Source: Trueperaceae bacterium
Lineage (GTDB): Bacteria; Deinococcota; Deinococci; Deinococcales; Trueperaceae
Length of the DNA: 64,000 bases
Direction of reading: 5' to 3'
NCBI GenBank assembly: GCA_965215565.1
Contig: CBDCDZ010000004.1
Span: 3,296,001-3,360,000 of the forward strand
The notes below the pieces were generated by a model that saw only the letters and a list, made by a program, of their open reading frames with translations, did not search any database and was not told where the DNA came from. Numbering within the stretch: position 1 is the first letter of the stretch; every line of letters begins with the position of its first letter. Position numbers and translations under genes: made by a program. Shown one piece after another: positions 1-64,000 of this stretch.

Positions 1-377
1 GTGACGAGCTGCCCGCTCGAGCGCCGCAAGACCGCCTTGATGCGCGCCACGACTTCTCTCGGGCTATAGGGCTTCACCACGTAGTCGTCCGCGCCCAAGC
101 CGAGCCCCAAAAGTTTGTCGACCTCTTCGTCTCTCGCGGTTAGCATGATGATCGGCACGCCCGACTCACTGCGGATGCGCCGCGCCACCTCGAAACCGTC
201 CAGAACGGGCAGCATGAGGTCCAACAAGACGAAGTCGGGCTGCGCGGCTCGCCACAGCTCCAAAGCCCGCGCCCCGTCTTTAGCGCGTTCGGTGCGGAAG
301 CCTTCGCGCTTTAGGTAGTCCTCGAGGATGTCCGCTAAGCGCGCCTCGTCCTCGACGATCAGGATGGTTTCTGCCAT
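1..377 (-). CDS. OmpR-family response regulator, 5' part (runs off window start)
   Basis: Manual translation from ATG 377: MAETILIVEDE...FVLLDLMLP...IIMLTARDEEVDKLLGLGLGADDYVVKPYSPREVVARIKAVLRR; receiver motifs intact. Confidence 0.92.
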   Translation of the reverse strand, partial: MAETILIVEDEARLADILEDYLKREGFRTERAKDGARALELWRAAQPDFVLLDLMLPVLDGFEVARRIRSESGVPIIMLTARDEEVDKLLGLGLGADDYVVKPYSPREVVARIKAVLRRSSGQLV

Positions 378-425
378 AGATACCTCAAAAAAGATGAAAA
401 AAAAGATGGAAAGAAGAGGTGTAGG

Positions 426-529
426 GGTTCTGAGTCGAACGCCGCCGTGTGCTCCTGCTGCCGTCTCCGCGTAATGAACAAGGGGTTTCAACCCCTTGCT
501 ACAACATCAGCGTCATTCCTAACAGAGCC
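426..529. repeat. Dispersed repeat family B (MITE/REP-like), copy 1
   Basis: GGTTCT...AGAGCC ends, internal CAAGGGGTTTCAACCCCTTG hairpin; aligns along its length with 51507-51611. Confidence 0.8.
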
Positions 530-625
530 ACTGCCGAGGTGAAAACGTTCTTGCTTCTGTCTTCTATTTATTCTAAACACAACCGTGAGCGCGGAGTCAG
601 GCTCCGCGCTCGGTGCACCCGTCGT

Positions 626-1078
626 CTAGTTCTCGAGCGTCCTCTTGACCGTCTCGAACTCCTCTTTACTGATTTCGCCTTTGGCAAACCTTGTGCGGGC
701 GATGTCTAAGGCGCGTTCGCGTCCCCAACTGCTGCCCAAGCTCCCTAAATTGCTGAGGTCAGGGAAGCTCGGACCGTCCCGTTTGTCGCTCTCGCCGCCT
801 AAACCACTGCGAATCGTCTCGAACTCCTCGGCGCTGATTTTGCCCTGGGCAAAACGCTCTTTCGCCATCCTAAGGGCGCTGTCTTCGCCGCTACTATCAC
901 CGTCCCAGCGGCTCCAGCCGCGACCTCTTCCGAACGGGGGGCGGTAGCGTCCGCGCCGCCCTAAAACGAAGGTGCGAAGAAGCCAAACCACCGTGATGAA
1001 AAAGAGAATCGTGCCCAAGAAGTTGAGAAAGCCTAAGCCGAACCCGTAACCGTGTCCCACTGCGTGTGCGTACTCCAT
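626..1078 (-). CDS. Membrane protein with two SHOCT domains
   Basis: One TM helix, then two copies of AL.(M/I)A..RFA.G.IS.EEFE; likely start ATG 1078 after AAAGGAAA. Confidence 0.85.
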   Translation of the reverse strand: MEYAHAVGHGYGFGLGFLNFLGTILFFITVVWLLRTFVLGRRGRYRPPFGRGRGWSRWDGDSSGEDSALRMAKERFAQGKISAEEFETIRSGLGGESDKRDGPSFPDLSNLGSLGSSWGRERALDIARTRFAKGEISKEEFETVKRTLEN

Positions 1079-1320
1079 GATGTTTCCTTTCCTCGAGCCA
1101 CTGCGAGTTTTCCCTTCTGCGAGGGTGTGGGCTCGAGCTGCTATGAGTGTAGGGCGCAGCCTGTGAAGCGCAGGTGGGCGCAATGTGGACACAGTGTGAA
1201 TGAGGTTGTGAAGGCGAAAACGGCGTGTGGCACGCACTTTAACTTCATGCGCGACCTCTTGGCTTTGTGACTGTCTCACGAGGACAGTCCGTCAATAACC
1301 CCCAAGGTATGCTCGTCAGA

Positions 1321-2241
1321 ATGATTCAGCATTTAGAAGCCGTCACACTAGGCGGCTTAGAGCAGTGGATTTACGTGAGCGGTGATCCTGAGAAGCCGCT
1401 CTTGCTCTTTTTGCACGGCGGCCCGGGCGTGGCGCAAATCGGCTTCGCGGAGCGCTTTCAGGGAGACCTCGAGAAGCACTTTCTAGTGGCGCACTGGGAC
1501 CAGCGCGGCGGCGGCAAGTCGTTTCGCGCCCGCACGCCAGATATGACGTTAGGGCAATATGTCTTAGATGCAGAAGAATTGTCGCGCTACCTCTTGAAAA
1601 CCTTTAACAAAGACAAGCTCTACCTCTTCGGGCACTCCTGGGGCGGCGCGTTCGGCGCAAAGGTGGCGCAGCGTGCGCCGGAGCTTTTCCACGCTTACAT
1701 CGCTCAGGGGATGCTCGTGCACGGTGAGGAGAACAAACGGCTCTCTTACAAGCGTGTTCAGGAGCAGTTAGAGAGTTTGGAAGACCGCGCCACCTTAAAG
1801 CGGCTTAAAAGTATGAGCGAACCGCCGCGCACAAACCAAATACGCGCATTTTTAGTCCAACGCTGGGCAACGTTGCGTTCAGGTGGGCTTTTTCACGACG
1901 AGAAATGCTGGCGTATTTACGCCCGCGCGATGTTCAGGTCAAAGACCTACACCTATAGAGACGTGCTCAGCTATCCGCTCGGCGTGCTCTCGTCCATTAG
2001 CTCACTCTGGGATGAGGTGCTGGAGGTTGACCTCTTTCGAGATGTGCCGCGCTTAGAGGTTCCTTTTTACCTTCTGATGGGACGTTACGACACGGTGACG
2101 CCACCCGAAATTGCGGAGCGGTTTTTGGAGAGGCTAGGGGCTCCTCACAAAGAAAAGGTCTGGTTCGAACATTCTGCCCACTGTCCGCACTTAGAAGAAC
2201 CGAAGCGCCTTGCGCAGGTGCTCTCCGAGCGTGTTTTATAG
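1321..2241 (+). CDS. Alpha/beta hydrolase (proline iminopeptidase-like)
   Basis: HGGPG, GHSWGG, GRYD, SAHCP motifs; start uncertain (1267/1309/1321). Confidence 0.85.
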   Translation: MIQHLEAVTLGGLEQWIYVSGDPEKPLLLFLHGGPGVAQIGFAERFQGDLEKHFLVAHWDQRGGGKSFRARTPDMTLGQYVLDAEELSRYLLKTFNKDKLYLFGHSWGGAFGAKVAQRAPELFHAYIAQGMLVHGEENKRLSYKRVQEQLESLEDRATLKRLKSMSEPPRTNQIRAFLVQRWATLRSGGLFHDEKCWRIYARAMFRSKTYTYRDVLSYPLGVLSSISSLWDEVLEVDLFRDVPRLEVPFYLLMGRYDTVTPPEIAERFLERLGAPHKEKVWFEHSAHCPHLEEPKRLAQVLSERVL

Positions 2242-2428
2242 GCTCGTACCGCTTGCTACGGTTGTAGAGGACCTTATCCACTAGAGTTTAGTTATTGAAG
2301 CGTTCGCTCGCCGAGGGTTTTAGAAGCGATTTTGAGGCTGAGCGGTAGAGAAGGAGACCCTGTGAAAATAACCGGAGTGAAATCAACCGGAGTGAAAACA
2401 ACCTGGCTAAACCCTGTGCGGATAAACC

Positions 2429-3412
2429 ATGCCTGACGCCGCCATCGTCGTCGAAGATGTCCACAAGCGGTTCGGCGACGTCGAGGCCTTAGCAGGCGTC
2501 GAACTTCGCGCCGAAGCGGGCAAGGTCTTTGGACTTCTAGGACCGAACGGCGCGGGTAAGACGACATTGGTGCGCATCCTCACCACGCTCCTCCAGCCGG
2601 ACAAGGGTGAGGTGCGCGTGCTCGGGCTCGACGTGACGCGCGAGGCGGAGGCGCTACGCGGGCTCGTCGGACTTGCCGGGCAGTACGCTGCTGTGGACGA
2701 AAACTTGACTGGGCGCGAGAATCTGGAGATGGTGGGGCAGCTCTACCACTTAGGGCGGCGCGAGGCGAAAAAGCGGGCGGGGGAGGTCTTGGCGCGGTTC
2801 TCGCTCGAGGACGCCGCCAACCGCCCCGTCAAAGGGTACTCGGGCGGGATGCGCCGCCGTTTGGACCTGGGCGCGAGTTTAGTCGGGCGTCCACAGGTGC
2901 TCTTTTTGGACGAGCCCACCACCGGGCTCGATCCGCGCAGCCGCTTGGAGATGTGGGACCTCATCAAAGAACTCGTGGCGGGTGGGACGACGCTCTTACT
3001 CACGACGCAGTATTTGGAGGAAGCCGACGAACTCGCTGAGCGCATCGCGGTCATCGACGACGGGCGCGTCATTGCGGAGGGCACGGCGGACGAACTCAAA
3101 GCGGAGTTGGCCTCGGACTTTTTGGAGCTTACGCTCGAGCACACTTCGGACGTGAGCCGCGCCGCCGACGTGCTCCGCGCGCTCGGCGCGGACGCGCCCC
3201 AAGTGAACGAGAGCGCCGGACGCCTCACCCTACCCGTCTCAGACGGACCGCAGAGCCTTATTCAAACGGTGCGGCGGCTCGACGAGGCGGACATCAGGCT
3301 CGCTGACCTGAGCCTGCGCCGACCCTCGCTCGACGACGTGTTTCTCTCGCTCACCGGCGAAAAGAAGCAGAGCAACAAGCAATCTAGTGCCGAATCCAGG
3401 AGCAATTCATGA
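2429..3412 (+). CDS. DrrA-family ABC exporter ATP-binding protein
   Basis: GPNGAGKT, YSGGMRRRLDL, FLDEPTTGLDP, TTQYLEEAD. Confidence 0.92.
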   Translation: MPDAAIVVEDVHKRFGDVEALAGVELRAEAGKVFGLLGPNGAGKTTLVRILTTLLQPDKGEVRVLGLDVTREAEALRGLVGLAGQYAAVDENLTGRENLEMVGQLYHLGRREAKKRAGEVLARFSLEDAANRPVKGYSGGMRRRLDLGASLVGRPQVLFLDEPTTGLDPRSRLEMWDLIKELVAGGTTLLLTTQYLEEADELAERIAVIDDGRVIAEGTADELKAELASDFLELTLEHTSDVSRAADVLRALGADAPQVNESAGRLTLPVSDGPQSLIQTVRRLDEADIRLADLSLRRPSLDDVFLSLTGEKKQSNKQSSAESRSNS

Positions 3413-4248
3413 GTTTAAGCGCCCAGAAAACCGAAGCCCGTCCAGCCGAACCCTCCGCCCCGACGTTGTGGCAGCGCGTCTCCTACAACGTCAACGACAC
3501 GCTCGTCATGGCCTGGCGCAACCTCATCCGTTACACGCGGCTGCCACAACTCCTGGTCTTTTCCACCATCCAGCCCGTGATGTTCGTCCTGCTCTTCGCC
3601 TTCGTCTTCGGCGGCGCAATCGAGACGCCCGGCACGAGCTACATCAACTACCTCATCCCCGGCATCCTCATCCAGAGCGTGCTCTTCGGCGCGTCGCAAA
3701 CGACCGTCGGTTTGGCCGAAGACCTCTCGAAAGGAATGGTGGACCGCTTCCGCTCGCTGCCGATGGCGCGGGGCGCAGTTTTGGCGGGGCGCACCTTAGC
3801 AGACAGCGCCCGTAACGTCTTCGTCGTGCTGCTCATGCTCGTGGTTAGCTCTATCATCGGCTTTCGCTTCGAGGGGAGCATCTTACAAGCGGTAGGGGCA
3901 GTTGCTCTAGTGGTCTTTTTCGGCTTCGCCTTCTCCTGGATTTCGGCGCTGATTGGTCTTTTGGTGCGAGACCCCGAGAGCGCGGACGCCGCCGGGTTCG
4001 TCTGGATTTTCCCGCTCGTCTTCGCGAGTTCGGCGTTCGTACCCGTCCAGACGATGCCGGGGTGGTTGCGCACCTTTGCGGAGGTGCAACCCATCTCGGT
4101 GACGGTGGACGCGGTGCGCTACCTCACCTCGGGGGGCGCGGCACCTGGCGCGGCGTCTGATGACGTGCTCTGGGCGTGTCTTTGGGCACTCGGGATTCTC
4201 GCGGTGTTTGTACCCTTAGCCGTGGCGCAGTATCGGCGGAGCACTTGA
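3409..4248 (+). CDS. ABC-2 type permease (DrrB-like)
   Basis: Six TM segments, DRFRSLP motif, 4-bp overlap with the ATPase gene. Confidence 0.9.
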   Translation: MSLSAQKTEARPAEPSAPTLWQRVSYNVNDTLVMAWRNLIRYTRLPQLLVFSTIQPVMFVLLFAFVFGGAIETPGTSYINYLIPGILIQSVLFGASQTTVGLAEDLSKGMVDRFRSLPMARGAVLAGRTLADSARNVFVVLLMLVVSSIIGFRFEGSILQAVGAVALVVFFGFAFSWISALIGLLVRDPESADAAGFVWIFPLVFASSAFVPVQTMPGWLRTFAEVQPISVTVDAVRYLTSGGAAPGAASDDVLWACLWALGILAVFVPLAVAQYRRST

Positions 4249-4291
4249 GCAACGTGCGAAAAGAGCCTTCAGATAGCAGAGGTAGAGCAGG

Positions 4292-5155
4292 ATGAATCCT
4301 ATTATGGTGACAGGCGCGACGGGCAACGTCGGCGCGGAGATAGTGCGTCTTCTTGTGGAGCAGGGCTACCCCGCGAGAGCCGCCATGCGGGACGTGCAAG
4401 GAGCAGAAGAGAGGTTCGGTGAGGGTACGGACCTCATCGACTACGTCTCCTTCAATTTTGGCAGACCGGAAACTTACGAGGCTGCTTTTAGAGGCGTCAA
4501 GGCGATGTTCCTTATGCGCCCGCCCGCCGTGGCAGACGCGAGCAAGCTCAACGCAGCCGTGGACGCGGCAAAAGTGGCGGGCGTTCAGCACGTCGTCTTT
4601 CTCTCGCTGCAAGGCGTCGAGAAAAATCCTGTCGTACCCCACGCTAAAACGGAGAAGTATCTCAAATCCTCCGGTCTCACCTATACCTTTTTGCGCGCCT
4701 CATTTTTCATGCAAAACTTAGATACCACGCACCGAAAAGACATTGCCGAGTACGGCGAAATCTTTGTGCCCGCGGGCAGAGGCAAAACGAGTTTCATCGA
4801 CGTGCGCGATATTGCGGCGGTAGCGGTCAAAGCGCTCACCGAAGAAGGTCATGAAAACCGCGCGTACGAACTCACGGGCGCGGACGCGCTCGACTACTTC
4901 CAGGTAGCGGATATCTTCACTGACGTTCTGGGTAAAGAGGTCACCTATCCCAACCCGTCGCCCTGGCGCTTCTGGCGGCGGATGAGGAAGAGAGGGCTGG
5001 AGGTCCCCTTCATCCTCGTAATGATTGGGCTCTATACGGCTTGTCGGTTCGGGCTAGCGTCTAACGTGACGCGGAATACGGCGCAGCTTTTGGGGCGGAG
5101 ACCGATCTCGGTGCGGCAGTATGTCGAGGACTACAAGGAGAGCTGGCTACTTTAA
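4292..5155 (+). CDS. NmrA-like NAD(P)H-binding atypical SDR protein
   Basis: VTGATGNVG, LRASFFMQN, IDVRDIA. Confidence 0.88.
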   Translation: MNPIMVTGATGNVGAEIVRLLVEQGYPARAAMRDVQGAEERFGEGTDLIDYVSFNFGRPETYEAAFRGVKAMFLMRPPAVADASKLNAAVDAAKVAGVQHVVFLSLQGVEKNPVVPHAKTEKYLKSSGLTYTFLRASFFMQNLDTTHRKDIAEYGEIFVPAGRGKTSFIDVRDIAAVAVKALTEEGHENRAYELTGADALDYFQVADIFTDVLGKEVTYPNPSPWRFWRRMRKRGLEVPFILVMIGLYTACRFGLASNVTRNTAQLLGRRPISVRQYVEDYKESWLL

Positions 5156-5216
5156 GAACAAGAAGCGGATAGCCCTCTCTCTACTGCGGCTCCTAAACTG
5201 TGTTCAGGAGGTTAAA

Positions 5217-6311
5217 ATGATGGTCATGACCTTGACTGAAAGGGACGAAAGCGCCAAGTGGCAAGCCGTCCTAGCGCGTGACAGAACCGCCGACGGGACC
5301 TTTGTCTACGCTGTGCAAACCACCCGAATTTACTGCCGCCCGACGTGTCCCTCCAAACGCCCCAAACGCGAAAATGCGCTCTTCTTCGGGAGCGCAGGGG
5401 ACGCGGAAAACGCAGGCTTCCGTCCCTGCTTGCGCTGCAAGCCGAATGAGGTGAGCCTCGAGCAAAAGGTAGTGGCGCAGCTTCAATCTCTGCTGGAAAC
5501 GCGCTACCCCGCGCCCACACTGAGCGAACTCGCCGCCGAAGTAGACCTCAGCCCGAGCTACGTACAAAAACTCTTCAAAAAGGTGACGGGGCTGAGCCCT
5601 AAAAAGTATGCGAACGCGCTGCGCGCAGAGAAGTTAGCGGACGAACTCAGAATGCAGGGGACGGTGACGGCGGCGATGTACGGCGCGGGATACGGCTCGA
5701 GCCACGCCCTCTACCGCACCTCTTCACAGGATTTAGGGATGAACCCTAAGGCCTATCAAACAGGTGGCAGAGGAGAATGGGTGACGTACGCATTGGCAGA
5801 TACCTCGTTAGGAAGAATGCTCATCGCGGCGACGGACAAGGGCGTGTGCGCCTTGCGCTTCGGTGAAGATGAGGTGCTTTTGGCGGAACTTAAAGAGGAG
5901 TTTCCGAACGCAGAATTGCATCAAGACACCGCCTCTCTAGCGCCTCTTACCGAAGAGGTCGAGTCTCATCTAGCGGGAACACTGCCGACGCTCAATCTAC
6001 CTCTCGACGTGCACGCCACCGACTTTCAAAAGCGCGTGTGGCGCGCCTTACAGAGCGTTCCTTACGGCGAGACGCGCTCGTATGCGCAGCTTGCGGAGAT
6101 GATCGGGCAGCCTAAAGCGGTGCGAGCGGTGGCGAGAGCGTGCGCTACCAATCCGGTCGCGCTCAGCATCCCTTGTCACCGAATTGTGCGTTCGGGTGGT
6201 GGGCTCAGCGGCTACCGCTGGGGCGTGGAACGTAAGAAGAGGTTGCTGAACCAAGAAGCTGCGCACGCCAGCGATCTGTTCAGGGGCGGTCTGTTTGCGG
6301 GCGCTGAGTAG
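5217..6311 (+). CDS. ada: Bifunctional Ada regulator / O6-methylguanine-DNA methyltransferase
   Basis: YCRPTC and RPCLRC Zn domain, AraC-type HTH, IPCHR active site; AGGAGG before ATG 5217. Confidence 0.93.
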   Translation: MMVMTLTERDESAKWQAVLARDRTADGTFVYAVQTTRIYCRPTCPSKRPKRENALFFGSAGDAENAGFRPCLRCKPNEVSLEQKVVAQLQSLLETRYPAPTLSELAAEVDLSPSYVQKLFKKVTGLSPKKYANALRAEKLADELRMQGTVTAAMYGAGYGSSHALYRTSSQDLGMNPKAYQTGGRGEWVTYALADTSLGRMLIAATDKGVCALRFGEDEVLLAELKEEFPNAELHQDTASLAPLTEEVESHLAGTLPTLNLPLDVHATDFQKRVWRALQSVPYGETRSYAQLAEMIGQPKAVRAVARACATNPVALSIPCHRIVRSGGGLSGYRWGVERKKRLLNQEAAHASDLFRGGLFAGAE

Positions 6312-6444
6312 ATGCGAGATATAAACATCGGTTGTGCAAACATCGGTCGTGAATGAAAGGAGCGGGACTCGCTAGAGTTTGCGTGGTGTTCAACCAAAAT
6401 CCGTGTGAGACTTGCTGTATTGGCGGCAGCCTCCAGATAGGTTA

Positions 6445-7308
6445 ATGTCAACTATGTTCTCGCTCTACCTCATTGCGGTGATGTCTTTGCTCACGGTGCT
6501 TCTCGTAGTGCTCGTCCGGCAGCGCGGACTCTCCACGGACACCTCTTCGGTGCGCGACTGGCAGCCTGACTTCGCCGAGCAAGCGTACAGCGTTATAGAG
6601 GGAGACACCTTAACGCTCCACAATGTCCGCAATACGCGCTACCCGGACGTGGGTGAGCCCTACAAAGTGGTGTGGGAGACGCGCCAGTACGACCTCGGTA
6701 AAGTTCAACGCCTCTGGTTCCTCATCGCTTCGTTCAGCCGCTTTGAGGTTGTCGCGCACACCTTCTTGAGCTTCGAGTTTGAGGATGGGCAGTTTTTAGC
6801 TGTGTCGGTAGAAGCTCGTCCCGAGCGGGGTAGAGACTACAACCTCGTCGAGGGCGTGCTCCGCCACTTCGAGCTGAGCTACGTGTTTGGCGACGAGCGC
6901 GACCTCATCTTGCGGCGAACGCTCTATCAAGACACCGAGGTCTACCTCTATCCGCTCGTCACGCCACCAGAAGAGGTCCGCAGCTTGCTCGTTCGCATGG
7001 TGGAGCGAGCCAACGACATCCGCAAGAATGCCCGCTTCTATAACAGCATCACGGAAAACTGCACGAGCGTCCTGCGCGAGCACGCCAATGAGGTGCGCCC
7101 CGGCTCCTTCCCCTCATTCGTGCTCGCCCAGGTGATGCCAGGAATTTCAGACCGGGTGCTCTACCGCAAAGGTTGGATTGACACCAGTTTACCTTTCGAG
7201 AAGATTCGGGAGCATTTCGCGGTGCAGGAAAAGTCGCGGCGCTGTGAGGCGGATGAGGCGTTCTCCCACTGTATCCGACACCGTATCCGGGAGAATTTAG
7301 AGAGATGA
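6445..7308 (+). CDS. DUF4105 (Lnb N-terminal domain-like) membrane-anchored protein
   Basis: N-terminal TM helix; AHTFLSFEF, SVEAR, DERD, FYNSITENCT motifs. Confidence 0.75.
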   Translation: MSTMFSLYLIAVMSLLTVLLVVLVRQRGLSTDTSSVRDWQPDFAEQAYSVIEGDTLTLHNVRNTRYPDVGEPYKVVWETRQYDLGKVQRLWFLIASFSRFEVVAHTFLSFEFEDGQFLAVSVEARPERGRDYNLVEGVLRHFELSYVFGDERDLILRRTLYQDTEVYLYPLVTPPEEVRSLLVRMVERANDIRKNARFYNSITENCTSVLREHANEVRPGSFPSFVLAQVMPGISDRVLYRKGWIDTSLPFEKIREHFAVQEKSRRCEADEAFSHCIRHRIRENLER

Positions 7309-7985
7309 GCGCCGTCGCGGACCTGTGGGGCGTCATCTGGAGCAGCCTCACACTGGATTCGAACCTGTGGCGTGACCTCACCGAGCCTGATGCGCTGCGT
7401 TTTCGGTTCGCCATTCTCATTGTGGTCATCGCGGGCTTGTCCGAAGCCGTGGCGCAGAGCGTGGTCTTATTCCTCAATCAGATCAGGGCGCACCGCTTCA
7501 TGGCGAGCTTGCTCATCAACGCGCTGCTCTTCACTTTCGGTTACGTGTTTTATGTGCTGAGCATCAACGTCGTCGCCCGCGCCCTGTACGGCGCGCCGCG
7601 CACGAACGAGCTTATCTTGACTAGCGTCGCACTCACCTACGCGCCGCTCATCTTGAGTTTTACGACGCTCATCCCTTACTTCGGGCGCGGTATCAGAATT
7701 CTCTTATCGGTGTATCACGTGTTGGCGCTGCTCATCGCGGTGCGGGTGGTGTTTGCGTTGGAACCTCTTCAAGCCCTCGTCTGCGTTGCGGTGGGTTGGA
7801 CGCTCTACACATTACTGAGCGGCACGCTCGGACGCCCGATCATCTCGCTGGCACGCTTTATACGCTACCGCTTTGCGGGCAAACAACTCTTAGAGGTGCA
7901 AGAGTTGCGCCGCCGCTACCGCGAACGGCTCGCGCTCCGCCAGGATGAGGCGCTGAGCGAACATCCGGGCGAGGAAAACCAGTGA
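7305..7985 (+). CDS. Multi-pass membrane protein (Yip1-like)
   Basis: About five hydrophobic helices; 4-bp overlaps with both neighbours. Confidence 0.65.
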   Translation: MSAVADLWGVIWSSLTLDSNLWRDLTEPDALRFRFAILIVVIAGLSEAVAQSVVLFLNQIRAHRFMASLLINALLFTFGYVFYVLSINVVARALYGAPRTNELILTSVALTYAPLILSFTTLIPYFGRGIRILLSVYHVLALLIAVRVVFALEPLQALVCVAVGWTLYTLLSGTLGRPIISLARFIRYRFAGKQLLEVQELRRRYRERLALRQDEALSEHPGEENQ

Positions 7986-8944
7986 TCACCACCTTGCTGC
8001 TAAGCGGCTTAGCCGCGCTTTTACTGATGGGGCTCCTCGCGCCTTTTGAGACGTTCGGCTGGTGGGCGGGCTGGTACGGTGAGAAGCCGGGCGAGCGTGC
8101 GCTACCTGACCCCAGTGAGGTGCCGCAGAGTGACGCCGCGCAGTTCGTGGTGTATCTGACGGGCATCAACGGGCTCAATCCTGAGGAGTACACCGAAGCG
8201 GAACAGGTCTTTCTAGCCGAACTCAGGGCGCGACTCCCCGATATTGAATTAGTCGAGGACGCTTATCCGTACGCGGCAAGCAACGAGGCGCTTACGGGCG
8301 AGCGCGTCTTCGCCTGGTTTTGGCGGCGTTTGGGCGACATGAGGGGCAAGGGGGCGCTCAGCCTCATCACCTACCTCATTCACGTGCGCAACATCTGGCA
8401 AGTGCTGGTCTCTTCGGATAACCGCTTCGGTCCCCTCTATAACTACGCCACCGCGCAGCACGTGCTTATTAGGCTTTTGGAGCACGGCTATCCGCTGGGC
8501 AGGGGCACCCCCGTCACCCTGATTGGCTATAGCGGCGGCGGGCAGATTTCAGTGGGCGCGGCTCCCCTCTTAGAAGACGCAATCGGCGCGCCCGTCCACG
8601 TCATCTCACTAGGCGGCGTGATCAGCTCGAACCGCAACATCATGGCGTTAGACGGTCTAGTGCACCTCTACGGCTCCAAGGACGCGGTGCAGCGCCTAGG
8701 CTATATCTTCTTTCCGCAGCGCTGGCCCTTTTTACGCTGGACGGCTTGGAACAAGGCGCGGCGGGCGGGCATCATCACGCGCATCCTGGTGGGACCGATG
8801 GTCCACGTCGGCGCAGGGGATTACATGGACCCGAACGCAATGCTGGAGGGTGGGCAGAGCTACTTGGATAAGACGTTGGGGGTGGTGAGCGAGCTGCTCA
8901 AAACGTTTCAAACAAGCGAGCGGAGCCGGGTGGAAACAACCTAA
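7982..8944 (+). CDS. Membrane-anchored alpha/beta-hydrolase-fold protein
   Basis: N-terminal hydrophobic helix, IGYSGGGQ nucleophile elbow, later D and H candidates. Confidence 0.65.
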   Translation: MITTLLLSGLAALLLMGLLAPFETFGWWAGWYGEKPGERALPDPSEVPQSDAAQFVVYLTGINGLNPEEYTEAEQVFLAELRARLPDIELVEDAYPYAASNEALTGERVFAWFWRRLGDMRGKGALSLITYLIHVRNIWQVLVSSDNRFGPLYNYATAQHVLIRLLEHGYPLGRGTPVTLIGYSGGGQISVGAAPLLEDAIGAPVHVISLGGVISSNRNIMALDGLVHLYGSKDAVQRLGYIFFPQRWPFLRWTAWNKARRAGIITRILVGPMVHVGAGDYMDPNAMLEGGQSYLDKTLGVVSELLKTFQTSERSRVETT

Positions 8945-8952
8945 GCTCACTA

Positions 8953-9034
8953 TAGCAAGTATCATTTGATTTGAGCCAGTCTCACGCTGGAGAACATCGA
9001 CGAGCACGCACATTCTTAAATGATACTTGCGCTA
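8953..9034. repeat. Dispersed repeat family A (MITE-like), short copy
   Basis: Perfect 13-bp inverted repeat GCAAGTATCATTT/AAATGATACTTGC; internal AGAACATCG and AGCACGCAC blocks shared with other copies. Confidence 0.7.
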
Positions 9035-9185
9035 TTTCAATTCAGCACTTCTGTGAATTGCTTTGTATGTTTCAAGGGTCTAGCAGAACCTCAAGGAGCG
9101 AAGGGACGCCCTCAAGGATACTTTTGTAAAGCTGTCGTTAAGGGCGCGGCGCAACGTCCGCCTCCTCTTGCTTTATACTTCTCGC

Positions 9186-9632
9186 ATGGCTACACAGTTA
9201 CAGAAGATCGCGGTGCGCCCCGTTAGCAGCGACAACTGGCGCGACGTGAGTACACTAGAAGTTACCCAAGCGCAACGTGACTTTGTCGCTGAGCCGAACT
9301 TTTATCTCGCGCTATGCTGCTACGACACCTGGAACCCGCTCGCTATCTTCCTCGGTGAAACCGTTATAGGTTTCATGATGTGGGGGCTCGAGGAGGGAAG
9401 CTGTTGGCTGGGTGGTATCCTCATAGACCGGCGGTACCAGGGAAGAGGCTACGGGCGGCGCGCGGTGCAAGAGGCGGTGGAGGTGCTTGCGGCGCAAACG
9501 GGCGTGTCGGACTTCGCGCTCTCCTATCAGCCGACGAACGCCTTGGCTAGGCACCTCTATACCTCGGAGGGGTTTGTAGAGACGGGCGAGAGGGAAGATG
9601 ACGAGGTGGTGGCGAGGCTGAAGGTGAGGTGA
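9186..9632 (+). CDS. GNAT acetyltransferase (spermidine N-acetyltransferase-like)
   Basis: IDRRYQGRGYG acetyl-CoA motif, N..A..LY...GF; TATACT 6 nt upstream of ATG. Confidence 0.88.
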   Translation: MATQLQKIAVRPVSSDNWRDVSTLEVTQAQRDFVAEPNFYLALCCYDTWNPLAIFLGETVIGFMMWGLEEGSCWLGGILIDRRYQGRGYGRRAVQEAVEVLAAQTGVSDFALSYQPTNALARHLYTSEGFVETGEREDDEVVARLKVR

Positions 9633-9834
9633 AAGCTCGAGCCTCAGCTTCACTGCGCTTTCACTGCGTCTATCTCTCAACCGAGTTTCTCTAAGGTCAA
9701 CGGTTTAGAGGTGTGAGTAGAAAGGCTGAGCGTCCTCGAGACCTTCAATTCTCGAAACCCGCAGTCCCCCTGCAGAGCCGCGCATGACATCCGAACGTCA
9801 TTCCCTCTAAACAGAACGTGTAACACTACCTCCT

Positions 9835-10818
9835 ATGAAGGTTCACCTCATCGCGGTGCAAGCGGCGATGCAGCTCAGCGACTACAGGAGCGCGCATCAC
9901 TTCGGGGCAAAGGTGCAGGCGCTGACCCGCCGCGCCGTAGCGGGTTTAGACGGCGCGCCCAAGCTCGTCGCCTTTCCTGAGACCATTGGCTTTCCGCTCC
10001 TCGCGTTGGGTGAGTACGAGGCTGTTTCTGAAATGCGCCGCGTATCTGAAGTGATGCGCCACCTCTTGGGGCGCTACTGGCGCGAGGTGCTCCGTGCGGC
10101 GTGGCGCTGGCGCGTGGTTGGGCTCGGGGCGCTGCACCTCGGGCGGGCTCTGCCCGCTTATCTCGCCTACAAGGATGCGTTTAGCGAGGCGGCGCGAACG
10201 TGCGGCGTGACGATCGTCGCAGGCTCGCACTTCCTGCCGCATATCGAAGAGGAGGCGACGAGGGGGGTGCACGTCGCGGACAAGAGGGTCCAGAACGTCG
10301 CTTACAGCTTTTCCCCGACGGGGCGCATCCTCAACCGCTCGAGCAAACGCTACCTCAACCCTGGGGCGGAATCGCGGGTTGGGCTGTCGCCTTCGGGAGA
10401 GTCCGCTCGTCCCTTCGATACACCTGCTGGGCGCGTCGGCGTCGCAATCTGCCTAGACGGATTTTACAGTTCGCCAATCGAACATTTAGATGGGCTCAGC
10501 GCGCAAATCGTGGTGCAGCCGAGCGCGAACCACGCGCCGTGGGATAGAAGGTGGCCCGCTGACCCCTCTCTATCCGAAGGAGAAGCGTGGCTGCATAAGG
10601 GTCTGCGCGCGCAGCTCCAAGGGCGGCTCCACCTGCGCTACGGTGTCAACCCGATGATGGTGGGCGATGTATGGGACTTGTCACCTAGAGGACGCTCCGC
10701 GCTCCTCGCGAACACCTGTTTTGGAGAGGTCGAGACCGAAGGGTATAGAGGGGTGCTGGCGCTCGCGCGTACCCCCGACCAAGAAGAGGTCGTGCGAGCT
10801 GAGGTAACGCTCCCTTAG
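9835..10818 (+). CDS. Carbon-nitrogen hydrolase (nitrilase superfamily)
   Basis: E-K-C triad contexts: AFPE, SKRYL, AICLD. Confidence 0.85.
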   Translation: MKVHLIAVQAAMQLSDYRSAHHFGAKVQALTRRAVAGLDGAPKLVAFPETIGFPLLALGEYEAVSEMRRVSEVMRHLLGRYWREVLRAAWRWRVVGLGALHLGRALPAYLAYKDAFSEAARTCGVTIVAGSHFLPHIEEEATRGVHVADKRVQNVAYSFSPTGRILNRSSKRYLNPGAESRVGLSPSGESARPFDTPAGRVGVAICLDGFYSSPIEHLDGLSAQIVVQPSANHAPWDRRWPADPSLSEGEAWLHKGLRAQLQGRLHLRYGVNPMMVGDVWDLSPRGRSALLANTCFGEVETEGYRGVLALARTPDQEEVVRAEVTLP

Positions 10819-10901
10819 CTGCCGCGTAAGGAATCCTACATTCTCCTGTCATCCCGCTGTAAACGGTTTCGAAAGGCGCTTAAAGGCGTTAGAGTAGGAG
10901 G

Positions 10902-11720
10902 GTGACTGGAACGTTAGGACTCTTCTCCTTAGTCGACCTCTTTCAACTTTTAACGGCGTCCTCGAGGACGGGCCGCCTTTTAGTCGAACATCCCGAAGGC
11001 ACCGCGCGCGTCTATTTCGATAGAGGCAAGGTTGTGCACGCTGAGTTCGGCGCGTCGCGCGGTGTAGAGGCGGTCTACAGTCTTTTTGGCGACGAGCGCG
11101 GCTCCTTCGAATTTGGGCTGGGCTTGCCCGCTCCCGATACGACGATCCAGACGAGCACCGACAACCTGCTCCTAGAGGCGATCCGCCGCGTGGACGAGTA
11201 CCGCCGCGACAACCCCGAGCCGAGCCCGCCCCCCTACACGCCCGACGCCGTACCCGCGCCCGCCAAAGAGGACGCGGACGGGCTCGCGCTCGCCGACAAA
11301 GAGGCGGAGGTGCTACGCCTCGCGAACGGCGGACGTAACTTAGACGAGATCGCGCAGAGCGCGGGGCTAGGGCTTGACGAGGTCCGGGAGATCGTCTCGC
11401 GACTTTCGCAGGTGGGGGCGCTCGAGCTGCAGAACAAAAAGCCCCGCGTCGCGCGGCTCGTCACGCAGCTCGGCAAGCGTTTGCCGAGGGGCACTGTCGG
11501 CGTTGACGAGCAGATTCTGGCGAACTGGGCGCGGCTGCTCGGCGAGCCTACCGTGCGCGTCGCGTGTCGCCGCCCGGATGGAAAGGTGGACGTTTACGCC
11601 GCGCAAGGCGTGACAGGCGCGGGTCCCTACCTGCTCCTCTCGAAAGAGACGCTCTTCGCCGCGAACCTCTCGGTCAACACGGCGCTGCTCGTTAAACCCG
11701 CGAACGGGCTTAGTCAGTAG
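10902..11720 (+). CDS. DUF4388 (PatA-N-like) domain protein with central HTH
   Basis: G.L..FSL.DLFQLL....RTG.L, F..G.VVHA, LLLEA.RRVDE; wHTH-like middle segment. Confidence 0.8.
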   Translation: MTGTLGLFSLVDLFQLLTASSRTGRLLVEHPEGTARVYFDRGKVVHAEFGASRGVEAVYSLFGDERGSFEFGLGLPAPDTTIQTSTDNLLLEAIRRVDEYRRDNPEPSPPPYTPDAVPAPAKEDADGLALADKEAEVLRLANGGRNLDEIAQSAGLGLDEVREIVSRLSQVGALELQNKKPRVARLVTQLGKRLPRGTVGVDEQILANWARLLGEPTVRVACRRPDGKVDVYAAQGVTGAGPYLLLSKETLFAANLSVNTALLVKPANGLSQ

Positions 11721-11744
11721 CGTGTCGAGGTTCGTCTAATTGAG

Positions 11745-12622
11745 TAGACCTCTTGCAAAAGTCATGAATCGAGGTTGGCGTTGATGAGCCCGGCGATGAG
11801 GTTGAAGCGTAAGGAGAAGCGCTTGCGCCTATTACGGTAAGTTTCTTTGAGGATACGCCAGATCTTGAGCGAACGAATCACATGTTCTACCGCGATGCGG
11901 AAGCGTCCTAGAGCGCGGTTGTGTTGTTTGGCTTCATCACTAAGCTCACCGCCCTTAGGCTTTTTGACGGGCAAGCAGGTCTGTGGATGACGCGTTGCTA
12001 AGCCTTGATAGCCGCTATCAGCGACGTACCAGACTTCAGGTTTACACCTAGGGGCTGTTTCTTTGAACAGCTTGTAGTCGTGCTTGGGACCTTTGGCGTG
12101 GGCTGTTGAAAGAATCCTCGTGTCACTTGCGTCTACCAGCACTTGACTCTTCAGCGTGTGGCGCTGCTTTTTTCCGCTAAAGTAACGTCGCTCCTTTTTT
12201 TGGGCTTCTCAATAGGCGTCTCGGTGACATCAATCAAGACGACAGTCCACTCAATCTCTTCCACCTCGCGCCTTTTAGGTAAGCTGAACTTGCCTGAAGC
12301 GATGAGTACGTCTTCAATCCGTGTGATGATCCGGTTCGCTGTGGACTCGTGCAGTCCGTAACTCGCCGCAATATGAAACTGCGTCCTGTATTCGCGCCAG
12401 TACGACAGCGCTAAGAGCAGTTTGTCCTCCAAGCTGAGTTTGCTTGTGCGTCCCGCCTTCTTCTTCTGCCGTTCAGCTTCTCCTAGAACGTCGAGCATCT
12501 GTTTGAACACACCAGGCTTGACGCCTGTCAAACGTCTGAACCCTTCTGGCGCTAGTCCTCTAATCTCTTCGTATCGCATAGCCTTACTTTGCAGCTATAT
12601 GTCTACTTTTGCAAGAGGTCTA
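11745..12622 (-). mobile_element. Insertion sequence, IS5 family (ISL2-like), about 878 bp
   Basis: Perfect 18-bp terminal inverted repeats TAGACCTCTTGCAAAAGT / ACTTTTGCAAGAGGTCTA (outer TA may be the target duplication) enclosing a split transposase. Confidence 0.93.
11762..12579 (-). CDS. Transposase, two ORFs joined by a probable -1 frameshift
   Basis: ORF A HTH (YWREYRT, IDVTE); -1 shift at the A7 run (12195-12201) gives KERRYFSGKKQRHTLKSQVL into ORF B with ADSGYQG and RIAVEHV. Confidence 0.88.
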
Positions 12623-12850
12623 GTAAGTCAGCGTGGGCAAAACTGTCTGAGGAGACACCTCGCTTTACTCTTGAACGATAGTTGCGAAGCGTTATCTTGT
12701 ACGCTTTCCGGTTAATTCCCGTAGGAATCAACCCAAGTGTAACGAGCAGAAGCACGTACAGATTCCGATGATAGCGGAATAAACTCTGCAAGAGTTTATA
12801 TGGCAATCAATCGGAATCCATATTACGTAGCAGAACTGCTAAACTAGGGG

Positions 12851-13894
12851 ATGCAAGTGCGCGACACCTCTCACCCTGTGACTGACGTGCCCCAAGCCTC
12901 CCTGCTCGGCGCGCCGCGTGGTGGTGCGCTGGTGCAGTGGCGGCGCTACCCTTTTCCGCTCGAGTGGACGCGCCATTTCGATATGCCCTCGGACGTTCCG
13001 GTGCATTTAGAGATTGGTTTTGGCGACGGGCGCTACACCGTGCGGCGCGCCGCCGACGCGGGTGGCGAAGCGTTCGTGGGCTTGGAGATTTCTGGCGCGA
13101 GCTTGCTACGCGGGCTCAAAAATATCGAGCGCCACAAGGTCACGAATGTGCGTCTCCTCAAAGCGAACGCGAACTTCGCGGTGCGGCACCTTTTCGCGCC
13201 GCGTTCGCTCGCGTCCATAACCGTGAATTTCCCTGACCCCTGGCCCAAAGAAAAACACGAAGAGAACCGCCTCTTGCGCGCGCCCTTTTTCGAGTTAGCG
13301 GCGAGCCGCCTCGTCTCCGGCGGCGAGATTCGCCTCGCGACGGACCACCCGGCCTATCTCGAGTTCGCCCGAGCGCAGGCGCGGCAGACGGAACGCTTCG
13401 ACCTTCGCGAAGCGACGCCGCCCGCAGCGGTATTCGAGACTAAGTACGCGCTCAAGTGGACCGCGCAGGGAAAGCCGCTCTACTACCAGATTTTCACCTA
13501 CCGGGGTGCGCCGGCTCCTGAATTCTCCAGCCTAGAAAGAGTTGATACGATGCCTCACGCGATCCTTACGGGCACACTGCCGGGTCACGCGCCTTTTGCT
13601 AAGCAAGTCGTCCCTTACGCTTCGGGTCACGTCATCTTGCACGAGGTGGCGCGCTCACTCAGCGGCTCGGATGCGGGTGAGCGCCTGCTCGTTCGCACGA
13701 CGATCGAAGAGCGAGACTTGCGGCAACAAGTTTTAGTGACGGTGCGCCCACGCGGGTCAGGTGAGCTGATCGTAAGTCTAGAACCCTTCGGCGATCCCAT
13801 CGTTACCGAGGCCACGCGCGGCGCAGTGCACGCCGTGACCGAGTGGCTGCTGAGCTTGCCCGCCGAAATTCGGGTGAAAGCTAGGTCTTACTGA
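12851..13894 (+). CDS. trmB: tRNA (guanine-N7)-methyltransferase with C-terminal extension
   Basis: LEIGFGDG, NFPDPWPK..H, LATD, TKYA. Confidence 0.92.
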   Translation: MQVRDTSHPVTDVPQASLLGAPRGGALVQWRRYPFPLEWTRHFDMPSDVPVHLEIGFGDGRYTVRRAADAGGEAFVGLEISGASLLRGLKNIERHKVTNVRLLKANANFAVRHLFAPRSLASITVNFPDPWPKEKHEENRLLRAPFFELAASRLVSGGEIRLATDHPAYLEFARAQARQTERFDLREATPPAAVFETKYALKWTAQGKPLYYQIFTYRGAPAPEFSSLERVDTMPHAILTGTLPGHAPFAKQVVPYASGHVILHEVARSLSGSDAGERLLVRTTIEERDLRQQVLVTVRPRGSGELIVSLEPFGDPIVTEATRGAVHAVTEWLLSLPAEIRVKARSY

Positions 13895-14472
13895 TGGCTC
13901 CTGGGTCCGAGGAAAGGGCGACTCATGAACCCACCCCGGCGGTAAGGCGCAAAGCTGAGGCTGCCGGGATAGACTTAGACACCCTTAGGCAGAGCGATCC
14001 GACTGCCTATGCGGTGCTCAACGCGCAGCGCACGGTGCAGCTTGACCCGGCACTTAAAGAGGTGGCGGGAAGGACCCTCTTCGCCGCCTTTCCCGAGCGC
14101 CAGCTTTTTGATATGCCGCAAGGTGCACCAGGCGGTAAGACGCTCAGCCTGCTCATCTTTCCGCCTCTGGATAGCGACGAGTTAGCGCGTTTAGATGCGG
14201 TGCTCGCTGAGTTAGCGACGCAAGTACCGTCTCAATACGCTTTTTACCGTGTTGTTACCGACGTAGCAGGCGAACGGCGCGAACTTGCGCTGCCCGTCGC
14301 GCCCGGCGATTGGCGCGGGCAAGCTGGCGTTATGGTGGGACCGTTCGAGAGCGAGTCGGCAGCCGGCGCGTGGGGTGAAACGCATGTAGACGCCTCGAGC
14401 GGTTTAGTCAGCGACGTTTTGCCCTACAACGGTGCGTGGTTCTGCGACCTCTTTCGGGGCAATTCTCTTTAG
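13894..14472 (+). CDS. Hypothetical protein coupled to trmB
   Basis: 192-aa ORF, TGATG stop/start overlap with trmB. Confidence 0.7.
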   Translation: MAPGSEERATHEPTPAVRRKAEAAGIDLDTLRQSDPTAYAVLNAQRTVQLDPALKEVAGRTLFAAFPERQLFDMPQGAPGGKTLSLLIFPPLDSDELARLDAVLAELATQVPSQYAFYRVVTDVAGERRELALPVAPGDWRGQAGVMVGPFESESAAGAWGETHVDASSGLVSDVLPYNGAWFCDLFRGNSL

Positions 14473-14511
14473 CTGCAGGGCTGCCTGCAAAGCCCCTTCA
14501 CCGGACTTGCG

Positions 14512-14793
14512 CTAACTCAAGCCAGGTGTAGACGCTACCTGCTCGAGCCGCAACCGCGAACCGTCCTCCAAGGTCAAATCTCCGTCAGCGGTAACGCTGT
14601 CTACGATGATCGTGCCGGGGCGCACCTGTCCGCCCGTTAGAGTAGCGACTTTGTAAGCGATAAAGTTGTCGCGGTAGATGAGCAGTTCCGCGCCATCTGC
14701 GCTGTTTACGCAGGTGGCTAGCTCGAGGTTCTCCTGCTTTAGAGCCCGCTTGCGCTCGGGTGAGGTGATGACGACGTAACGTTTGTTGAGCAT
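14512..14793 (-). CDS. Small hypothetical protein
   Basis: 93-aa ORF with protein-like composition, GGGGG upstream of the start, shared hairpin with the convergent gene. Confidence 0.6.
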   Translation of the reverse strand: MLNKRYVVITSPERKRALKQENLELATCVNSADGAELLIYRDNFIAYKVATLTGGQVRPGTIIVDSVTADGDLTLEDGSRLRLEQVASTPGLS

Positions 14794-15359
14794 GATGCCC
14801 CCATTTCTGTCTAGGTTGTTTCTCGACTGTTCCTGTTTTAGCTGCCCTGTGTAAGGTTGTCGCAGCGCTGCGTTTTACAAACGCTTGTGACGAGAACTTA
14901 CAATACTGTAAAAAAAGTAACGGGCGGGGTCATGTGTCACGGTGTTTCTACACACCTTGAGGTGATCTGAATTATGGGATGTTGCCTTTAGGACGAGTGG
15001 TCAAAATTTATCCCGAAGGTCAAATTCACCTCTTCACGCTTAGAACAAACTTACTCACTGAAAATGCTGATAGATATACACACTTTAGAATAAAATCCCG
15101 CCAACGCCTCGAGCTGAAGTCTGAGTGGCGTCTCGTTCGGTGCGCGAAAAAGCTGGAGTCGTGTGAGCGATACTTTGCTCCGTAGCAAGGCGCAGGTTTT
15201 GGTTCGTTGCGAAAGCTATATGGTATAACTTACACCACACTAAAAGTTAATTAAGCTACATTAGGCGCTCCGCAGTTCGAATTATCCTCCTAACGTGCAA
15301 TACTAAGAGATATTTTGAGCTGCACGGCTAATGATTCGGGGGAGGGGGTGAAAAGAGAG

Positions 15360-16289
15360 ATGAACGACGTGGACGAAGCTGCGCTGCCGCAAGGACTCTC
15401 CCTTCGTAAAAAAGGGGAGAGCTTAGAGACGGTCTCCTCGAAAGCCATCGAGGTGCAGCTTCTGGCGGCGGGGCAGGGCGTAGAGATTCTTGAAGGAAAA
15501 TTGGGTAAGGGCAAGCGAATAACGCTCGTCCCTTCGGGTAAAGCGCTAGAGACATACTATATTTTGGAGGGACAGTTGCGTAGCGATAGCGATGCTGCCG
15601 CCAGGTCTATAGCTGTGGATGCGGGAGATTACCTCGTGACGGAGTCGCTAGCAGAATCTTACACCCTACTCGCGCAAACTGACGTTCGCTTTCTCTACTT
15701 CACCTCACAACCCACCTTTCACGAGATAAGCGAAGAGTTGGGCGATCTGATGCGGCTCGCCGTCGAAGTCGAAGTCAAGGACGGTTACACCGCCGAGCAT
15801 TGCAGGCGGTTACAGGTGCTCTCCTACGCGGCGGGACAGGAACTCGGCTTGGCGCAAGACAGGCTCTACCTTTTGGATTACGGCGCATATTTACACGATG
15901 TAGGCAAAGTCAAAGTGCCCGCCAACATCCTGCGCAAGCCCTCCACGCTGACCCAAGCGGAATGGGCGCTGATGAAAAAGCACCCTACGTTCGGGCGCGA
16001 ACTGCTCGAGAAAACCTACCTTAAAAGAGCCGGCGTCATCGTCGAACAGCATCACGAGCGTTTAGACGGAAGTGGCTACCCCCACGCACTCTCCGGGGAG
16101 GACGTCCTCATCGAGTCCTATATCGTCGCCGTCGCAGACGCCTACGACGCGATGACCACAGACCGCCCCTACCGCCGCGCCGCGCCGCCAGAGCAAGCGT
16201 TTATCGAACTTAGGAAATACGCCGGGATATACTACCCGAAAGAGGTCGTGCGCGCCTTTATTTCGGTTGTGATGAGAAAAGCGCTGTAA
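15360..16289 (+). CDS. Cupin-like N-terminal domain fused to HD-GYP phosphodiesterase (predicted c-di-GMP hydrolase)
   Basis: LHDVGK, HHERLDGSGYP, VADAYDAMTTDRPYR; N-terminal E.YYILEG.L...GDYL beta-barrel signature; start ATG 15360 or GTG 15348. Confidence 0.9.
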   Translation: MNDVDEAALPQGLSLRKKGESLETVSSKAIEVQLLAAGQGVEILEGKLGKGKRITLVPSGKALETYYILEGQLRSDSDAAARSIAVDAGDYLVTESLAESYTLLAQTDVRFLYFTSQPTFHEISEELGDLMRLAVEVEVKDGYTAEHCRRLQVLSYAAGQELGLAQDRLYLLDYGAYLHDVGKVKVPANILRKPSTLTQAEWALMKKHPTFGRELLEKTYLKRAGVIVEQHHERLDGSGYPHALSGEDVLIESYIVAVADAYDAMTTDRPYRRAAPPEQAFIELRKYAGIYYPKEVVRAFISVVMRKAL

Positions 16290-16776
16290 TACCAAAGTGA
16301 TTTAAGGGTGTCACAAAGTGACAGCCTTAAACGCTCTATGAGCGTAACTTCTAACGTCCTCACATTGTGACACCTCCTTTTCAGTCTGGTATAACACTAA
16401 CAATCTGCGAACACTCAACCAAAACAAACTGGACGCTGTTACGGTTCTGCGTGACGCTTCTCCACCCTCTGAGCGCTCGGGCGGTACGCCGAAGCGTAGA
16501 CTTTTTTGGTACTTGCGTACTCCCTCCTAACTATTGAAAGCGGTATTTCTATACGCTGACGCCGCACAGTTCAGCCGTAAAGTATGAGAACGCTTTTTAC
16601 GTTAATAACTTCATAAGGCCCGCTCCAATCGGATAAGAAGAATCTCACGCACTATTAAAAAAGCTTCTATGAGTTCTCAGTGTGCTCGATGTCACTCGGT
16701 TTCATCTTTGTGAAAAGTCCGCCACGGAGTATTTCAGTACCCATGATACGTTGTGTTTCGAGGTTGATAAGCCTCA

Positions 16777-16867
16777 TCGGAAGCGACGACTTCTGTCCCG
16801 CAAGGAGCTTTGCTAAAGGCTCTTCTGGGCGCTTGGGACAGAAGAAGCTAGTAGCGCAACCGGCCGG
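16777..16867 (+). ncRNA. c-di-GMP-II riboswitch aptamer
   Basis: CGG-AAGC-GACGA-CTTCTGTCC...CTGGGCGCTTG-GGACAGAAG-AAGCTAGTAGCGCAACCGGCCG fits the class II consensus (GGAA.C...GGGCRCUUG...GYUAGUAGYGCAACCGRCC); P1, P2, P3 and pseudoknot pairings all form. Confidence 0.88.
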
Positions 16868-16935
16868 GACGCTCTTCCGGACAACTTGAAAAGCTTTGGA
16901 AAACCGGAGCACGCCATATCAGGGAGGATATGAAA

Positions 16936-17067
16936 ATGAAAAAGTCACTCATCAAAGCGTTGGTTCTTGCTCTTACTCTTACTGCGTTTGGTACAGTTTC
17001 GACAGCGAGCGCTGCCGAAGGTTCGGACAAGGCTCCGTCAGTTCAAAAGTTTAGAGTCAACTGCTAA
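16936..17067 (+). CDS. Secreted micro-peptide precursor 1 (43 aa)
   Basis: GGGAGG 8 nt upstream; MKKSLIKALVLALTLTAFGTVSTASAAEGSDKAPSVQKFRVNC*; Sec signal ending in ASA; paralog immediately downstream. Confidence 0.85.
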   Translation: MKKSLIKALVLALTLTAFGTVSTASAAEGSDKAPSVQKFRVNC

Positions 17068-17087
17068 AGATTAAAAGTTCACCAACG

Positions 17088-17120
17088 AACTCCTCTACGA
17101 AGACGTAGAGGAGTTTTCTC
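17088..17120 (+). terminator. Intrinsic terminator after peptide 1
   Basis: 12-bp perfect stem AACTCCTCTACG-AAGA-CGTAGAGGAGTT followed by a T-rich tail. Confidence 0.85.
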
Positions 17121-17204
17121 TTACCTCTTTTTTGCTGTGAAGTTTTCCACATTGTGGTTGACGCCCTGCAGACGAAATTTAGGGGTAAAAGAGAGAGGGT
17201 ACAC

Positions 17205-17330
17205 ATGAAGAAACTCACAAGCTTAACGCTCGTTTTGATGCTGGCTATCTGCGGTTTTTCTGTGGCGTCTGCGGGTGCTGCATCTTCAGACGGTGAGCCG
17301 TCAACTCAGAAGTACAGAGTCAACCGTTAA
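17205..17330 (+). CDS. Secreted micro-peptide precursor 2 (41 aa)
   Basis: GAGGGT RBS; MKKLTSLTLVLMLAICGFSVASAGAASSDGEPSTQKYRVNR*; same architecture and C-terminal motif as peptide 1. Confidence 0.85.
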   Translation: MKKLTSLTLVLMLAICGFSVASAGAASSDGEPSTQKYRVNR

Positions 17331-17351
17331 GGCTGTAAGCAACATACTCGG

Positions 17352-17383
17352 GCGTCTCCGCGCAGAAGCGGAGGCGCTTTTTT
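17352..17383 (+). terminator. Intrinsic terminator after peptide 2
   Basis: GCGTCTCCGC-GCAGAA-GCGGAGGCGC then TTTTTT. Confidence 0.85.
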
Positions 17384-17410
17384 ATGTTCTGTCTAATTCA
17401 TACTCCAAGG

Positions 17411-17839
17411 CTAAAGGTCACGCGCCAAAAAGCGGATTGCCGCTTCGTAACCATGTACCCCTAGCCCTGCAATCGTACCCACACAGACCGCCGAGAGGTA
17501 GCTGTGATGCCTGAAGGCTTCCCTAGCGTAGACGTTGGAAATATGCACCTCGACGACGGGTACGTGAATACCGGAGACCGCGTCGCGTAGCGAGACGGAG
17601 GTGTGGGTTAGACCGCCGGGGTTGATGACGATACCTTTTGCGCCTTCATCCGCAGCCCCGTGAAGCCAGTCGATAAGCTGACCTTCGTAGTTGCTTTGGC
17701 GGCACTGCGCCTCTGTGCCCACCTCAACCGCCCAGCTTTCACACTGGGCTTCTAGGTCGCTAAGGGTTGCCTTGCCATATACGTCAGGCTCGCGTCTGCC
17801 CAAGAGGTTGAGGTTGGGACCGTTGAGGATCAAGATCAT
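17411..17839 (-). CDS. aroQ: Type II 3-dehydroquinate dehydratase
   Basis: LNGPNLNLLGRREPDVYG, INPGGLTHTS, EVHISN. Confidence 0.96.
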   Translation of the reverse strand: MILILNGPNLNLLGRREPDVYGKATLSDLEAQCESWAVEVGTEAQCRQSNYEGQLIDWLHGAADEGAKGIVINPGGLTHTSVSLRDAVSGIHVPVVEVHISNVYAREAFRHHSYLSAVCVGTIAGLGVHGYEAAIRFLARDL

Positions 17840-17842
17840 GGC

Positions 17843-18928
17843 TTACGCCGCCGCTTCTGAAGCAACCTCTTGCAGATAGCGCCAAGCACGCTCCAAGTGC
17901 TCATTCGAGACGTCGCTGACTAGGCGGGGATGGCTGGGGGACTCGAGCAACACCCAGCGCACCTTGTCCGCCTTTTTCTTATCGCGTTCAATGTAAGGAA
18001 GCAGTTCCTCCAAAGAGGTGGCGCTGAAAGGCGCAGGGGAGACCCAGCGCAAGAACGCGCGCGTCTCCTCCAAGCCGCCGTGCCAGCCGCGTAGCTCTGC
18101 GGTTTTAGCGGCGAAGAGGAGCCCATAAGAGACCGCGTCGCCGTGCGTGAGCCCGTGCTCAGAGTGCGCCTCTAAAGCGTGCGCTAAGGTGTGCCCCAGG
18201 TTGAGGTGCGCCCGCACGCCGCCCTCGCGCTCGTCTTGCGCCACGATATTCGCCTTGACCTGCACGGAGCGCCCGATGAGGTCCGCTAGAAAGTCGCTTG
18301 GTCCGTCCCTGTGAAAGGTATCTTTCGACATATCACCGAGGATGCTGGGGTCTGCTAGGAGTCCGTGCTTGAAAAGTTCGACTGCGCCCTGCTTAAATTC
18401 GCGTTCGGGCAGCGTTCGCAAGGTCTCCACATCTATGATGACCTCTTTCGGCTGCCAGAACGCGCCGACTAAGTTCTTGCCTTCCGGCAGATTGATGCCC
18501 GTCTTGCCACCTACGCTAGCGTCCACCATCGCCAAGAGGCTCGTCGGGCAGATGTAAAAGTCAATTCCGCGCATGAACGACGCGGCGACAAAACCCGCGA
18601 GGTCGCTTACGACGCCGCCGCCTAGCGCGAGGACGGCGCTCTGGCGAGTCAGACCGTCCCCTGCCATCTTGCTCAGAAGCTGTCCGAACGTAGTGATGGA
18701 CTTGCTCGCCTCGCCTGGCGGCACGACGTAGCGCTTGACCCTCTTGCCGCAACCTTCTAAACTATGCGCTACCTCTTCAGCGTAGAGGGGTGCGACGTTG
18801 GCGTCGCTGATGAGGGCGACGCTTTGCGCCTTGACGGATTCGGCGGCTTGACTCAATCCCCTGCCGATAGTGACAGGGTAGGAGGGACGCACTTCAACGT
18901 TGACGGTGGCTGCGACGTTACTTGCCAT
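17843..18928 (-). CDS. aroB: 3-dehydroquinate synthase
   Basis: GGGVVSDLAGF, PTSLLAMVDASVGGKTGIN, LNLGHTLAHALE. Confidence 0.96.
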   Translation of the reverse strand: MASNVAATVNVEVRPSYPVTIGRGLSQAAESVKAQSVALISDANVAPLYAEEVAHSLEGCGKRVKRYVVPPGEASKSITTFGQLLSKMAGDGLTRQSAVLALGGGVVSDLAGFVAASFMRGIDFYICPTSLLAMVDASVGGKTGINLPEGKNLVGAFWQPKEVIIDVETLRTLPEREFKQGAVELFKHGLLADPSILGDMSKDTFHRDGPSDFLADLIGRSVQVKANIVAQDEREGGVRAHLNLGHTLAHALEAHSEHGLTHGDAVSYGLLFAAKTAELRGWHGGLEETRAFLRWVSPAPFSATSLEELLPYIERDKKKADKVRWVLLESPSHPRLVSDVSNEHLERAWRYLQEVASEAAA

Positions 18929-19505
18929 AGCTACCACGTTGCGTGTGCGCCTCATGCGTCCAAAGCCTATTCACAATCTCCTCAATGACGTCTTCGGAGT
19001 GACGACCGTCGGTGGAGACTTGGAGCGAGCCCGCGTCGTCGTAGGCGGCTTGGCGGGCGCTCATCAGCTCGCGGATGCGCCCCTGAGGGTTGCCGATCTC
19101 CAGGAGGGGGCGTTTGTGGCGGCGCGTGCGCTTGTAGATGGTCTCGGGGCTCGCAGTGAGCACGATGACCGGACCCCGGCTTTTGAGCATCCGCCTGTTC
19201 TCAGCGCGCATGACGGTGCCGCCGCCCGTTGAGATGACGACGTCGTCTAAGCGCAAGCAGCGGCGCACGATTTCGGTCTCGTACTCGCGGAAGACTGCCT
19301 CGCCGTACAGCTCGAAGATGTCGGGAATGCGCATACAACTGACGCGCTCGATGACCCTGTCGGTGTCGATAAAGTTTAGGCTCAAGCGCCTCGAGAGCTC
19401 CCATCCGATGCGGCTCTTGCCCGTTCCCATAAAGCCTGCCAAGGCGATCCAGGTGGCGGGGCGCTCCAGCATATGAGGTCTTGACATAAGTGTTGCCGTC
19501 GACAT
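18918..19505 (-). CDS. aroK: Shikimate kinase
   Basis: GFMGTGKS, DTD, STGGG, RPLL. Confidence 0.95.
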   Translation of the reverse strand: MSTATLMSRPHMLERPATWIALAGFMGTGKSRIGWELSRRLSLNFIDTDRVIERVSCMRIPDIFELYGEAVFREYETEIVRRCLRLDDVVISTGGGTVMRAENRRMLKSRGPVIVLTASPETIYKRTRRHKRPLLEIGNPQGRIRELMSARQAAYDDAGSLQVSTDGRHSEDVIEEIVNRLWTHEAHTQRGSYGK

Positions 19506-19512
19506 CGCGACG

Positions 19513-20667
19513 TCAAAACGCTTTTACGTAGTCGCGGTGCGCACGGGTGCGCTCGGTAATTTCACTCACCGTATCCGCGCCGAATTTCTCCATGAGCGCG
19601 TCCGCGAGCACGAGGGCGCTCATCGCTAAGAGAACGATAGAGGCGGCGGGCACGGCGGTCGTGTCCGAGCGCTCTCTAGCGGCGTCGGCTTTCTCGTGCG
19701 TGACGACGTCTACAGTGGGCAAGGGCTTCATCAGCGTGGCGATGGGCTTCATCGCGGCGCGTACGATGAGGTCTTCGCCGTTCGTGATGCCCGCCTCCAA
19801 GCCGCCTGAGCGGTTCGTCTTGCGCTCATAGCCGCCCTCTTCGCGGTAGATGGCGTCGTGAACCTGGCTACCGGGCACCGTCGCGTTGCGCCAGCCGTCA
19901 CCAATTTCGACACCCTTCATCGCCTGGATGCTCATGGCGGCTTGCGCCAAGCGCCCGTCCAGCTTGCGGTCCCACTGCGTGTGGCTGCCGAGCCCGACAG
20001 GAAGCCCCCTAAAACGCGCCTCGATAATGCCGCCTAACGTATCGCCATTTTTCTTGGCGTCGTCGATGCGGCGGATGACCTCTTCCTCCGCCGCTTTATC
20101 AAACGCGCGAATCGGGCTCTCATCGAGCGCGTCTAGGTTGTCCCAGTCCATGCCGCCGTCACAAGGAACACCCGCTAAGCTCACGACTCTCGCGCAGCCC
20201 TGTACGCCCGCTGTCTCCAGTAGGCGCAGCGCCACCGCGCCCGCCGCGACGCGGCTCGCCGTCTCGCGCGCAGAGGCGCGTTCTAAGACGTCGCGCAGGT
20301 CCTTATGACCGTACTTGATGCCACCTGCTAAGTCGGCGTGTCCAGGACGCGCCTCGGTGAGCGCCTTCTTGCGCGGCTCGTTGCCCGGCTCGGCGCTCAT
20401 GATCTCCTGCCAGTTGCGCCAGTCGCGGTTCTCGATCTGGAGCGAAAGGGGTGCGCCCGTGGTGCGTCCCGCGCGTACGCCAGCGAGAATTTTAACGCAG
20501 TCGCTCTCGATGACCATGCGCCTGCCGCGTCCGTACCCGCCCTGACGGCGGCGCAACCAAGGGTCGATGTGTTCGCCTGCGACGAGTTCCAAGCCAGCCG
20601 GTACGCCGTCTAGGAGGATAGAGAGGGCAGGTCCGTGTGATTCGCCTGCGGATAAAAACCTAATCAT
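19513..20667 (-). CDS. aroC: Chorismate synthase
   Basis: GESHG, RPGHAD, ERASARETA, MKPI. Confidence 0.97.
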   Translation of the reverse strand: MIRFLSAGESHGPALSILLDGVPAGLELVAGEHIDPWLRRRQGGYGRGRRMVIESDCVKILAGVRAGRTTGAPLSLQIENRDWRNWQEIMSAEPGNEPRKKALTEARPGHADLAGGIKYGHKDLRDVLERASARETASRVAAGAVALRLLETAGVQGCARVVSLAGVPCDGGMDWDNLDALDESPIRAFDKAAEEEVIRRIDDAKKNGDTLGGIIEARFRGLPVGLGSHTQWDRKLDGRLAQAAMSIQAMKGVEIGDGWRNATVPGSQVHDAIYREEGGYERKTNRSGGLEAGITNGEDLIVRAAMKPIATLMKPLPTVDVVTHEKADAARERSDTTAVPAASIVLLAMSALVLADALMEKFGADTVSEITERTRAHRDYVKAF

Positions 20668-20783
20668 TTATATAGCCTAGCACGTTGCGGGTAGAGCCAG
20701 AAGAAAGCTCACCACTTAGGACCGCAGCGTTGGCTGAGCACGACGCGATGTGTAGAGGTTCACGTGGTGTAAGCGGATAATAG

Positions 20784-20808
20784 AAAACCCCCTCCGGCGA
20801 GGAGGGGG
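20784..20808 (-). terminator. Intrinsic terminator after the pil operon
   Basis: CCCCCTCC/GGAGGGGG stem followed by TTTT on the minus strand. Confidence 0.75.
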
Positions 20809-20829
20809 CGAATGGAAATTATGGTTGGC

Positions 20830-22332
20830 TTACTCGAGCACGTCCGCCGTTACGATGAGGAGCAGCTCGCTGTTGGTCTCTTCCGTCGTGGTGGTGCTAA
20901 AGACGCTGCCGATGATAGGCAAGCTGCCGAGCAGCGGCACGCGCGAGACGGAGTCGCGCAACTCGTTTTGCAAAAGTCCGCCGAGCACGATAGTTTGACC
21001 GGGGTCGAGCGTCACCTGCGAATTGACGTTGCGCGTCGAGAGGTTGAGGAAGTTCGGGTTTTCCGACTCGGATACGACCGCCTCAACTTTGGCGTCTACG
21101 TTCAGAGTTACGCTGCCGTCGTTGGAAATCTGCGGACTCACTTCGATCTGTACGCCGTAAGGGATTTCGCGTTCGATGTTGGCGTCCACGCCGGGGATCG
21201 TAATGTAGATGGTGCCGCCCGACTGCAGCGTCGCCGTGCCGTTATTTTTCACGGTCAAGTTGCTGTCGTCCACGCGGCGGGCGAGCCCTTGTTGCTCCAG
21301 CGTGTCGAGCGTCGCGCCCAAGTTGAGACCCGTAATGGCTTTTTGCGCGTCGAACACGAAGCTGAGACCGGTGTCGAGTAGCGTGGTCGTGAATTTGCCG
21401 AGTTCGGCGCTCAAGTTGATGCCTAAGTCCTGCGCGGCGTTGCTGGTGATCTCTTGGATGCGTACCTGGACGTTGACCTGCTGCTGAGGCTGGTCGAGTT
21501 CGCTGATGATAGAGGCGATCTCACCTTGAACAGTCTCGGGTGCGGTGACGACGAGGCGGTTTGTACGGGTGTCTGCAGCGATGTTGATGTCGCTCGAACG
21601 AACAATCGTATTGGTCTGCGTGTCGGTGTTCTGGTTGCCTGCCGCGTCGAAGGAATTACCTTCCATCGTCACGGTCTCCTCTTCGTCGCCCACGACTGTC
21701 TCCTCGAGCACCTCTTTAAGCTCGTCGGCTTTGGCGTAGGAGAGCGCGTAGGCGCGCCTAACTGAGCGAGCCGCCTCAGGATCGAAGCGCCGTAATACAT
21801 CCGCGACGACCTCTTGTTGCGCTTCGGTGGCGCGCACCGAGAGAAGTCCGGTCTCGTCAAAGGCGCTGACGCTCACCTCGTCGCGCGGGGTGAACTGGCT
21901 GTCCAAGACGTCTTTGAGCTGGCTGGGCGTGTTGGTCACCGGATAGATGCGAACGACGACGGGCGCAGACGTTTGAGCGGGGCGCAAGCTCGCGAGCGAT
22001 TCAGGCGTGCCAACGACGACGATGTCGTTCTCCAAGAGCACGTAGTCGAGGTTGTTGAGCGTCAAAATGAGGCTCCACACCTGTCTAAAGGGCTTGGGCG
22101 TGCCGATGTCGTACGTGATGGTCTTGTCGGGTACGTCGTCCACGAGCGCGGTCAGCTCGACGGAGCGGGCAAGAGCGCTGATCATCATGCGCAGCGACTC
22201 GCCGCCGTTCGTCGTCTGAAATTCAACCGGCTGGTTGAACCGGCTGCTCTCCGGGAGAGGCGTCACCTGCGCGCTGGCTACCGAAAGCGCCAAGCCGAGG
22301 AGGAGGGTTAAGAGGATACGTTTCATGATCAC
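20830..22332 (-). CDS. pilQ: Type IV pilus/competence secretin
   Basis: Signal peptide, secretin N domains, C-terminal VPLLGSLPIIGSVFS...ELLLIVT; last gene of the pilMNO operon. Confidence 0.9.
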   Translation of the reverse strand: MIMKRILLTLLLGLALSVASAQVTPLPESSRFNQPVEFQTTNGGESLRMMISALARSVELTALVDDVPDKTITYDIGTPKPFRQVWSLILTLNNLDYVLLENDIVVVGTPESLASLRPAQTSAPVVVRIYPVTNTPSQLKDVLDSQFTPRDEVSVSAFDETGLLSVRATEAQQEVVADVLRRFDPEAARSVRRAYALSYAKADELKEVLEETVVGDEEETVTMEGNSFDAAGNQNTDTQTNTIVRSSDINIAADTRTNRLVVTAPETVQGEIASIISELDQPQQQVNVQVRIQEITSNAAQDLGINLSAELGKFTTTLLDTGLSFVFDAQKAITGLNLGATLDTLEQQGLARRVDDSNLTVKNNGTATLQSGGTIYITIPGVDANIEREIPYGVQIEVSPQISNDGSVTLNVDAKVEAVVSESENPNFLNLSTRNVNSQVTLDPGQTIVLGGLLQNELRDSVSRVPLLGSLPIIGSVFSTTTTEETNSELLLIVTADVLE

Positions 22333-23279
22333 CGCCTAAGAAGAATCAGGAGTAGAGAGTCGTCGTTTCGGGAGAGTTCGGCGCTCTGACCCGTGAGGTC
22401 AGTGAGCACGATGTCCGTATTGGGCAGCGTTTGCCCGAGGGGAACGAGAAAGGGGGCGGGCGCGTTCGCGGAGCGGAAGATGCCGACGCTGACCGGACCT
22501 AATACCGAGCCCGTGAAGGTGACTTGCTGGTCGCGCAAGTAAAGGCTGAGGTCGCTCGAGCCCGCTGCTAGAGGTAGGGAATTCGCTTCGTTCGCTTCGC
22601 CCTCGCTTTCAGCCACGAGTGGGTTCTGCGTCTTTTGTACGTTCGTCGGTGTGCTGATGGCGCTTCTTAACACATCGGGCGTGCTGGACAAGGTGCTCGT
22701 GGGCAATGAGCGCGGCAAACGTGTTTGACTTACCGCGCTCGTGCCAGGCGTACGCGCGCTAGGGATGGGCGCGCGGCGGCGTGGGGTGGGCGTCGGTGCA
22801 GTAGCTGTTTGAGGCTGCGGTTGCACGGGCACATCCGTGACTCTCTGCGTGTTTTGCTCGGGCGCAGGGTCTGCTTGCGCGACGACGAGCGGTGAGAAGG
22901 GGTTGACCGAGGCGCGTTGTCCGCTGCTCGCCTGTGTGAGGGGCATCTCGCTCTCTTCGACGTCTAACGTCGGCGCAGCTTCCGGTGCTGCCAGGGGCGC
23001 GGTCACGAGGAAGGGAAGCTCTGCCACCTGAAGTTCGCGGGCGATGCGCGGCTCGTTCGTCTCTTCCGCTTGCTCCTCCACTTGGCTCGCCTGCTGGTCC
23101 GCCTGCTCGGGTGCGAGAGGAGCGATTGCGCTCTCAGCCCTGTCGCGGTTGGGGACAGGTGTGCTGACCGCCGTCGGGGTGGACTCGCCCTGCTGCGTGG
23201 AAAAGTGCAGCACAGCGAAGCCGAGCCCTAACACGGCGAAGACGGCGACGAGGATGCGTGCTTCTTTAGATAAGGTCAC
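22329..23279 (-). CDS. PilW/PilP-position pilus accessory protein
   Basis: N-terminal TM, Pro/Thr-rich linker, NPFSPL motif; between pilO and pilQ like Thermus pilW. Confidence 0.65.
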   Translation of the reverse strand: MTLSKEARILVAVFAVLGLGFAVLHFSTQQGESTPTAVSTPVPNRDRAESAIAPLAPEQADQQASQVEEQAEETNEPRIARELQVAELPFLVTAPLAAPEAAPTLDVEESEMPLTQASSGQRASVNPFSPLVVAQADPAPEQNTQRVTDVPVQPQPQTATAPTPTPRRRAPIPSARTPGTSAVSQTRLPRSLPTSTLSSTPDVLRSAISTPTNVQKTQNPLVAESEGEANEANSLPLAAGSSDLSLYLRDQQVTFTGSVLGPVSVGIFRSANAPAPFLVPLGQTLPNTDIVLTDLTGQSAELSRNDDSLLLILLRR

Positions 23280-23911
23280 CGTCTCACCTCCGCCCGGTCT
23301 AGCGAGCCACCTAGTTCGTCCACAGGTTCCACATCGTCACCTGTAAAGACGTAAACCGTGAAGTCGTACGTTGCGCTGAGCGGAGGATTCACCGAGTCTT
23401 GATCGTTGACCGAGAGACCGACTTGACGAATTTTCGTAAAGCGCTCGAGCGCCTCTAGCGTCTGCAAGAAGTCCACCGTTTCGACGTACGTGCCTTCCGT
23501 GCCCATGCTGAAGCCGAGCGGACGAACGCCCTGCACGTCTTCGCCGCGCGCGCCGTTACTCTGCAGCGTGTCGAAGGTAACGCCTGCGTCATTCGCCGCC
23601 GTTCTGAGTTGATCGAGCAGTTGCGCCACCTCATTTTCGCGGGGCAGTTGTGCTAAAAAGGCGCGTCTGTCCGCCTCTAACTGTGCTACGGCGGCGCGTA
23701 GTTGGGGTAGGTTGGCCCTAGCCGCTTCGCCGCGCTGAATCTGCGTTTCTAAGCGGCTGATCTCGCTCTCCAATTCGGTGATGCGCTCCTGCGTTGACGT
23801 GTAGGGGTAGAAGTACCAGAACGCGCCGATAAGTGCGGTGAGCACGACGACAGCGAGCGCGATGTCACGCTGGCGCAAGTTGCGCAGTTTGAAGTTTTTA
23901 AGGGCGTTCAC
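23276..23911 (-). CDS. pilO: Type IV pilus assembly protein PilO
   Basis: TM, coiled coil, QLP.E.EV..LL, GTY...VDFL..LE.LERF. Confidence 0.9.
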   Translation of the reverse strand: MNALKNFKLRNLRQRDIALAVVVLTALIGAFWYFYPYTSTQERITELESEISRLETQIQRGEAARANLPQLRAAVAQLEADRRAFLAQLPRENEVAQLLDQLRTAANDAGVTFDTLQSNGARGEDVQGVRPLGFSMGTEGTYVETVDFLQTLEALERFTKIRQVGLSVNDQDSVNPPLSATYDFTVYVFTGDDVEPVDELGGSLDRAEVRR

Positions 23912-24573
23912 CGGATCACCTCCGCGCTCGTGTCGCCGTTGTCCTCGTCGCTTGACCCCTCTGGATCGGCTGCGCCGACGGTGAGGCTGAACGAGTAGAG
24001 GCTACTCTCGCTCTCCCTTGCCGCGTCTCTGAAGGACACTCCAAAGCGCGGTGAAGACTGAAGCTGCCGAATGTAATCCGCAAGAATCTCCGCGCTGCCC
24101 GCTGTGCCCTGAATGTCCATCTCGGCGACGACGGAGACGCCTTCGTACGTGCTGTCGCCCGCGAAGCGGTCCTGCGCGCCCTGATCGAGCGCCCGCATGT
24201 CGAGCTGGTTAAACGCGATGCGCGCGTCTAGGCTCCCGCCCTGCGCAGGCAACGTCTCCAACATGCTGAAAAGCTGCTCTGACCAAACGATGCGCCCTTC
24301 TCTGACCGCTCTGGCGATACCGACGAGCTCGTCCAGTTCGCGCTGACGCGCCCGCAGTTCGTTCTGCTCTTCGACGTAGGGGTGCAGCAGCTCGAGCCTC
24401 ACCTCGCGCTCCTCCTTCGTTTCGACGAGCTGCCGCTCGGTCTGCAAGGCGGAGAACTGAAGGATGCCAATCACGCCCAAAACGAGCACCGGGAACGCCA
24501 CGGCGATGAGCCGCCAGTAGCCCGGCTCGCGCCGCCGCTGTAAATTCTTAGGTAAGAGGTTGACGTTAATCAA
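23908..24573 (-). CDS. pilN: Type IV pilus assembly protein PilN
   Basis: INVNLLP PilM-binding motif, TM, coiled coil; start probably TTG 24573. Confidence 0.88.
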   Translation of the reverse strand: MINVNLLPKNLQRRREPGYWRLIAVAFPVLVLGVIGILQFSALQTERQLVETKEEREVRLELLHPYVEEQNELRARQRELDELVGIARAVREGRIVWSEQLFSMLETLPAQGGSLDARIAFNQLDMRALDQGAQDRFAGDSTYEGVSVVAEMDIQGTAGSAEILADYIRQLQSSPRFGVSFRDAARESESSLYSFSLTVGAADPEGSSDEDNGDTSAEVIR

Positions 24574-25753
24574 GACCCTCAACCCCTCTGAGCGCCAAGC
24601 CTATCGGTACGGCGAACTCGGGACCGACGCGGCGCAAGTAGTCCGCTTCGAACCGTCCGCCGCTCGTGTCCACCGTGAGCCAGGGGTCGCCTAACTCGAC
24701 GCGGAAGCCGAGCGCATCGCTGATCGCTTCGGGTAGCCCGCGCAGCTTCGCGCCACCACCCGTGATGAGCATCCGGTGGATGTCCGCGTCGCCCGCTTGA
24801 ACCCGGAAAAACTCCAAGCTGCGGCGAATCTCCGTGGTGAGTTCGACTAAGACGGGGCGGAGCGCTTCGTAGACACGCCCAGGGCTGTACTGCTCGCGTT
24901 TCGCGTCGAAGTTGAGGAGTTCCTCCTCGTCGTCGGTAGGAATCGTCGCGGTGCCGTAGTCCACTTTGATCTCTTCCGCCGAATCGAAGTCGAGCCCGAA
25001 CGCCCGCTGCAGAGCGGCCGTGAAGTCGTCGCCCGAGACGCCGATGTTGCGGTTCATCAGGACGCGCTGACCTCGTACGAGCGTAATGGTAGTACTCGAC
25101 GCCGCAATCTCCAACACGACGCCAATCTCTTCGGCTTCCGTGTAGAAGACGCCCGTGAGGTTCGTTTTATTGAGGTGCTCGCCCAAAAGTGCGCCTTTGA
25201 GTGAGCGCAGCAGCGAGAAGGGGCGCACGTCGACGATGATGGGCTCTAAACCCGCAAGCTTGAGGTACTCGACTTGCTGCGTGACCATGTCGAGCCGCGC
25301 CGCCGAGATAACCACCTCCAACTGCCCGTCGTCGTCGATGTCGGCGGGGTTGTCGAGCACGTAGTAGTCGAGCACAACCTCGTCGATGGGGTAGGGGATG
25401 TAGCGCTCCGCTTCCCACTTGATTGCCTCGTCCAACTCCTGCAAGGACATCTTGGGGACGTGGATATTGCGGGTGATCGCCAGCCGGTTGCTGACCGCCG
25501 CTACAACAAAACGTTTAGTGATGTTCGCCTCTTCGAATAGCGCCTTGATCTCGACGGCAAGACCTTCGGCGTCGAGCACCTGATCGTCTTGGATGAGACC
25601 GGGGGGCATCGGACGGATCGCCAGCGACTGGAGGACGGGAGGGGTACCGGCACGCAACTCAACAACCTTGAGAGCGCTGGTTCCAACCTCGAGCCCAACC
25701 GCTTCGATCCGTGGATTAAAGAGGCGCGAGACCGATTCGCGCAGTGAAGCCAT
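24566..25753 (-). CDS. pilM: Type IV pilus assembly protein PilM
   Basis: Actin-like fold, WEAERYIPYPIDEV, EIRRSLEFF, TGGGAKL. Confidence 0.95.
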   Translation of the reverse strand: MASLRESVSRLFNPRIEAVGLEVGTSALKVVELRAGTPPVLQSLAIRPMPPGLIQDDQVLDAEGLAVEIKALFEEANITKRFVVAAVSNRLAITRNIHVPKMSLQELDEAIKWEAERYIPYPIDEVVLDYYVLDNPADIDDDGQLEVVISAARLDMVTQQVEYLKLAGLEPIIVDVRPFSLLRSLKGALLGEHLNKTNLTGVFYTEAEEIGVVLEIAASSTTITLVRGQRVLMNRNIGVSGDDFTAALQRAFGLDFDSAEEIKVDYGTATIPTDDEEELLNFDAKREQYSPGRVYEALRPVLVELTTEIRRSLEFFRVQAGDADIHRMLITGGGAKLRGLPEAISDALGFRVELGDPWLTVDTSGGRFEADYLRRVGPEFAVPIGLALRGVEGLD

Positions 25754-25937
25754 AGTGTTCCCTCCTTGAGAACTTAGGGAACTTTAGCAACGGCTCTAGA
25801 CTCCAAGGGTAAAGTTTTTCCCGCATAGAGGAGGAAGTGTTATTTCTTACTAGAAACGCGCATCACGGGGTGTCAGCAGACACAAGGGGTGTCTTACAGA
25901 ATTCTTAGTTGAGGAAATTTCATCCTGCCGTTCAACG

Positions 25938-25965
25938 AGAAAGCCGCGCAACTTATGCGCGGCTT
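25938..25965 (-). terminator. Intrinsic terminator after ftsH (copy 1)
   Basis: AAGCCGCGCA/TGCGCGGCTT 10-bp stem. Confidence 0.7.
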
Positions 25966-25987
25966 AACACTCAAATTTCAGAGAGAA

Positions 25988-27895
25988 TTATCCCGGCTTA
26001 GGCATCATGCCAGGAGGTAACAGCGGTCCTTTCGAGGGCTTATCAGATTTAGGCGCGGGGGTGTGGGCGGGCGCGTCTTTTGCGAGCATGTCGCCGCTGT
26101 CCAAAGGCGGCAGCGTCTCGCCGCGCATGAGCATCGCGAACTCATCCGCGTGGAGCGTCTCGCGCTCTAGAAGTACCTCGACGATCGTCTCTAAGACCTC
26201 GCGCTGCTCCTCTAACATGTCGATGATACGGCTGTACTGCGCGTCGATGATCGACTTGACCTCGGTGTCGATAACTTTAGCGGTCTCTTCGCTGTAGGTG
26301 CGCGCGCCCTCCATCTCACCTAAATAGGAGTCGCTCGAGCTTGAGAGTGCAATCTTACCGAGCACGTCGCTCATGCCCCAGCGCGTCACCATCCGCATGG
26401 CGATGTCCGTCGCTTGCTGAAAGTCGTTCTGCGCCCCTGTCGTAACATCTTGAAAGATGATCTCTTCGGTAGCGCGCCCTGCTAACGCCACGCCGATGCG
26501 GTCTAAAAGCGCTAAACGCGTGACCGATACGCGGTCCTCATCGGGAAACTGCATGACGTAACCGAGCGCACGTCCGCGCGGCACGATAGTGATCTTGTGA
26601 ACCGGGTCGGCGCGTTCTAACATTTGCGCTGCCAATGCGTGCCCCGCCTCGTGGTACGCCGTGACCTTCTTCTCGCGGTCGCTGATGACGCGGCTGCGCC
26701 GCTCCGGTCCCATGACGACGCGGTCTGCTGCCTCGTCCAGGTCAGGGGACAAGATTTCTTTACGGCTCGCCCGCGCCGCAACCAAGGCGGCTTCGTTGAT
26801 GAGGTTCTCCAAATCTGCGCCTACAAAGCCGGGCGTACGTCTGGCAACCGTTTTGAGGTCGACGTTCTTAGCAAGAGGTTTGCCCCGCGCGTGGATGCGC
26901 AAAATTGCCTCGCGTCCCTTGACGTCGGGCGCGTCCACAACGACTTGCCTGTCGAAGCGTCCGGGGCGCAAGAGCGCCGGGTCCAGTACGTCGGGGCGGT
27001 TCGTCGCCGCGATGATGATGATGTCGTGCTTCGATTCGAAACCGTCCATCTCGACAAGAAGTGCGTTTAGAGTTTGCTCGCGCTCGTCGTTACCACCGTT
27101 CACGTTCATGCCGCGCCGACGTCCCACCGCGTCGATCTCGTCGATAAACACGATGCAAGGCGCGTTCTTCTTCGCGTTTTCGAAGAGGTCGCGCACGCGC
27201 GCCGCACCGACGCCTACAAACATTTCTACAAAGTCCGAGCCGGAGATGCTGAAAAAGGGCACTTTCGCCTCGCCCGCCACGGCTTTCGCGAGGTGCGTCT
27301 TACCTGAGCCTGGCGGTCCAACCATCAGCACGCCGTGGGGAATGCGCGCGCCTAATGCGTGAAACTTGCTGGGATTCTTGAGAAATTCCACCACTTCGAA
27401 GAGGTCGTTTTTCGCCTCCTCGACACCCGCGACATCCTTGAAGAGCGTCTGCGAGTTCTCCTCGGTGATCATGCGGGCTTTGGATTTGCCGAACTGCATC
27501 GCGCCGTCGCCGCCGCCGCGCATCCCGCGCATCAAGTACCATAAAAAGCCGATCATGAGTAAAATTGGCAAGAGAGTGATCAGAATGCCGCCCCAGTTGT
27601 TGCCCGGAGGTGCGACATCGACTTGGATGCCTTGGTCGCTAAAGCGCTCTAACGCCTCCGTTGTCAGCGGCGCTGAGATATTGGTGACGTACTCTTCGTC
27701 ACCGCGCGTGGTGACGACGATCTCGTTTTCCTTCACTAAAATTTCTCTAACCGCGTTATTGGTTACTTGGTCTCTAAAATAGCTATAAGGCTGGGTGTCA
27801 CCGCTATTTCTGGCATTATTTTGCGAGGCGACAAAAATGACGAGTCCTAAGACAGCGGCGGCAATGAGCAAGCTGCGTACTGGAAATTTCCCCAT
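25988..27895 (-). CDS. ftsH: ATP-dependent zinc metalloprotease FtsH (paralog 1)
   Basis: Two TMs, [26 protein letters not shown]. Confidence 0.96.
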
Positions 27896-28077
27896 AGTCT
27901 AGTTTACTCCTTTGAGCCCGTGAGGGTGTGTAAGCGGATGCTATCTAGGACACTCTTCACAATGAGATAGGCGTTACGCTAGCGCCGCAGATAGGGTTAC
28001 GTCCATCCTAGTACGGCGCTAATGTGATGCGACGTACAGTTGAACATCGCACCGCTTTTGTGAAGCTGGCTGAACCC

Positions 28078-29412
28078 TCAAGGCGTCGCTTTAGCGAGGT
28101 CGTTAAAACGCACGTGCGCGTTGTGGAACTGAAGCTCGACTGTACCGACGGGTCCGTTGCGCTGCTTGCCGATGATGATTTCGGCGATGCCCTGCTTTTC
28201 GCTGTGCGGGTCGTAATATTCGTCGCGGTAGATGAACATGACCAAATCTGCGTCCTGCTCTATGGCTCCACTTTCGCGCAAATCCGAAAGCATAGGGCGT
28301 TTGTTCGGGCGGCTTTCGACCGCTCTGGAAAGCTGCGAGAGAACGATCACAGGAATATCGAGTTCTCGAGCTAAAAGTTTGAGCCCCCTCGAGATAGTAG
28401 AAATTTCTTGCTGCCGGTTCTCACCCAGCCCGCCGCGCCCGCTGCCGCTCATGAGCTGCAGGTAGTCGATGATGATGAGCCCCAAGTCGTGCTCCGCCAT
28501 GAGTCTGCGGGCGCGGCTGCGCAGCTCCATCACGGTCATATCGGCGGCGTCGTCGATAAAGATATTCGCCTCGGAAATTTTGCCCGCCGTATCCGCGAGC
28601 CGCTGAAAATCTCGCTCGGAGAGTTGACCATTGCGCACGCGGCTCATGTCTACACGCGCTTCGCTGCAGAGCATCCTTGTGACGAGTTGGACGGCAGACA
28701 TCTCGAGGTTGAAAATCCCCACCGTCTTGCCTTCGCGCAGGGCGACGTTTTGACCAATCGTTAAGGCGAAGGCCGTTTTTCCCATAGCTGGCCGCGCTGC
28801 CAACACATTGAGCGTGCTCGGCTGCAAGCCCGCCGTCAAAATATCGAGTTCCTTAAAGCCTGTGCGGAGGCCCGAAATCGGGTCGGGGTTGTTGAACAGC
28901 TCGTTGATGTAGTTGAAGGTATCCGTGACGAGTGTGCCCATGCCTTCAAAGGCGTGGGAGCGCTTGCTGCTGGATAACTCAAAGATACCCGCTTCAGCTT
29001 TGTCCAAAACTTGCTCGATGGGGAGTGCCTGGTCATAGGCGGTCTGCATAATCTTACCGCTCGCCGCGATGAGGTCGCGCAGCACCGCCTTTTCGGAGAC
29101 GATTTTCGCGTAGCTCTCGGCGTAAGCGGCAGTCGGCACTTCGTCCGCTAAGCCGATGAGGTACGGCACGCTGCCCACCGCCTCTAGCTCACCCGTCTGC
29201 CTAAGCTCCTCGGTGAGTGTGACTAAGTCCATCGGCTCGCTGCGGCGAAAAAGGCGCTCGCAGGCGCGGTAAATCTTGCGGTGACTCTCCTTATAAAAGT
29301 GCTCGGGGGTGATGGAGCCCTCGAGCGCCCCAAATACCTCGTTGTCGATGAGAATACTTCCTAGGACGCTCTTCTCGGCTTCTAAATTATGGGGGGCAGT
29401 GCGCATCTCCAC
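28078..29412 (-). CDS. dnaB: Replicative DNA helicase
   Basis: AARPAMGKT, IIDYLQLM, SQLSR, DLRESGAIEQDAD, KQRNG; no intein. Confidence 0.97.
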   Translation of the reverse strand: MEMRTAPHNLEAEKSVLGSILIDNEVFGALEGSITPEHFYKESHRKIYRACERLFRRSEPMDLVTLTEELRQTGELEAVGSVPYLIGLADEVPTAAYAESYAKIVSEKAVLRDLIAASGKIMQTAYDQALPIEQVLDKAEAGIFELSSSKRSHAFEGMGTLVTDTFNYINELFNNPDPISGLRTGFKELDILTAGLQPSTLNVLAARPAMGKTAFALTIGQNVALREGKTVGIFNLEMSAVQLVTRMLCSEARVDMSRVRNGQLSERDFQRLADTAGKISEANIFIDDAADMTVMELRSRARRLMAEHDLGLIIIDYLQLMSGSGRGGLGENRQQEISTISRGLKLLARELDIPVIVLSQLSRAVESRPNKRPMLSDLRESGAIEQDADLVMFIYRDEYYDPHSEKQGIAEIIIGKQRNGPVGTVELQFHNAHVRFNDLAKATP

Positions 29413-29567
29413 GATGAGGAATTGTAACCGGAAAGGGGTTTTGCATACGTGAGTATTCAGCTTGACTTGGAGGGGTGCGGTGTGGTGTCAGCCGCTGACC
29501 TCTTTGTGAAGATGCGTGTGTGACGGCGTTTCTAGCTTAGAGAGGTTATGTAACCTCTTGCGAATGG

Positions 29568-30047
29568 TTAAGGTTGGGGCTCGAGTTCAGGATTTTTGTA
29601 GAGCACCCGAAACCGCTCGCATTCCAAAAGCATCTCCTCGTGAAAAGGAACGCCATCCTCTTCAGCCCTGCGCGTAAAAAAGTCCCGGTGCGCCTCGCGC
29701 CAGTACGCCAAGCTCCGGTCTCCCTCCCCTTCATCGAAGGCGAACTGCGCGTCCACGTCGCAAAAGCGCCGCACGGTGATCTCGTGCGTTTCGCTGAGGC
29801 AAAGAGGTTGTCCGCTGCCATTAAGAACAATCCACAGGCCCGAATAGTCTAAGAGGTTTTCGCCGAGGTAGCGTCCGCACGTCGCCGTTTTAACGCCGTC
29901 AAAGACGAGCTTACCTAGTTCATCTGCCATCTCGGAACTGTCCCCGAACCCGCTAGCCTCGGGTAAGGGATGAAAATGGTGGATGTGACCCTTCGGAAGA
30001 GTCTCGAGATAAGACTGCCAAAACGCTTCTACTTTTGAGTCTGCCAT
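29568..30047 (-). CDS. ASCH domain protein
   Basis: FGD...ADEL..LV..G.KTAT, EGEGDRSL..WR..H. Confidence 0.88.
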   Translation of the reverse strand: MADSKVEAFWQSYLETLPKGHIHHFHPLPEASGFGDSSEMADELGKLVFDGVKTATCGRYLGENLLDYSGLWIVLNGSGQPLCLSETHEITVRRFCDVDAQFAFDEGEGDRSLAYWREAHRDFFTRRAEEDGVPFHEEMLLECERFRVLYKNPELEPQP

Positions 30048-30120
30048 AAGGTGAGTTTACTTGGTAGGTCCGAACTTCGAGCAGTACTCGCATATCTTTT
30101 CGGTGGAACAACGTCTTAGA

Positions 30121-30705
30121 CTAAGGCGTGCGCTCACGCGACCAGCGCCAAATACCTCTTTCGTCACGAACCGCCTCGCCCCGGTTCTCTTCAGAGTATC
30201 TGTGGGCAGCGAGTGACGCCTCCGTTGGACGGGGTTCGCGCTCAGCGTGAACGCTACCTGGAAAGGTCATACGGACGCAGGTGCAGGGGTAGCCGCGTTC
30301 GTTGCCGGGAAAGAAGGCGACGGGTCGAAAGCCAACCTTCTGGTAGAAGTTGAAGCCGTACGCGTTCTCTTCCGCGCAGAGGACAAAACCATCTGGTTCT
30401 AAGGAATCTCGCACGTGCTCAACGAGAGCGCTCGCTATCCCCTTGCGGTGATGGTCGGGATGAACGTACAGCCATGTGAGTTCATCGCCCTGCACGGCGA
30501 TGAAACCTAAAACCTCGCCGCGCTCATCCACCCCTACGAACACGTCACTTTCGAAGAAATTGCCGTCTATGTGGACGGCCTTTTCCATCGGTAGAGTGAC
30601 GTCATCGGGCGTGAAGGTTTCTACCTCGAGTAGCCGCGCCGCATCATGTACGCGGCAAACGCCTTCCCAATCTCTATCCTGATAGGAACGAACCGAGAAC
30701 TTCAT
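30121..30705 (-). CDS. GNAT acetyltransferase
   Basis: LYVHPDHHRKGIAS, FYQKVGF. Confidence 0.85.
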   Translation of the reverse strand: MKFSVRSYQDRDWEGVCRVHDAARLLEVETFTPDDVTLPMEKAVHIDGNFFESDVFVGVDERGEVLGFIAVQGDELTWLYVHPDHHRKGIASALVEHVRDSLEPDGFVLCAEENAYGFNFYQKVGFRPVAFFPGNERGYPCTCVRMTFPGSVHAEREPRPTEASLAAHRYSEENRGEAVRDERGIWRWSRERTP

Positions 30706-30727
30706 AACGGAGTCTAACCGAACGTGT

Positions 30728-31918
30728 CTAACTTCGTTGCCGGTGAATTTCCAACGCTCGGTCCAAAATGACGTCAGCGAGGTCTCGTTTGCTCATGAGG
30801 GGGAGTTCTTCCGCGCTTTCATCCGCTGTCACAATCGTGACCTTATTCGTCTCGCCGCCGAACGCGGTGTTTTCTTGGGTGGGGTAGTTGAGGCAGATGA
30901 ACTCGAGCTTTTTGCGCTTCGCCTTGTCCGCTGCACGTTCCACCCCTTGGTGCGTTTCCATCGCAAAGCCGATCATAATCTGCTGCGCTTTGCGTTTGGA
31001 CAAGGTCTCTAAAATATCGGGTGTCCGCTTTAACGACAAGGTTTGCTCTTCACCTGACTTCGCTTGTTTCTCGGTGGCGATGTCCGCCGCTCGCCAATTG
31101 GCGACGGCGGCGCTCATAATGAGCATAGAAGCGTCGCCAAAGTGGTTGGAAAGTGCCTCCAACATCTCTTCGGCGCTTCCGACTTCTAGCCGCTTTACCC
31201 CGTGAGGTTTGGCGAGCGACGTGGGGCCGCTCACGAGCGTCACCTGTGCGCCGCGCTCCGCGGCTGCACGCGCTAGCGCGTAGCCCATGCGCCCACTGCT
31301 CGGGTTGGAGATGAAGCGCACGGGGTCTAAGTATTCCCTCGTTGGCCCGGCAGAGACGAGAACGTGGTGTCCCTCGAGGTCACGCCTAAAGAGGTTGCCG
31401 AGCCGCGCCACAATCTCTTCGGGCTCCACCATCCGCCCGACGCCTTCCCCTTCGCCTTTCGCCGCGAGCTTTCCCTCGCTAGGACCGATGAAGTGGTGTC
31501 CGAATGTTTTCAGCGTTTCTACATTGCGCTTAACGGCTGGGTGTAGCCACATCTCTGTGTTCATCGCGGGAGCCCAAATGACTTCGGGCACGCCCGCGAG
31601 GATGAGCGCGGAGATGACGTCGTCACCTCGCCCTGTCGCGGCGCTCGCGAGCGCGTCGGCGGTGGCGGGCGCAACTAACAGGGCGTCCGCCCAGCGCGCC
31701 CACTCGATATGCCTCGCTTGACCATCGGGTGCGAACCACGCCTCGCGGTCGAAGACCTCGCCGCCCGCCGCCACTGCGAGCGAGAGTTTGGTAACGAAGT
31801 AGAGTGCGTCGTCCGTCGTCGCCACGCGGACTTCATGCCCCGCTTCTTGCAAATGGCGCAAGAGCGACGGGGTCTTGAGGGCGGCGACGCCACCCGAAGC
31901 GGCAACGATGAGGTTCAC
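30728..31918 (-). CDS. coaBC: Bifunctional phosphopantothenoylcysteine decarboxylase/synthetase
   Basis: APATAD, PAMN..MW, GPTREYLDPVRFISNPSSGRMG. Confidence 0.95.
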   Translation of the reverse strand: MNLIVAASGGVAALKTPSLLRHLQEAGHEVRVATTDDALYFVTKLSLAVAAGGEVFDREAWFAPDGQARHIEWARWADALLVAPATADALASAATGRGDDVISALILAGVPEVIWAPAMNTEMWLHPAVKRNVETLKTFGHHFIGPSEGKLAAKGEGEGVGRMVEPEEIVARLGNLFRRDLEGHHVLVSAGPTREYLDPVRFISNPSSGRMGYALARAAAERGAQVTLVSGPTSLAKPHGVKRLEVGSAEEMLEALSNHFGDASMLIMSAAVANWRAADIATEKQAKSGEEQTLSLKRTPDILETLSKRKAQQIMIGFAMETHQGVERAADKAKRKKLEFICLNYPTQENTAFGGETNKVTIVTADESAEELPLMSKRDLADVILDRALEIHRQRS

Positions 31919-31934
31919 GGGTTAAAGAGAAGCG

Positions 31935-32237
31935 TTACTCATCTTCGCCGTTGGCGCTCGAGACGCTGTACCCGCTCGTCTCCTCGCGCTGTTCACGCTC
32001 AACCACCTGCTTGAGTTCGCTCAAGCTCGGCAAGTCGTCGCCCCAACGGATGCCCGAGTGGGTTTCCAGCTCTTTCATTGCTACCGTGACGGTGTTGCGC
32101 GTCCGCGGGTATTCCTCAGGGTCCAGCGTCGAGGGGATACCCGCTTTAAGCTGCGCGGCGCGGCGCGCGGTGATCATCGAGAGTTTGTAGCGCGAATCGG
32201 TCAGCGCCATGAGGTCGTCAAAGCCTTCTTGTGCCAT
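31935..32237 (-). CDS. rpoZ: RNA polymerase omega subunit
   Basis: DSRYKLSMITARRAAQL; gmk-rpoZ-coaBC synteny. Confidence 0.93.
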   Translation of the reverse strand: MAQEGFDDLMALTDSRYKLSMITARRAAQLKAGIPSTLDPEEYPRTRNTVTVAMKELETHSGIRWGDDLPSLSELKQVVEREQREETSGYSVSSANGEDE

Positions 32238-32288
32238 AGGTTTCTCCTTTATACATCATACACGGGTTTGGGATAGGGCTACTTTTAG

Positions 32289-32405
32289 GAGCAATGAGTT
32301 AAAAGCGTAGGTTGGAGCAAAGCTCAAAGGCTCTTAGCCTTTACCTGATGAGCAATGAGTCTAAAGTGTTTCAACTTTTAACTCATTGCTCGTTGCTCAT
32401 TGCTA
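32289..32405. repeat. Intergenic inverted-repeat element
   Basis: Perfect 17-bp IR GAGCAATGAGTTAAAAG (32289-32305) / CTTTTAACTCATTGCTC (32375-32391) plus extra GAGCAATGAG and TTGCTC units. Confidence 0.7.
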
Positions 32406-32408
32406 AAT

Positions 32409-33023
32409 TTATAGCTCCCGCAAAAAGTTCGTGATGTCCTTCTGGGTCAGGTGCGCGGTGCGGGCGCGCTCAGCGTAGATGATACTGCAAAAGTCGCGAA
32501 CGGCTGTCTCGAGCGTGTCATTCACCACCACGAAGTCGAACTCCTTGACGGCGCGAATCTCGTCGCGGGCGCGTGCTAAGCGCTTCTGGATGCGCTCTTC
32601 TGAGTCGGTGCCGCGTCCGCGCAGACGGCGTTCTAGCTCGCTCAGGCTGGGCGGCGCGATAAAAACCATGACGGCTTCGGGGAGTTTGCGCTTGACCTCC
32701 CTCGCGCCGACGAGTTCAAGCTCTAGGAGCGCATCCTGACCTCTTCCGAGCGCTTCCCTAACAGGCGCGGCGGGCGTGCCGTAGAAGTCGCCGACGTATT
32801 CGGCGTGCTCGAGCAACTCGTCCGCCTCGATCATCGTCCGAAACGCCTCCTTTTCGTAGAAGAAGTACTGCTTGCCGTGGACTTCGCCAGGGCGACGTGA
32901 GCGCGTGGTAGCGGAGATGGAGAAGTAGAGGTTGCTTAGGTCAGGCAGGGCGGCTTGACGAATCGTATCTTTGCCGACGCCCGACGCGCCGGTCATGACG
33001 AAGAGGGTGCCGGAGCGCTTCAC
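32409..33023 (-). CDS. gmk: Guanylate kinase
   Basis: GASGVGK, SATTR..RPGE..G..Y.F, YGT, RLRGRGTD; start likely GTG 33023. Confidence 0.95.
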   Translation of the reverse strand: MKRSGTLFVMTGASGVGKDTIRQAALPDLSNLYFSISATTRSRRPGEVHGKQYFFYEKEAFRTMIEADELLEHAEYVGDFYGTPAAPVREALGRGQDALLELELVGAREVKRKLPEAVMVFIAPPSLSELERRLRGRGTDSEERIQKRLARARDEIRAVKEFDFVVVNDTLETAVRDFCSIIYAERARTAHLTQKDITNFLREL

Positions 33024-33310
33024 GGAACGAAGGTGAGAAGAGTTGCGTTGCGAGGACAGGCGAAGAGATGCATGGCAGAAATGTAACATAACGGCGCGGC
33101 CGCGCGCACCGCTCAGGCTGCGATTCGGATTTTTCACACGCCTTAGCACCTCGCCCCCTTTATCCTAGACACCGATGTCCCCCGGTCCATGCCTGTAGGT
33201 TCGGAGGAAATGTTCAGAAAGTGATGACGTCATGAAGAGAGCGAGCTGCGTAGTGGATACCCTAACTCACACCTACATACCCGGTTATGCACCTAGCGGC
33301 GGGGTGACCG

Positions 33311-34339
33311 GTGGCTAACGAAGTGTACACCCAGGCGCTAGGCGCTATGCAGAGGCTCGTGTCGGCTAGAGCGGCCAGCCGCGCCTTAGATAGCGCCCTC
33401 AAAGCGAGAGGGGAGACCCCGGACACCGTCGACGCCGAGGTGATGAGCCGCGTTTTGCTCGGACCTATTCTGAGCGAATTCGAAACGATCTTGCCGCGCG
33501 AAGGGCTCAAGCGCCAACTGCGCAGCTTGGCGGCGAACCTGCGCAAGAACTTTCCCAAGCCCCTCCTCATTGAGCCGGAAAGCGCCAACTTGGACGCCGA
33601 CGTCAACGCTGACGTGGACGCCGATACAGACGCCGACGCGGATATTTACTCAGAAGAGGAGATGCGCCAAGTCGTAGCCAATGAAGCGTCGACGCCGAGC
33701 GCGCACGAAACGGAGCCCGGTTTCGTTTATCAGACGAACGCGCTGAACGGCGTGCCCGAAAGCTTAGACCTTATATTTTCGGTGACGTCGTCGTCCGTCA
33801 GGACGCCCTCAGCGCCCCAAGGTGTCGCCGCCGCACCGCAACCCGCCGCACAACCCGCCGAGGAAGCGCGAAACGTTGTGAGCGCAGCGCTCGAGTCGGG
33901 AGACTTGCTCGAAATCCCCGAGGAACTGCTCGAGCTACCGGACTCGTTCGAGCCTGAACTTGAAACGCCCGGCACTTCCGCGCCTGAAACGCCTACCGAA
34001 ACGCCCACACCGCCTCTCTCCGGGGCGCAGCTCGAGGCGGCGGTGCTGCGTTTCGCGCAGTTAGAGCAGGTCAAGTTCGTCGCGGCGCTCCGTCCGAACG
34101 GTGAGGTTGCCGCGCAGCGTGGCAGCGGCATCGACGTCGCGGCGCTCGCACAGCTTGGGCTCGTCGGGCTCAGGCTGCTGCGCCGCAGCGGTCCGCTGCG
34201 CACCTACTACCTCGCGCACACGCGCGGACAGCTCTTTTTGCTCCCTTTTGGGGAGGACACGCTCACACTCGTCGGCACGCCGGAACTCAACGTCGGCGCG
34301 ATATTTAACACGTTTACGTCTCTCAAGGAGGAATTATGA
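33311..34339 (+). CDS. Uncharacterised protein with C-terminal roadblock/LC7-like domain
   Basis: Helical N domain, acidic/Pro linker, C-terminal alpha-beta-beta-alpha-beta-beta-beta-alpha pattern ending NVGAIF. Confidence 0.65.
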   Translation: MANEVYTQALGAMQRLVSARAASRALDSALKARGETPDTVDAEVMSRVLLGPILSEFETILPREGLKRQLRSLAANLRKNFPKPLLIEPESANLDADVNADVDADTDADADIYSEEEMRQVVANEASTPSAHETEPGFVYQTNALNGVPESLDLIFSVTSSSVRTPSAPQGVAAAPQPAAQPAEEARNVVSAALESGDLLEIPEELLELPDSFEPELETPGTSAPETPTETPTPPLSGAQLEAAVLRFAQLEQVKFVAALRPNGEVAAQRGSGIDVAALAQLGLVGLRLLRRSGPLRTYYLAHTRGQLFLLPFGEDTLTLVGTPELNVGAIFNTFTSLKEEL

Positions 34340-36261
34340 TTCGCCGTACCATGTTAGCTAGGGCGCTCGCCCTGACCCTCGTTTCCGCACCGCTCGCGCT
34401 CGCACAAACTGCGCAGGGAGGCGCGCAAGGGAGCGTTCAAACCCAGCAAGATGAGCTTTTGAGCACGTACGAAGAAGCGTTCGCGGCGCTCAACGCGAGC
34501 GTCAAGGCGCTGCCGCAAGACAGCGCGGTGAGCGCGGAGCAGCTCGAGCGAGCCCAGCTTGGACTCACCGCACTCGCCGAGGACGCGCCTACCGCTTTTG
34601 TTAGCGGCCTTAGTGACACTTTTGCCCGCGCCCGCGACGCGATTCGCAACCGCTCGCAGGTGGACTTAGCGGTGCAAGCGGCGGTCCTTAAAGGCGGCTT
34701 CCACCGCCTCGTCTACGAAGCGGCGCTACGAGACGCCGCTTCGGGTAACGCCCCGCGCGCGCAGCGCCGCCTCGCTCAACTCGCGTCGGACATGGGCCTA
34801 CCCGCCGAAACGCGGCGCGCATTTCAAGAGGTAGAGACGCGCCGCGCGCTCCAAGCTGCGTTCGAAGCGGGCGTCGCTCAGACGATCAGCGCGCGTTTAG
34901 AGACGACGCAAAACGTCGCTCTGAGCGACGCGAACTTCGCCTATCAAGCGATCGCGCAAGCCTACGGTAAGTTCGTTCCCGTCCAGGACTCGCCCCGCTT
35001 GCCGCCCGAAACCGCCGAGACCTTTGTGAACGCCTTCAGCGCGCTCGTCGGCGCTGAGAACGAAGCGCTTACCGCCCAAGTCGCGCAGCTCGCAGCGCAG
35101 ATGCAGACCTTCGGAGCGGCGGCTGCCGCCGTGCTCAACCCGGAGGCGGGCGCAACCTCGGCTGGTGCGTCTGAGAGCAGCGCGCAGGTCGCGCAACTCA
35201 GCGAGCAGGCGCAAGCCCTCGAGACCGCCGCCGCCAACCCGAGCGTCAACGAGAGCGCGAGCGCGGGCACGAGCGCGGGTACGAGAACGGGCGTAGCGGA
35301 GGGTGAGGTCAGCGTAGCGCAGCTACAAGGAGGACAAGCGTCCCTTTCAACCTCTGGGGAACAGGGAACTGCGCCGGGTGCGTCCGACGAAACAGAGCCC
35401 GTAGCGACTCAGCCTGACGCGCTTAGCCTCGAGTTGCAAACCTACACGCTCGCCGCGAGCCCCTCCGCGCGTCTCGAAGCGGCGTACCGCGCCGAAGGGT
35501 TTGAGAGCGTCCAAGATGCCCTCGACGCGCTCTACGCGAGAGGCGCTAAGGCGCTCGCCTCCGCGCAGCTCGGCGACGTCGGCGGCGCGCAAGTCTTGGT
35601 GGGTGAGTTCGGCGCGGACTACCGCACCTTCGTCGCGCCCCTCCTGAGCGACGAGAGCGTGCGCAGTACGACGAGCAGGCTCATCTCCGGTCTGCAGGAC
35701 TCGCCTGCTCTGCGCCCACAAGACCTGAACGTTTTGCTCGCGCAAGTCGGCGTTGTAAGCGGGAGCTTGCGCGGCGCTGAGCCCTCGCTGATGAGCCGCC
35801 TTTCCGCGAGCACGGGGCTCTTCTGGATGGGACCGATTCGCCTCAGCATCATGATCATCCTCTGCTTCTTCGCGTTCGTGCCGCTCTACCTCTTAAACCT
35901 CGCTTTCGGCGGCGGCAACCGCAACTGGCAGTACATCGGCGTGGCGCTCTTTTTGCTCCTCTTGCCGGTCATCTTTGAAGGCTTGAGCTTCATGGGTTCT
36001 GCCATTGCCACCTTCGCAGGTGCCTCGGCGCTCGAGCCCGCCGCGACTTTGTCCATCTTCCAGACGCCGCTCGCTCGGGTGGCTTGGGCTGTAGTCAGCG
36101 CGGTCGCCATCTCCTTCGCGAGCGTCGGGCTCTACGGTATCTGCGTGCAGTTCGGGCTGCTCGGCAAGCAAGAAGAGCCGAGCGACGCTTCGGTTTCAGA
36201 CACGCAGCTCTACCTCACGTCGGACGGTCCTGATACGATCGACTGGGACGAGGAGTTCTAA
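34336..36261 (+). CDS. Exported helical protein with C-terminal multi-TM anchor
   Basis: Signal peptide (ALA/Q), Ala/Gln-rich helices, three to four C-terminal TMs, acidic tail DWDEEF. Confidence 0.7.
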   Translation: MIRRTMLARALALTLVSAPLALAQTAQGGAQGSVQTQQDELLSTYEEAFAALNASVKALPQDSAVSAEQLERAQLGLTALAEDAPTAFVSGLSDTFARARDAIRNRSQVDLAVQAAVLKGGFHRLVYEAALRDAASGNAPRAQRRLAQLASDMGLPAETRRAFQEVETRRALQAAFEAGVAQTISARLETTQNVALSDANFAYQAIAQAYGKFVPVQDSPRLPPETAETFVNAFSALVGAENEALTAQVAQLAAQMQTFGAAAAAVLNPEAGATSAGASESSAQVAQLSEQAQALETAAANPSVNESASAGTSAGTRTGVAEGEVSVAQLQGGQASLSTSGEQGTAPGASDETEPVATQPDALSLELQTYTLAASPSARLEAAYRAEGFESVQDALDALYARGAKALASAQLGDVGGAQVLVGEFGADYRTFVAPLLSDESVRSTTSRLISGLQDSPALRPQDLNVLLAQVGVVSGSLRGAEPSLMSRLSASTGLFWMGPIRLSIMIILCFFAFVPLYLLNLAFGGGNRNWQYIGVALFLLLLPVIFEGLSFMGSAIATFAGASALEPAATLSIFQTPLARVAWAVVSAVAISFASVGLYGICVQFGLLGKQEEPSDASVSDTQLYLTSDGPDTIDWDEEF

Positions 36262-36267
36262 GGGTCT

Positions 36268-38466
36268 ATGGCGAATTCGGTCTACCAAGCTACTATCGAG
36301 CAGCTCGAGGGCGTCCTCTCCCCTCGCGTCGCCTCACAATCCTTGCAAGAGGGACTTAAAAAACTTCAGAAAACCCCTGATACCGTCACGGCCGAAGACA
36401 TAGAAACGATCCTCAAGGCGCAAGTGTACCGCCGCTTGCAGGTGACGCTGCCGCCTGAGAAGGCGAAAGAAGCGGTGGAAAATCTCCTGGAGGGGTTGCA
36501 CAGCGCGCCTAAAAAGGCGGCAGCGAAAGTAGACCTGCAGGGGCAAGCGCAAGCTATCAAAAACTTAAAAGACGCGCTCAAACCCTTTAACCTCTACTTC
36601 GAATGGCCCGAGACGCAGAAGTTGCGGGCGCAGTTGCAGCTTTTAGAAATGGAGCAAGAGGCGGGGCGAGACGCGCACGAGCTTATGGACGAGGCGCGCG
36701 CGCAGCTAGGCGTCTTAGAGCAGAAGCTCGAGGGTCAGCTCGTCACGCAAGCGGCCGAGCTGAGCGAACTTGGAGATGCGTTCAAACAGGTCAAGTCTCT
36801 GGGCGGTTCCAAAGTGCGCCGTTTAGAGAACCTCATCGGGCAGATAGAGAGTGCCCAGGAGACGCGCCAGATCGCCTCAGGTGAGGTGGAGCGCGCGCGC
36901 AAACTCGCCACGGACCTGCGCAAGCTCGTCGCCTCGGCGGTGCTCGAGTCTTCCGACACCCAAACGGTAGTAGGCGACGCCAACCCCACCTCCGCGCAGA
37001 CGAGTCGGGTCAGCGAGGAACTCAAGCGCCTCGACCTCGAGAACGACGCGCGCGAAGTTCAGCGTCTCGCGGGGGAGTTCGCCAACCTCTTTCTCTTCGA
37101 GCCCGCGCTGGCGGAGCGCCTAGGGGGCGCGAGGGAGGCGCTCGCGCAGGAAACGCCCCTGGGCGAGCGCTTAGCTGAGCTGCGCGCTACCTTGACGCAG
37201 GCGCAAGCGGACCTGCGCGCGTCGCTGCGCAGTGAATTCGGTGCAGTGGCGGCGGAACTCAAGACGTTGGAGGGCGTAGATGCGCACGAGCTAGAGGTGG
37301 CGCTGCCCGTGACGCTCAGCGTCTTGGAGACGACGCTGCCTGCACGCGCCGACGTGCAGCGTGTCCGCGACCTCTACAGCCTGCTCACGGCGGAAGGAAC
37401 CGACGATCCCGAGCGGGCGGCGCAAATTGCCGAGCTGCACCAGTTGGAGAGCGAAGCGGCGGCGTATTTAGAACTGGACGACGACGCCGCGCTGCAACTC
37501 GCGCTGCTGCTCGACGCTTCGCGTACGCAACTCGAGGTAGGCCGCAAAGCGGACGAGTTAGCGCGAGCGTGGCCCATTCTCAAAGAGGTGCGCGAAGCTG
37601 TGGCGCAGCGCGCCGCCACTTTCGAGCCGCGCCTAGACGCCGCGCTCGCCGCCTTTAAGCCCATTGCGAGCCTCAACACCGACGAGACACTTCAAGTGAA
37701 GCGCACGCTTAGTCATTTAGACGCGCAGCGAGACGCCTTCAGCAGGGTCGCGCCCACAATGCAAGCGAAGCTCGTCATCGCCCTGCGCGACGCCGAAGTG
37801 ACGCTCCAGGAGCTGCAAAACGTCTGGGAGGCGACGCGCGCGGTGGCGGGTCAACTCGTTAGCGACAACGCCTTCGACGATATCTTGGGCATTTTCGGCT
37901 CCGGCGACGAGGTGAGCGGAGGGGCTAAAAAAAAAGTAGCCTCGCCTGACGAAAGCCGAGTCGATGAGGTCCGAGTCGATGAGGTCGAAGTCAATGAGGT
38001 CCGGGTCAGAGGTGCCCAGGCAAATGAGGTGCAAGCCGACGACGCGGCCGAAACGCCCAAAGACATCGAGCCAGACGCGCAACTCAGCGCTTGGTTAGAC
38101 GCCTATGCACACCTTCAAGGCGTGAGTGGCGTGGTCTTGTTTCTGCGGGAGGGGCGCGTGGCAGCGGGTGAGGCGAAGGCGTTCTCCGCACCCTTTCACC
38201 GAGCGGTGAGGGCGCTCTCGCGTGACCTCAGCAAGCTCGGTGAGGCGTTGCACGTCGGTGAGGCTCAGGTCTTCATCTTAGAGATGCCTAGCTACACCGT
38301 CGTGACTGCGTGGCCCAATACGCACGCTTACTTGGGGCTCATCGTCACCACGCCCGCCATGCTCAACCCCACGCTCAAGAAGCTGCGCGGCGAGTTGCCG
38401 GAGCTGCGCGATCTGCTACACTCGCTCCATGACGCAACCCGGCAGGGCGCAGCTCAACCTAGATAA
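36268..38466 (+). CDS. Long coiled-coil protein with C-terminal roadblock-like domain
   Basis: N domain paralogous to 33311, FNLYFEWPE motif, extended heptads. Confidence 0.65.
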   Translation: MANSVYQATIEQLEGVLSPRVASQSLQEGLKKLQKTPDTVTAEDIETILKAQVYRRLQVTLPPEKAKEAVENLLEGLHSAPKKAAAKVDLQGQAQAIKNLKDALKPFNLYFEWPETQKLRAQLQLLEMEQEAGRDAHELMDEARAQLGVLEQKLEGQLVTQAAELSELGDAFKQVKSLGGSKVRRLENLIGQIESAQETRQIASGEVERARKLATDLRKLVASAVLESSDTQTVVGDANPTSAQTSRVSEELKRLDLENDAREVQRLAGEFANLFLFEPALAERLGGAREALAQETPLGERLAELRATLTQAQADLRASLRSEFGAVAAELKTLEGVDAHELEVALPVTLSVLETTLPARADVQRVRDLYSLLTAEGTDDPERAAQIAELHQLESEAAAYLELDDDAALQLALLLDASRTQLEVGRKADELARAWPILKEVREAVAQRAATFEPRLDAALAAFKPIASLNTDETLQVKRTLSHLDAQRDAFSRVAPTMQAKLVIALRDAEVTLQELQNVWEATRAVAGQLVSDNAFDDILGIFGSGDEVSGGAKKKVASPDESRVDEVRVDEVEVNEVRVRGAQANEVQADDAAETPKDIEPDAQLSAWLDAYAHLQGVSGVVLFLREGRVAAGEAKAFSAPFHRAVRALSRDLSKLGEALHVGEAQVFILEMPSYTVVTAWPNTHAYLGLIVTTPAMLNPTLKKLRGELPELRDLLHSLHDATRQGAAQPR

Positions 38467-38911
38467 CGGCCCAGATAACAGCCTGAATTTGCCTACACTC
38501 GAGGCGACGGAACGCCTCGCCGCGTCTCTCCTCCGCCTCGCGCCCAGGGGCACTCTGCTCGTGCTTTCGGGTCCGCTCGGCGCGGGCAAGACGACGCTCG
38601 TACAGGCGCTCGGGCGCGAGCTAGGCAGCGACGCCCACATCAGCAGCCCCACCTACACTCTCATTCACGAATACCCGAGCCCGGCAGGGCTCCTCGTCCA
38701 CATCGACGCCTACCGCCTGCCGAGCGCCGACGCCCTCTTGGACCTCGGTCTAGAGGACTACTTGGCGCGGGCGCGTTTGGTTGCCGCCGAGTGGGGCGAG
38801 GGACTACTCAAGGATTTCCCCGACGCCCTCGAGGTGAGGCTCGAGCTGAGCGCAGAAGGGCAACGCTACGCGAGCGTGTTGAAGGAGGGACGCGCTATAG
38901 AAGTTTCGTAA
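38429..38911 (+). CDS. tsaE: tRNA threonylcarbamoyladenosine ATPase TsaE
   Basis: GPLGAGKTT, SSPTYTLIHEY, HIDAYRL, EW. Confidence 0.95.
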   Translation: MTQPGRAQLNLDNGPDNSLNLPTLEATERLAASLLRLAPRGTLLVLSGPLGAGKTTLVQALGRELGSDAHISSPTYTLIHEYPSPAGLLVHIDAYRLPSADALLDLGLEDYLARARLVAAEWGEGLLKDFPDALEVRLELSAEGQRYASVLKEGRAIEVS

Positions 38912-39020
38912 ACGGATAGTTCATGCGTTTTCAGGTGTAGAATTTAGGTGTAGAACTGGGTGCAAATACACGCGTGGATATGCACGCAAGCTGGTGATGA
39001 AACGTACGTTGTACAGTAGT

Positions 39021-39141
39021 GGCGCTATTAGGAATGACGCAGAGGTTGAACAAGGGGTTGCAACCCTTTATTTTACACGGAACCCCTTGTTCATCACACG
39101 GAAACGCCGCAAGACGTACCTGTCGGCTTTCTATCTGAACC
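39021..39141. repeat. Dispersed repeat family B, inverted copy
   Basis: GGCGCTATTAGGAATGACGC matches the reverse complement of the copy 1 end; AACAAGGGGTTGCAACCC core. Confidence 0.7.
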
Positions 39142-39200
39142 CACTACCGCCGTACTTAATCTTCTACTCGTATTTTGCACAGAAATTTCACGAACAAGAC

Positions 39201-39427
39201 AGTAGGTATCATCTGGTCAGAGTGTACGAAGTTTTGCGAAGCAACACTCGCACTTTGTAAAACGATGTTTCCTTTTGCTGCGCAAAAACTACGTAACCGG
39301 AAAACTGCGTAACTAGCACGCACTTCAAGGGATGAAATCCCGCAACGGCAGGGCGGCCTGCCCGTAACGCTAGTCCTTACGGACAGAGATCTGCGCTCAT
39401 CCGTCTCAGTATGTTGTGGAACTGCTA
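39201..39427. repeat. Dispersed repeat family A
   Basis: AGGTATCATCTGGTCAG...TAGCACGCAC...GAGATCTGCG...TCTCAGTATGTTGTGGAACTGCTA. Confidence 0.85.
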
Positions 39428-39512
39428 AAGAGGTTGCGACGCTTGAGTCGGTTGACCCGCTCGTGTCAGTTCGTCACGCAAAAAAGAGCGGCTAGAACCA
39501 GTAGACTGACCT

Positions 39513-40106
39513 ATGCCTTATTCCCGCCCTGACAGTTCCCTAATCTACTTAGGCATCGACAGTTCGAGCGCCTATCTCGCCCTCGCGCTCTGGTCTCCTG
39601 CTGGGGTTTTAGGGCGCTTTTGCGAAGAGGTCGGGCGGGAGCACGCAACTCGCATCGGGGTTGAATTGGAGAGGATATTGGCGCGTGCGGGCGTGCGGCG
39701 GAGTGACCTCGCGGGCGTCGGGGTGGGCACGGGTCCGGGGTCTTACACGGGGCTCAGAGTGGGCGTGGCGACGGCGCAAGGGATCGCGCAAGGCTTGAAC
39801 GTTCCTCTAGGCGGCGAGAGTAGCCTCGCGGCGATGGCGGCGGCTCATCTGACGTCTGACAAGCCGAAAGGTGTCGTCGCGCTGGACGCGCGGCGCGGGA
39901 ACGTCTACGCGGGCGTGTTCGAACGAACAGGGTTTGAAGAGGGTCACGCAGAGATTCGCTATAGCGGTACCGAGAAGGTCTCGAGAGAGGCGCTCCGGGC
40001 GCGCTACCCTGCGCTCCCTTATTTCGAGAACGTCGCCCCGGACGCCGCCTATCTTGCCCGCCGCGCCGCTGCGGGTGCGGGGGACACGACACCGCTCTAC
40101 CTTTAG
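39513..40106 (+). CDS. tsaB: tRNA threonylcarbamoyladenosine protein TsaB
   Basis: LGIDSS, GPGSYTGLRVG, DARRGNVY. Confidence 0.94.
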   Translation: MPYSRPDSSLIYLGIDSSSAYLALALWSPAGVLGRFCEEVGREHATRIGVELERILARAGVRRSDLAGVGVGTGPGSYTGLRVGVATAQGIAQGLNVPLGGESSLAAMAAAHLTSDKPKGVVALDARRGNVYAGVFERTGFEEGHAEIRYSGTEKVSREALRARYPALPYFENVAPDAAYLARRAAAGAGDTTPLYL

Positions 40107-40248
40107 TTTTTAGCGCTTTGGGAAAGAAGGATAGCTCGGCGGAGGCGGTATACTGCAATCACTGTGAATATCTCTACTAATCTCGTGTTCTACGCGGAAA
40201 ACTACCATACACACCGCAAATCCGCTCTATATCAACCGAGTGCGTACG

Positions 40249-41277
40249 ATGTTTAGCCGCCAGCAGCTCGGCGTGGACTTAGGTTCCTCGTGGGTCCGCA
40301 TCTCGGCTAGAGGTAAAGGTATCGTCCTGCGTGAACCCTCAACCGTGGCGCTCGCTGAGGAAGCGCGAGTCGTAGCGGCGGGGAGCGAGGCGGTACGTAA
40401 GGTAGAGGACGCGCCCGAAGCCGTCACGGCCGTGCGCCCTCTGCGCGACGGTTTTGCGGCGGATTACGACCTTACGGCGGCGATGCTCCGCGCCTTTCTC
40501 AAACAAGGGGTAGGCGCGCTGGGGCGTTTTTCGAGCCCCGATGTTATCTTGAGCATCTCCTCCGGCGCGAGCGACGCTGAAAAAGAGGCTGCGCTGCGAG
40601 CGGCTCAGGAGGTGGCGCGTCACGTATCGCTCATTCCCGCGCCGTTCGCGGCTGCTCTGGGAGCGGACCTCGGTGTAAGGAGGGGGGCGAGCGCGATGAT
40701 CGTCCATATTGGCGGCAGTGTGACGGACATTGCGGTTATCCGGGACGGGGAGACCGTCGCAGCGGAGCCCTTGCGCGCGGCAGGCTACGAATTCGACGAG
40801 GCAATCGTCCGTTTAGCGCGTTCTAAAGCCAAGCTCCTCATCGGTGAGCACACGGCTGAAGAGGTCAAGCTCGAGCTGGGCGCGGTTAGCTTGAGTACCT
40901 CTGAGCCCGCTACGGAGAAAACTATAAGGGTACGCGGACGCGACGTGGCGCTAGGGACGCCCAAAACTGCGCACCTAAACGCACGTGAGGTGGCGGACGC
41001 GCTGCGCGAGCCGCTGCGCAAAATCGCGGCGGGGGTGCGGCGCGTGCTCGAGACCGTCCCCCCCGACGTCGCCGCCGATGTGATCAGCGGCAGCGTCACG
41101 CTGACGGGCGGCGGCGCACGCCTACCTAACTCGGCTGAGTTTTTGCACCAGCAGACAGGTCTTCCGGTGAGGTTGGCCGGCAATCCTGCAGACTGCGCCG
41201 TGCTCGGCGCGAGCCGCGCTTTCGAACACCCTTCGCACGCGCTGTCCGAATCGCCATCGTCCTCCGACGAATACTGA
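40249..41277 (+). CDS. Divergent MreB/Mbl-like actin homolog
   Basis: GVDLGS, EPSTVA, RPLRDG, AG..FD.AI, IGE.TAE.VK, VRGRD...G.PK, LTGGGA; catalytic positions substituted. Confidence 0.82.
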   Translation: MFSRQQLGVDLGSSWVRISARGKGIVLREPSTVALAEEARVVAAGSEAVRKVEDAPEAVTAVRPLRDGFAADYDLTAAMLRAFLKQGVGALGRFSSPDVILSISSGASDAEKEAALRAAQEVARHVSLIPAPFAAALGADLGVRRGASAMIVHIGGSVTDIAVIRDGETVAAEPLRAAGYEFDEAIVRLARSKAKLLIGEHTAEEVKLELGAVSLSTSEPATEKTIRVRGRDVALGTPKTAHLNAREVADALREPLRKIAAGVRRVLETVPPDVAADVISGSVTLTGGGARLPNSAEFLHQQTGLPVRLAGNPADCAVLGASRAFEHPSHALSESPSSSDEY

Positions 41278-41303
41278 GGGGACAAACGCTAAAGGGTCAA
41301 GCG

Positions 41304-43805
41304 CTAAGGGGTGGGCGCGCCCTCTAGCGCCCACTGCGCGTAAGCGTCCACGAAGCTCACGCTCAGCGCGTCGCTGCCTTGCTCACCCTGAGCGCTTCCC
41401 TGCCCTAACAAAAAGGTCAGAAAGTCGTGTACGTCTTGGGCGCTGCTCTGGTTGAAGAGCGCGTCGCCGCTCAGCCCCTCGAAGCGTCCCGTGGTGACTT
41501 CTGGCAGGGCGCTTTGGGCGGCTTCGGCGCTATTTCTAAGCTCGTTCAGGAGACGCTGCACCAGCACCTCATTCTCTAGCGACACGTTGCGCTCGTCGTA
41601 GAGCGCCCGGCTCGAGGCGAGCCCGCGCAAGGTGATACCTTGGCTGATGAGTTGCCGAACGAAGGAGGGCTCGCCTGTCACCTCCACCGGCAGCGCCGCG
41701 CTGGCGCGGCGCTCGCGTCTAGCGCTGAGCGTGATATCTAAAGTGTAGCGTCCAGGCGCTAAATCCGCTGGCAAGGAGAAGCCGATGTCGTCAATCTGCA
41801 GCGCGACGGCGTTTCCGGGGATGGCGAAGGATTCCTCGTAGCTCGCCCTGTCAACGGGCGCGTCTTGCGTGTCTAAAAGCCTCAACGTGAGCGTGGCTTC
41901 TTGGGGTAGCTCGAGCCCTGGTGTGAAGAGTTCGAAGTCGGGGAAGAGGCGGTCTCCGGGGCGGAACGATTCGACGCTCAAGTTGTCCGGTCCCAAGCTG
42001 AGCCGCGCGTCGTCACCGATGTCTATAGGTGCAGGCGGGGTGCGGAGCACCTCGAGCCGCGTCTCTGCTCGCTGCTCAAAGCGCGGCGCATCCGGTCTTT
42101 CGCCTTCGGGTTGTTCCTCCAAGCGCGTCAAGTAGCGCTCGAACTGCGCGGTGGCGTCGTCCCCTCTATCCTCCGCCTCATAGAGCGTGCCTAGCGCGAA
42201 ATGGATGTCGGTGACGTCGGGGTAAAGCTCCAGGGCGTTTTCTAAATCTTCGATAGCAGCGTCGTCCACCTCCGGGTCGCGGCTCAGCGCCTCATCGTAA
42301 GCCTCCATCGCCACGCCCAAACGTCCGGTGACGGCGCGCGTGAGCCCCAAGTTGTACCAGGCGATGAACTCGTCGGCGTCAAGCTCGAGCGCCCGCAGCG
42401 AGGCGTCTTCGCTCGCCTCCAAGCGCCCGAGCAGGTAGTAAGCCCAGCCCAGATTGGTCCAGTAGAGGGAGCTGTCCGGCTCGAGCTGCGTCGCGACGCT
42501 CAGCGCTTGGGCGGCCGCTAAGGGCTCGTCCGCGTCAAAGGCGAGCTGTGAGAGCCGCTCGAACGAGTAGGGAAGGCTCGGCGCGAGGCGGCTGAGCTGC
42601 GTCGCTAAGCGGGTTTCCAGCTCGGCCTCCTCTAAAAGCTGCGCGGCGAGCACCGCGCCGATGAGCGCGCCGCTCGAGTCGCTCTGCGCGGCAGCTTCGA
42701 TGTCGGTCATGACATCGGCGCGGGGTCCGTCACTGAGCACCGTGTAAAGCGCGCGGGCGGCGCGTCCGAAGGGGTAGGACGCCGCTGCGTCAAACGCAGA
42801 AGCGGCGTCGCCCTCGTCCTCGCTCACTCGCAGGAGCCCTACCCACACGTCGTAAGCGGGAATCTCGCTCTGCTCCGCTAAGCGCTCGAAGATGCGGCGC
42901 GTCTGCGCGTTGCTAAAAGAGGGCGTGTTGAGGGCTATCGTCGCGGCGAGAGGTAGGGCGTCGATGCCCGCTAAGTCGCCCCCCGCAGCCGCCCGAGTCA
43001 CCTCTAAAAGCGCCTCGTAGCGAGGGTCCACCTCTCGCTCGCTGCGCCGCACGGCTCTCTCCAGGGCGGTCTGCGCTTCCGAAACGAAACCGCCGCTCAG
43101 CAGCGCTACCCCTTCGATGTAGTCGCCGTAAGGCGCGTCGAGGTCGATCGCTTCGACGTCTAGCAGGTCTGCGCTGCGCTCCGTGCTGGATTCTGAACCG
43201 GGTTCTGTGTCGGATAGAGCGCTAAGTAGCTCCAAACGCTGCTCCAGAACGGCGAGCATCGTCTCGGCGAGCCGTTCAGAGTTCGCTTCGGGCGCGGTGG
43301 CGGAGAAGGTGTGTACGCCTCTAGGGGTGGCGAGGTGGAAGGTCAGCTCGAGTTGACCTCTTGCGAAGTCGATGCGCCCGCCCAGCGCCGCGTTCACGCC
43401 GAGGGCGTCGCGCAGGAGCGCCACCGCCGTGCGGCTGCCCGTCGTTTGCCCCGCACCCTGATCCTGCCCTGTGCTGAGGAGCTGTAACGGGTTCAAGAAA
43501 CCGTTCTGTACCGGGTAGAGCGGCACGAGCGTGAGCGCCACGTCCGGTCCTAAAACCTCTACCGCGCCCTCTGCCCCGTCTTCCTCTAAGGCGTCTTCCT
43601 CCCCTGCGTCTTCCTCTACCGCTCGCGCTACCCGCTCGAGGGCTGACGCGACGCGCTCGGCGACGGCGACGCCTAAAAGCGCCTCCTGGCTCTCGAGTGG
43701 AAACACCGCGACTGTAGACGTTTGCGCGAGCGCGCCGCTGCAGACGAGCAGAAGAGAGGCGACGAGCGTTTGTAAGAGTTGGCGACGGTTCGGGAACGTC
43801 TTCAC
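41304..43805 (-). CDS. Exported TPR-repeat protein
   Basis: Signal peptide ALA/Q; TPRs (YWTNLGWAYY, AWYNLGL, HFALGTLY); C-terminal beta-rich domain. Confidence 0.82.
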   Translation of the reverse strand: MKTFPNRRQLLQTLVASLLLVCSGALAQTSTVAVFPLESQEALLGVAVAERVASALERVARAVEEDAGEEDALEEDGAEGAVEVLGPDVALTLVPLYPVQNGFLNPLQLLSTGQDQGAGQTTGSRTAVALLRDALGVNAALGGRIDFARGQLELTFHLATPRGVHTFSATAPEANSERLAETMLAVLEQRLELLSALSDTEPGSESSTERSADLLDVEAIDLDAPYGDYIEGVALLSGGFVSEAQTALERAVRRSEREVDPRYEALLEVTRAAAGGDLAGIDALPLAATIALNTPSFSNAQTRRIFERLAEQSEIPAYDVWVGLLRVSEDEGDAASAFDAAASYPFGRAARALYTVLSDGPRADVMTDIEAAAQSDSSGALIGAVLAAQLLEEAELETRLATQLSRLAPSLPYSFERLSQLAFDADEPLAAAQALSVATQLEPDSSLYWTNLGWAYYLLGRLEASEDASLRALELDADEFIAWYNLGLTRAVTGRLGVAMEAYDEALSRDPEVDDAAIEDLENALELYPDVTDIHFALGTLYEAEDRGDDATAQFERYLTRLEEQPEGERPDAPRFEQRAETRLEVLRTPPAPIDIGDDARLSLGPDNLSVESFRPGDRLFPDFELFTPGLELPQEATLTLRLLDTQDAPVDRASYEESFAIPGNAVALQIDDIGFSLPADLAPGRYTLDITLSARRERRASAALPVEVTGEPSFVRQLISQGITLRGLASSRALYDERNVSLENEVLVQRLLNELRNSAEAAQSALPEVTTGRFEGLSGDALFNQSSAQDVHDFLTFLLGQGSAQGEQGSDALSVSFVDAYAQWALEGAPTP

Positions 43806-43950
43806 GGTATCAGACCTTTCGTCAGGTGGGCTCTAAAGAGTCTCGAGGTGGGAGGAGGGTGCTCCCCGACCTTCGGCAGAGCGGCTTGCGGTCACGCTTC
43901 AGTCGCGCCGCCCTCTAACCCAAATTATCACGCAGGGAGTGAGAAGGCGT

Positions 43951-43976
43951 AAACCTAGCGTCGCACGACGCTAGGT
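43951..43976 (-). terminator. Hairpin/terminator after the PASTA gene
   Basis: ACCTAGCGTCG/CGACGCTAGGT perfect inverted repeat. Confidence 0.65.
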
Positions 43977-44014
43977 GTGAGCTGTTTCACGCGCCGTTAG
44001 AGCAGTGCTTCCGC

Positions 44015-45709
44015 TTACCGAGGATTGACGGTGGTGCGCTCGCCGTAGCGCAAGCCGTCGAGGGTCAGCTCGAACGTGACGGGACCTGGCGCAGAGGTCT
44101 GCCACGTGCCTTCGATGCGTTCGCCGCCGCGTACGCGCTGCGCGGCGATCAGCTCCGGCTCGCCCGAAAGCGTCGTGACGGTAACTTGCGCGACGCTTTC
44201 AGGAATGCCCTCTTGAAGGTCCCAACGGTACGCGGCGCGGCGCGGCTCACCCGGGCGGACCTCTGCGACGGCGTCGGGGGTAGGCACAGACCTGGGCGGC
44301 TCGTTGAGCGTTAGCGTCACGCGCTGCCCCGCTAGCGCCGTTCCCGGCGGCGGGTCTTGCGTGATGACGCCCATAGGCAAGCGCCCCGAGCTTATCTCTC
44401 TAGGCGCGACTACACGCAACCCCTCGCGCTGCGCTAAGCGGCGGGCGTCCTCTAACGTCATCCCTATGAAGTTGGGTACGCTCGCGCTATTCGCTGCGCC
44501 GCGCTGCGTTTCACCCGTCACGGTGAGCCGGAGCGCCGCTGCGTCCTGCGCGATGAGCTGGTTCGGTGCGACGTTCTGACCCAGCACGATGTTCGCTCGC
44601 TGCCCGGTGCCGTTCACCCGCTCGATTTCGGGCGCGGCTAAGCCCGCCGCGCGGATGAGCGCGGTGGCGTCTGCTAAATTCAGCCCCGTGAGGTCTGGCA
44701 AGAAGGTCAGCGCGCCTTGAGGTCCCTCGCTGACGAGCAAGTCGACGGAGCTGCCCGCAGGCGCTTGACCTTCCCAGGATTGCGCGATGACCGCGCCACT
44801 CGGTTCCTCGCTGTGGAGGCGTGAAAGGGTGCCCAGCTCGAGCCCCGCGCTCAGGAGCTGCTGCTCGGCTTCGCGCACCGAGAGGCCGCTAAGCTCGGGC
44901 ACCTCAGTGGAGGCGAGCTGTCCCGGCGGCAGCGCGTAGCGCAGATGGACGGTGCGCCCCGGTCTGAGCTGCGCGCCCGCGCTCGGCTCACTGCTCAGGA
45001 CCTGACCGATACTTTGCGCGGAGGAGACAGGGCTCGAGCTTGTGTCAAGCCCTGTCTCCTGCAAGACGCGCCGCGCCGCGCTGACCTCTTGACCGCGCAC
45101 GTCGGGCACGACGACGAACTCGCGGCTGAGCGGATAGTAGACGCTCGAGGCGAGGAGCAGCGCGCCCACGAGAGCAAGCGCCGCGCCTGGCAGCCACGTT
45201 TGAAGTCCCGCTGCCCAGCCGCGCCCAACCCGCGAACGCTGTTCCTGCGGCGCAGCGACGACAGGCTGCATCTTGCGCGGGCTCTCGCCAGCAGACTGGT
45301 GCGCAGACTGGTGCAGCGTCTCGGAGCGCTCGAAGGCGAGGGCGTATACTCTATGTCCTTCTCCATCGGCGCAGATGTAGGCGTCACCCAGAGACCAACC
45401 GTGAGCGTGAAGAACCGCCGCAATCGCCGCCGCTTCATCCTCTGTCGGTGAAGCGTGCTCCACGGGCGGCACGTGCCACGCGACATAATGCGCGCCCGGT
45501 CTCGCTACGAGGTCGTAGATAGCTGCGAGACCTTCGCGCCTGAGCGCGCGCAGCAGTTTCCGGTAGCGCTCGAACGCCGCCTCCTCCGCCGCGCCCAAGC
45601 TGTACCAAGCGACGCGCACCGCCGCGCCATTAGGTGCTGTGGCGTCGAAGAGCGTGCCGCGCGGTCCTAAAGGGCGCTGTAAAATGATTTCGTACTTGCC
45701 GTCTAACAT
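44015..45709 (-). CDS. PASTA-repeat membrane protein with degenerate kinase-like N-terminus
   Basis: TM then four PASTA repeats (VPDVRG, VPELSG, LPDLTG, VPNFIG); N-terminus MLDGKYEI resembles a Hanks kinase start. Confidence 0.82.
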   Translation of the reverse strand: MLDGKYEIILQRPLGPRGTLFDATAPNGAAVRVAWYSLGAAEEAAFERYRKLLRALRREGLAAIYDLVARPGAHYVAWHVPPVEHASPTEDEAAAIAAVLHAHGWSLGDAYICADGEGHRVYALAFERSETLHQSAHQSAGESPRKMQPVVAAPQEQRSRVGRGWAAGLQTWLPGAALALVGALLLASSVYYPLSREFVVVPDVRGQEVSAARRVLQETGLDTSSSPVSSAQSIGQVLSSEPSAGAQLRPGRTVHLRYALPPGQLASTEVPELSGLSVREAEQQLLSAGLELGTLSRLHSEEPSGAVIAQSWEGQAPAGSSVDLLVSEGPQGALTFLPDLTGLNLADATALIRAAGLAAPEIERVNGTGQRANIVLGQNVAPNQLIAQDAAALRLTVTGETQRGAANSASVPNFIGMTLEDARRLAQREGLRVVAPREISSGRLPMGVITQDPPPGTALAGQRVTLTLNEPPRSVPTPDAVAEVRPGEPRRAAYRWDLQEGIPESVAQVTVTTLSGEPELIAAQRVRGGERIEGTWQTSAPGPVTFELTLDGLRYGERTTVNPR

Positions 45710-45775
45710 GATTGCAACATAGATGTAAGGGCTGCGCTACTCCTATTCTAGTAAAGGACGCGCGAAGCCTCAATA

Positions 45776-46031
45776 TAGCAGGTATCCGTATATTAAGAGA
45801 AGCGAGGTGTTGCTAGGCAGCAAACTTGCGTCCCCGCGGGCTTTTAGACTGCTCGCTTCCGCGGAGCAGCTTTTAGAAACGTAGCACGCACGTTATGAGA
45901 TGAGGTTCCGTTCTCAAGCGAAGCTATCCCGCTCTCAGGCAAAGCCGTCCCGCTAGGCTTTGCCTGAGAGCAGGACCGGTCTGCGAGCTGAAATCTGCGT
46001 TCATCTGTCTCAGTATGTTTTGGAACTGCTA
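45776..46031. repeat. Dispersed repeat family A
   Basis: TAGCAGGTATC...TAGCACGCAC...ATCTGCG...TCTCAGTATGTTTTGGAACTGCTA. Confidence 0.82.
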
Positions 46032-46147
46032 AGGAACACACAAAGCGAGAAGCTTTGACGCTTTCTATGATAACGCGCCGACGCACCGTAACGTAAAAGA
46101 GCGCGGCAAAAACCGCGCTACAAAGTAACTCTGTGAAAAAGTTGGGA

Positions 46148-48151
46148 TTAGCTGCTCGAGCCCTCTGCGCTCGGGCGCGGATCAATAGGCTGCTTTGTGC
46201 GTTCTTCGTTGCGGCGCTTTTGACGCTCCGCGGCTTCGGCTTGCTCGGCGGCGCGCCTCGAGGCTTCCTCGACGCTGCGCTCGGCGGCTTCTGCCTCGCT
46301 GACGATCATCGTCGTGATCTCCTCGGCTGACGCACCCTCTTGCGCCCGCTCATACGCCTTCGCGATGAGCACGCCGTCCACAGTCTCACGCTGGAGGAGC
46401 GCTTCAGCGACGCCCTGGACCACCGGCCAGTTCTCCTCGACGACCTTCTCCGTCGTTTCGTAGGCGGTGCTCAGAATCTCGTTGACTTGACCCTCTAGCT
46501 CGCGCGCCGTCTCTTCGCTGAAGTCTTTGCGGCGGCTGATCTCGCCGCCTAAAAAGACTGGACCTTGGTCCGAGCCCCACGCGACGAACTCCCTGCCGCC
46601 CATGCCGAGATCGAAGACCATCTGCTTCGCCATACCCGTAGCTTGTTTGAGGTCATTAGACGCGCCCGACGAGATGGTGCCGGTGAGCTTCTTCTCGGCG
46701 ACGCGCCCGCCAAAGGCGACAACGAGTTGCTGATGGAAGCGTTCACGCGAGAAGAACATCTCTTCTTTGGACAAAGGAGCCATAAAGCCACCCGCCCCGC
46801 CGCGCGGCATGATCGTAACTTTGCGGATGTGACCCAAGTCAGGTTGTGTGACGAACGCTACCGCGTGCCCCGCTTCGTGAAAGGCGAGGATTTTGCGCTC
46901 GTCCTCACTCGGGACGAGCGAGCCGCGCCGCAATCCTAAAACGATGCGGTCGAGCGCCTCGTTGAAGTCCGCCCAGGAGATGATCTGCTTACCCGTACGC
47001 GCCGCAATCAGCGCTGCCTCGTTTGTGAGGTTCTCCAGGTCTGCGCCTGAGAACATCGGCGTGGCACCCGCCAAGCGCTCCAAGTTGACGTCTTCGGCGA
47101 TGGGCTTATTGCGCACGTGAACGCGCAAAACCTGTTCACGCTCGCGCTGCGTCGGCAGCCCGATGGTTACCTGACGGTCGAAGCGCCCAGGGCGCAGAAG
47201 TGCCGGGTCTAAGATGTCGGGGCGGTTCGTCGCCGCGATGATGATGACCGAGGTGTCTTTCTCGAAACCGTCCATCTCGGAGAGAATTTGGTTCAGGGTC
47301 TGCTCGCGCTCGTCGTGACCGCCGCCGATGCCCGCACCGCGCCGCCGCCCAATGGAGTCAAGCTCGTCGATGAAGATAATTGCGGGGCTCGCCTTACGCG
47401 CCTCTTCGAAGAGGTTACGCACGCGGCTCGCGCCGACACCTACAAACATCTCCATAAATTCAGACGCTGAGACGGTCAAGAAGGGTACGCCCGCTTCACC
47501 TGCCACCGCGCGCGCCAGGAGGGTTTTACCCGTTCCTGGTGGACCCACTAGGAGCATCCCTTTTGGAATCTCCGCGCCGATGCGCAAATATTTCTGCGGC
47601 GACTGTAAGAAGTCTACGGTCTCTTTAAGCTCTTGTTTCGCCTCTTCATGCCCTGCGACATCATCGAACGTAGTTTTGACCTTGTTCTCACGCCCGTACG
47701 TCTTCGCCTTGGACTGACCGAACTGCATCACCTGGCTGGGGCCACCCTGCGCCCGCATGAAGATGAACCAGAAGAAGGCGATGAGGATGATGATGGGCAG
47801 GAGCGCAAACGCGATACCCGTCCAGGGCGACTGGTTGCGACCGTCATAGTTGACGTTTTGCTCGCGTAAGAGCGGGATGAGTTCGGGGTCGCCTGAAGGC
47901 GGCGGGGTCGTCTCGAAGCGCAGGATGCTTCTGACATTTTCGCCCTGCCCGACTTGCGTTTCCGATTTGAGTTCGCCGCTGATGTCGCCGTCGCGGATAA
48001 GCGCGGATTGGACCTTGCCCTCTTCGACGAGGTCGATAAAGGTCGAGTAGCCGATTTCGCTGCCCGAGGGGGTGGCGTTAAACTGGTTGAACACAAAGAT
48101 GCCTAAGATAATGAGCATCACCAGGAGCCAGGGATTAAAAGATCGTTTCAA
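46148..48151 (-). CDS. ftsH: ATP-dependent zinc metalloprotease FtsH (paralog 2)
   Basis: Two TMs, [26 protein letters not shown]. Confidence 0.96.
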
Positions 48152-48335
48152 GGGTGCCTCCAGGCGGCGCGGACGCCGCGTAGCCTACCGTAGAGCCAAC
48201 GCGCGCCTCATACCTGGGAAGCGGGTTGTGGTAGGGATAATGTTCCATAATCGTAGCACCTCTTCTCTCACGCTGGCTGTAAGCTATCGGACGAAATTAG
48301 GCGAAAATTCGGGTTGCACGTTAGATAATTCACTT

Positions 48336-48449
48336 GGCTCTGTAGCGAGAGCGTCACGTTTCAACCTTCTGTCTTGGGGCGGCTCACCAGCGAGTGATCA
48401 AGGAGTTTCAACCCCTTGTTTTGACACCACCGTCATTCCAGATAGAGCC
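48336..48449. repeat. Dispersed repeat family B
   Basis: GGCTCT...CAAGGAGTTTCAACCCCTTGTTTTGACACCACCGTCATTCCAGATAGAGCC. Confidence 0.78.
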
Positions 48450-48489
48450 ACTACCCCCCCATATTTACCGGAGGAGTACACTGGCTTAC

Positions 48490-50013
48490 GTGGCTGATTC
48501 TCAGGGGGGTAGCAAAAGCAGCACAGAACGAGCGAGCGGCCGCTGGCTGAATGACGCGCTCGCGGGTCTCTCGGTGGCGTTCGTGCTCATCCCGCAGTCG
48601 CTCGCTTACGCCGAACTCGCCGGGCTGAGCGCGTTTCACGGTCTTTACGCCGCCGCCTTGCCGCCGATCACAGCGGCATTTTTCGCCTCGAGCCCCTATC
48701 TCCAGACCGGACCTACTGCGCTCACCGCGATCCTCGCCTACGGCGTGCTCGCCGCGCATTTCACCGTCGCCTCGCCCGAATACGTCGGCGCAGCCGCGCT
48801 TTTGGCGCTTCTCGTCGGCGTGCTGCGCACGCTTTTAGGGCTTCTCAAGCTGGGCTCTTTGGCTTACTTCATGAGCCAGCCCGTGCTGCGCGGCTTCACC
48901 TCGGCCGCCGCCGTGCTCATCCTCTGCTCGCAGGTGCCAACGGCGCTCGGCGTCGAGGGAACGGAGGGGGGTATCTTCGCGCAGCTTTTTTACGCGGCGA
49001 CGCACCCCGCGGCGTGGCACCTCAGCGCAGTAGCGTTCAGCCTCGTCACGCTCCTCTTGGTGCTCGGCGGCAGGCGGGTGTCGCCGCTCTTCCCCGGCGT
49101 GCTCGTGGCGGTATTCGTAGGTGTCGGCGTGTCATCCTGGCTGGGATACACCGCGCCCGTCGTCGGTGAGGTGGGCGCTCCGTTTCTTCAGCTCGAGCTA
49201 GCGTTGCCCTGGCACGCGCTCCGTGACCTCTTCGTCGGCGCGCTCGTCATCGCGGGCGTGGGCTTCGCGGAGCCCACCGCCATCGCTAGAGCTTACGCGA
49301 GAGAGGAGAACCGCCGCTGGGACCCGAACCGAGAATTGATAAGCCAAGGTGTAGCGAACATCGCCTCGGGACTCGTGCAGGGCTTTCCGGTGGGGGGGAG
49401 CTTCTCGCGCTCGAGCTTGGGCAAGCTGGCGGGCGCAACCAGCCGCTGGAGCGGTCTCGCTACCGGGCTCGTCGCGCTGGCGTTTCTCCCCTTCGCGTCC
49501 CTTATCAGCGCTCTGCCGCGCGCCGTTTTAGCTGCTGTGGTTATCGCCGCTGTGTTCAATTTGCTCGGCGTACGAGAGCTTGTGAGGCTCTGGCGCTACG
49601 CCCGCTTCCAGGCGCTCACCTCTTACGCTACCTTTGGGCTCACGCTGCTCTTAGCGCCGCGCATCGACTACGCGGTCTTGGCAGGCGTCGCGCTCGCGGT
49701 GGGGCTCCACCTGTGGCGCGAGACGCAACTCAGTGTTCGGAGTAGCCGCCAGGAGGACACTTTGGTCGTCGAGGTGACGGGTGTGCTCTTTTTCGGCTCG
49801 GTACATCAGCTCGAGAGCGCCCTGCGCTCGCTGCCTGACGTCGCCTCCTCCGATATTAAAGAGGTCGTCGTGGACGGCGCGGGTTTAGGACGCGTCGACC
49901 TAAACGGCGTGATAGCGCTTCATGCGTGGCAGCAAGAGGTTGAGGGGAAAGGGACGCCGCTCCGCTTTATTCACCTGCAACCGCACGTGCTGAGGATGAT
50001 GCGACGTTTGTAG
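48490..50013 (+). CDS. SulP/SLC26 anion transporter with STAS domain
   Basis: D..AG.SVA.VLIPQSLAYA.LAG, GSFSRS, C-terminal LFFGS STAS; start likely GTG 48490. Confidence 0.92.
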   Translation: MADSQGGSKSSTERASGRWLNDALAGLSVAFVLIPQSLAYAELAGLSAFHGLYAAALPPITAAFFASSPYLQTGPTALTAILAYGVLAAHFTVASPEYVGAAALLALLVGVLRTLLGLLKLGSLAYFMSQPVLRGFTSAAAVLILCSQVPTALGVEGTEGGIFAQLFYAATHPAAWHLSAVAFSLVTLLLVLGGRRVSPLFPGVLVAVFVGVGVSSWLGYTAPVVGEVGAPFLQLELALPWHALRDLFVGALVIAGVGFAEPTAIARAYAREENRRWDPNRELISQGVANIASGLVQGFPVGGSFSRSSLGKLAGATSRWSGLATGLVALAFLPFASLISALPRAVLAAVVIAAVFNLLGVRELVRLWRYARFQALTSYATFGLTLLLAPRIDYAVLAGVALAVGLHLWRETQLSVRSSRQEDTLVVEVTGVLFFGSVHQLESALRSLPDVASSDIKEVVVDGAGLGRVDLNGVIALHAWQQEVEGKGTPLRFIHLQPHVLRMMRRL

Positions 50014-50037
50014 ACGCCTATCACGGTGTTCCCCCCT

Positions 50038-50724
50038 CTACTGCGCCTCGCGGACGGCTTTCTCCAACTCGCCCTTGTCCATCTTGCTGCGCCCTGAAAC
50101 GTCCAAATCTTGGGCGCGCCCGTAAAGCTCATCCTTGTTAAGCTCGGAGAGGTTTTCTGCGTCTTCGGCTCCATTTTCAGGTACGTCCGCGCCTCGAATC
50201 GCTTCGACCAGCTCGTTTTTTGTCATCGTACTTCGCCCAGAGATGCCTAGCTGCGCCGCCCACGTCTGCAACTCGTCCTTCGTCGGCTCGGGCACGTCCT
50301 CGCCCTCCGCGAAGCCGAGCGCCCACATCGCTTTTTTTACGGCGTCAGGCCAGTCGGCGTGCTGCTCGCCCTCCTTGGAGACCTCTTCCTTCGTCTTCTC
50401 AGCCTGTCTGGTTTGCGCGTCCGTGAGCATTGCCCAGGCTTTTTGCGGCAGATAGCGCTTCATAATGTCATCCTGCTGCGCGTCCGCGTCGCCCTCTTTG
50501 GTCTGCCAGTCTTGATTCGTCCACTCCTCTAAGGACTGCGCCGCGTCGTCCTTCTCGTCCTTTTTGTAGCCGCCGCCCTGTTTCTCGTACTCCTGCACCA
50601 AAAGCTGGCTCTTGCGCGCGGACCACTGCCCCGGCTCGCCCCCCTTGTCAGACGCTTTGATCTCCTCTTTGAGCTTGCGGCGCAGGTCGGGCTTCGTATA
50701 CTTCTCGTCATAGTTGTCCGCCAT
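50038..50724 (-). CDS. Hydrophilic stress-type protein with two Rho-N-like repeats
   Basis: YTKPDLR, GQWSARK, RYLP; repeats TKDEL...A..L.ISGRS.M.K.EL. Confidence 0.75.
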   Translation of the reverse strand: MADNYDEKYTKPDLRRKLKEEIKASDKGGEPGQWSARKSQLLVQEYEKQGGGYKKDEKDDAAQSLEEWTNQDWQTKEGDADAQQDDIMKRYLPQKAWAMLTDAQTRQAEKTKEEVSKEGEQHADWPDAVKKAMWALGFAEGEDVPEPTKDELQTWAAQLGISGRSTMTKNELVEAIRGADVPENGAEDAENLSELNKDELYGRAQDLDVSGRSKMDKGELEKAVREAQ

Positions 50725-51201
50725 CTAGCGCAACCCCTCCAAAACTCGCTGCGCCTCCTCTACGAAGTCATTGTCCACCATGACGTTGTAGCTCTCCGCT
50801 TGCATCCCGCCCACCGAGGTGAAGTCGCGCCTGCCGCCCGTCATCGCGTAGCCGACGACGCCCAGAATCGCGCCCGCGATTGCGCCCGCGATCAACCCGT
50901 AAAGGATCATTGTGAGAAACGCGCCGAACGCGAAGAGTCCGAAGATGAGTCCAATGAAGACGCCCGTCACCGCGCCGCTCGCCGCGCCGTTCAGGGTTGC
51001 CTTGCCGTAGTCCAGGCTGCCCGTCACCTGCTCGACGAACTTGAGCCCTTCCGCGACGATAGCGGTATGTTCAACCGGGAAGTCGTTGTCCGAAAGGTAG
51101 TCCACCGCTTTTTGCGCGTCGGCGTAGTCGGCGTAGGTTGCGATAGTTTGTCTGGGTCGTCTGGGCGTTGCTTGGGGGGTAGTTTGCATAGATCGGTCCA
51201 C
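50725..51201 (-). CDS. General stress protein (YflT/17M-like membrane protein)
   Basis: Y.DAQKAVDYLSD..FPV, Gly-zipper TMs, RRDFTS. Confidence 0.8.
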   Translation of the reverse strand: MDRSMQTTPQATPRRPRQTIATYADYADAQKAVDYLSDNDFPVEHTAIVAEGLKFVEQVTGSLDYGKATLNGAASGAVTGVFIGLIFGLFAFGAFLTMILYGLIAGAIAGAILGVVGYAMTGGRRDFTSVGGMQAESYNVMVDNDFVEEAQRVLEGLR

Positions 51202-51309
51202 TGATTCCTCCTGTAAATCTAAGACTAGGAGGAAACGCGCCCGCGCTTATTGCACTGCGTTACAGAGCGGGCGCTACGGGTACCTCTTTAGCTCCGCTTT
51301 CCGTTTCAA

Positions 51310-51420
51310 TAGCAGGTATCATCTGGTCAGAGACACCCTTAGTGAGAAATGAACAGTCTAGCACGCACTTCGAGGGATGATATCTGCGCTCAACTGTCTC
51401 AGTATGTCGTGGAACTGCTA
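51310..51420. repeat. Dispersed repeat family A
   Basis: TAGCAGGTATCATCTGGTCAG...TCTCAGTATGTCGTGGAACTGCTA. Confidence 0.85.
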
Positions 51421-51506
51421 CAAAAAGAGGATGATTCGACTGCACTACCCCTCTACCTCTTCTTTCGTACGGTTGATTTTGCTGCGTCACCTATCTGTTT
51501 AGGTGT

Positions 51507-51611
51507 GGTTCTAAATCGAATGCCGCCGTGTGCTTCTTCTACCATCTCTGTGTAGATGAACAAGGGGTTTCAACCCCTTGTTTTGACACCACTGTCATTC
51601 TAAATAGAGCC
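51507..51611. repeat. Dispersed repeat family B
   Basis: Full-length homolog of 426-529. Confidence 0.8.
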
Positions 51612-51641
51612 ACTACCTCACTTAAACGTCCGAGTCAGGCG

Positions 51642-53639
51642 TTAGCTCGAGGTTGCCAACACCTCTAAAGGCGTAATTTCCAAGCTCCGCCCTTTCGCGT
51701 GCTCTTGCAGGTGAGTGATGAACGCATCCGTCCCTACGCCGTTTTGGTTCGGTTCCTTGCGGCTGCGGAAGGAGAGGGCGTCGTTCTCTAACTCCTTATC
51801 GCCAACGATGACGATATAGGGCACCTTGTAAAGCTCCGCCTCGCGCACCTTGTACTGCATTCGCTCGCTGCTGGTATCCACCTCAGCGCGTAGTCCCGCC
51901 TCGAAGAGACGTTCTTTAAGCGCGTGCGCGTACTCGTTGTGACGGTCCGCGATCGGCACGATGCGTACCTGTTCAGGCGCGAGCCACAGCGGGAAGTCGC
52001 CCGCGAAGTGTTCCAACAGAAAGCCGATAAAGCGCTCGTGAGTCGAAAGAGGTGCGCGGTGCAAGCAGAGCGGCACCCTCTTCTCACCCGTTTCGTCGAT
52101 GTAGAAAAGCCCGAGCCGCTCCGGTTGCGCGAAGTCTACTTGGTTGGTCGCTAGAGTGAACTCGCGCCCGATGGCACTCTTGATCTGTACGTCGATTTTG
52201 GGACCATAAAAGGCGGCCTCATCCTCGACTTCGACGAAGGGGACGCTGTTTTTCGTCATTGCGTTACGCACCATCTCTTCGGTTTTGAGCCAAAGAGGTT
52301 CGTTGTCTACGTACTTCTTGCCCAAACCGTCCTTGCTGTGTTTCGAAAGGCGCATCACATAATCTTGAATGTCGAAGAGGTTGAAGTAGTAGAGGTACAT
52401 CTCGATGACGTTCAAAAACTCGCGTTCGAACTGTTCTTCGGTGCAGTAGATGTGCGCGTCGTTCATCTGCAAGCTGCGCACGCGCATGAGCCCCATCAGC
52501 GCGCCCGAGCCCTCGTAGCGGTAGCAGGTGCCGTACTCGGCTAGGCGGATGGGCAGGTCTCTATAGCTGCGCGGACGTGCGGCGAAGATTTTGTGGTGAA
52601 AGGGGCAGTTCATCGGCTTCATGAAGTAGCGGACGTTCTCCAACTCCATCGGTGGGTACATGTCCTCTTCGTAGTAGGCGAGGTGCCCGCTCTTGATGAA
52701 GAGCTGGTCTTTGGCGAGGTGCGGGCTCTTCACACGCTGGTAGCCCGCTCTCAGTTCGACCTCTTTAGCCAGCCCCTCGAGTTCCTCGATCATCACCCCG
52801 CCACGCGGCAGCCAGAGTGGTAAACCGGGACCGACATCCTCGTCTAGAGTGTAGATGTCCAACTCCGCGCCCAACTTGCGGTGGTCGCGCTTTTTGGCCT
52901 CCTCGAGCATCCACAGGTGCTGCTCTAACTCATCCTTAGTCTTGAACGCCGCGCCGTAAATCCGCTGGAGCATTGGGCGCGACTCGTCACCGCGCCAATA
53001 CGCGCCCGCGACGCTCATCAGCTTGAAGTGTTGCGGGATGTCGCCCGTGCTCGGTACGTGCGGACCCCTACAGAGGTCGGTGAAACCCTCTTCTCCGCCT
53101 TGTTCGTAAAAGGTCAAAGCAACATCTTCGGGAAGGTCGCGTATAAGCTCGAGTTTATACGGGTCACCCACCTCTTCGTAGCGCGCCACCGCCTCTTCTC
53201 TCGGCAACGCATAGCGGCGCAGCGGCAACTTCGCCTTGACGATTTCGCGCATTCGCCTTTCGACGTCCTCTAAGTCTTCAGCGCTGAGCGTGTCCGGCAC
53301 GTCGAAGTCGTAGTAAAAGCCGTTTTCGATAACGGGACCGATGCCCATCTTCACGTCGCTACGCCCGAACCCTCTCTCCGCAAAGAGGTCGACAACCGCT
53401 TGCGCCATCACGTGCGCCAAGGTGTGGCGCATGAGGCGCAGGACCTCATCGTCGCGCTTCGTCAGGATGGTGACGCCGGCTCCGTCTGGCACCTCGCTGA
53501 AGAGGTCGCTGAGCTGTCCGTTCACCGTGCCGCCTAGCGCCGCTTTCGCTAAACCAGGACCGATAGCTTCGGCGACATTTTGTAAGGTTGCATGTTCGGG
53601 CAAGTCGAGACGCTTGCCGTCGGGTAAAGTTACGTGCAT
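51642..53639 (-). CDS. thrS: Threonine--tRNA ligase
   Basis: TGS domain, RH..AH, DLCRGPH, RDHRKLG, KPMNCP, AFYGPKID. Confidence 0.97.
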   Translation of the reverse strand: MHVTLPDGKRLDLPEHATLQNVAEAIGPGLAKAALGGTVNGQLSDLFSEVPDGAGVTILTKRDDEVLRLMRHTLAHVMAQAVVDLFAERGFGRSDVKMGIGPVIENGFYYDFDVPDTLSAEDLEDVERRMREIVKAKLPLRRYALPREEAVARYEEVGDPYKLELIRDLPEDVALTFYEQGGEEGFTDLCRGPHVPSTGDIPQHFKLMSVAGAYWRGDESRPMLQRIYGAAFKTKDELEQHLWMLEEAKKRDHRKLGAELDIYTLDEDVGPGLPLWLPRGGVMIEELEGLAKEVELRAGYQRVKSPHLAKDQLFIKSGHLAYYEEDMYPPMELENVRYFMKPMNCPFHHKIFAARPRSYRDLPIRLAEYGTCYRYEGSGALMGLMRVRSLQMNDAHIYCTEEQFEREFLNVIEMYLYYFNLFDIQDYVMRLSKHSKDGLGKKYVDNEPLWLKTEEMVRNAMTKNSVPFVEVEDEAAFYGPKIDVQIKSAIGREFTLATNQVDFAQPERLGLFYIDETGEKRVPLCLHRAPLSTHERFIGFLLEHFAGDFPLWLAPEQVRIVPIADRHNEYAHALKERLFEAGLRAEVDTSSERMQYKVREAELYKVPYIVIVGDKELENDALSFRSRKEPNQNGVGTDAFITHLQEHAKGRSLEITPLEVLATSS

Positions 53640-54045
53640 AAAAGTACCTCGGGAAAAATCAGAGTTTTAGTTCGTTTAGGATAGTGTATACAGCATTAAA
53701 AGCGCCCAAAGCGGCGCGTTCGAGTCGTCGGATGAAGAGGGAGACTCGAGAGATAAGCAAATTCAGCGTGAGGTCTTATCCTCATGACTCCAAAGTACCA
53801 TAAGTTGGGGTTTTTTAGAGCGTTACGCCTTAAAGCATTTCAGCATAGGTGAAGCACATAGTGCTTTAGGCTTTCAGCCTTAACCTGCGCTCTAACCTGT
53901 GTCAGCGAGTCAGCACTTCAGGTTTTAAGTCTTTCCTTGACGAGCTGAAACGCTGACTCGCTACTCTCCCACCTCTAAAGCAAGAACTTGCCAATCGGCA
54001 CGAACCCTTACACACACCTCTCTAAATAGTATACACTGTATTATC

Positions 54046-54831
54046 ATGAACTTGATTGCCTTGCTCTGCACGGACCCACAGCTCAGCCATACGCTCAGCC
54101 ATTTCCGCAAGGCGTCTCTAGACCTCTATCTTCACCCCGTTACGCACGCCGACATAGGCGAGGTGTCGCGCTCGCTCGCGCCGATGGGCTTTGCGGGCGT
54201 GCTCGTGTTGGACGAAGCGCAACATGCACGGACATATAGCGCGGCGCAGCGCAGCTCGCTCGACGCGCATGAGGTCGGCGCAGCCGATACGCTGAGCGTC
54301 TCCATCGGTGGACTCTTAGCGGAATACAACCTCGGACGCGCCGTCGGCGCAGCCTTGCAAAACAGGGGGTGGGACGCGCGCGGGGCGAACGTCGTGCTTT
54401 TAGGGGAAGGCGCACTCGCAAGAGCGGCGTGCCGGGAACTCTCGAGCTTGGGAGCCGCTCACCTGACCGTCCTAGCCACGAACCGCCCCACTGCCGAGAT
54501 GACGTCGCAGTACGCCTACGCCGCCAGCACCGAAATCACCGCCCGCGCCTACCGCGACCCCTTAGCACAGAGTTATTTGAGCCGCGCCGACCTCTTGGTC
54601 CGCATCGACGAACGCGCGAGCGTCCCCCCTAAGATTCTCGGACCTCACCTGAGTGTGGTGGACTTCTCGCGCCAAGCGATGAGCCCGCTTCGCCAACAAG
54701 CGGTCAGCTTAGGCGCGGTGGCTCTAAGCTACCGCGACGTGCAGGCGCACCAGATCGCTTTAGGGTTGGAGGCTATTTTGGGCACGCAGGTCAATCCGAA
54801 TGACTTCTTGGCGGCGCTGCACTCACCTTAA
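54046..54831 (+). CDS. Shikimate dehydrogenase-like protein, degenerate
   Basis: GFAG, A..VGAADT, VVLLGEG..ARA, HLTVLA pattern follows the AroE layout; catalytic motifs missing. Confidence 0.6.
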   Translation: MNLIALLCTDPQLSHTLSHFRKASLDLYLHPVTHADIGEVSRSLAPMGFAGVLVLDEAQHARTYSAAQRSSLDAHEVGAADTLSVSIGGLLAEYNLGRAVGAALQNRGWDARGANVVLLGEGALARAACRELSSLGAAHLTVLATNRPTAEMTSQYAYAASTEITARAYRDPLAQSYLSRADLLVRIDERASVPPKILGPHLSVVDFSRQAMSPLRQQAVSLGAVALSYRDVQAHQIALGLEAILGTQVNPNDFLAALHSP

Positions 54832-54888
54832 ACACTGTGTGAAAATTAACTCATAAACCCGTGTGACAGGCGTCATAGACTAGGATTT

Positions 54889-56709
54889 GTGAACGTCCGC
54901 CGCTTGACCTCTTTACTGCTACTCTGCTCGAGCCTCGCCTTCGCTCAGCAAGGGGCGCTTTACGAACTCCCTTACGCTTCGGTCCAGCGCTCGAACGAAA
55001 CGCTGACGCTCCGTTACGACGGCAGGCAGGCGCGGTACGTGGAGGGTGTGGGGTGGCTCGAGCCTACCTTAAACGCCGCCCCGCGTATCGAAGGCGACGA
55101 GGTCTTCGTAGATAGTTCGGTCTTGGCGTATTTCGGCGTAGAGCTGCCCAAGCTGGCGGGTGTGCGCTTCAGCAAGCGGAGCGCGGGCTCGGAGGCGAGT
55201 ATCACCACCTCGCGGTTCGAACAAGAGGAGGTGCAGAACGTCCGGCTCGTTTTGGATTTTAGTGAGTTTGAAAGTATAAGAGGTCTGGAGCGGTTAGAGG
55301 AAGAGGGCGAGGTGGCGAAGGATGAGGCGTTAGAGCTTATTCTGCCGAGGGTCTTGCTTCCGCTAGGCGTACCTGAAGAGGTAGAGGGGTTGGGGTTGGA
55401 GCTAAACACCACCTCCATCATGACGAAGCTCAACTTGGGCGGCGCGGGCGATTCGGATGAGGATAGCGCGGCGTTTCGCTACCGCGTCTTTCCCCTTGAA
55501 AATCCGACGCGGCTTGTGATTGACTTGGCAATTGAGCAGCCGCGAACCCCTACGTTCCAAGCTGAAACGCCGGATACACCCACGGAAGAACCATCCGCGC
55601 AGGTTGACACGCCGCTTGATTTTGACGCCGACGAACAAACAGATGCTGATGCGCCGGTAAGTCCTAGCGAGCAGCGCGAAGCGGAGTTTGACGCTCGAGA
55701 TAACAACGCGGTTGAGGAGACTTGGACCGCGCCGCCGCTAGAGAAACCGCTCGTCCTCCATCCCGCTGTCACGCAGCGGCGCATGACGTACCCGACGCTC
55801 CTCGGCGAAAGCCGCGTTGATATCGTCGAAATCGTGCCCGGCTACGGCGAGTTTCGCGTGGTGGGTGAGTCGTTCGTGCCGCGGACGCTTTCCGAGTTGT
55901 CGGTAGGCTCTCTCGCGGCGATCAACGCGAGCTACTTCGACACGGCTGACCTGCGCACCATCGGGCTTTTGGAGATAGACAACACGCTCCTCTCGCTGCC
56001 GACTAGAAACCGCGCGGGCATCGGCTTCGGCTTTGGTAGCCCAGTGATCGGCCGGATTCAGGCGACGGTGGAATTGAATATTAGCGGACAGGTGAAGAGG
56101 TTCGAGACGCGCCGAGCCGACCTTCAAATCTACACGGCGGCGGGGCGAGAGGTGGGCAGTCCGAGGCAAGGGGCAATCGTGGTGCAGCGCGGGCGCGTCC
56201 TGATGAACAAAGTTGGACCGAGGCGCGTGCCACAGGGCGGCATGGTCATCGCGTATGAGCCGGATTTGCGCGAGTTGGCGCTCGTGGATGCCGGGGACCG
56301 CGTGAGCGTCGCGGCGGACCTCTTTCCGTCGGCGTTCAACTTCGTGGAGTACGCGGTGGAGGCGGGACCGCTCCTCGTGGCGGACGGCCGCGCGGCGTAT
56401 GAGCCGGGGCTCGAGGCGTTCAGCCCCAACCCGCTCAGCAATGTGAACCGCCCCGCCAGCCGCGCCGCCATCGGGCTAAAAGAGGACGGCACTGTCATGT
56501 TCGTCACCGCGACGAACATGACAGCGAGAGACCTCGTCCCGCTCTTTCTGTCGCTCGGCGCGGACCGCGCCCTGCAGATGGACAGCGGCGGTAGCAGCAC
56601 GATTGTAGCGGCCGGAAAGGTCATCAACCGCCCGCCGAGTTCGCAGCGCAAGATTGCCACAGCGGTCGTTTATGTGCCCTTCGATTTGGGCGAGGTGGAG
56701 GAGCCTTAG
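54889..56709 (+). CDS. Exported phosphodiester glycosidase (NAGPA-like) family protein
   Basis: Signal peptide, AMIN-like PTRLVIDL, AAINASYF, AGPLLV, RAAIG, MDSGGSS. Confidence 0.85.
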   Translation: MNVRRLTSLLLLCSSLAFAQQGALYELPYASVQRSNETLTLRYDGRQARYVEGVGWLEPTLNAAPRIEGDEVFVDSSVLAYFGVELPKLAGVRFSKRSAGSEASITTSRFEQEEVQNVRLVLDFSEFESIRGLERLEEEGEVAKDEALELILPRVLLPLGVPEEVEGLGLELNTTSIMTKLNLGGAGDSDEDSAAFRYRVFPLENPTRLVIDLAIEQPRTPTFQAETPDTPTEEPSAQVDTPLDFDADEQTDADAPVSPSEQREAEFDARDNNAVEETWTAPPLEKPLVLHPAVTQRRMTYPTLLGESRVDIVEIVPGYGEFRVVGESFVPRTLSELSVGSLAAINASYFDTADLRTIGLLEIDNTLLSLPTRNRAGIGFGFGSPVIGRIQATVELNISGQVKRFETRRADLQIYTAAGREVGSPRQGAIVVQRGRVLMNKVGPRRVPQGGMVIAYEPDLRELALVDAGDRVSVAADLFPSAFNFVEYAVEAGPLLVADGRAAYEPGLEAFSPNPLSNVNRPASRAAIGLKEDGTVMFVTATNMTARDLVPLFLSLGADRALQMDSGGSSTIVAAGKVINRPPSSQRKIATAVVYVPFDLGEVEEP

Positions 56710-56764
56710 TCGCGTGGATAAGGCGAAGTTAGAAGCTTATATTCTCCTTCTGCTGAACAACCTC

Positions 56765-57607
56765 TTAGTTGTCCCCTCCGCCCGACTTCTGACCTCTCGG
56801 TTGTCCTTTTACTCTCGAGACCTCGCGCGCCGGGTACTCCTCAAAGCCGCCCTCATCGAGTTTCATCTCGACGCTCCCCTTTAGGGGATTGAGTTTCACC
56901 ACGCGCCCGCACGCGCCGCTCGTTTCGTGGCACGCTTTGGAGCCCTTTTTCGGCAGCCCTTTGAGGAGTTCTTTATACATGTCGTGCTCGTACTGTAAGC
57001 AGCACATGAGGCGTCCGCAAGGGCCGCTGATTTTCTCAGGGTTTAAGGGAAGCTGCTGGTCTCGCGCCATACGAATCGAGACAGCGTTAAAGCTTTGCAA
57101 CCAGGTGGATGAGCACGAGCCGCCGCCGCACGCGCCGAGCGTGCCTAGAATGCGGGCTTGGTCACGCGGCCCGACGTTGTCGAATTCGATGCGTGCGCCC
57201 GTGTAGCCCATGAGTGCTTGCGCCAGCGGACGCAGTGAAACGGAGCCCTCGGCGCTATAGGTGACGACCAAAAGCGATTCGTCCAATGTGAACTCCAAGC
57301 GAATCACCTTCATCTTCTCGCCGCGCTCTCTGGCGCGCGCTTTTAAGAGCCACTTGAGGTCGTCGGCTTTAGCTTCCAAGGCGTCGTGAGCCTCGAGGTC
57401 CTCAGGGTGCGCCACGCGCACGATCTGACCGCTCGGTTTCGCGTCTCCTCGCGGCGGTGTGCGCACGAGGGCAACTTCCAAACCGCGCCTCGTATTGACG
57501 ACGCACTGCGAGCCCACCCCAGGCTGTTGAGGGGGCACCTCCGGCGGCACCTCCATGTAGTGTAATTTTGGTCCATTCTCAAAGCGGACACCGACGTATT
57601 CGGGCAC
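56765..57607 (-). CDS. ricT: PSP1/RicT (YaaT) family Fe-S protein
   Basis: G.CG...C, MARDQ.L.LNP.KISG.CGRLMCCL.YE. Confidence 0.9.
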   Translation of the reverse strand: MPEYVGVRFENGPKLHYMEVPPEVPPQQPGVGSQCVVNTRRGLEVALVRTPPRGDAKPSGQIVRVAHPEDLEAHDALEAKADDLKWLLKARARERGEKMKVIRLEFTLDESLLVVTYSAEGSVSLRPLAQALMGYTGARIEFDNVGPRDQARILGTLGACGGGSCSSTWLQSFNAVSIRMARDQQLPLNPEKISGPCGRLMCCLQYEHDMYKELLKGLPKKGSKACHETSGACGRVVKLNPLKGSVEMKLDEGGFEEYPAREVSRVKGQPRGQKSGGGDN

Positions 57608-57631
57608 TTTTTCCTCCCGTTACTCTTTATA

Positions 57632-57761
57632 TAGCAAGTTACTTCGTATAGCTTCACTGAGACCTTTGGCGTTGCCAAAACTTCGTCCCTGCGGGCTTTC
57701 AGACTGCTTGCAGCAGCTTTCAGAAAGCGGCAATCTATCTCAGTATGTTTTGGAACTGCTA
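57632..57761. repeat. Dispersed repeat family A
   Basis: TAGCAAGTTACTTCGTATAGCTTC...GCAGCTTTCAGAAA...TCTCAGTATGTTTTGGAACTGCTA. Confidence 0.82.
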
Positions 57762-57851
57762 AGAAAAGCTGAACTCACGGCTCACCTCAGATTCATAGCG
57801 TACCAATTTTGTAGACCATTCGCAGAAAAGAATACTTCACATTGGCGCTGT

Positions 57852-58499
57852 TCAGGTGAAAAGCCCACCCTGCACGGTTCGCTGCGCGACGGGCTTAAAA
57901 CTCTTCCGGTGGAGCGGGCAAGGACCGCGTTCAGACAGCGCCGCCAGGTGCTGCGCAGAGCCGTAGCCCTTGTGTTTGGCGAAACCGTAAGCCGGATAAC
58001 GGGCGTGCGCGTGAACCATCAGGTGGTCTCTCGTCGTCTTCGCTAGGATGCTCGCCGCTGCAACTTGATAGCTCTGGGCGTCCCCCTTGACGGCGGCGAC
58101 GACGGGACCAGGGAAGTCTAGCTTGAGAAAATCCGTGACGAGCGCGTCCGCGCCGAGGCGCAGCGCGTGAAGCGCGCGCTGCGCCGCCAAGTGCGTGGCG
58201 CGCAGGACGTTGAGTGCGTCCACCTCTTCGGCGCTCGCCTGACCTACCGCCCACGCTAAGGCGTTCGCTCTGACCTCTCGCGCAAAGGTCTCACGTTGCG
58301 CCGCGCTGAGCGTTTTGGAGTCGTCGAAAGCGTGCTCGGCGACGGGAAGAACGACGGCGGCAGCCACGACGGGTCCGGCGAGCGCGCCGCGCCCGGCTTC
58401 ATCTATGCCGGCGGTGCAGGCGTGTCCGGCGCTCCAGAGAGGGGACTCGAGCCCCCACCCCGGCGTCAGCTTACCTTCAGTCTTGCGCGAGGACGACAC
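57852..58499 (-). CDS. rnhB: Ribonuclease HII
   Basis: GIDEAGRG.LAGPV, DSK, KGD, AAASILAK..RD, HKGY, HRKSF. Confidence 0.96.
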   Translation of the reverse strand: MSSSRKTEGKLTPGWGLESPLWSAGHACTAGIDEAGRGALAGPVVAAAVVLPVAEHAFDDSKTLSAAQRETFAREVRANALAWAVGQASAEEVDALNVLRATHLAAQRALHALRLGADALVTDFLKLDFPGPVVAAVKGDAQSYQVAAASILAKTTRDHLMVHAHARYPAYGFAKHKGYGSAQHLAALSERGPCPLHRKSFKPVAQRTVQGGLFT

Positions 58500-59667
58500 C
58501 GTCAGTGAGAAGCTCCTTCGCCTCTACAGGCACGCTAAAGTAAAAGGTGCTGCCCCGTCCAACTTTGGATTCGACCCAAATTTCGCCGCCGTGCTTCTCG
58601 ACGGCGAGTTTGCAGAAGGTTAGACCCATACCCGTGTCGAAGCGGTCGTGCACCGTGTGGCGCGACTGCTCGAAAGCGTTGAAGATGCGCTTATGGTCCG
58701 CTTCGGGGATGCCTTCGCCGTCGTCGCGTACGGACAAGACCACGTGTTCATCCTCTTTCCAGGCGCGAAAGTCTACATGACCGCCGCGCCGCGTGTGCTT
58801 GACCGCGTTCGCGAAGAGGTTGGCGAGCACGCGGCGCAAAAGACCCTTATCCGCGAAAATGCGCTCCGCCTCGGGGCGCACCAACACGCTGAAATGCCGC
58901 CCTTCGTGCGAACTTCTTGCGTCGCCTAGCGCGGTCTCGACTAGCCCGGTCAGATTTTCTATCCAAGTTGGATCGTAGGGCATGTGACCCTCTTTCATGC
59001 GACGCACGTCGAGGATATTGGCGGCCAAGTTGAGCAGGTGTTGCGACTCGCCCCGCGCCAGACTCAGCAGCTCGACGACGCCCTGTTCGTCGTCGGTGGT
59101 GTGCATGATGTCGATGGTGTGGTCTAAAAGTCCCATCACGCTGGCAATCGGACTCTTGAGGTCGTGGACGAGCATGTGCGTGAGGTCATCCTTGACGCGC
59201 TCAGCCTCTTTGAAAGCGTCCTCGAATCCGCGTAGCCGCGCCAGGGTCTCGCGTAGCCCCGCGTCCGCTTGCGCCTTTTCCAGGTAGCGTTTCAAATAAG
59301 CGCGCAGCAGCTCGGGCGACGCCTGCGAAAGGTAGAGGTCTGCGCCCGAACCGAGCGCGGCCAGGTGACGCGCCGCGTGGCGCGCTTCATCCGCTAACGT
59401 GTCGTCGCCCAAACAGACGAGCGGCACGTTAGCGAGCGGCTTTCTGCGCCGCAAGAGCGAGATGAGGTCGAGTTGCGGCACGCTCGCCACCAGCGCGTCG
59501 TCCAACACAATGGCGGCGGGGACCGCGCCGCGCGTGTGGTAGAGCAGCCCTTCGACATCGGCTAAGACGCGGCTTTGCAGGCCCAGGGTGCGGGCGACAG
59601 GTGAGAGCGCGTCGCCGCGCTCGGCGCTAGACATGGCGATAAAAAGCTCAGGGGTGGACGCGGACAT
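58477..59667 (-). CDS. Cytoplasmic histidine kinase with receiver-like N-terminal domain
   Basis: HDLKSP, NLFANAVKH, DDGEGI, TGMGL; no TM; N-terminal AIVLDD...GADLYL. Confidence 0.88.
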   Translation of the reverse strand: MSASTPELFIAMSSAERGDALSPVARTLGLQSRVLADVEGLLYHTRGAVPAAIVLDDALVASVPQLDLISLLRRRKPLANVPLVCLGDDTLADEARHAARHLAALGSGADLYLSQASPELLRAYLKRYLEKAQADAGLRETLARLRGFEDAFKEAERVKDDLTHMLVHDLKSPIASVMGLLDHTIDIMHTTDDEQGVVELLSLARGESQHLLNLAANILDVRRMKEGHMPYDPTWIENLTGLVETALGDARSSHEGRHFSVLVRPEAERIFADKGLLRRVLANLFANAVKHTRRGGHVDFRAWKEDEHVVLSVRDDGEGIPEADHKRIFNAFEQSRHTVHDRFDTGMGLTFCKLAVEKHGGEIWVESKVGRGSTFYFSVPVEAKELLTDGVVLAQD

Positions 59668-59823
59668 CGGTGCTCACTATAGCAGGCAGAGACGCCGCGT
59701 CACGGTGAAATCTCATAAGGGGTTCACGCTAAAGGATGGATGAAACGGTGGGTCTCGAGCGCTCCGTGGGGGCGCACCGAGTCGCGCGAACTTCGCTTCG
59801 CCATGTTCGGAATCTCTTTATCA

Positions 59824-60053
59824 TAGCAGGTTACTTCGTATAGCTTCGCTCAATCATCTGGTCTGAGTGCGCGAAGCGATGCGAAGCAACACTCCCACTT
59901 TTGAGAACATCGTTTCCTAGCGGAAGACTGCGTCTGCTCGCTCACGCGGAGCAGCTTTCAGAAATGTAGCACGCACATTATGAGATGAAATCCCGCTAGT
60001 CCTTGCGGACGGAGATCTGCGTCCCTTTGTCTCAGTATGTTTTGGAAGTGCTA
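59824..60053. repeat. Dispersed repeat family A (long composite copy)
   Basis: Contains blocks shared with both the 57632 and 39201 copies; ends TCTCAGTATGTTTTGGAAGTGCTA. Confidence 0.85.
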
Positions 60054-60074
60054 TCATATGTAAAATCCGTTTAC

Positions 60075-60105
60075 TCCTACCTCAACCTTGTGGGTTGAGG
60101 TAGGA
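60075..60105 (-). terminator. Hairpin after corA
   Basis: 13-bp perfect stem TCCTACCTCAACC/GGTTGAGGTAGGA. Confidence 0.7.
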
Positions 60106-60110
60106 AACAC

Positions 60111-61184
60111 TTAGAGCCACCGCTTCCGCCGAAAGTAGACGATCAGGCTGAGCGCCACCGCGAGCATAAGGAGCCACACCGCTGGATAACCCCAGCGCCA
60201 CGAAAGCTCGGGCATGTAGATAAAGTTCATGCCGTACACGCCCGCGACAAAGGTTAAGGGGATGAAAATTGTGGCGATGATAGTCAGAACCTTCATGATC
60301 TCATTCATGCGGTTCGAGATGCTGGACAGGTAGATGTCGAGCATCCCCGTGAGGATGTCGCGAAAGGTCTCCACCGTGTCGATGACCTGGACCGTGTGCT
60401 CATACACGTCTCTCAAGTAGGTCAGCGTGTGGGCGCTGACGAGTGGGCTCTCCTCGCGCATCAAGAGGCTCAGCACTTCTCGGAGAGGCCACACCGCTTT
60501 GCGCAAAAAGAGCATCTCGCGCTTATAGGTGTTGATGGCTCTAAGGGTGTCGGGCGTAGCGTGATCGATGAGCGTCTCCTCTAAATCCTCGAGCCGCCCG
60601 CTCACCCCTTCTAAGATGAGAAAATACGAGTCTATCACGGCGTCTAGGAGCGCGTAAGCCAAGTAGTCGGGACCGGACTTACAGATTCGCCCCTTGTTGT
60701 TCTTGATGCGCCCGCGTATGCCTTCGAACACGTCGCCTTGCCGCTCTTGAAAGGAGAAGACGGCGTTTTGAGTCAGGACGACGCTCACCTGCTCGTCGCG
60801 GATGGTGCCCTCGTCGCTCAAGCTGAGCATCCGCAGCACGATGAAGATGTAGTGGTCAAAAAATTCTATCTTGGGGCGCTGTCCAGTGCTGACGATATCC
60901 TCCAACGTGAGCGGGTGAAGCGCGATGCGCTCGCCCACCGTGCGGATGACCTCGGGGCGGTGCAAGCCGCTGACGTTGAGCCAATTGACCTGCGCGCTGA
61001 CCTGTGTGGCGCTCATGAGGTTCAACGCTTCCGCCGCGTCTATCTCCTCACGTCGCTGCGCCCCGGCAGCGTCATACGTGAAGAGTGAAACGCGCACAGT
61101 TTCGTCTTGCGCGTCTCCTGTATAGACCATCGTGCCGGGTGCCTGCCCGACTTTACGCGCCGAGCGGCGCACCATCTTGTGCAT
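60111..61184 (-). CDS. corA: Magnesium/cobalt transporter CorA
   Basis: HPLTLEDI...QRPK, YGMNF..MPEL, two C-terminal TMs. Confidence 0.96.
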   Translation of the reverse strand: MHKMVRRSARKVGQAPGTMVYTGDAQDETVRVSLFTYDAAGAQRREEIDAAEALNLMSATQVSAQVNWLNVSGLHRPEVIRTVGERIALHPLTLEDIVSTGQRPKIEFFDHYIFIVLRMLSLSDEGTIRDEQVSVVLTQNAVFSFQERQGDVFEGIRGRIKNNKGRICKSGPDYLAYALLDAVIDSYFLILEGVSGRLEDLEETLIDHATPDTLRAINTYKREMLFLRKAVWPLREVLSLLMREESPLVSAHTLTYLRDVYEHTVQVIDTVETFRDILTGMLDIYLSSISNRMNEIMKVLTIIATIFIPLTFVAGVYGMNFIYMPELSWRWGYPAVWLLMLAVALSLIVYFRRKRWL

Positions 61185-61247
61185 CGTGTCACCTCGTCAG
61201 CCAGTATAAGTTTTCGGCGCGAAGCCAGCGTAAAAAGTGCCGCATTT

Positions 61248-61382
61248 TAGCAGGTATCATCTGGTCAGCTACACCCTCACTAAAGAGAACATCGCCTAGC
61301 ACGCACTTTCAGGGATGAAATTCCGCTATTGCTGCGCAATGAGATCTGCGGAGAAGTGTAGCAACGATAAGTGGAACTGCTA
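61248..61382. repeat. Dispersed repeat family A
   Basis: TAGCAGGTATCATCTGGTCAG...AGAACATCG..TAGCACGCAC...GAGATCTGCG...GGAACTGCTA. Confidence 0.85.
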
Positions 61383-61548
61383 TTTATCTTAAATTCGAGG
61401 GTGGCACGCCGTACCATCCGCGTGACCTCTTCATTCCGGTGGGGGCGTAAAAGAGGGTTCTGCTCGAGCACGCAGTTCGGGTAGTTTGAGCTAAGCAACC
61501 TACCCGCGCGTATCGCGCCGTCAATCCAAGGCGACGCTTCAGCACGAA

Positions 61549-62304
61549 TCAGACGCTCGAGGCGACTTGGTCGTGCACGATTCTCACCACACGCCCCACG
61601 ATCTCCTCGATCTGCTCGGGCGCGATGGCGGTGGGCGTGCCGTTTTGGTGCTCGGGGTTGGCGCTCGCCAGCTTGACAACGTGGCTGAAGCGGTCCTCTT
61701 TGAGCAGCTTGCAGACGTAGCCGTTGTCGATCAAACGGGCGACGACGGGGCTGTTGTTGTGTCCCTTGGCGTTCTTGTCCACCAAAACGGTGTCGCCGTC
61801 GTAGATAGGGTGCCTGCCTGCCGCCATTGAATCGCCGCGAATCTTGAAGCCTAAAAGCTCCCTGCCCCGCGCGAACTCCTCTTCCACCCAGAGCTGCTCA
61901 TCTAAAATCTCCTCGGTCTGGTCTGGGCCCGCGCCTACCCAGCCCGCCATGCGCACCTCGATGCGTTTGAGAGGAGGCATCGGTTGGAGGTCCGTGATGA
62001 GGTCCGCGCCGCGTGCGCCGGGCTCGAGTTCGTACACCAACACGTGCAGCGGCACCTCCAGGGCGTCTGCGAGTTTGACGAGCGTGTCCACGCTCGGTTT
62101 GACAACGCTCCCTTTCGGGGAGACGCGCCCGTGGTAGAGACCGTAGACCGTCGTGCGCCCGAGGCCGAAGTGATCCGCGAACTCCTCTAGGCGCTTCATA
62201 CCGCATTCAGCCATACGCGCAGAAATCCGTGCCTGAAAGGGCCCTATAGCGGGTTCCTTCGGCGTTTGGGGCGAGCGTGTGGCTCGAGCGCTTGACTTAC
62301 TCAC
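61549..62304 (-). CDS. XRE-HTH / S24 peptidase (LexA/CI-like) repressor
   Basis: HTH PSVDTLVKLADAL, cleavage-site VGAG, catalytic GDSM and VCKLL. Confidence 0.9.
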   Translation of the reverse strand: MSKSSARATRSPQTPKEPAIGPFQARISARMAECGMKRLEEFADHFGLGRTTVYGLYHGRVSPKGSVVKPSVDTLVKLADALEVPLHVLVYELEPGARGADLITDLQPMPPLKRIEVRMAGWVGAGPDQTEEILDEQLWVEEEFARGRELLGFKIRGDSMAAGRHPIYDGDTVLVDKNAKGHNNSPVVARLIDNGYVCKLLKEDRFSHVVKLASANPEHQNGTPTAIAPEQIEEIVGRVVRIVHDQVASSV

Positions 62305-62338
62305 ATATGTAATAATAAACTACTCGCATATGAGAGTA
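62298..62338. promoter_or_regulatory. Two candidate palindromic operators
   Basis: TACTCACATATGTAATAA (62298-62315) and TACTCGCATATGAGAGTA (62321-62338). Confidence 0.6.
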
Positions 62339-62505
62339 AAGAGGGTAGCTCGTATTCGAGAACTTTGTTGAAGCGCACGCCAGTCACCGCCGCTCTGAAT
62401 TGCACCGTCTACACAAATCAAATCGAGGTTGTCTAAGCCGCGAGGGTGGTCTGAATATGAGACGCCCGAGCATTTGCCGAATTGCGCGAGACGAGGGGAG
62501 AAGTC

Positions 62506-62856
62506 ATGCGTAAGTTGAAGTATGGTGCCAGGTTCCGAGCGTCTCGTGTCCGCAGTCTTCACGCGAAACCGTCCATTAGGGATACCGAGCTGGAGTTGCT
62601 GAGGCGCGTGGTGGTGAAGCTCGAGTCCCTCTCCGACGTGCTCTGTGAGTATGAGCGCGCAGAGATGCTCGAGATACACAAGCTCCTCTTGCTGCTCGAG
62701 GTGCGGCACTCGCAAGGCGTGAGGGAGCGTGAAGAGGGTGAAAGCGCGAGCCGCGTGGACTGGGCGCGGCTGCTGCCGCTCTTGCTCGCTGCGGGCGTGG
62801 TGCTAGGCGTCGTCGTCGCCCAGTTGCTCGGGCTCGACATGCGCCACGCCCTGTAG
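62506..62856 (+). CDS. Hypothetical protein with C-terminal TM helix, divergent from the repressor
   Basis: GGGGAG RBS, 116 aa, hydrophobic C-terminus. Confidence 0.6.
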   Translation: MRKLKYGARFRASRVRSLHAKPSIRDTELELLRRVVVKLESLSDVLCEYERAEMLEIHKLLLLLEVRHSQGVREREEGESASRVDWARLLPLLLAAGVVLGVVVAQLLGLDMRHAL

Positions 62857-63198
62857 CCCACCTTGTAATATGCTCCTTAGCACGCGCATCCCTATGAGCG
62901 CTTTCGGAAAGCCCAAAAACATCGCCGCTTGCAGCACGGTCTCCCTGAGTTCAGCGACGCTCGCGCCGCAGTTCAGCGCGCCGCGCATATGCGTCTTTAG
63001 CTCGTTCTCGCTGCCGACGCTCAGGAGCGCGGTGACGGCGAGCAGCTCCCTCGTTTTCAGCTCGAGTCCAGGTCGCGCCAGCACGGTGTCATAAGCCACC
63101 TCGAAGACGAGCTTGGCAAGCTCAGGGTCGAGTTGCTCGAGGTTGCGCTCGATCGCCTCACGCTTATCGCCCCAGAGCGTATCCCGTATCGATGTCAT
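62803..63198 (-). CDS. Carboxymuconolactone decarboxylase family protein
   Basis: RPGL.LKTREL, H...ALNCG....EL.E..LQ...FLGFP; TAGACT 7 nt before ATG 63198. Confidence 0.88.
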   Translation of the reverse strand: MTSIRDTLWGDKREAIERNLEQLDPELAKLVFEVAYDTVLARPGLELKTRELLAVTALLSVGSENELKTHMRGALNCGASVAELRETVLQAAMFLGFPKALIGMRVLRSILQGGLQGVAHVEPEQLGDDDA

Positions 63199-63322
63199 AG
63201 GGGCGAGTCTACCGCATAGCTGGATGTTCAGATACTCACGGCGGTTTCGCAACGTGGTGGGTATCATCCTTCGATATGGAACTGGAGCAATTCATAAAGT
63301 TGAGGACATTTTTGACCAGATA

Positions 63323-63432
63323 TAGCAACCAACATAAGTACTGATTAGAATAGCGCAAGTACCATTCTCAAATGTACGTGCTATACGGTGTTCTACATTG
63401 TGAGAGCGTCCCAAACTAAATGATACTTGCTA
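63323..63432. repeat. Dispersed repeat family A, inverted degenerate copy
   Basis: TAGCAA...GTACGTGCTA...AAATGATACTTGCTA. Confidence 0.6.
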
Positions 63433-63709
63433 TAACACTTGCTAGCGTAAGTATGAACGCTTCTTCACCATTCGGATAACTGCGTTCCGCGCGAAATTCG
63501 TGTAATACTTGTACGCTATTTAACCCTCTAGACGCCTTAGAATGCTTAGGAGTTGCTCATCGGGGGTGCCTATGGTGGAGCGAGCATGACGCGCGCCTCC
63601 CTAGATACAAGACTATAGGTGCAAGCGGATGAGGAGCGATACGCATCCAGAAACCGGTTCATAAACGTTGCCATTCACAAACGTTGCTACATCAGGAGGT
63701 CAGACCAGG

Positions 63710-64000
63710 ATGAAAGAACAACATCGTGCAGGGCTACATGGGGCGCAAACCCCGTTCTTGGAGCCAAAGCCGCACACGCCGAGCGCTGCTTTGGCGAATG
63801 TAACTCGGGCCGCGCTGCTCCCGCTACTCATGCTGAGCTTAACCGCTTGCGACCTCTTCGGCGACACTGATCCGCCCCCGCCTCCTTCCGATCGACCTTC
63901 GGTCACGGCGGTGTCGCCCACGGATGGCGAGCAGGATGTCGCACTCAACGAAGCCGTCGTCGCCACGCTCAACCTACCCAACGGCGCGATTGACGAGAGC
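63710..64000 (+). CDS. Lipoprotein with Ig-like (SbsA/Big_5-type) domain, 5' part
   Basis: AGGAGG RBS; frame open to window end: ...LLPLLMLSLTAC lipobox, Pro linker, PSVTAVSPTDGEQDVALN. Confidence 0.8.
   Translation, partial: MKEQHRAGLHGAQTPFLEPKPHTPSAALANVTRAALLPLLMLSLTACDLFGDTDPPPPPSDRPSVTAVSPTDGEQDVALNEAVVATLNLPNGAIDES

Follow-up and report, generated by a model that had tools for sequence, protein, structure and literature searches.

The locus described here is best explained as an example of a conserved signalling cassette that occurs in two distant bacterial groups. The window, i.e., the whole 64,000-nucleotide piece of a Trueperaceae genome that was analysed, encodes a predicted c-di-GMP phosphodiesterase of the cytoplasm that carries its own dedicated cupin, paired with a small tail-bearing gene. 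Judging from the sequences of related loci, a c-di-GMP riboswitch often appears to control the small partner gene. The pairing suggests an undescribed peptide signal that may tune c-di-GMP. Our literature search found no description of such a cassette. The features of the locus are the following:

15360..16289, + strand: cupin–HD-GYP phosphodiesterase gene (predicted c-di-GMP), 309 aa
15396..15728, + strand: N-terminal cupin β-barrel, approximately residues 13–123, Z 11–13 to cupins; candidate peptide sensor
15738..16286, + strand: HD-GYP domain with metal-binding residues and GYP motif
16286..16394, no strand assigned: MITE-like hairpin repeat just past the HD-GYP stop; no part of the circuit
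16633..16769, + strand: conserved region upstream of the peptide gene, with a putative extended −10-like TGaTACGTT
16770..16873, + strand: class II c-di-GMP aptamer, RF03169, 43.5 bits (cut-off 40)
16874..16935, + strand: expression platform with a CUCUUCC-type anti-Shine-Dalgarno; GGAGG at 16923–16927
16936..17067, + strand: pro-peptide 1, 43 aa, C-terminal FRVNC, Sec-like signal peptide and polar spacer
17087..17116, + strand: 13-bp hairpin past peptide 1, z −3.7; terminator or mRNA stabiliser
17205..17330, + strand: pro-peptide 2, 41 aa, C-terminal YRVNR, paralogue of pro-peptide 1
17350..17384, + strand: intrinsic terminator, hairpin 17350–17379, z −4.3, U-tract

The initial annotation described an intact HD-GYP gene with a cupin-like domain, and both parts of this description held. 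The open reading frame matched Pfam HD_5 (E 2.8e-28), and neither a signal peptide nor a membrane segment was seen in its product. The AlphaFold2 model of the enzyme had a mean pLDDT of 90.4. In fold comparisons of this model, residues 13–123 resembled cupins, the best match being ectoine synthase (5by5; Z 13.2, rmsd 2.6, 109 aligned residues), and residues 127–309 resembled the HD-GYP protein PmGH with Z 24.2. The Pfam cupin matches of the window protein alone were sub-threshold (E 0.08–0.2).

The HD-GYP fold, the HD and HHExxDGxGYP motifs and the metal-binding residues are all present, with His147, His179, Asp180, His208, His231, His232 and Asp260 invariant across 26 homologues. The guanine-specificity motif RxY[K/R], in which Gln or Asn shifts the specificity to cGAMP, is found as R269-P-Y-R272 and aligns with R314/K317 of PmGH. 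Tyr143 occupies the position of PmGH E185 (numbering offset of 6, set by residues named in the literature), where the acidic residue of the trinuclear HD-GYP subclass is absent; in consequence, the enzyme appears to be of the binuclear type, and pGpG is the likely product. Conserved residues of the cupin part were E42, E64, G71 and F120. Metal-dependent cupin enzymes carry a His metal-ligand motif in the barrel. Among the 26 sequences, no barrel column had His in the majority, and E64 was the only invariant one of the usual cupin metal ligands. The barrel therefore does not show the conserved His ligands of metal-dependent cupin enzymes.

Two paralogous micro-ORFs with signal peptides had been proposed downstream, and both were found on the + strand and conserved in two congeneric genomes (L118 and L119). 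The pro-peptides have a basic N-terminus, a hydrophobic core and an A-x-A site; these signal peptides were called by eye and with a hydrophobicity rule, i.e., heuristically. For pro-peptide 1, the ATG at 16930 lies 2 nt from GGAGG, versus 8 nt for the ATG at 16936. Synonymous/non-synonymous codon changes were 8/3 (peptide 1) and 11/6 (peptide 2) relative to L118, and 14/10 and 6/13, respectively, relative to L119. Pro-peptide 1 is the next same-strand gene after the enzyme, at a distance of 646 nt. The peptide genes are probably transcribed from a promoter region of their own and not in an operon with the enzyme gene; the extended −10-like element at 16744–16752 was recognised by eye and not called by the consensus scan. 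A terminator had been assigned to each peptide gene. The one behind peptide 2 has a U-tract and faces the convergent aroQ (dehydroquinase) gene, whereas the hairpin behind peptide 1, kept in L118 and L119, has an imperfect U-tract and is absent from the terminator-scan list.

The strong hairpin that follows the HD-GYP stop codon was considered as a circuit element and proved to be a repeat element, with eight near-full copies and one partial copy on the chromosome; none was seen at the orthologous site of L118 or L119. The locus had also been placed in an AT-rich island. The stretch is indeed poorer in GC than the chromosome (51.7% vs 58.1%), but it is not foreign: L118 and L119 preserve the gene order around it, and the HD-GYP gene itself has 56.3% GC, so the AT-richness belongs mostly to intergenic DNA and the short peptide genes. 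Synteny and this GC breakdown ruled out a horizontally acquired island.

The class II c-di-GMP aptamer, reported in the initial annotation upstream of the peptide gene, was borne out by position and covariation. It was the sole Rfam match within the whole window. The canonical RF01786 model scored 43.8 bits, under its cut-off of 53.5, and the aptamer carries a 20-nt hairpin insertion (16802–16821). The 3′ junction GCAACCG is that of the canonical class and not of the GAG variant. The c-di-GMP-II-GAG variant label was rejected because the aptamer reads GCGCAACCG where the variant consensus is GCGAGACCG, and the canonical consensus fits. In an alignment of 13 loci, 93.9% of the cells were paired, compared to 30–39% in slid controls, with two-sided changes at 13 of 19 pairs. 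Both the covariance-model score and the pairing of P1–P3 and the pseudoknot thus place it in class II. Folding weakly predicts that the expression platform is a translational OFF switch; the opening of the ribosome site fell from 0.80 to 0.36 in one model and from 0.79 to 0.73 in another, depending on the modelling cut. Class II switches of C. difficile are reported as ON (PMC13724677).

The scan of homologues for adjacent peptides and riboswitches, suggested as a check on the locus, showed that the pairing recurs in two phyla and is missing from non-cupin HD-GYP controls. This outcome did not refute the circuit proposed in the initial annotation. In the set from the host family, Trueperaceae, an adjacent small partner gene was present at 45 of 52 loci, which come from related genomes and are statistically non-independent. 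A fixed rule, with motifs drawn up once the test loci had been inspected, recovered 38 of these (23 long partners and 15 micro-peptides). Re-inspection added seven, namely three leaderless peptides, two divergent repeat peptides, one upstream long partner and one fused remnant; the remaining seven loci had no partner. In Bacillota, 20 of 22 loci had a partner (19 long, one micro), with none by the rule at the other two. Among 64 non-cupin HD-GYP loci, drawn from other phyla, there was no long partner and five loose peptide calls, none with the tail; no Rfam match of any kind was found at the 17 control loci scanned. In the window's genome, the tail motif occurred in four of 44 candidate secreted micro-ORFs, and all four adjoin a cupin–HD-GYP gene. 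The four enzyme–peptide pairs of this genome carry the tails FRVNC/YRVNR, FRVNR, FKISN and FRFSD.

Aptamers often precede the partner, class II in Trueperaceae and class I in Bacillota, meaning that the same position is taken by unrelated riboswitch classes in two phyla. The riboswitch is a facultative part of the cassette and was found at 10 of the 15 micro-peptide loci of the Trueperaceae set. The pattern of a two-hairpin leader RNA of genus g24 matched 12 times in 128 Trueperaceae genomes; five matches are cassette loci, and the other seven, which lie outside a two-hairpin leader context, are apparently chance matches. The cupin profile gave no match in 181 searched genomes of the phylum's other four families. 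The sensor family comprises 294 representatives at 50% clustering. When metagenomes were scanned with a single Bacillota cupin, only four loci emerged. In a search for RNA evidence, the two listed runs were contigs of one sample and indicate presence only.

The partners take the form of 90–240-aa secreted proteins, 41–49-aa pro-peptides, tandem 6-mer repeats (L147, L135, L180) or 14-aa leaderless peptides, and the tail is the sole feature that persists through all of them. Long partners end with Asp-Pro and a short tail. The Trueperaceae motif is aromatic-x-hydrophobic-[N/S]-x, unlike the Bacillota tails LRILGF, LFIMSD and IHILW. Against a profile of 27 distinct long-partner tails, FRVNC outscored all 2544 background C-termini and YRVNR ranked in the top 0.6%; three micro-peptides (L129, L140, L201) did not fit. 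The tandem 6-mers suggest an active unit of 5–6 residues. The leaderless forms, which lack a signal peptide, are ORFs of 14 codons ending with VRVNA, FRVNG or FKVTK; they occur in three genomes of one genus and are derived variants. In the enzyme tree, a quick midpoint-rooted tree with SH-aLRT support only, micro-peptide and long forms were interleaved; L228 (35 aa, ending KISIT) clustered with L230 and L231 (118 aa, ending DP-IHILW) with 99% support.

In the long-partner model, the tail (residues 101–105) was disordered, with pLDDT 49, and a fold search with this model gave nothing at Z ≥ 5 (best 3.2). When the profiles of short and long partners were compared with each other, only the signal peptides aligned (probability 25%), so homology between the two forms rests on the tail and gene position. 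Neither the peptides nor the long partners matched a named Pfam or NCBIfam family, and the Atlas entries that resembled a long partner belonged to unnamed Bacillota clusters. Many long partners have a lipobox-like Cys, and membrane tethering is predicted for them.

On balance, we lean towards a model in which the tail peptide regulates the adjoining enzyme through the cupin. The pro-peptide would be exported by Sec and trimmed to a 5–6-residue peptide, which would be re-imported and bound by the cupin, altering the c-di-GMP-to-pGpG activity of the enzyme. c-di-GMP would in turn govern peptide synthesis through the riboswitch, and thereby close a feedback loop. With a switch that is OFF at high c-di-GMP, a peptide that activates the enzyme, in the manner of BDSF on RpfR, would commit the population to a low-c-di-GMP state; an inhibiting peptide would give a homeostatic loop. 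We know of no cupin that serves as a peptide-signal receptor. More tentatively, at slightly under an even chance in our estimate, the cassette may define a new class of communication by peptides, with the cupin as a receptor that directly controls a phosphodiesterase and with independently recruited class I or class II riboswitches providing the feedback. Its ancestral precursor would have been secreted or lipid-anchored, with the tail released at Asp-Pro, and repeated reduction would have turned it into pro-peptides resembling Phr, repeats with several copies of the unit, and leaderless peptides.

A genuine peptide signal under c-di-GMP control could also have its receptor elsewhere (a membrane kinase, a TPR protein or a cyclase), with the phosphodiesterase co-inherited and the cupin sensing some other input. 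TPR-GGDEF-cupin-HD-GYP fusions adjoin the same partner (P0028, L185, L190), so the TPR could bind the peptide in those loci, and the window's genome has 33 GGDEF matches. Nevertheless, no third gene recurs among the loci with listed neighbours, and the pair survives changes of order, orientation and phylum with the enzyme as the only constant neighbour, which makes a distant receptor unlikely in our view, if deserving of serious weight. The six oligopeptide-binding proteins of this genome are uninformative, since such proteins also occur in 11 of 14 control genomes. We find it rather less plausible that the tail acts on the enzyme inside the cell that makes it, either ahead of export or in place of it, as cell-autonomous feedback or as a secretion monitor whose regulator is taken away by export. 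Retention of the tail in the leaderless forms, the lipobox-like Cys that would tether many long partners, and the lack of a recurring dedicated protease or importer gene at the inspected loci agree with such a role; however, tandem repeats fit processing that frees several copies, and leaderless peptides can be secreted signals, as described in PMC10518010.

It is quite improbable that c-di-GMP controls the secreted products as structural or effector molecules (matrix, an amyloid-like strand or an antimicrobial peptide) whose genes cluster with that of a local phosphodiesterase. Elsewhere in the same genome, class II aptamers do sit before secreted proteins of ordinary size, and the alternating pattern of the tail is β-strand-like, yet the mature length ranges from ~12 to >200 residues with the tail alone kept, and neither leaderless forms nor a strict pairing with a single enzyme family would be expected of matrix components. 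An incidental neighbourhood, with small ORFs and a riboswitch gathered behind the HD-GYP gene by chance, is largely refuted and hardly tenable: paralogues without a partner do exist, and the genes at the window's locus are separated by a mobile repeat, but enrichment over controls, codon-level conservation and recurrence in two phyla all oppose it.

If regulation by the tail peptide through the cupin is correct, the cassette would provide a c-di-GMP enzyme under peptide control, a cupin that serves as receptor for a peptide signal, and compact feedback through a riboswitch; moreover, an orphan sensor family would gain a ligand, and an unnamed family of secreted proteins would gain a role. Testing the model would cost little, as the candidate ligands have 5–14 residues and the leaderless form suits two-gene reconstitution in E. 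coli. In the available part of a 2022 census of c-di-GMP inputs (PMC8846402), two quorum-sensing receptors are listed with direct evidence (BDSF-RpfR, AI-2-dCACHE), and a peptide ligand is not among the inputs.

The window enzyme resembles PmGH (4MCW), PA4781 (4R8Z) and DvhD (9RBZ) in fold (Z 23–24), metal ligands, GYP and RxY[K/R], and differs from them in having a cupin as the N-terminal sensor. The word "cupin" does not appear in the main text of an HD-GYP survey (10.1101/2021.11.05.467447), as far as the available version goes. Regarding Rap-Phr, NprR-NprX, PlcR-PapR and AimR-AimP, the RRNPP(A) criteria in PMC10075063 describe, as here, a small Sec-type pro-peptide gene adjoining a 250–500-aa cytoplasmic protein, conservation of the last few C-terminal residues, duplicated peptides and tandem repeats. 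The 41–43-aa pro-peptides, with their heuristic signal calls, fall within the 10–100-aa Sec-signal range, and the adjacent 309-aa enzyme falls within the receptor range. RRNPP(A) receptors are built of TPRs, whereas the candidate receptor is a cupin barrel; no TPR was matched in the window enzyme by Pfam or NCBIfam, and its model consists of a cupin barrel and HD-GYP. Therefore, the Rap-Phr analogy drawn in the initial annotation is valid for the logic only. RRNPP(A) output is transcription or Spo0F dephosphorylation, while that of the cassette would be c-di-GMP hydrolysis. The cassette also differs in its riboswitch-controlled peptide gene, its 90–240-aa precursors with a hairpin and Asp-Pro, and its occurrence also outside Bacillota.

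RpfR, a GGDEF-EAL type enzyme with a PAS9 sensor, adjoins the gene for its fatty-acid signal, BDSF. According to PMC8846402, this Burkholderia autoinducer binds the cytoplasmic sensor domain of the c-di-GMP phosphodiesterase and lowers c-di-GMP; unlike the cassette, the system has neither a peptide nor a riboswitch. In C. difficile, small-protein genes are likewise gated by c-di-GMP riboswitches, of class I, but their products are membrane-associated sporulation regulators, and no adjacent HD-GYP partner is mentioned in the accessible portion of PMC13724677. Finally, the leaderless communication peptides of the RopB-LCP system (PMC10518010) are very short, devoid of a signal sequence and encoded with their receptor, much like the leaderless peptides here and their candidate receptor; that receptor is an RRNPP-type transcription factor, whereas the leaderless cassettes are derived variants confined to three genomes of one genus.

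The cassette in the window contains the following annotated features.

15360-16289: enzyme ORF, 309 aa, HD_5 domain
16770-16873: class II c-di-GMP aptamer, the single Rfam match in the window

The layout proposed in the initial annotation, an HD-GYP gene followed by a class II aptamer and two micro-ORFs, proved real, and the cassette is both conserved and specific. It is flanked by a trmB-like methyltransferase gene and a hypothetical gene on one side, and by a convergent aroQ on the other (aroQ and the methyltransferase were domain-scanned); the genes beyond aroQ are, judging by their translations, presumably aroB-aroK-aroC. This gene order is syntenic in two congeneric genomes (loci L118 and L119). 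A MITE-like hairpin repeat, with eight near-full copies and one partial copy in the chromosome, occupies 16286-16394 and is skipped by one contig at a TA..TA joint. The ORF pair at 11762-12579 (minus strand) is, as we take it from the translations, split and transposase-like.

Among named relatives, the enzyme is closest (90% identity) to a protein from a record labelled Trueperaceae, and the family is called Trueperaceae here on that basis. In the AlphaFold2 model (input of 26 homologues, pLDDT 90.4), residues 13-123 form a β-barrel that matched cupins in a fold search (Z 11-13), while the HD-GYP domain matched PmGH, PA4781 and DvhD (Z 23-24). The HD, HHE, GYP and aspartate ligands of the catalytic signature are invariant in the homologue alignment. 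Residues were numbered against PmGH by alignment and from those named by Galperin and Chou in section 6 of their survey (10.1101/2021.11.05.467447). The RxY[K/R] specificity motif is intact and Tyr occupies the PmGH E185 position; together with the invariant ligands, the enzyme therefore looks active, binuclear and specific for c-di-GMP, and the predicted reaction probably ends at pGpG. Conserved histidines, the motif of metal-enzyme cupins, were absent from the barrel in the homologue alignment, so the barrel would fit a ligand-binding type rather than a metal-enzyme cupin.

Out of 1.84 billion representatives, 294 matched the cupin profile, and a length of ~300 aa was common among them. An HD/HD_5 domain was found in 25 of the 34 matches scanned, which were chosen for unusual length, and some were fused to GAF, GGDEF or TPR. 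TPR-GGDEF-cupin-HD-GYP fusions occur in proteins P0028 and P0023 and at loci L185 and L190, both with a class II aptamer behind the gene, together with a long partner that ends in DP-FRFNR. At L191, the HD-GYP ORF is truncated and joined in frame to a C-terminal piece of a long partner; this arrangement is probably what a deletion left behind.

Cupin profile matches occurred in 34/128 Trueperaceae and 25/401 Bacillota genomes, and in 0/181 genomes of four other families of the Trueperaceae phylum. The genome of the window encodes five full-length cupin-HD-GYP paralogues. Behind one lie an insertion-bearing class II aptamer and a peptide with the C-terminus FRVNR, and behind another a peptide ending (GFKISN)x2. 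A third precedes a lipoprotein of 105 aa whose C-terminus is DP-FRFSD, and a class II aptamer heads this operon. At one, a partner is missing. The adjacent peptides and c-di-GMP-II aptamers that the initial annotation would expect at homologous loci were indeed found. From 61 fetched family regions, 52 were tested; the nine excluded for contig ends or fragments had a partner in five cases and none in four. By a fixed rule (long partner: secreted, ending in a β-hairpin, Asp-Pro and 4-9 residues), written after the test loci had been viewed and applied to loci that are not independent where related, 23 of the 52 have a long secreted partner, 15 a micro-peptide and 14 neither. Re-inspection of these 14 revealed leaderless ORFs of 14 codons at three loci (C-termini VRVNA, FRVNG and FKVTK), divergent secreted peptides with (GFTVST)x2 or (GFTVTN)x2 at two, an upstream long partner at one, an enzyme fused to a partner remnant at one, and still no partner at seven. 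The Bacillota set (n=22, excluding five weak matches, one duplicate and short-flank loci) comprised 19 long partners, one micro-peptide (35 aa) and two loci with none by rule. A class II aptamer lies between enzyme and partner in 9/48 family loci by Rfam, with three more aligned by hand, and a class I aptamer immediately precedes the partner in 9/22 Bacillota loci. At L229, class I aptamers in tandem (337-573) lie opposite the enzyme strand, ahead of a convergent ORF for a 79-aa secreted protein without the Asp-Pro tail.

The controls were 75 non-cupin HD-GYP loci, 64 of them with sufficient flank. None of the 64 had a long partner, loose peptide calls were made in five, all without the tail, and no Rfam matches occurred in the 17 scanned. 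Among the six other HD-GYP genes of the window's genome, long partners were absent and a loose peptide call was made once. The tail motif occurs in 4 of 44 candidate secreted micro-ORFs of this genome, and all four adjoin a cupin-HD-GYP gene.

Both window peptide ORFs have a Shine-Dalgarno site, a Sec-like leader (by heuristic) and a downstream hairpin. Their codon changes are mainly synonymous relative to L118 and mixed relative to L119. Pfam and NCBIfam give no family name for them, and a profile search returned 17 proteins, all named at most 'hypothetical protein'. A TTGACG element ahead of peptide 2 (17158-17163) is also conserved at L118 and L119, followed there by 29 nt that the window lacks. 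Peptide 2 may be transcribed from a separate promoter that does not depend on the riboswitch.

The tail is conserved across partner types. Against a profile made from the 27 distinct long-partner tails only, FRVNC (peptide 1) outscored each of 2544 background C-termini and YRVNR (peptide 2) ranked in the top 0.6%; 16/16 aligned micro-peptides fell in the top 4% and the three leaderless peptides in the top 1.5%. The micro-peptides at L129, L140 and L201 gave no score. Whole-profile comparison of short and long partners connects signal peptides only. In a quick enzyme tree with an untested root, short- and long-partner loci are intermixed, and L228, the Bacillota locus with a micro-peptide, clusters with two long-partner loci (99%); this suggests that partners were repeatedly reduced to the tail. 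Past Asp-Pro, the tail was disordered in the model of one long partner.

At 43.5 bits the window aptamer clears the GAG-variant model, and at 43.8 bits it falls below the canonical cut-off of 53.5; a GAG-variant identity was ruled out by the canonical 3′ junction. A 20-nt hairpin is inserted in the loop ahead of the pseudoknot, and the aptamers of L118, L119 and L145 carry longer insertions at the identical place. In a set of 13 cassette aptamers, pairing holds in 93.9% of cells, against 30-39% in slid controls, with a structure from the window's own alignment that somewhat favours it, and 13/19 pairs have two-sided changes. The aptamer lies ~60 nt ahead of the first peptide gene; because a conserved region with an extended -10-like element precedes it, the peptides are probably transcribed separately from the enzyme.

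Masking the 3′ strand of P1 lowered ribosome-site opening by at least 0.1 in 6/11 loci (0.80 to 0.36 in the window) and raised it to that extent in 0/11; a shorter mask left it nearly unchanged in the window and higher in L118. The folding weakly suggests that the window riboswitch would be an OFF switch. The C. difficile class II switches are described as ON in the accessible part of PMC13724677. Other class II aptamers of this genome, including a tandem pair, precede secreted-protein genes (chromosome contig C4:2483145-2484498, 941494-941580 and 3833873-3833956). Some of these ORFs we assume to be pilin/TasA-like; another, with SAWSGG repeats, is subtilase-like, and a further one encodes a lipoprotein of 749 aa as the first gene of the genome's third cupin-HD-GYP operon.

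In genus g24 (L123:3615-3675, L184, L192, L196 and L201), a conserved two-hairpin leader RNA 5′ of the peptide gene occupies the place of the class II aptamer in other clades, directly 3′ of a TTGACG-type promoter. Its first loop is AANGCCAGAG, with two-sided changes in 7/17 pairs and possible loop-loop pairing; it had no Rfam match up to E 1 and may be an unknown regulatory RNA. At C4:1212102-1216240, a second type of peptide/HD-GYP cluster combines a secreted peptide of 42 aa (C-terminus GRSNVWAG), encoded divergently, with a protease-like gene carrying GGRSNVWA repeats and with an HD-GYP protein of 676 aa whose N-terminus is TPR-like. A GGCAACC direct repeat of 11-nt period (C4:1216034 (+), 982631 (-) and 4392726 (+)), upstream of two different micro-peptide genes and at a third site, is a possible common operator. 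Three neighbouring secreted ORFs with GG(D/M/S)MT repeats, one of just 60 aa, lie at C4:2853747-2855466 (-).

In the simplest account, the tail would be the ligand and the enzyme, as its constant neighbour, the receptor. The pro-peptide would be exported, trimmed and re-imported, the returned peptide would bind the cupin and alter c-di-GMP hydrolysis, and the riboswitch would close the feedback as c-di-GMP acts on peptide synthesis. The data show the gene pairing, the conservation of the tail, the catalytic signature of the enzyme and the structure of the aptamer; each step of the loop itself is inferred. Such a signalling loop is plausible, and we lean slightly towards direct regulation of the neighbouring enzyme by the tail peptide. 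That the receptor is another protein seems rather unlikely. The leaderless variants suggest a target in the cytoplasm; they are compatible with cell-to-cell or cell-autonomous action, because peptides of this kind can be secreted, as the accessible part of PMC10518010 describes. A cell-autonomous monitor in place of a cell-to-cell signal appears improbable to us. The secreted products could also be a structural output, a reading we consider very unlikely, and a chance gene neighbourhood is hardly credible.

The full-text literature searched, mostly listings and abstract starts with subscription papers largely outside, contained no description of the cassette. In the accessible main text of the HD-GYP survey (10.1101/2021.11.05.467447), the words 'cupin' and 'peptide' are absent, and the quorum-sensing receptors in the accessible part of a review are for BDSF and AI-2 only (PMC8846402). 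By the criteria in the accessible part of PMC10075063, the cassette resembles RRNPP systems in size, secretion and adjacency, and differs from them in the TPR criterion. By analogy, it would operate like Rap-Phr while not being a member.

Follow-up and report, generated by a model that had tools for sequence, protein, structure and literature searches.

Cytoplasmic receptors for re-imported peptide pheromones are, in the cited literature as far as it was available to us, TPR proteins of Bacillota, and the RRNPPA receptors contain 5-9 TPR or TPR-like repeats (PMC9765709). In the Rap-Phr/RRNPPA systems, e.g., NprR-NprX, PlcR-PapR and AimR-AimP, a short pro-peptide gene of the Sec type lies downstream of the gene encoding a cytoplasmic protein, and the locus that we describe here is like them in this arrangement, in a C-terminal peptide of about six residues, in the tandem peptide units of some precursors, and in a presumed re-import by Opp (available parts of PMC11343458 and PMC9765709). 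It differs from them in that the partner is a cupin + HD-GYP protein with no TPR, with a second messenger as its predicted output, in that a riboswitch is located on the peptide gene, in that a folded precursor form of ~100 aa is also present, and in that it occurs in Deinococcota as well as Bacillota. The leaderless communication peptides (SIP/LCP with RopB; available part of PMC10518010) are very short and have no signal sequence, like the 14-aa forms that we identified in one genus (g43), but the leaderless form here is derived from a Sec-type precursor, and its neighbor is not an Rgg/RopB regulator.

The enzyme shares all metal ligands, the GYP motif and RxY[K/R] with the HD-GYP phosphodiesterases PmGH (4MCW), PA4781 and V-cGAP3 (5Z7C), and is distinguished from these by its N-terminal sensor, a cupin in which the HxH metal motif is absent; the words "cupin" and "peptide" have 0 occurrences in the main text, image tables apart, of the HD-GYP survey (10.1101/2021.11.05.467447). 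The CD1980.2 family of C. difficile also consists of multi-copy small-protein genes turned off by c-di-GMP via riboswitches, but its products are membrane-associated, its riboswitches are of class I and act by premature termination, and its role is in sporulation control; the abstract, which is the part of the source relied on here, names no secreted peptide or adjacent phosphodiesterase (PMC13724677). Compared with the RF01786 family, the aptamer that we identified carries a hairpin insert in P3, and the gene it regulates is a peptide precursor. No description of a cupin-HD-GYP/peptide module was found in the literature that we covered, which is a partial sample, and the supplement of the HD-GYP survey could list cupin fusions. 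The candidate receptor fold, the predicted output and the precursor family match no described system that we found.

The window, i.e., the whole 64,000-nucleotide stretch of Trueperaceae DNA under study, contains two short ORFs downstream of a gene encoding a cupin-HD-GYP protein (Table 1). Re-reading the sequence confirmed the preliminary description of these two ORFs, including their positions, their signal-like N-termini, a CAA/CAG difference, and their tails, PSVQKFRVNC in ORF1 and PSTQKYRVNR in ORF2. A c-di-GMP-II riboswitch upstream of ORF1 and the cupin-HD-GYP partner, neither of which was part of that first reading, complete the locus.

Table 1. Features of the peptide locus, with positions numbered from the first letter of the window.
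Feature	Position	Strand	Description
Cupin + HD-GYP protein	15360..16289	+	309 aa; predicted cytoplasmic c-di-GMP phosphodiesterase, candidate peptide receptor
c-di-GMP-II aptamer, hairpin insert in P3 loop	16770..16873	+	Leader of ORF1, 62 bases before ORF1
Predicted expression platform	16863..16935	+	Hairpin competing with aptamer stem P1; frees or hides the ORF1 ribosome site
ORF1	16936-17067	+	43 aa secreted pro-peptide; SD GGGAGG 16922-16927; predicted signal cleavage after A26
ORF1 predicted mature hexapeptide	17047-17064	+	Length inferred from repeats of related precursors and from long homologs
Hairpin after ORF1	17087..17116	+	13-bp stem, terminator-like, weak U tract
Possible separate ORF2 promoter region	17136..17163	+	TGTGA-N6-CCACA box + TTGACG; kept in three genomes
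ORF2	17205-17330	+	41 aa secreted pro-peptide; SD GAGGG 17195-17199
ORF2 predicted signal cleavage	after A23 or A25	+	
ORF2 predicted mature hexapeptide	17310-17327	+	
Intrinsic terminator after ORF2	17350..17379	+	12-bp stem + U tract; faces convergent aroQ

ORF1 and ORF2 start 646 and 915 bases past the stop of the enzyme gene, on the same strand. In each, a ribosome site precedes a basic N-terminus and a hydrophobic core, after which come A-S-A, a polar linker and the common tail; signal peptides were assigned by rule, from the basic n-region, the hydrophobic core and A-S-A. Two congeners (G001 and G002) retain both ORFs at the same place, with length, frame, ribosome binding site (RBS) and downstream hairpin conserved. 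Relative to G001, the codon changes of ORF1 are 8 synonymous and 3 non-synonymous, and those of ORF2 are 11 synonymous and 6 non-synonymous; across the three genomes, third positions account for 20 of 36 variable sites in ORF1 and 18 of 35 in ORF2. Because both ORFs have an RBS, a signal peptide, a terminator hairpin and conservation in congeners with a synonymous excess, they are, judged from their sequence, real coding sequences. The earlier proposals of two secreted pro-peptides and of selection on the C-terminal tail are supported. The two variants hold as well, with each of the three genomes keeping one Phe and one Tyr version, and a six-frame search of the 4.49-Mb genome for QK[FY]RVN returned exactly two matches, both at this locus.

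No Pfam or NCBIfam match near the cut-off was found for ORF1, ORF2 or the three long partners tested (see below), and the weak NCBIfam matches of these sequences span the signal region only. No differences are listed inside ORF1 or ORF2 among contigs from two public runs of one sample, a comparison that is not independent of the assembly. The ORFs adjoin no transporter gene and, as previously noted, no gene for a RiPP-modifying enzyme. On one side of them is the HD-GYP gene and on the other that of the type II dehydroquinase, which is convergent; a methyltransferase and hypothetical proteins are also encoded nearby.

Many Bacillus Phr pentapeptides have an Arg at position 2, and the two ORFs had been likened to Phr peptides on the basis of terminal pentapeptides with this residue. 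We reject this assignment. The adjacent gene is not TPR/Rap by Pfam and by fold, RapH_N has 0 matches in the genome of the window (G000; a Bacillus subtilis control was positive), TPR_12 has no match within the window, and the unit consists of six residues, with Arg at the corresponding position in only 22 of 58 tails (other states T, E, N, S and K). As a separate observation, all nine RVN-type peptides use AGA for the Arg of the tail (window 17053-17061 and 17316-17324), a codon that makes up 7% of Arg codons in G000; gene conversion or a translation effect is a possible cause.

Further elements surround the ORFs. The region of the hairpin following ORF1 (17075-17135) folds with -20.3 kcal/mol and its stem is kept in the congeners; the hairpin was not called in a consensus terminator scan. 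The region 17340-17395, around the terminator of ORF2, folds with -27.2 kcal/mol. The TGTGA-N6-CCACA box before ORF2 resembles what we take to be a CRP box, and just downstream of this putative promoter G000 lacks 29 bases that are present in G001 and G002; a sigma-70 scan gave no promoter above chance. At 16284-16400 of the window, immediately past the HD-GYP stop, contigs have loose ends and a depth several times higher, suggesting a repeated element, and this region is not conserved in the congeners. At 11762-12579 (-), two adjoining ORFs resemble what is presumably a split IS5-type transposase.

Detailed examination of the cupin-HD-GYP protein identified a Pfam HD_5 match (E 2.8e-28, residues 140-292), and in the predicted model a beta jelly roll that matches cupins forms the N-terminal part and an HD-GYP domain the C-terminal part. 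The protein contains HD, HHExxDGxGYP, the metal ligands and RxY[K/R], with the enzyme residues H147, H179, D180, H208, H231, H232 and D260, the GYP motif, and RxYR (269-272) all present. Tyr143 occupies the place of the third-metal Glu. In the available part of bioRxiv 2021.11.05.467447, a Tyr in place of PmGH E185 is associated with a binuclear site and mainly pGpG as product, and Tyr143 therefore suggests that this enzyme is binuclear, with pGpG as its main product. Among solved structures, the closest by sequence is a 3'3'-cGAMP phosphodiesterase, and c-di-GMP is the predicted substrate here. The cupin HxH motif is absent in 97 of 97 aligned sequences, and two Glu residues are nearly invariant (E42 in 91/97, E64 in 95/97); we therefore infer that the cupin is a sensor and not a metal enzyme. 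No HTH family match was found in this protein. G000 encodes five cupin-HD-GYP genes and six other HD-GYP genes. Cupin-HD-GYP genes were found in 33 of 127 other Trueperaceae genomes, and the 236 genomes from the rest of the phylum gave 3 weak enzyme matches. The unit also occurs fused to GGDEF, GAF or TPR domains, or with a doubled cupin (P0008, P0052, P0059, P0073, P0075, L082 and L105).

Survey of the cupin-HD-GYP loci in Trueperaceae demonstrated an adjacent partner ORF at 52 of the 59 assessable loci (hand tally; 62 loci were fetched, and three contig-end loci were left out), where the partner may be a short precursor with a secretion signal, a leaderless ORF of 14 aa, or a secreted protein of ~100 aa that ends in Asp-Pro + five residues. 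Seven loci have no adjacent partner, and four of these contain a TPR-like regulator, with a different peptide about 3 kb off. Of the five G000 paralogs, four adjoin a secreted ORF with a related tail, and the fifth comes with a TPR-like regulator, past which lies a different peptide. A small secreted neighbor is present within 1.2 kb of 0 of the 6 non-cupin HD-GYP genes of G000, vs 145 of 1281 background ORFs. The tail motif is found in 4 of 175 small secreted-like ORFs of G000, all 4 within 1 kb of a cupin-HD-GYP gene, with a filter that missed two known partners and a motif partly drawn from the same loci. The strict motif, derived from the first loci, matches only 10 of the 36 loci fetched later, and 0.2% of long-ORF ends; a relaxed motif, set after seeing the loci, matches 38 of 52 partners and 1.8% of long-ORF ends; 14 partners match neither. 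A search of 128 genomes for the long partner gave 31 matches, of which 30 adjoin the enzyme or are fused to it and the remaining one is at a contig end; 19 query rows of this search were taken from such loci. All 12 strong short-peptide matches are at cupin-HD-GYP loci, these 12 being themselves query rows. In the ORF lists that we inspected, no further gene is common to the partner loci.

In Bacillota, a secreted partner is present at 13 of the 16 loci fetched. Carriers belong to Paenibacillus, Cohnella, Bacillus, Neobacillus, Ornithinibacillus, Ureibacillus, Alicyclobacillus and Salipaludibacillus; these relatives have the long form, and culturable Paenibacillus and Bacillus are among them.

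Several loci depart from this arrangement. One cupin-HD-GYP clade (L045, L039, L042, L043 and L038) is divergent from a ~800-aa TPR-like regulator, and a 38-43-aa secreted peptide with a different tail type lies near these enzymes. In L107 (3362-3496, -) and L108 (5021-5155, +), the partner has a CxxC before an atypical tail and lies beside a long-branch enzyme. In L101 (3481-4533, -), the enzyme lacks its last 50 residues and the frame continues into a long partner without Asp-Pro, which suggests either a deletion fusion in decay or an error of assembly. At G000:C4:1212103-1216240, there is a 42-aa secreted peptide with a Trp-containing tail, four copies of which stand at the beginning of the divergent subtilase-like gene; a TPR/HD-GYP protein comes next. 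Trp repeats also occur in another subtilase-like gene, which lies behind a weak c-di-GMP-II match at C4:941494.

The partners occur as short (38-65 aa), long (about 76-118 aa, one of 255) and leaderless forms. In the long family an Asp-Pro is invariant, the distance from Pro to the stop is exactly six residues in 79 of 92 homologs, and the consensus end is P-F-R-F-[SN]-R, with the last six residues of the ORFs in the window matching positions 2-6 of this motif. Short precursors of four loci (L044, L040, L077 and L102) contain tandem repeats of a 6-mer in two to seven copies, and where a short and a long partner are present in one locus (L031, L115 and L099) they have a common tail. By these sequence comparisons, the conserved unit is the C-terminal hexapeptide (KFRVNC and KYRVNR in the window), in which the Arg is not invariant. 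A profile comparison of short and long precursors aligned their signal regions alone (probability 42%), and the two forms, as far as their sequences go, have only the tail motif in common. The long partner has a predicted fold with a mean pLDDT of 82, but comparison with solved structures yielded no clear match (best Z 3.1 among 48,161 chains; Foldseek best E 2.3), values that are compatible with either a new or a known fold, and the ESM Atlas gave leads below 0.9 only. Lipobox-like signals are present in 58 of 92 long partners.

In genus g43, one genome contains a normal precursor with a tail close to that of the window, and in three others the ORF is only 14 aa long, with start and tail unchanged and the hydrophobic core missing; a fourth such ORF is on a metagenome contig (L083, L086, L091 and L252). 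Loss of the signal core with the tail kept suggests that the target is in the cytoplasm. Leaderless peptides can also be exported and still act as intercellular signals (available part of PMC10518010). Tandem micro-ORFs of 9-10 aa were observed in L109 (5100-5430, -, four copies), L111 (1050-1165, -, two copies) and L174 (-), each with its own ribosome site and convergent on a divergent cupin-HD-GYP gene.

Upstream of ORF1, the aptamer matches RF01786 over the full model span with 43.8 bits (E 1.4e-7), which is under the gathering score of 53.5. The kink-turn, the pseudoknot and the ligand-contacting nucleotides are all found: equivalents of A69, A70 and G73, which contact c-di-GMP in structure 3Q3Z (available part of PMC13715770), are intact at 16858, 16859 and 16862, and the P4 pseudoknot is GCGC:GCGC vs a consensus of GCAC:GUGC. 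The P3 loop has 33 positions vs 12, and is longer still in G001 and G002, where the aptamer core is retained; Rfam did not detect the G002 ortholog. Contigs with the longer riboswitch insert are also contained in the sample of the two public runs. In fold predictions the SD of the window is unpaired with a probability of 0.66 when the 3' strand of P1 is free, vs 0.36 when it is held, and SD access is predicted to drop on P1 formation at 10 of 11 loci, with several of these drops small. The riboswitch is therefore predicted, from these folding models, to be an OFF switch for ORF1 translation.

A c-di-GMP-II aptamer precedes the peptide gene above the gathering score at 6 of 20 related loci, and below this score in 3 more. 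Before long partners, c-di-GMP-II is present at 1 of 16 loci (L082) and a GAG variant at 1 of 20 (L092), and an aptamer of the c-di-GMP-I class precedes the partner at 4 of 19 loci drawn mostly from Bacillota; most scanned loci gave no riboswitch match. With c-di-GMP-II at some loci and c-di-GMP-I at others, two unrelated RNA folds thus regulate the same kind of gene. The variant classes found before long partners, c-di-GMP-II-GAG (L092:3553-3638) and c-di-GMP-I-GGC (L149:4384-4466), may indicate another cyclic dinucleotide in those lineages. G000 contains no c-di-GMP-I riboswitch, and its other c-di-GMP-II riboswitches stand before secreted or surface proteins; four of them, two in tandem, are above the gathering score (C4:2483145-2484498 and 3833873-3833956) and precede secreted proteins of 160, 175 and 749 aa. 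In genus g43 (L078:5110-5172 (+), L083, L086, L091 and L102), a two-hairpin leader replaces the c-di-GMP-II aptamer 5' of the peptide ORF. This leader has a conserved 10-base loop and double changes in 8 of 17 predicted pairs among five sequences, and has no Rfam match; outside the five peptide loci, all 9 matches to its pattern are inside long open frames. It is a candidate for an unknown riboswitch or a protein-binding RNA.

The tail types track the enzyme clades, which would be expected without any binding because neighboring genes and their tails are inherited together. We therefore compared, in 18 clades and at all 309 enzyme positions, residue charge with the opposite charge at peptide position 3. 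All 4 clades that have Glu-3 have Arg170, and the remaining 14 have Tyr, His or Leu there (r -0.82); the best column reached this value in 1 of 2000 permutations (family-wise), with clade labels that were read from the tree by the analyst and two starred clades split by peptide type, favoring the result. Two of the four Glu-3 clades sit beside non-Arg relatives within starred clades. The window pairs Arg at peptide position 3 with Tyr170, and L030 and L078 pair Glu-3 with Arg170. A like tendency at position 126 falls short of significance (p 0.11). Among 45 additional loci with a partner, which served as an out-of-sample check, Arg170 and Glu-3 are both absent from 43, the other two being Arg170 without Glu-3 (L035, with a tail that is acidic elsewhere, and L174, which is divergent); there were 0 new Glu-3 cases among the 45, and two new Arg170 enzymes are on contigs ending before the partner. 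The co-variation is suggestive of a direct peptide-enzyme contact and is not proof of one. As residue 170 is in the HD-motif helix, the contact would be at the linker/HD surface and not at the cupin barrel alone.

The genes, the coding selection acting on them, the aptamer, the pairing across genomes and the six-residue C-terminal unit can be read directly from the sequences; from these we consider it reasonably probable that the precursors are processed to a hexapeptide which, by binding the cytoplasmic enzyme, completes a feedback loop through c-di-GMP. In such a three-part module of cupin-HD-GYP phosphodiesterase, c-di-GMP riboswitch and secreted precursor, Sec would export the precursors, trimming would yield the hexapeptides, and these would re-enter via an Opp/Dpp-type importer, for which the six family-5 solute-binding proteins of G000 are candidates. 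The hexapeptide would then bind its cognate enzyme at the cupin/linker/HD junction, with position 3 facing residue 170 and perhaps also residue 126 in the linker helix, and binding would alter hydrolysis of c-di-GMP to pGpG, while c-di-GMP would lower ORF1 translation via the riboswitch. An activating peptide would make the loop a positive-feedback switch by which a low-c-di-GMP (dispersal) state spreads from cell to cell; with an inhibiting one, c-di-GMP would rise with cell density. We weakly favor activation. ORF1 and ORF2 would be near-equivalent Phe/Tyr variants, one gated by the riboswitch and the other probably separately promoted. G000 has 33 GGDEF matches, and these, together with the other c-di-GMP-II riboswitches before secreted or surface proteins, make attachment vs dispersal the likely output.

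The peptides could instead be signals read by another receptor, e.g., a TPR protein or membrane kinase encoded elsewhere, with the cupin-HD-GYP protein a co-inherited output or regulon member. This would fit with the 64 TPR_12 matches that G000 contains outside the window, with the four loci where a TPR-like regulator lies between enzyme and peptide, with the TPR and GGDEF domains fused to cupin-HD-GYP in L082 and L092, and with characterized cytoplasmic peptide receptors of the RRNPPA kind all being TPR folds (available part of PMC9765709). We regard it as unlikely, in that partner loci have no other gene in common in the ORF lists inspected, the charge co-variation maps onto the enzyme itself, and paralogous loci in one genome have different tails, as cognate pairs would.

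Binding to the enzyme could also take place inside the producing cell, where precursor that is not exported, or is recycled, would be a cytoplasmic regulator, with export serving as a delay, a sink or a secretion monitor and not as cell-cell signaling, as might be proposed from the leaderless 14-aa versions that persist in four loci, from the tandem micro-ORFs adjoining two divergent enzymes, and from the lipobox-like signals of many long partners, which would remain cell-bound. Deinococcota have an outer envelope layer, and a Sec product may remain periplasmic, which is a further point for such an arrangement. We think this quite unlikely, as precursors of 2-7 units resemble pheromone amplification (available part of PMC11343458), leaderless peptides can themselves be intercellular signals (available part of PMC10518010), and the tail diversity among paralogs suits kin-specific channels.

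A role of the products not as ligands but as secreted effectors under c-di-GMP control (in the matrix, in adhesion or as antimicrobials), with a beta-strand tail, is consistent with the tail alternating hydrophobic and polar residues, and with the secreted or surface proteins that follow the other c-di-GMP-II riboswitches of G000; it leaves unexplained the near-exclusive adjacency to one enzyme family, the loss of the signal with the tail kept, and the co-variation with residue 170, and we consider it very improbable. Conservation of the tail as a nucleotide-level element, or by gene conversion between duplicates, is scarcely credible despite the AGA Arg codon in all nine RVN tails and the Phe/Tyr and Cys/Arg variants that shuffle between ORF1 and ORF2 across genomes, since there is a synonymous excess along both ORFs, signal-peptide character is kept, and the same protein motif ends the long family.

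Returning to a hexapeptide that binds the cupin-HD-GYP enzyme, a broader and more tentative proposal, which we hold as a possibility that is on balance doubtful, is that Deinococcota and Bacillota share a quorum-sensing class with a non-TPR receptor, a specificity that a charge pair (peptide position 3 and enzyme residue 170) sets in part, riboswitches of either class, and a folded precursor module of ~80 aa that releases the peptide at Asp-Pro. In such a class, hexapeptide binding and c-di-GMP-controlled peptide synthesis would together form a population-level c-di-GMP switch; release at Asp-Pro might occur by self-cleavage, and the short, multi-copy and leaderless precursors would be other routes to the same unit.

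If the proposed peptide-enzyme interaction is true, the cupin-HD-GYP protein would be a second, unrelated receptor fold for peptide pheromones, and the orphan sensor domain of a phosphodiesterase would have its ligand. Cell density would be linked directly to c-di-GMP, and Deinococcota would have a peptide communication system.
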